Source of the DNA: a virus
Taxonomy: Duplodnaviria; Heunggongvirae; Uroviricota; Caudoviricetes
DNA: 5,626 nucleotides
Virus record (IMG/VR): IMGVR_UViG_2778261201_000002
Reading direction: 5' to 3' (one strand)
The notes under the pieces were generated by a model that saw nothing but the letters and a program-made list of their open reading frames with translations, was not told the origin of the DNA and did no database searches. Within the stretch, counting starts at the first letter, position 1, and every line of letters starts with the position of its first letter. The position numbers were made by a program, and so were the translations under genes. This document shows positions 1-5,626 of this stretch, in pieces.

Positions 1-219
1 TTACATCCACATAATTTGCTGCCCTGATGGCAACGGGTGCGGCCTTACGGCGTGGACTTCTCCCGGCTTCACGATATATCGCTGTACCGACTCATAAGTG
101 ATGAACGTAGCGCTGCAATTCACGTTCTGACACTGGTGATAACGCTCTTTTGTCGTGTCAGTGATATAGCGGCTTGTACGCGCATGTGCGGCATGCTGGC
201 ATAAAGGACAATGAAACAT
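1..219 (-). CDS. ogr: Late transcription activator Ogr (zinc-finger, Ogr/Delta family), 72 aa
   Basis: Translation from the internal ATG at 219 (MFHCPLCQHAAHARTSRYITDTTKERYHQCQNVNCSATF...QQIMWM) matches my recollection of P2 Ogr nearly residue for residue. It has the C-x2-C...C-x4-C zinc-finger spacing. A Shine-Dalgarno-like GGAAGAGGTG lies about 7 nt upstream of this ATG on the - strand. The in-frame upstream extension to 303 has no homology support. Confidence 0.9.
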   Translation of the reverse strand: MFHCPLCQHAAHARTSRYITDTTKERYHQCQNVNCSATFITYESVQRYIVKPGEVHAVRPHPLPSGQQIMWM

Positions 220-253
220 CGCGAGCACCTCTTCCGGTTTTGTTGATGGTGCC

Positions 254-282
254 ATTTTAGTTAATTTATCCTTACAAAACAA
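254..282 (-). promoter_or_regulatory. Candidate sigma70 promoter for ogr (-35 TTGTTT, 17-nt spacer, -10 TAAAAT on the - strand)
   Basis: Read by eye in the 80-bp gap between the D-fragment stop (300-302) and the ogr start (219). Hexamers and spacing are consensus-like. P2 ogr is known to have its own promoter. No experimental or computed support. Confidence 0.35.
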
Positions 283-299
283 ACAGATAAAATAAAACA

Positions 300-911
300 T
301 CACTCATCATCTTCTGTTTCGTACTCCACATCAGAAAGCCTGACCTCAAGCTCCAAGGACGTCGTGAAGCCGCTATTATTCAGAAAATGTGTCACCTTAG
401 TGATTGTCCAGTCCTGCTCGTCTATGACGCGCTTAAAGCCTGACACTTTGACCGGCATTTCCGTGTAAATATCTGCCCGACCAGTAGCCAGGCTGATGGA
501 GAACTCCGCAACGCCCCGTTGCAGTTTGTCCCACTTCGCCTGAGCGGCGCGCATAGCCTGGGCTTTTGTGGCATATACCGTGGTCAGGGCAAAAACGTTG
601 TCAGCTTCACCGGCCATGTATTCACCTTCGCGCGCTTCCGGTACTTTTGGCGCTTTCTTCTGCGTGACCGGTTTCGCTTTCGGGTGCTCCAGTGCGCGCA
701 GGTGTTTTTCTTTCTTTTTGCGTTTCAGTTTTACCTTCTGCTTTTGCGGCTTCGGATCTTTGGTGTGTAACCACTTTGCCGTTACGCCGGTATAGGCTCC
801 ACGGTCAGCAATCGCAAAATGATGACGATCGCCGTCGCTGCGGGTGATGGTGACCTGCGGGATTTTTTTACCGCTGGCCGTCACCCCCTGCCCCGCTTTG
901 AGAAACAGCAG
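300..911 (-). pseudogene. D: Tail protein D, C-terminal fragment of about 200 aa (full-length P2 gpD is about 387 aa)
   Basis: The - strand ORF ending at the stop at 300-302 sits immediately upstream of ogr on the same strand, as in P2. The translation (LLFLKAGQGVTASGKKIPQVTITRSDGDRHHF ... lysine-rich KQKVKLKRKKKEK ... EVRLSDVEYETEDDE) is gpD-like from memory. The first ~35 codons of the ORF track entry (GTG at 1016) look like antisense of the opposite-strand coding sequence, so the 5' boundary near 911 is approximate. Confidence 0.8.
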
Positions 912-1091
912 TTTGCTGAGATGGAAACCGCCTTTTCCGCACTTAAGCAGGATGTGACTGACAGGGCGGATGAAACCAGCCAGGCATTCACCCGCCTGAA
1001 AAACAGCCTCGACCACACCGAAAGTCTGACCCAGCAGCGCCGCAGCAAGGCCACCGGCGGTGGCGGTGACGCCCTGATGACGAACTGCTGA
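906..1091 (+). pseudogene. Probable capsid scaffold (P2 gpO-like) C-terminal fragment
   Basis: The + strand ORF ends 58 bp upstream of the N start, which is the position gene O occupies in P2. The last ~60 residues (QQFAEMETAFSALKQDVTDRADETSQAFTRLKNSLDHTESLTQQRRSKATGGGGDALMTNC) are charged and protein-like, whereas the upstream part of the same ORF is antisense to the D fragment. Identity is inferred from synteny; I do not recall the O sequence. The 5' boundary is approximate. Confidence 0.45.
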
Positions 1092-1149
1092 CCGGCGTCA
1101 GTCAGTCCGGGAAAACCTTCACGATTAACCCTTAATTTCAGGAAAAACT

Positions 1150-2223
1150 ATGCGCCAGGAAACCCGCTTTAAATTTAATGCCTATCTGTCCCGTGTTGCC
1201 GAACTGAACGGCATCGACGCCGGTGATGTGTCGAAAAAATTCACCGTTGAACCGTCGGTCACCCAGACCCTGATGAACACCATGCAGGAGTCCTCTGATT
1301 TTCTGACCCGCATCAACATTGTGCCGGTCAGCGAAATGAAAGGGGAAAAAATTGGTATTGGTGTCACCGGCTCCATCGCCAGCACCACCGACACCGCCGG
1401 TGGCACCGAGCGTCAGCCGAAGGACTTCTCGAAGCTGGCGTCAAACAAGTACGAATGCGACCAGATTAACTTCGATTTTTATATCCGCTACAAAACGCTT
1501 GACCTGTGGGCGCGTTATCAGGATTTCCAGCTCCGTATCCGTAACGCCATTATCAAACGCCAGTCCCTTGATTTAATCATGGCCGGTTTTAACGGCGTGA
1601 AGCGTGCCGAAACCTCTGACCGCAGCAGTAACCCGATGCTGCAGGATGTGGCGGTCGGCTGGCTGCAGAAATACCGCAATGAAGCCCCGGCGCGCGTGAT
1701 GAGCAAGGTTACTGACGAGGAAGGTCACACCACCTCTGAGGTTATCCGCGTGGGTAAGGGCGGTGATTATGCCAGCCTCGATGCACTGGTGATGGATGCG
1801 ACCAACAACCTGATTGAACCGTGGTATCAGGAAGACCCTGACCTTGTGGTGATTGTGGGGCGTCAGCTACTGGCGGACAAGTATTTCCCCATCGTTAACA
1901 AGGAACAGGACAACAGCGAAATGCTGGCCGCTGACGTCATCATCAGCCAGAAACGCATCGGTAACCTGCCGGCGGTACGCGTCCCGTACTTCCCGGCGGA
2001 TGCGATGCTCATCACGAAGCTGGAAAACCTGTCCATCTACTACATGGATGACAGCCATCGCCGCGTGATTGAGGAAAACCCGAAACTCGACCGCGTGGAG
2101 AACTACGAGTCAATGAACATTGATTACGTGGTGGAAGACTACGCCGCCGGTTGTCTGGTGGAAAAAATCAAGGTCGGTGATTTTTCCACACCGGCTAAGG
2201 CGACCGCAGAGCCGGGAGCGTAA
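1150..2223 (+). CDS. N: Major capsid protein, P2 gpN family, 357 aa, apparently intact
   Basis: Full-length ORF whose translation (MRQETRFKFNAYLSRVAELNGIDAGDVSKKF ... DFSTPAKATAEPGA) matches my recollection of P2 gpN in sequence and length. AGGA Shine-Dalgarno about 7 nt upstream of the ATG. Internal ORFs in other frames are treated as spurious. Confidence 0.93.
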   Translation: MRQETRFKFNAYLSRVAELNGIDAGDVSKKFTVEPSVTQTLMNTMQESSDFLTRINIVPVSEMKGEKIGIGVTGSIASTTDTAGGTERQPKDFSKLASNKYECDQINFDFYIRYKTLDLWARYQDFQLRIRNAIIKRQSLDLIMAGFNGVKRAETSDRSSNPMLQDVAVGWLQKYRNEAPARVMSKVTDEEGHTTSEVIRVGKGGDYASLDALVMDATNNLIEPWYQEDPDLVVIVGRQLLADKYFPIVNKEQDNSEMLAADVIISQKRIGNLPAVRVPYFPADAMLITKLENLSIYYMDDSHRRVIEENPKLDRVENYESMNIDYVVEDYAAGCLVEKIKVGDFSTPAKATAEPGA

Positions 2224-2226
2224 CCG

Positions 2227-2724
2227 ATGACGAGTCCCGCACAGCGCCACATGATGCGGGTCTCGGCAGCGATGACCGCGCAGCGGGAAGCCGCCCCGCT
2301 GCGACATGCAACTGTCTATGAGCAGATGCTGGTCAAGCTGGCCGCAGACCAGCGCACACTGAAAGCGATTTATTCAAAAGAGCTGAAGGCCGCGAAAAAA
2401 CGCGAACTGCTGCCGTTCTGGTTGCCGTGGGTGAACGGCGTGCTGGAGCAGGGCAAAGGCGCACAGGATGACATTCTGATGACGGTCATGCTGTGGCGTC
2501 TGGATACCGGCGATATTGCCGGTGCGCTGGAGATTGCCCGTTATGCCCTGAAGTACGGTCTGACCATGCCGGGTAAACACCGCCGCACCCCGCCGTACAT
2601 GTTCACCGAGGAGGTGGCGCTTGCGGCTATGCGCGCTCACGCTGCCGGTGAGTCTGTGGATATATCGTGGATGGCACATGCTGGTTCAGCGAAGAATCCA
2701 ACGATGCGGAAATTGGTCTTGTAG
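2227..2724 (+). pseudogene. M: Terminase small (endonuclease) subunit gpM, truncated: about 145 N-terminal residues then about 20 unrelated residues before a stop
   Basis: Starts 3 nt after the N stop, as in P2. The translation is gpM-like through ...AMRAHAAGESVD (about nt 2661) and then diverges (ISWMAHAGSAKNPTMRKLVL*). I recall full-length P2 gpM as about 247 aa, so this ORF is about 80 aa short. The ORF is open, so a truncated protein could still be made. Confidence 0.8.
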
Positions 2725-3431
2725 CCTGGCCGGTTATCACCGGCATCAATGCCATCATCGCGGCAGCAGGCGCAATGGGGGCAATCTTCACGACGGTTGG
2801 TAGTGCCGTTATGACGGCCATCGGGGCGATTAGCTGGCCGGTTGTGGCCGTGGTGGCTGCAATTGTCGCCGGGGCGTTGCTTATCCGTAAATACTGGGAG
2901 CCTGTCAGCGCATTCTTTGGCGGTGTGGTTGAAGGGCTGAAAGCGGCATTTGCGCCGGTGGGGGAACTGTTCACGCCACTGAAGCCGGTGTTTGACTGGC
3001 TGGGCGAAAAGTTACAGGCCGCGTGGCAGTGGTTTAAAAACCTGATTGCCCCGGTTAAAGCCACACAGGACACCCTGAACCGTTGCCGTGACACGGGCGT
3101 CATGTTCGGGCAGGCACTGGCTGACGCGTTGATGCTGCCGCTTAATGCGTTCAACAAACTGCGCAGCGGTATTGACTGGGTACTGGAAAAACTCGGGGTC
3201 ATCAACAAAGAGTCAGACACACTTGACCAGACCGCCGCCAGAACTCAAGCCGCCACGTATGGCAGCGGTGGTTATATTCCGGCGACCAGCTCTTATGCAG
3301 GCTATCAGGCTTATCAGCCGGTCACGGCACCGGCTGGCCGCTCTTATGTGGACCAGAGTAAAAACGAATATCACATCAGCCTGACGGGTGGTACTGCGCC
3401 GGGGATTCACACGCTCAATACGCGGCCATAA
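2662..3431 (+). pseudogene. Tail tape-measure protein (gpT-like), C-terminal fragment
   Basis: The ORF track entry 2667..3431 opens with GTG, not ATG, and sits where gene L should follow M. The translation has long Ala/Gly/Val/Ile-rich hydrophobic segments (AWPVITGINAIIAAAGAMGAIFTTVGSAVMTAIGAISWPVVAVVAAIVAGALLIRKYWEP), then amphipathic stretches and a Gly/Ser/Tyr-rich tail, which is typical of tape-measure C-termini. Family assignment is by composition and context, not a remembered exact match. Confidence 0.6.
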
Positions 3432-3587
3432 ACGACGCTGAAAAGTGGATGTGAGGAAATAAAACCCGTGCATCTGATTATAATAATCACATGTATCCTG
3501 CCAGCGAGGAACGGCAAGATGCTTACCAATTATCCGGCGCATAGCTGCTGGCTGTTTTTCAACGAGATTGAGCGTCATCACTGTCAT
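3213..3587 (-). CDS. Hypothetical protein; possibly a 5' gene fragment reading through a rearrangement junction (only the first ~52 codons lie outside the antisense of the tape-measure fragment)
   Basis: ATG at 3585-3587 overlaps the TGA stop of the upstream small ORF (ATGA arrangement). A GGAGGG Shine-Dalgarno lies 7 nt upstream on the - strand (plus-strand ccctcc at 3595-3600). The N-terminal translation is MTVMTLNLVEKQPAAMRRIIGKHLAVPRWQDTCDYYNQMHGFYFLTSTFQRR. From about 3431 down to the stop at 3213 the frame runs antisense through GC-rich coding sequence, where long open frames arise by chance. Confidence 0.3.
   Translation of the reverse strand: MTVMTLNLVEKQPAAMRRIIGKHLAVPRWQDTCDYYNQMHGFYFLTSTFQRRLWPRIERVNPRRSTTRQADVIFVFTLVHIRAASRCRDRLISLIACIRAGRRNITTAAIRGGLSSGGGLVKCV
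3471..3493. repeat. 23-bp near-perfect palindrome CATCTGATTAT-A-ATAATCACATG
   Basis: Seen directly: 11-bp arms around a central base with a single mismatched pair. It lies just past the end of the tape-measure fragment, in the zone where GC-rich late-gene sequence gives way to AT-rich sequence. Confidence 0.35.
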
Positions 3588-3754
3588 TTCCATACCCTCC
3601 GGCTTTTCAGAAAGGTCAGAGCCTTCTTTAACGGACTCTGTTTTTTGGTGCGGATAATGATTCCCTTACGCCCCTTACCGTGGGTGATGGTGAAGTCAAT
3701 CGCCTTGGGGCTTTCATTACGCAATAACTGAGCAATACAACGAGGCTCGTTCAT
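3584..3754 (-). CDS. Hypothetical small basic protein, 56 aa (MNEPRCIAQLLRNESPKAIDFTITHGKGRKGIIIRTKKQSPLKKALTFLKSRRVWK)
   Basis: ATG at 3752-3754 is preceded by AAGGTGGAAAGG immediately after the cox stop. The product is Lys/Arg-rich and protein-like, and the ORF is the second gene of the cox-led leftward operon. Longer in-frame starts (TTG 3844, ATG 3841, 3820, 3781) would overlap cox and lack a good Shine-Dalgarno. Function not recognised. Confidence 0.4.
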   Translation of the reverse strand: MNEPRCIAQLLRNESPKAIDFTITHGKGRKGIIIRTKKQSPLKKALTFLKSRRVWK

Positions 3755-3764
3755 CCTTTCCACC

Positions 3765-4121
3765 TTAAGCCGCACGGCCATGTCTTGATTTGCTGTAACT
3801 AATGCGATTTTTCCAGTCATGCCATTCTGTCGGAGCTTCATCAACTAGTTGGGCTGCGTACTTGTCCCACTCACGGCGATTAATCCATAACTCAGCATGA
3901 CCGCCCGGCTTTAATGGGTCCGTCATATAAAAGGCTGGTAACTTGCCTGCTTTCGCCATTTCAGCAACAGCACGAGGCGTCTTACCGATGTAAAGAGCAA
4001 ATCCCTCTTTCGAGAGCAAATCCGACGGTGCGGCTGCAAGTTTGATGTCACATTTTTTACTTTTTGTGAGATCAGATACTTTTTCTCCAACATCGTTATT
4101 CATTTCTGATCCAATACTCAT
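3765..4121 (-). CDS. cox: Cox-like excisionase / early-operon regulator, 118 aa with the ATG at 4121
   Basis: Divergent from and adjacent to the C repressor gene, as in P2. The core (EGFALYIGKTPRAVAEMAKAGKLPAFYMTDPLKPGGHAELWINRREWDKYAAQLVDEAPTEWHDW) aligns by eye with P2 Cox (FAKLIGKSTGAVRRMIDKGKLPVIDMTDP...EYW...W...L...DGW). GAGGA Shine-Dalgarno 7-8 nt upstream of the ATG at 4121. The ORF track start at 4151 is TTG and is not favoured. Confidence 0.75.
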   Translation of the reverse strand: MSIGSEMNNDVGEKVSDLTKSKKCDIKLAAAPSDLLSKEGFALYIGKTPRAVAEMAKAGKLPAFYMTDPLKPGGHAELWINRREWDKYAAQLVDEAPTEWHDWKNRISYSKSRHGRAA

Positions 4122-4225
4122 TTTGATATCCTCAACTTTGGTGCCATTCAACCAGAGCTATTTGAAGCCGCTCTGCGTTGTTCTGGCGTGTCGCATGCAA
4201 CATAAATTACGAGATACGACAATTC
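4122..4225. promoter_or_regulatory. Divergent early/lysogenic promoter-operator region between cox and C (Pe/Pc equivalent)
   Basis: 104-bp gap between divergently oriented cox and C starts. On the - strand there is a consensus -35 TTGACA (plus 4227-4232, overlapping the C start codon), a 17-nt spacer, and a -10-like TAATTT (plus 4204-4209), which could drive cox leftward. A rightward promoter for C is less clear (possible TTGTTC at 4178-4183 and TAAATT at 4203-4208). An imperfect tandem 10-mer tctgcgttgt/tctggcgtgt at 4172-4191 is a candidate operator. All read by eye. Confidence 0.5.
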
Positions 4226-4537
4226 ATGTCAAATACACAAATCACATCTCAAGCAGAGAAACTCGCACTTATTCGGGAGTCAGAAAGAATGACAAGGAAG
4301 CAAGTTGCTGAATTAACTGGAATTAACTACAACACCTATGCTGGATATGAGCAGGGAAAAGTAAAGATGTCTTTTGACGCAGGCATGAAATTTTTCAAGC
4401 CAGAAAGATTTCGCAAGTACCGTGACTGGTTCATGTTTGATGAAACTGATCCCGCTGGCGGACAAATAGCCCCGGCGCTCGCGCACATTGGGCAAGACTC
4501 AACAACCTTGCACCACTCAGACCAAAAGACTGGCTGA
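4226..4537 (+). CDS. C: Immunity repressor, P2 C family, 103 aa
   Basis: From the ATG at 4226 the translation (MSNTQITSQAEKLALIRESERMTRKQVAELTGINYNTYAGYEQGK ... GGQIAPALAHIGQDSTTLHHSDQKTG) resembles my recollection of P2 C (MSNTISEKIVLMRKSE...LADLTG...GQIAPALAHFGQNETT...SGQKTG). It has a helix-turn-helix-like segment and lies just upstream of int on the same strand, as in P2. The ORF track start at 4178 is TTG and adds residues with no homology. Confidence 0.85.
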   Translation: MSNTQITSQAEKLALIRESERMTRKQVAELTGINYNTYAGYEQGKVKMSFDAGMKFFKPERFRKYRDWFMFDETDPAGGQIAPALAHIGQDSTTLHHSDQKTG

Positions 4538-4575
4538 CGATTTATTCAGCATATGTGTGCAGTAAATGTACGAAA

Positions 4576-4594
4576 GAAAATTGCATTAATTTTC
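4576..4594. repeat. AT-rich inverted repeat GAAAATT-gcatt-AATTTTC in the C-int intergenic region
   Basis: Perfect 7-bp arms with a 5-nt loop, seen directly. No downstream T-run, so it is not a convincing intrinsic terminator. It could be a protein-binding site or chance in AT-rich DNA. Confidence 0.3.
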
Positions 4595-4630
4595 AAGTAG
4601 TAGAAGTAAACAGCGTCATCGGAGGGCTTT

Positions 4631-5626
4631 ATGTCTATTAAAAAGCTCGATGATAGTCGTTATGAAGTGGACGTCAGACCGCAGGGTGCAGATGGAAAAC
4701 GTATCAGGCGGAAATTTAAAACTAAAGGTGAAGCTCAAGCATTCGAACGTCATGTACTGGTTAACTACCACAACAAAGAGTGGCTGGAGAAGCCAGCCGA
4801 CCGCCGAACTCTTACAGAGTTGTTAGGCAGATGGTGGATATATCACGGAAAATCACATGAGCGTGGAGATATTGAACGGGGGCGTTTGACGACAATAATC
4901 GCCAAATTTGCAGAAATGGGAGTGTCCAGAGCTGACCAGCTAACAAAGAAAACGATAACTGATTATCGCGTTGTAATGATGAACGATGGTCTAAAACCAG
5001 CCAGCGTAAATCGGCATCTGGCAATAATGAGCGGGATGTTCACCAAGTTAATTGACGCCGGTGAATACCATTCTCACAACCCGTTCCGTGAGGTTAAGCG
5101 ATTACGTGAAGCTGTTACAGAAATGGCTTTTTTGTCCAGTGAAGAGATTACACGGCTGTTATCCATGCTCGATGGTGATGAATTAAATGCGACTCTGGTC
5201 TGCCTTTCTACTGGTGGACGCTGGAGTGAAGTGTCTAATTTAAAAGCTGAACACATCATTAACCAGATGGTTACGTTTATGAAAACTAAAAACGGAAAGC
5301 GCAGGACAATTCCCGTTTCGCAGGACCTGATTAAACGGATCAAGACCAAAAACTCAGGCAGGCTTTTTAATGCCAGTTACTACAAAGTGCGCAACGCTCT
5401 CAGGGAAGTAAAACCCGATTTACCTGACGGACAGGCAGTGCATGTTTTGAGGCATACATTTGCCACACATTTTATAATGAATGGAGGTAACATAATCACA
5501 TTGCAGCGCATCCTGGGTCATTCTAACATTCAGCAAACTATGACCTACGCACACTTTGCACCGGATTTCTTACAAGATGCTGTGACTCTTAACCCGGTGT
5601 CAGGAATGTCCATAATGCGTCCATAA
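4631..5626 (+). CDS. int: Tyrosine recombinase / integrase, P2 Int family, 331 aa, apparently intact
   Basis: Full ORF with a GGAGGG Shine-Dalgarno 4-5 nt upstream of the ATG. The N-terminus (MSIKKLDDSRYEVDVRPQGADGKRIRRKF) resembles P2 Int (MAIKKLDDGRYEVDIRP...GKRIRRKF). Catalytic motifs are present: TGGRWSE, HVLRHTFATHF, and LGHSNIQQTMTYAHF with the nucleophilic Tyr. It ends with TAA at the window edge, so any att site lies outside the window. Confidence 0.93.
   Translation: MSIKKLDDSRYEVDVRPQGADGKRIRRKFKTKGEAQAFERHVLVNYHNKEWLEKPADRRTLTELLGRWWIYHGKSHERGDIERGRLTTIIAKFAEMGVSRADQLTKKTITDYRVVMMNDGLKPASVNRHLAIMSGMFTKLIDAGEYHSHNPFREVKRLREAVTEMAFLSSEEITRLLSMLDGDELNATLVCLSTGGRWSEVSNLKAEHIINQMVTFMKTKNGKRRTIPVSQDLIKRIKTKNSGRLFNASYYKVRNALREVKPDLPDGQAVHVLRHTFATHFIMNGGNIITLQRILGHSNIQQTMTYAHFAPDFLQDAVTLNPVSGMSIMRP

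Follow-up and report, generated by a model that had tools for sequence, protein, structure and literature searches.

A rearranged P2-like prophage remnant at pflA in Escherichia coli, with an inverted interior and five novel joints

The 5,626-nucleotide stretch of DNA analysed here, referred to as the window, is probably the whole gene-bearing part of the grounded remnant of an approximately 31-kb P2-like (Peduovirus) prophage in one lineage of Escherichia coli. Its two ends are parental, while the interior has been turned over and reduced to a few pieces. Taken as a whole, the explanation judged likely is that of a grounded remnant at pflA produced by concerted homology-independent joining. 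As a kind of object the remnant is ordinary, being a decayed prophage, but its scar is unusually intricate.

The Remnant and Its Insertion Site

The remnant sits inside a 146-kb E. coli contig and measures ~5.85 kb from att core to att core (window, 5.6 kb). Its integration point lies at codons 2-5 of pflA, and the 13-bp att core GTCAGTTATTGGT is directly repeated at both prophage ends (positions 7650 and 13491 of L003), with the empty site in K-12 carrying a single copy at the same codons. The outermost prophage genes, ogr on the left and int on the right, are contained within these direct repeats. Both ends have been kept in the correct orientation, with ogr-D' beside pflB and B'-orf78-cox-C-int beside pflA, and the host flanks (99.7-99.8% E. 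coli) are continuous on both sides. Nucleotide identity to P2 is 96-99% across ogr, D, O, N, M, FI, T, A, and B. Missing are P, Q, L, the lysis genes, baseplate, fibres, FII, E, U and most of A and B, together with all of the late-promoter regions. With its homology to P2, its integration bounded by att cores and its loss of essential functions, the element is a defective P2-like prophage. A scan of the window for promoters and terminators gave counts no higher than the shuffle expectation, and a search of the literature returned no pflA integration site for P2-like phages and nothing on the assembly or run accessions.

Gene Content and Order

Segments have been placed by blastn against P2 (NC_001895) and phage S164, and the matches had E-values from 0 to 1e-17, so that none is expected by chance. 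The alignment yields six collinear segments and five junctions. Window positions 1-914 correspond to P2 24254..23340 on the minus strand and hold ogr and codons 184-387 of D. The ogr gene (1..219, minus strand; P2 24254..24036; Pfam Ogr_Delta) is intact, its 72-aa product being identical to P2 Ogr, whereas D is represented by its C-terminal 204 codons (300..914, minus strand; Pfam Phage_GPD), in an open frame that extends to position 1016 through antisense O sequence. Positions 915-2662 match P2 3845..5592 on the plus strand and comprise the C-terminal 58 codons (227-284) of the scaffold gene O with its natural stop (915..1091; P2 3845..4021), the whole of the major capsid gene N (1150..2223; P2 4080..5153; 357 aa), now separated from its late promoter PO, and codons 1-145 of the 247 in M, the terminase small subunit gene (2227..2661; P2 5157..5592; Pfam Phage_term_smal), whose reading frame continues past the junction, out of frame, to position 2724.

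This block is followed by a 51-55-nt scrap of the tail sheath gene FI on the plus strand (2662..2712; codons ~337-354; P2 18657-18711, the 51 nt being ~18661-18711) and by a 693-nt fragment of the tape-measure gene T, also on the plus strand (2713..3405; codons ~555-785 of 815), which belongs to the match of positions 2712-3405 with P2 21512..22205. The fragment is without its last 92 nt and its own stop. A 67-69-nt scrap of the replication gene A lies next to it on the minus strand (3406..3472; codons ~82-105; P2 28346-28278) and supplies the stop at 3429-3431. The last segment (3471-5626), on the strand agreeing with ogr and D, is composed of codons 1-39 of the replication gene B (3473..3587, minus strand; P2 26574..26458), an intact 56-aa orf78 homologue (3584..3754, minus strand; P2 26291-26461 region; a gene call in L003), intact cox (3765..4121, minus strand; 118 aa; Pfam Phage_Cox), an intact C-type immunity repressor with a helix-turn-helix (4226..4537, plus strand; 103 aa), and an intact integrase gene (4631..5626, plus strand; 331 aa; Pfam Phage_integrase). 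Phage_cap_P2 completes the Pfam families on record. The cox gene is of a non-P2 immunity type and 99.8% identical to that of the TK3887 prophage, to which cox, C and int all align without gaps; the repressor (WP_000072552.1) is the same protein in TK3887, GPEC1446, and H6. The FI scrap is matched at 100% identity by the sheath genes of 101 complete genomes of E. coli, and the A scrap is 100% identical to the GPEC1446 prophage.

An initial annotation, made from the letters alone, had assigned ogr and the D fragment to the minus strand and the O, N, M, and T sequences to the plus strand, and the blastn alignments bear this out. It had also placed the end of T within 3431-3590, which was mistaken; the stop at 3429-3431 belongs to the A scrap. 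The FI and A scraps themselves (51 and 67 nt) had been overlooked, and B codons 1-39 and orf78 were found to survive as well.

The Parental Arrangement

Intact prophages of ~31 kb occupy the same pflB-pflA site, in the same orientation, in TK3887 (NZ_AP044767.1) and GPEC1446 (NZ_CM142773.1). They share the att site, int, C, cox, orf78, and ogr with the remnant, and their right end is 99.5-99.8% identical to the window. They differ from it in that their late operons are all co-directional, with O, N, M, FI, and T on the strand of D and ogr. Because these same-site prophages carry O-N-M-FI-T in the direction of D and ogr, an order with which P2 agrees, the O-to-T block of the window is truly inverted relative to ogr/D and to int/C/cox, as had been proposed at the outset. 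The accompanying proposal, that most of the interior had been lost in something more complex than a single deletion, has likewise held, with ~25 kb gone and five joints novel to the window. Among the interior leftovers, O'-N-M', the 51 nt of FI and the 693 nt of T are inverted but collinear, while the 67 nt of A retain the parental orientation.

An exact parent prophage was sought and none was found among the data compared (GPEC1446, M217, and 5,426 complete E. coli genomes). In its head and early parts the remnant is 99.5-100% identical to GPEC1446, and in its tail parts 92.7-97%. The T fragment, the D fragment and ogr reach at most 98% identity to any of the complete genomes, the best match for T plus D-ogr being 98.0%. 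M217 matches the FI scrap exactly and the remaining segments at 97-98%. Similarity thus splits by parental map position and not at the inversion boundaries, which fits a single mosaic parent.

Structure of the Joints

The joints of the scar, J1 to J5, lie at 914|915, 2661|2662, 2712, 3404-3405, and 3471-3472, where the initial annotation had counted three breakpoints. They are packed into 2.6 kb, and two of them switch strand. J1 (913..915), which falls in the interval of 905-915 expected for it, is an inversion-type joint of D codon 184 (minus strand) to O codon 227 (plus strand), with 0-2 bp of microhomology (TT when the nearest O allele is the reference). At J2 (2660..2662), a collinear joint left by a 13-kb deletion, the microhomology to the nearest M allele is 2 bp (TA); a breakpoint near 2660 had been correctly predicted, but M was thought to pass directly into T, whereas it meets the FI scrap. 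This scrap is fused to T in frame at J3 (2712), where a collinear deletion of 2.8 kb has left 1 bp (A) of microhomology. The second inversion-type joint, J4 (3404..3405), connects T (plus strand) to the antisense A scrap (minus strand) over 2 bp (GA) and lies just outside the range of 3431-3590 to which the end of T had been confined. J5 (3471..3472), where a collinear deletion of 1.7 kb has brought the A scrap up to B codon 39, shows 2 bp (CA).

Microhomology at the breakpoints, a possibility raised in the initial annotation, has been detected: J1 to J5 show 2, 2, 1, 2, and 2 bp with the nearest alleles and 0, 1, 1, 2, and 2 bp with S164, the counts at J1 and J2 depending on the reference allele taken as parent. 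With the nearest-allele counts, the chance of at least 1 bp at all five joints is 0.016 and that of this pattern ~0.001; only with these counts does the microhomology exceed chance. The joints are clean, with no filler DNA at any of the five. IS remnants, raised as another possibility, are absent, and searches revealed no IS elements or long repeats at the joints, no long inverted repeats in the window and no att core-like site (up to three mismatches) at any of the five junctions. Homologous recombination between inverted repeats or IS copies has been rejected as the cause of the inversion, given that the parental sequences across J1 and J4 share 2 bp only and that no IS is present in the window. 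Site-specific inversion, whether by the integrase at secondary att sites or by a Hin/Gin-type invertase, has been set aside for lack of a core-like site at the joints; the phage invertase gene and its segment (parental coordinates 11118-12563 of L005) lie at least 1 kb from every breakpoint. Error-prone synthesis at the joint was considered as the source of three clustered mismatches in the FI scrap and discarded, since the same allele occurs in 101 genomes.

Distribution and Age

The remnant is carried by three samples only. Three junction-specific ORFs always occur together, and only on two contigs (GCA_002468195.1 and SRR3726206). The NCBI and Logan assemblies are 100% identical over 13 kb, window included, although both are short-read drafts which may derive from the same or sister isolates. 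No place covering at least 80% of the window was found among 50,697 phage records and 5,426 complete E. coli genomes. All five junctions are absent from these complete genomes and from IMG/VR viral contigs, with J1 and J3 absent also from a one-genome-per-species set and J4 and J5 from JGI metagenomes. No intermediate carrying any junction alone was present in the collections searched, which may reflect sparse sampling of this lineage. Comparison of related strains at the locus, proposed earlier as a means of ordering the events, has demonstrated the inversion but supplied no intermediates by which to order them.

The fragments have acquired neither indels nor internal stops, and most of the differences that separate them from P2 are synonymous, which marks the event as recent. 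Relative to P2, codon differences in the D fragment number 23 synonymous and 2 non-synonymous, and no stop or indel is present in it; the T fragment shows 21 synonymous and 5 non-synonymous differences, with no stops. The N protein is an exact copy of a common allele found in 969 index blocks, and all 10 of the places listed for it, among 24 contigs examined, are ordinary late operons. We infer that only the recency of the event has kept N intact.

Origin of the Rearrangement

All five joints were probably produced without homology, by joining at 1-2 bp of microhomology, and probably in one or a few concerted steps. Candidate mechanisms are serial template switching at a collapsed replication fork, similar to FoSTeS/MMBIR, and breakage followed by microhomology end-joining; on this view the FI and A scraps would represent short inserts, either templated or retained. 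The core of the inversion and deletion model first put forward stands, but the two scraps point to a multi-junction illegitimate rearrangement in its place. One or a few concerted illegitimate events are favoured over five independent mutations because the scraps are tiny and the microhomology is uniform. A single end-state cannot tell one event from several.

MMBIR has been defined by multiple template switches at microhomology which lead to complex rearrangements, including inversions (Hastings, Ira and Lupski 2009, PMC2621351). The window resembles it in that several joints lie in cis, the strand changes between segments, the joints show microhomology (0-2 bp at J1, depending on the allele) and short inserts come from nearby sequence (51 nt of FI and 67 nt of A, from the same prophage). 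It differs in its 1-2 bp of microhomology, which falls below the 2-5 bp typically cited for MMBIR, and in the lack of any duplication or triplication. There has been no gain in copy number, each parental segment being present at most once. Duplications are the usual hallmark of replicative template switching. To our knowledge, E. coli has no classical NHEJ.

Successive deletions and inversions are the textbook route of prophage decay (PMC6379469), and one inversion in the prophage, preceded or followed by four deletions, each fixed independently, would also lead to the present arrangement. Five simple operations would be enough, with J1 or J4 as the surviving joint of the inversion, and in E. 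coli H5/H6 a prophage of this family, inserted at the same site, shows independent decay through one simple deletion in a single step. Such a series is nonetheless unlikely. No junction occurs alone in the 5,426 complete genomes or the other collections, the three junction-specific ORFs are found only together, and the 51- and 67-nt pieces call for two pairs of deletion ends within 70 nt (p ~0.002 under independent uniform breakpoints, a crude null model). In addition, 3.4 kb of dead coding sequence shows no indel, stop or excess of non-synonymous change, so that five fixations in succession would have had little time to occur.

A large deletion from D to B, filled by end-joining capture of loose phage DNA with no true inversion, would also agree with clean joints of 1-2 bp microhomology; the captured fragments could have come from a second, co-resident or superinfecting P2-like phage, and the nearest relatives of the tail pieces do differ from those of the head and early pieces. 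This account is quite improbable, as the three inverted pieces share one orientation and follow the parental order exactly, an outcome given by only 2 of 48 random arrangements, and the A scrap is likewise collinear with B. Moreover, the alleles divide between tail (ogr-D and T) and head/early sequences and not at a boundary between resident and inserted DNA, and the 146-kb contig runs straight through, which suggests that the assembly holds no near-identical second copy. That the scrambled order is a chimeric contig, an artefact of assembly or library with no real DNA behind it, is scarcely credible. The arrangement is carried by short-read drafts only, and the two assemblies possibly come from the same or related read sets; yet two pipelines agree completely over 13 kb, host flanks are continuous at both ends of the remnant, and joints with 1-2 bp overlaps should be impossible as mis-joins in a k-mer graph and would require spanning reads.

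Within the favoured reading of concerted joining, it is conceivable, though doubtful, that all five joints arose in a single catastrophic event confined to the prophage, a bacterial analogue of chromoanasynthesis or chromothripsis, perhaps set off when the prophage was cleaved or underwent abortive replication in situ. If so, a live 31-kb phage would have been turned at once into an immune element of 5.8 kb that still carries ogr and may be able to excise.

Functional and Comparative Aspects

Having lost all four late promoters and every replication, lysis, and tail function, the remnant is predicted to be unable to make phage. Since int, cox, C, ogr and both att cores are intact, it could, judging from its gene content, remain a source of immunity and might be able to excise. 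Defective prophages are common, and they are usually portrayed as decaying slowly, one deletion after another; to this picture the remnant would add a natural case in which an E. coli prophage was inactivated independently of homology and possibly in one step. Annotation pipelines will report plausible chimeric ORFs here, namely D' with an antisense-O leader, M-FI, and FI-T-A. Beyond that, it is one lineage-specific scar and opens no new question.

Two other P2-type remnants invite comparison. The K-12 cryptic prophage PR-X (ogrK and the D fragment yegZ, 629 bp) also consists of an intact ogr and a C-terminal piece of D beside an attachment site. It differs in being a one-ended stub at another chromosomal site, with a 73-codon D fragment whose breakpoint is not that of the window, and in having neither an int end nor an inverted block. 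The H5/H6 remnant (NZ_CP010170.1, NZ_CP010169.1), like the one described here, lies between pflB and pflA and has kept ogr, D, C, and int. It results from a single 27.8-kb deletion which joined U' to cox', with alignments that overlap by ~10 bp at the joint, and it shows neither inversion nor scraps, representing an independent event with other breakpoints.

Segment Structure and Junctions

Comparison of the window with phages P2 (NC_001895) and S164 by blastn has resolved six collinear segments, a to f, meeting at five rearrangement joints (J1 to J5). Segment a (1-914, minus strand; P2 24254-23340) carries ogr and D codons 184-387. It is followed on the plus strand by segment b (915-2662; P2 3845-5592), with O codons 227-284, the whole of N and M codons 1-145, by segment c (2658-2712; P2 18657-18711), a scrap of the sheath gene FI, and by segment d (2712-3405; P2 21512-22205), with T codons ~555-785. 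Segments e (3404-3472; P2 28346-28278), a scrap of replication gene A, and f (3471-5626; P2 26574 downwards, S164 24019-21869), with B codons 1-39, orf78, cox, C and int, lie on the minus strand, and from cox onward f has an immunity type other than that of P2. The FI scrap is genuine, with a 100% match to sheath genes in 101 complete E. coli genomes. The gene calls and strands of the initial annotation agree with these alignments, as does its placement of two breakpoints, near 905-915 and 2660. It had counted three breakpoints where five junctions are found, and had set the third within 3431-3590, outside of which the T fragment ends (3404/3405, 92 nt before the T stop codon). It had also overlooked both scraps (FI and A) and what remains of B and orf78, so that the observation was largely right but incomplete.

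With the nearest available allele taken on each side, 1-2 bp of microhomology occur at every joint: TT at J1 (914/915, D joined to O), TA at J2 (2661/2662, M to FI), A at J3 (2712, FI to T), GA at J4 (3404-3405, T to A) and CA at J5 (3471-3472, A to B). The counts at J1 and J2 vary with the allele chosen as parent, and J1 falls to 0 bp with that of S164. Under random blunt joining, at least 1 bp at all five joints has p = 0.016 and the observed pattern p ~0.001, both resting on allele-dependent counts at J1 and J2. IS remnants, which the initial annotation had considered alongside microhomology, are absent from all five joints, as are long direct or inverted repeats, filler DNA and att-core-like sites. 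The invertase region of the phage itself comes no closer than 1 kb to any of the parental breakpoints.

Inversion and Origin of the Rearrangement

On the P2 map, O, N, M, FI, T, D and ogr are all co-directional. Intact 31-kb relatives occupy pflA in E. coli TK3887 and GPEC1446 and are oriented like the window, with the order pflB> ogr< D< U< T< .. FI< .. M< N< O< P> Q> cargo A< .. B< cox< C> int> pflA>. When compared to TK3887, segments a, e and f are forward, while b, c and d are reversed and in reversed order, and ~25.3 kb of the 30.9-kb parent has been lost. These maps support the model of inversion with deletion put forward initially, and the O-to-T block is indeed inverted.

In simple operations, a minimum of one inversion and four deletions is needed. 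Five independent mutations would be one way of reaching this state, yet two of the retained pieces measure 51 and 67 nt, and two or more pieces of at most 70 nt are improbable with independent uniform breakpoints (p ~0.002). The uniform 1-2 bp of microhomology at each joint and the absence of both intermediates and later decay also argue against independent mutations. The best reading would be one to three concerted, homology-independent events. Random capture of loose DNA fragments is also unlikely, since the inverted pieces share one orientation and have kept the order of the parent exactly, as only 2 of 48 arrangements do. A concerted origin might have proceeded through fork collapse and serial template switching, as in the MMBIR model, in which multiple template switches at microhomology generate complex rearrangements (PMC2621351), or through breakage followed by microhomology end-joining. 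The shortness of the microhomology and the lack of any duplicated segment both count against a strict MMBIR label.

Parentage and Age

Identity to the GPEC1446 prophage at pflA reaches 99.9% in segment b, 100% in e and 99.5% in f, while the best identity of the tail-derived segments a and d among 5,426 complete genomes is 98.0%. As this similarity divides by parental map position (tail pieces on one side, head and early regions on the other) and not by inversion boundaries, it fits one mosaic parent rather than DNA from a second phage. Synonymous to non-synonymous differences from P2 are 21:5 in T, 23:2 in D, 21:2 in N and 8:1 in M, the Ogr protein is identical to that of P2, and the fragments contain no indels or internal stops in comparison with P2 and TK3887. 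The N protein exactly matches an allele present in 969 index blocks, which lay in intact late operons in 10/10 places displayed, of 24 contigs read. The mostly synonymous differences, the lack of indels and stops and the exact, common N allele indicate that the divergence was inherited from live phages and that the scrambling is evolutionarily recent.

Chromosomal Setting and Distribution

The window is found at 100% identity on contig NMNV01000009.1 of GCA_002468195.1 (locus L003, 7775-13400) and in the Logan assembly of run SRR3726206 (locus L004, 431-6056). On the former, a 146-kb contig whose flanks are 99.7-99.8% identical to TK3887, it is bracketed by pflB and pflA. Its bounds are the stop codons of ogr and int, the genes that stand at either end of an integrated P2-type prophage. 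Relative to the empty K-12 site, a 13-bp att core, GTCAGTTATTGGT, is directly repeated 125 nt to the left and 91 nt to the right, so that the element is a complete att-bounded prophage remnant of ~5.85 kb. The prophage family integrates at pflA codons 2-5 (L003 7640-7662, 13432-13503), cutting off the native pflA start ATGTCAGTTATTGGT, which remains next to ogr. A replacement start with 19-20 additional codons (MSNLTNCNTTENTAAAGATK) comes from the phage, and pflA is therefore annotated with 265 rather than 246 aa.

The whole arrangement occurs in no phage record and no complete E. coli genome. None of J1 to J5 has a match among 5,426 complete E. coli genomes, and searches of IMG/VR (all five), a metagenome set (J4 and J5) and species-representative genomes (J1 and J3) found no junction. 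Three open reading frames have been created by the joints: D' with a 34-codon antisense-O leader (300-1016, minus strand, 238 aa), M-FI (2227-2724, plus strand, 165 aa) and FI-T-antisense-A (2667-3431, plus strand, 254 aa), in the last of which FI runs in frame into T. Across the whole gene index each is present only on the same two contigs. Given the restriction of junctions and reading frames to these contigs, the scar is private to one lineage, with no intermediate visible. An assembly artefact is unlikely, as two assemblers give the same structure and k-mer mis-joins cannot yield joints overlapping by 1-2 bp. The chimeric reading frames are reported by gene callers, and two of the three still match Pfam families, so that they could pass for real genes.

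Remaining Functions

The remnant lacks all late-promoter regions, the genes P, Q, L, FII, E and U, those for lysis, baseplate and fibres, and almost the whole of A and B. With these gone, the remnant should make no phage, and N would be left without its promoter. Since C, cox, int, ogr and both att cores are intact, the remnant may yet provide immunity, trans-activate a P2-type phage or satellite that co-infects, and perhaps excise. The terminator following B in P2 is lost in the rearranged window, and early transcription from the cox promoter might in principle cross 3404-914 on the minus strand, running antisense to T', M', N and O' before it enters D' and ogr in sense orientation; a consensus promoter and terminator scan gave background level only.

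Comparison with Other Prophages

Grounded prophages shaped by deletion and inversion have been well described (PMC6379469), and ogrK with yegZ (PR-X) in K-12 is a known P2 stub. The remnant in the window belongs with these, its scar being more intricate. Prophage of the same family at the pflA site has left an independent 3.16-kb remnant in E. coli H6 (NZ_CP010170.1; locus L024, 4001-7158), also present in H5, where a single 27.8-kb deletion joins U' to cox', with two alignments overlapping by ~10 bp at the joint, in contrast to the five joints of the window. This independent case shows that prophage decay at pflA is recurrent.

In the interval separating Q, the portal gene, from replication gene A, at the position of P2 old/tin, the cargo of relatives varies (26715-29309 in L005; ~2700-5800 in L012-L020; 9113-10955 in the GPEC1446 locus, L022), with examples including a SIR2 protein, SIR2_2 with DUF87, an HNH protein, AAA_13 ATPases and a DEAD/DEAH helicase. 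It looks like a variable defence-gene slot of P2-like phages, and it is wholly deleted in the window. In GPEC1446, ISEc12 is inserted in the tail-fibre gene (L022 23012-26782), and M217 carries an IS66-family element and IS150 (locus L010, 15990-18326 and 25667-27036), both prophages being otherwise intact; such insertion is a separate, IS-driven path to prophage inactivation.

Follow-up and report, generated by a model that had tools for sequence, protein, structure and literature searches.

The window analysed herein, i.e. the whole stretch of 5,626 nucleotides, carries on its minus strand, immediately downstream of cox, two short open reading frames, ORF1 (3584-3754) and ORF2 (3213-3593), both of which were confirmed in the ORF list and in the sequence after an earlier note on this DNA had placed two translationally coupled genes of unrecognised function within 3213-3754. 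The pair is almost certainly composed of the P2 early gene orf78, in intact form, and the first 39 codons of the replication gene B, the latter joined through deletions to remains of other phage genes. The features of this locus and of the remaining part of the window are listed in Table 1.

Table 1. Features of the window in order of position (B', T' and the like are incomplete genes)
Feature	Position in window	Strand	Position in P2	Basis
ogr and 3' part of D	1-914		24254-23340	blastn
3' end of O, all of N, 5' part of M	915-2662		3845-5592	blastn
FI scrap, 55 bp	2658-2712		18657-18711	blastn
T', internal tape-measure fragment, gpT residues 555-786 of 815	2712-3405	+	21512-22205	96.1% identity to P2
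ORF2 read-through tail, 63 codons antisense to T, stop at 3215-3213	3213-3405	-		blastn, translation
A scrap, 69 bp, codons 83-104	3404-3472	-	28346-28278	blastn, 98.6%
First 117 nt of B, orf78, last bases of cox	3471-3768		26574-26277	blastn
B', first 39 codons of gene B (full length 166 aa)	3471-3587	-		39/39 aa identical to P2 gpB
orf78, intact P2 early gene of 56 codons	3584-3754	-		55/56 aa identical to P2 Orf78; phrog_273
GGAGGG, ribosome-binding site of B, inside 3' end of orf78	3595-3600	-		direct sequence reading
AAGGTGGAAAGG, Shine-Dalgarno-like, before orf78 ATG	3755-3766	-		direct sequence reading
cox, 118 aa, heading the early operon	3765-4121	-		Pfam Phage_Cox, E 1.6e-29
C, immunity repressor, 103 aa, intact, divergently transcribed	4226-4537	+		phrog_147, E 2.9e-36

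Genes and junctions downstream of cox

ORF1 starts with the ATG at 3754 and ends after 56 codons with the TGA at 3586-3584. The strong Shine-Dalgarno sequence that had been ascribed to it, AAGGTGGAAAGG (3766-3755), is indeed located directly 5' of this ATG, and starts within the cox stop codon, TAA at 3767-3765. The DNA of the ORF1 and ORF2 regions is 96-98% identical to annotated P2 genes, so the two reading frames are not chance features, and megablast of the segment 3150-4250 against phage records placed the P2 features 'orf78' and 'B: gpB' under 3471-3754. The ORF1 protein differs from P2 Orf78 (AAD03300.1) by a single residue, the conservative change R17K at a variable column of the family, and was matched over positions 1-56 of 56 to phrog_273 by the PHROG scan (E 2.8e-40). 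Every residue that is invariant in the 40-sequence alignment of the Orf78 family, i.e. P4-L11 (PRCIAQLL), H25, G26, R29 and G31-I34 (GIII), is present in the protein of the window. The location agrees with the family as well: orf78 is flanked by cox and B, and its stop codon shares bases with the start codon of B in the sequence ATGA (3587-3584). In P2, orf78 is likewise a 56-aa gene that follows cox after 10 nt, carries the same ribosome-binding sequence and overlaps B by ATGA; in the P2 record, orf78 is at 26291-26461 and B at 26458-26958, giving the same four-base overlap. Besides R17K, the gene in the window differs from that of P2 in standing behind a heteroimmune cox, whose product is 35% identical to P2 Cox.

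The ATGA overlap had been pointed out earlier, and is formed by the ATG at 3587-3585 and the orf78 stop codon. This ATG is the second one of the listed reading frame: the mechanical list starts ORF2 at the ATG at 3593 (126 aa), and the ATG at 3587 opens a frame of 124 codons. The GGAGGG that the earlier note had given to ORF2 was found at 3600-3595, 7 nt upstream of the ATG at 3587. From this native start, ORF2 is identical in residues 1-39 to P2 gpB (AAD03301.1; phrog_235, E 8.3e-20), annotated as a replication protein required for lagging-strand synthesis, and the start codon and the ribosome-binding site are those of P2. In contrast, gpB residues 40-166 are gone, and are replaced in the window by 22 gpA codons and 63 antisense gpT codons: homology to B stops at 3471 (codon 39), whereas the gpB homologue is of 166 aa in all 34 loci compared below. 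The segment HGFYFLTSTFQRRLWPRIERVN of ORF2 represents gpA residues 83-104, in frame and with 22 of 22 residues identical, and ORF2 also matched phrog_91 ('nicking at origin of replication') in the PHROG scan.

The proposal that ORF2 may be a truncated gene was thus correct in that it carries the N-terminus of P2 gene B, cut after codon 39. The estimate of about 52 codons of its own, however, must be revised to 61 sense codons before the antisense T sequence (39 of B plus 22 of A), and where one probable junction had been assumed, a junction is present but not a single one, since B is joined to A at 3471-3472 and A to T at 3404-3405. The B/A joint shares the 2-bp microhomology TG, with the frame kept, and the A/T joint shares the 2-bp microhomology TC. 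Such 2-bp microhomologies are typical of illegitimate recombination. ORF2 reads as a pseudogene of B, and not as the B gene, because the N-terminal part of gpB with its native start is preserved and the protein is incomplete. The B'::A'::anti-T product would be non-functional, because 127 of the 166 gpB residues are missing, and is unlikely to carry out the replication function of gpB.

On the opposite strand, orf78 and B' are overlapped by an antisense ORF of 87 aa (3468-3731, plus strand). A shorter version of this ORF (70 aa) was called on both of the two public contigs that carry the window, on one of them in place of orf78, and is probably a gene-calling artefact.

Segments, relatives and occurrence of the window

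The window as a whole (1-5626) is made up of P2-like segments, at least seven in number, which meet at five internal junctions, adjacent segments overlapping by 0-5 bp. Relative to ogr-D' and the early region, the block O'-N-M'-FI'-T' (915-3405) has the opposite orientation, and two small scraps, one of FI (55 bp, 2658-2712) and one of A (69 bp, 3404-3472), are placed between the larger pieces. Apart from orf78, the full-length genes are ogr (1-219; 72/72 identical to P2), the major capsid gene N (1150-2223; 357 aa, 99.4% identical to P2), cox (3765-4121), C (4226-4537) and int (4631-5626), all others being truncated. The high identity to P2 ends at 3768/3769, just within the 3' end of cox and one base before its stop codon, and from 3769 onward the cox, C and int proteins are only 35%, 48% (47.6% for C) and 53% identical to those of P2. 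Because P2 identity stops at this point and a heteroimmune cox-C-int set lies beyond, we place a mosaic boundary of the immunity module at the cox/orf78 border; the cox gene, annotated as 'Cox family DNA-binding protein' in E. coli genomes, is not of the P2 immunity type.

The closest relatives on this side are the prophages of E. coli TK3887, APEC O1 and NCTC9104, integrated at the same site in pflA, with which int-C-cox-orf78-B' is 99.5-99.9% identical. The C gene has zero nucleotide differences from that of the TK3887 prophage. In TK3887 the prophage is intact: int, C and cox are followed by orf78 (171 nt), B (501 nt), four small genes and the gene of the replication endonuclease, A, the order of early genes being cox-orf78-B-orf80-83-A, and over 3471-5626 the window is 99.8% identical to it. 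The A scrap matches TK3887 1703 bp further on, which sets the size of the B-to-A deletion at 1703 bp. In contrast to the window, which lacks these 1703 bp from B codon 39 to A codon 83 and also most of the other phage DNA, the three prophages keep full-length B, orf80-83 and A. Two of the only four differences from TK3887 over 2156 bp fall within the 171-bp orf78, at 3705 and 3727, the former giving R17K; these numbers are too few to interpret. Beyond A in TK3887 (positions 1-836 of the retrieved locus), where P2 has tin and old, lies a gene for a SIR2 family protein, and this position is likely a defence-cargo slot.

The arrangement occurs in nature. The whole window was found at 100% identity in the draft assembly GCA_002468195.1 (contig NMNV01000009.1) and in the Logan assembly of SRR3726206, in both cases between pflB and pflA, with the insertion in the 5' end of pflA. 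It is a rare, strain-specific remnant, because the full arrangement is absent from all 5426 complete E. coli genomes and the 24-mer across the B/A junction has no exact match among the GTDB species representatives. A record of the chimeric M' product (165 aa) exists for two contigs. The remnant is flanked by a 13-bp direct repeat, GTCAGTTATTGGT, representing pflA codons 2-5 (5650 and 11491 of NMNV01000009.1, in the flanks of the window). Phage DNA on the int side gives pflA a new ATG and a 20-codon N-terminal extension (PflA called as 265 aa, MSNLTNC...ATK-SVIGR), and the former start of pflA has been left behind on the ogr side. E. coli H5 and H6 carry a decayed P2-like remnant (ogrK, D, C, int) at the same pflB-pflA attachment site, in which ogr and int-C are likewise retained; it differs from the window in its deletion pattern, having no cox-orf78-B', no N and a full-length D. 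The H6 remnant (NZ_CP010170.1, 3228760-3231917), with ogrK, full-length D, a 62-aa hypothetical gene, C and int, is an independent one.

This distribution bears on the idea that the chimera B'(1-39)-A'(83-104)-antisense-T has arisen as a new functional gene, which might, for instance, supply a dominant-negative gpB peptide against superinfecting P2-like phages. Its N-terminus is identical to gpB, the reading frame passes through the B/A junction unbroken, and it still has the native ribosome-binding site and the coupling to orf78. Against this, however, the exact 126-aa product is without any record in the gene collection, gene callers called ORF2 on neither of the two public contigs (orf78 was called on one), the C-terminal 63 residues are antisense read-through, and the operon should stay off under the intact C repressor. 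Selective retention of the chimera is unsupported, since the arrangement is known from two contigs and from none of the 5426 complete genomes, and we consider a new functional gene to be very improbable.

Conservation of orf78 and its coupling to B

A search of 5.8 billion proteins yielded 185 relatives of Orf78. Among the matches listed, all were short (40-96 aa) and those with names were hypothetical or uncharacterised every time; the hosts include Escherichia, Citrobacter, Klebsiella, Salmonella, Enterobacter, Edwardsiella and others. In an exhaustive profile search of 1.84 billion representative proteins, no more than 32 representative clusters of small proteins were found for the family, and none with an informative domain fusion. 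In the alignment of 40 sequences, with identity down to 57%, a total of 15 columns are invariant and the C-terminus is variable.

We then compared 34 loci from species-representative genomes of Enterobacterales, from Escherichia to Serratia, Pectobacterium and Rahnella. In all 34, an orf78 homologue is followed by a homologue of the 166-aa gpB, the start of which overlaps the orf78 stop by 4 or 10 nt, and the frame and the length of Orf78 (55-65 aa) are kept throughout these many genera. Among phage records, B is present in 76 and orf78-B DNA in 75. For 25 ungapped conserved codons from 26 sequences, picked for gap-free alignment, nucleotide diversity was 0.155, 0.108 and 0.521 at codon positions 1, 2 and 3, respectively, and the median dN/dS was 0.07, a ratio biased downward because the blocks were selected for aligning without gaps. 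From the coupling in 34 of 34 loci, the near-equal numbers of phage records and the dN/dS of about 0.07, it follows that orf78 is a constrained core partner of B, and not variable cargo.

Other readings of the pair were weighed against these data. The earlier note had considered the pair as accessory cargo gained downstream of cox, such as a regulator, an anti-defence factor or a toxin-antitoxin-like pair, and both the small size and translational coupling of the two ORFs, with the first being very basic, and the lack of a described function for Orf78 would suit this idea. ORF2, however, can be shown to consist of a piece of B with A and antisense T attached, so that cargo is effectively refuted for this half of the pair, and the intact relative has full-length B after orf78. 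No toxin, antitoxin or defence model of PADLOC, Pfam or NCBIfam was matched, and ORF1 is the core gene orf78, which accompanies B too regularly, both in the loci and in the phage records, for the variable cargo that a comparison across related prophages might have uncovered. Cargo as an explanation of the pair is thus hardly credible. The same counts speak against a moron or anti-defence gene, of which patchy presence would be expected, and a type II toxin-antitoxin module is rejected, as neither product matched a toxin or antitoxin family in these scans, ORF2 is a B/A/antisense-T chimera and the partner in intact relatives is the 166-aa gene B.

The remaining proposal, that ORF1 is a conserved non-coding DNA or RNA element, a leader or spacer that merely delivers ribosomes to B, fits with its very short length, its overlap with the B start, the lack of a described function and the lack of domain matches. 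Nevertheless, most of the variation lies at third codon positions (0.52, compared with 0.11-0.16 at the other two), the dN/dS is low, the invariant columns are amino-acid columns (PRCIAQLL and GIII among them), frame and length are maintained, and nothing in the window matched Rfam; a purely non-coding element is therefore most improbable. As judged by its sequence family, these data show Orf78 to be a real protein under strong purifying selection and obligatorily coupled to gpB.

Two points of the earlier note fare differently in the light of this identification. The two products, which had not been recognised, are known ones, ORF1 being P2 Orf78 and the N-terminus of ORF2 being gpB; that no function was recognised still holds for Orf78, the function of which is given as 'unknown' (PMC3091744), and our literature search on Orf78 gave nothing beyond tables with this entry. 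As ORF1 is clearly homologous to a P2 early protein and ORF2 to the start of an early replication gene, the outcome that the earlier note had named as refuting its reading applies, and the pair is a truncated early operon of the ordinary kind.

History, expression and possible role of the pair

The locus is the 5' portion of an early (Pe) operon of the P2 type, cox-orf78-B, within a decayed and rearranged prophage. A deletion of 1703 bp cut B after codon 39 and joined it in frame to the 69-bp A scrap; by a second illegitimate join, the A scrap became attached to the inverted fragment of the tape-measure gene T, and as a consequence of this join the ORF2 frame extends by accident through 63 antisense codons to its stop. 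An in-frame B'-A' joint is expected by chance in one of three cases; the ORF that results has 124 codons and a good ribosome-binding site. The region 3213-3754 is thus ordinary decay of a scrambled prophage and not new cargo: both genes are already annotated in the P2 reference genome, the remainder is deletion scars, and there is nothing new downstream of cox, so that the finding in itself matters little. The locus is nevertheless of use as a clean, base-resolved case of prophage decay by illegitimate recombination, with 2-bp microhomologies and scraps of 55-69 bp.

In the P2 switch, C represses the early promoter. Since the cognate C repressor gene is intact in the window, the cox-orf78-B' operon would normally be silent. 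The ribosome-binding sites of cox, orf78 and B' are retained, and upon firing of the early promoter both Orf78 and a junk fusion of 124 aa could be produced. A promoter and terminator scan of the window gave no more sites than shuffled sequence, and the early promoter was not identified by it.

With respect to the role of Orf78, gpB is a protein that interacts with the host helicase DnaB. Orf78 is very basic (pI 11.5, with 15 K+R in 56 residues), and its AF2 model is a helix-hairpin-helix of only moderate confidence (pLDDT 73.6, pTM 0.38). The protein matched nothing in Pfam, NCBIfam or PADLOC; neither as a single sequence nor as the 40-sequence profile did it find a relative in PDB (best E 0.46-0.6, which is meaningless), and the model had no structural neighbour in BFVD by Foldseek (best E 1.3). 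It is a narrow, strongly constrained family without a recognisable fold, always translationally coupled to gpB. From the invariant stop/start overlap, the co-occurrence with B and the strong purifying selection, we tentatively propose that Orf78 might assist gpB in P2 DNA replication, as a small and strongly basic accessory protein that is produced at a constant ratio to gpB. A stronger proposal, that P2 replication depends on Orf78 as a co-factor not described so far, or that Orf78 acts on the host, with its intact survival in this otherwise shredded remnant reflecting a benefit to the host, is improbable, and nothing suggests co-option either of Orf78 or of the 124-aa fusion. Orf78 is a reasonable small target for P2 replication studies, on account of the strong purifying selection and the obligatory coupling to gpB. 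As to the intact state of ogr, N, cox, C and int within the same remnant, it may reflect selection or, alternatively, the young age of the remnant.
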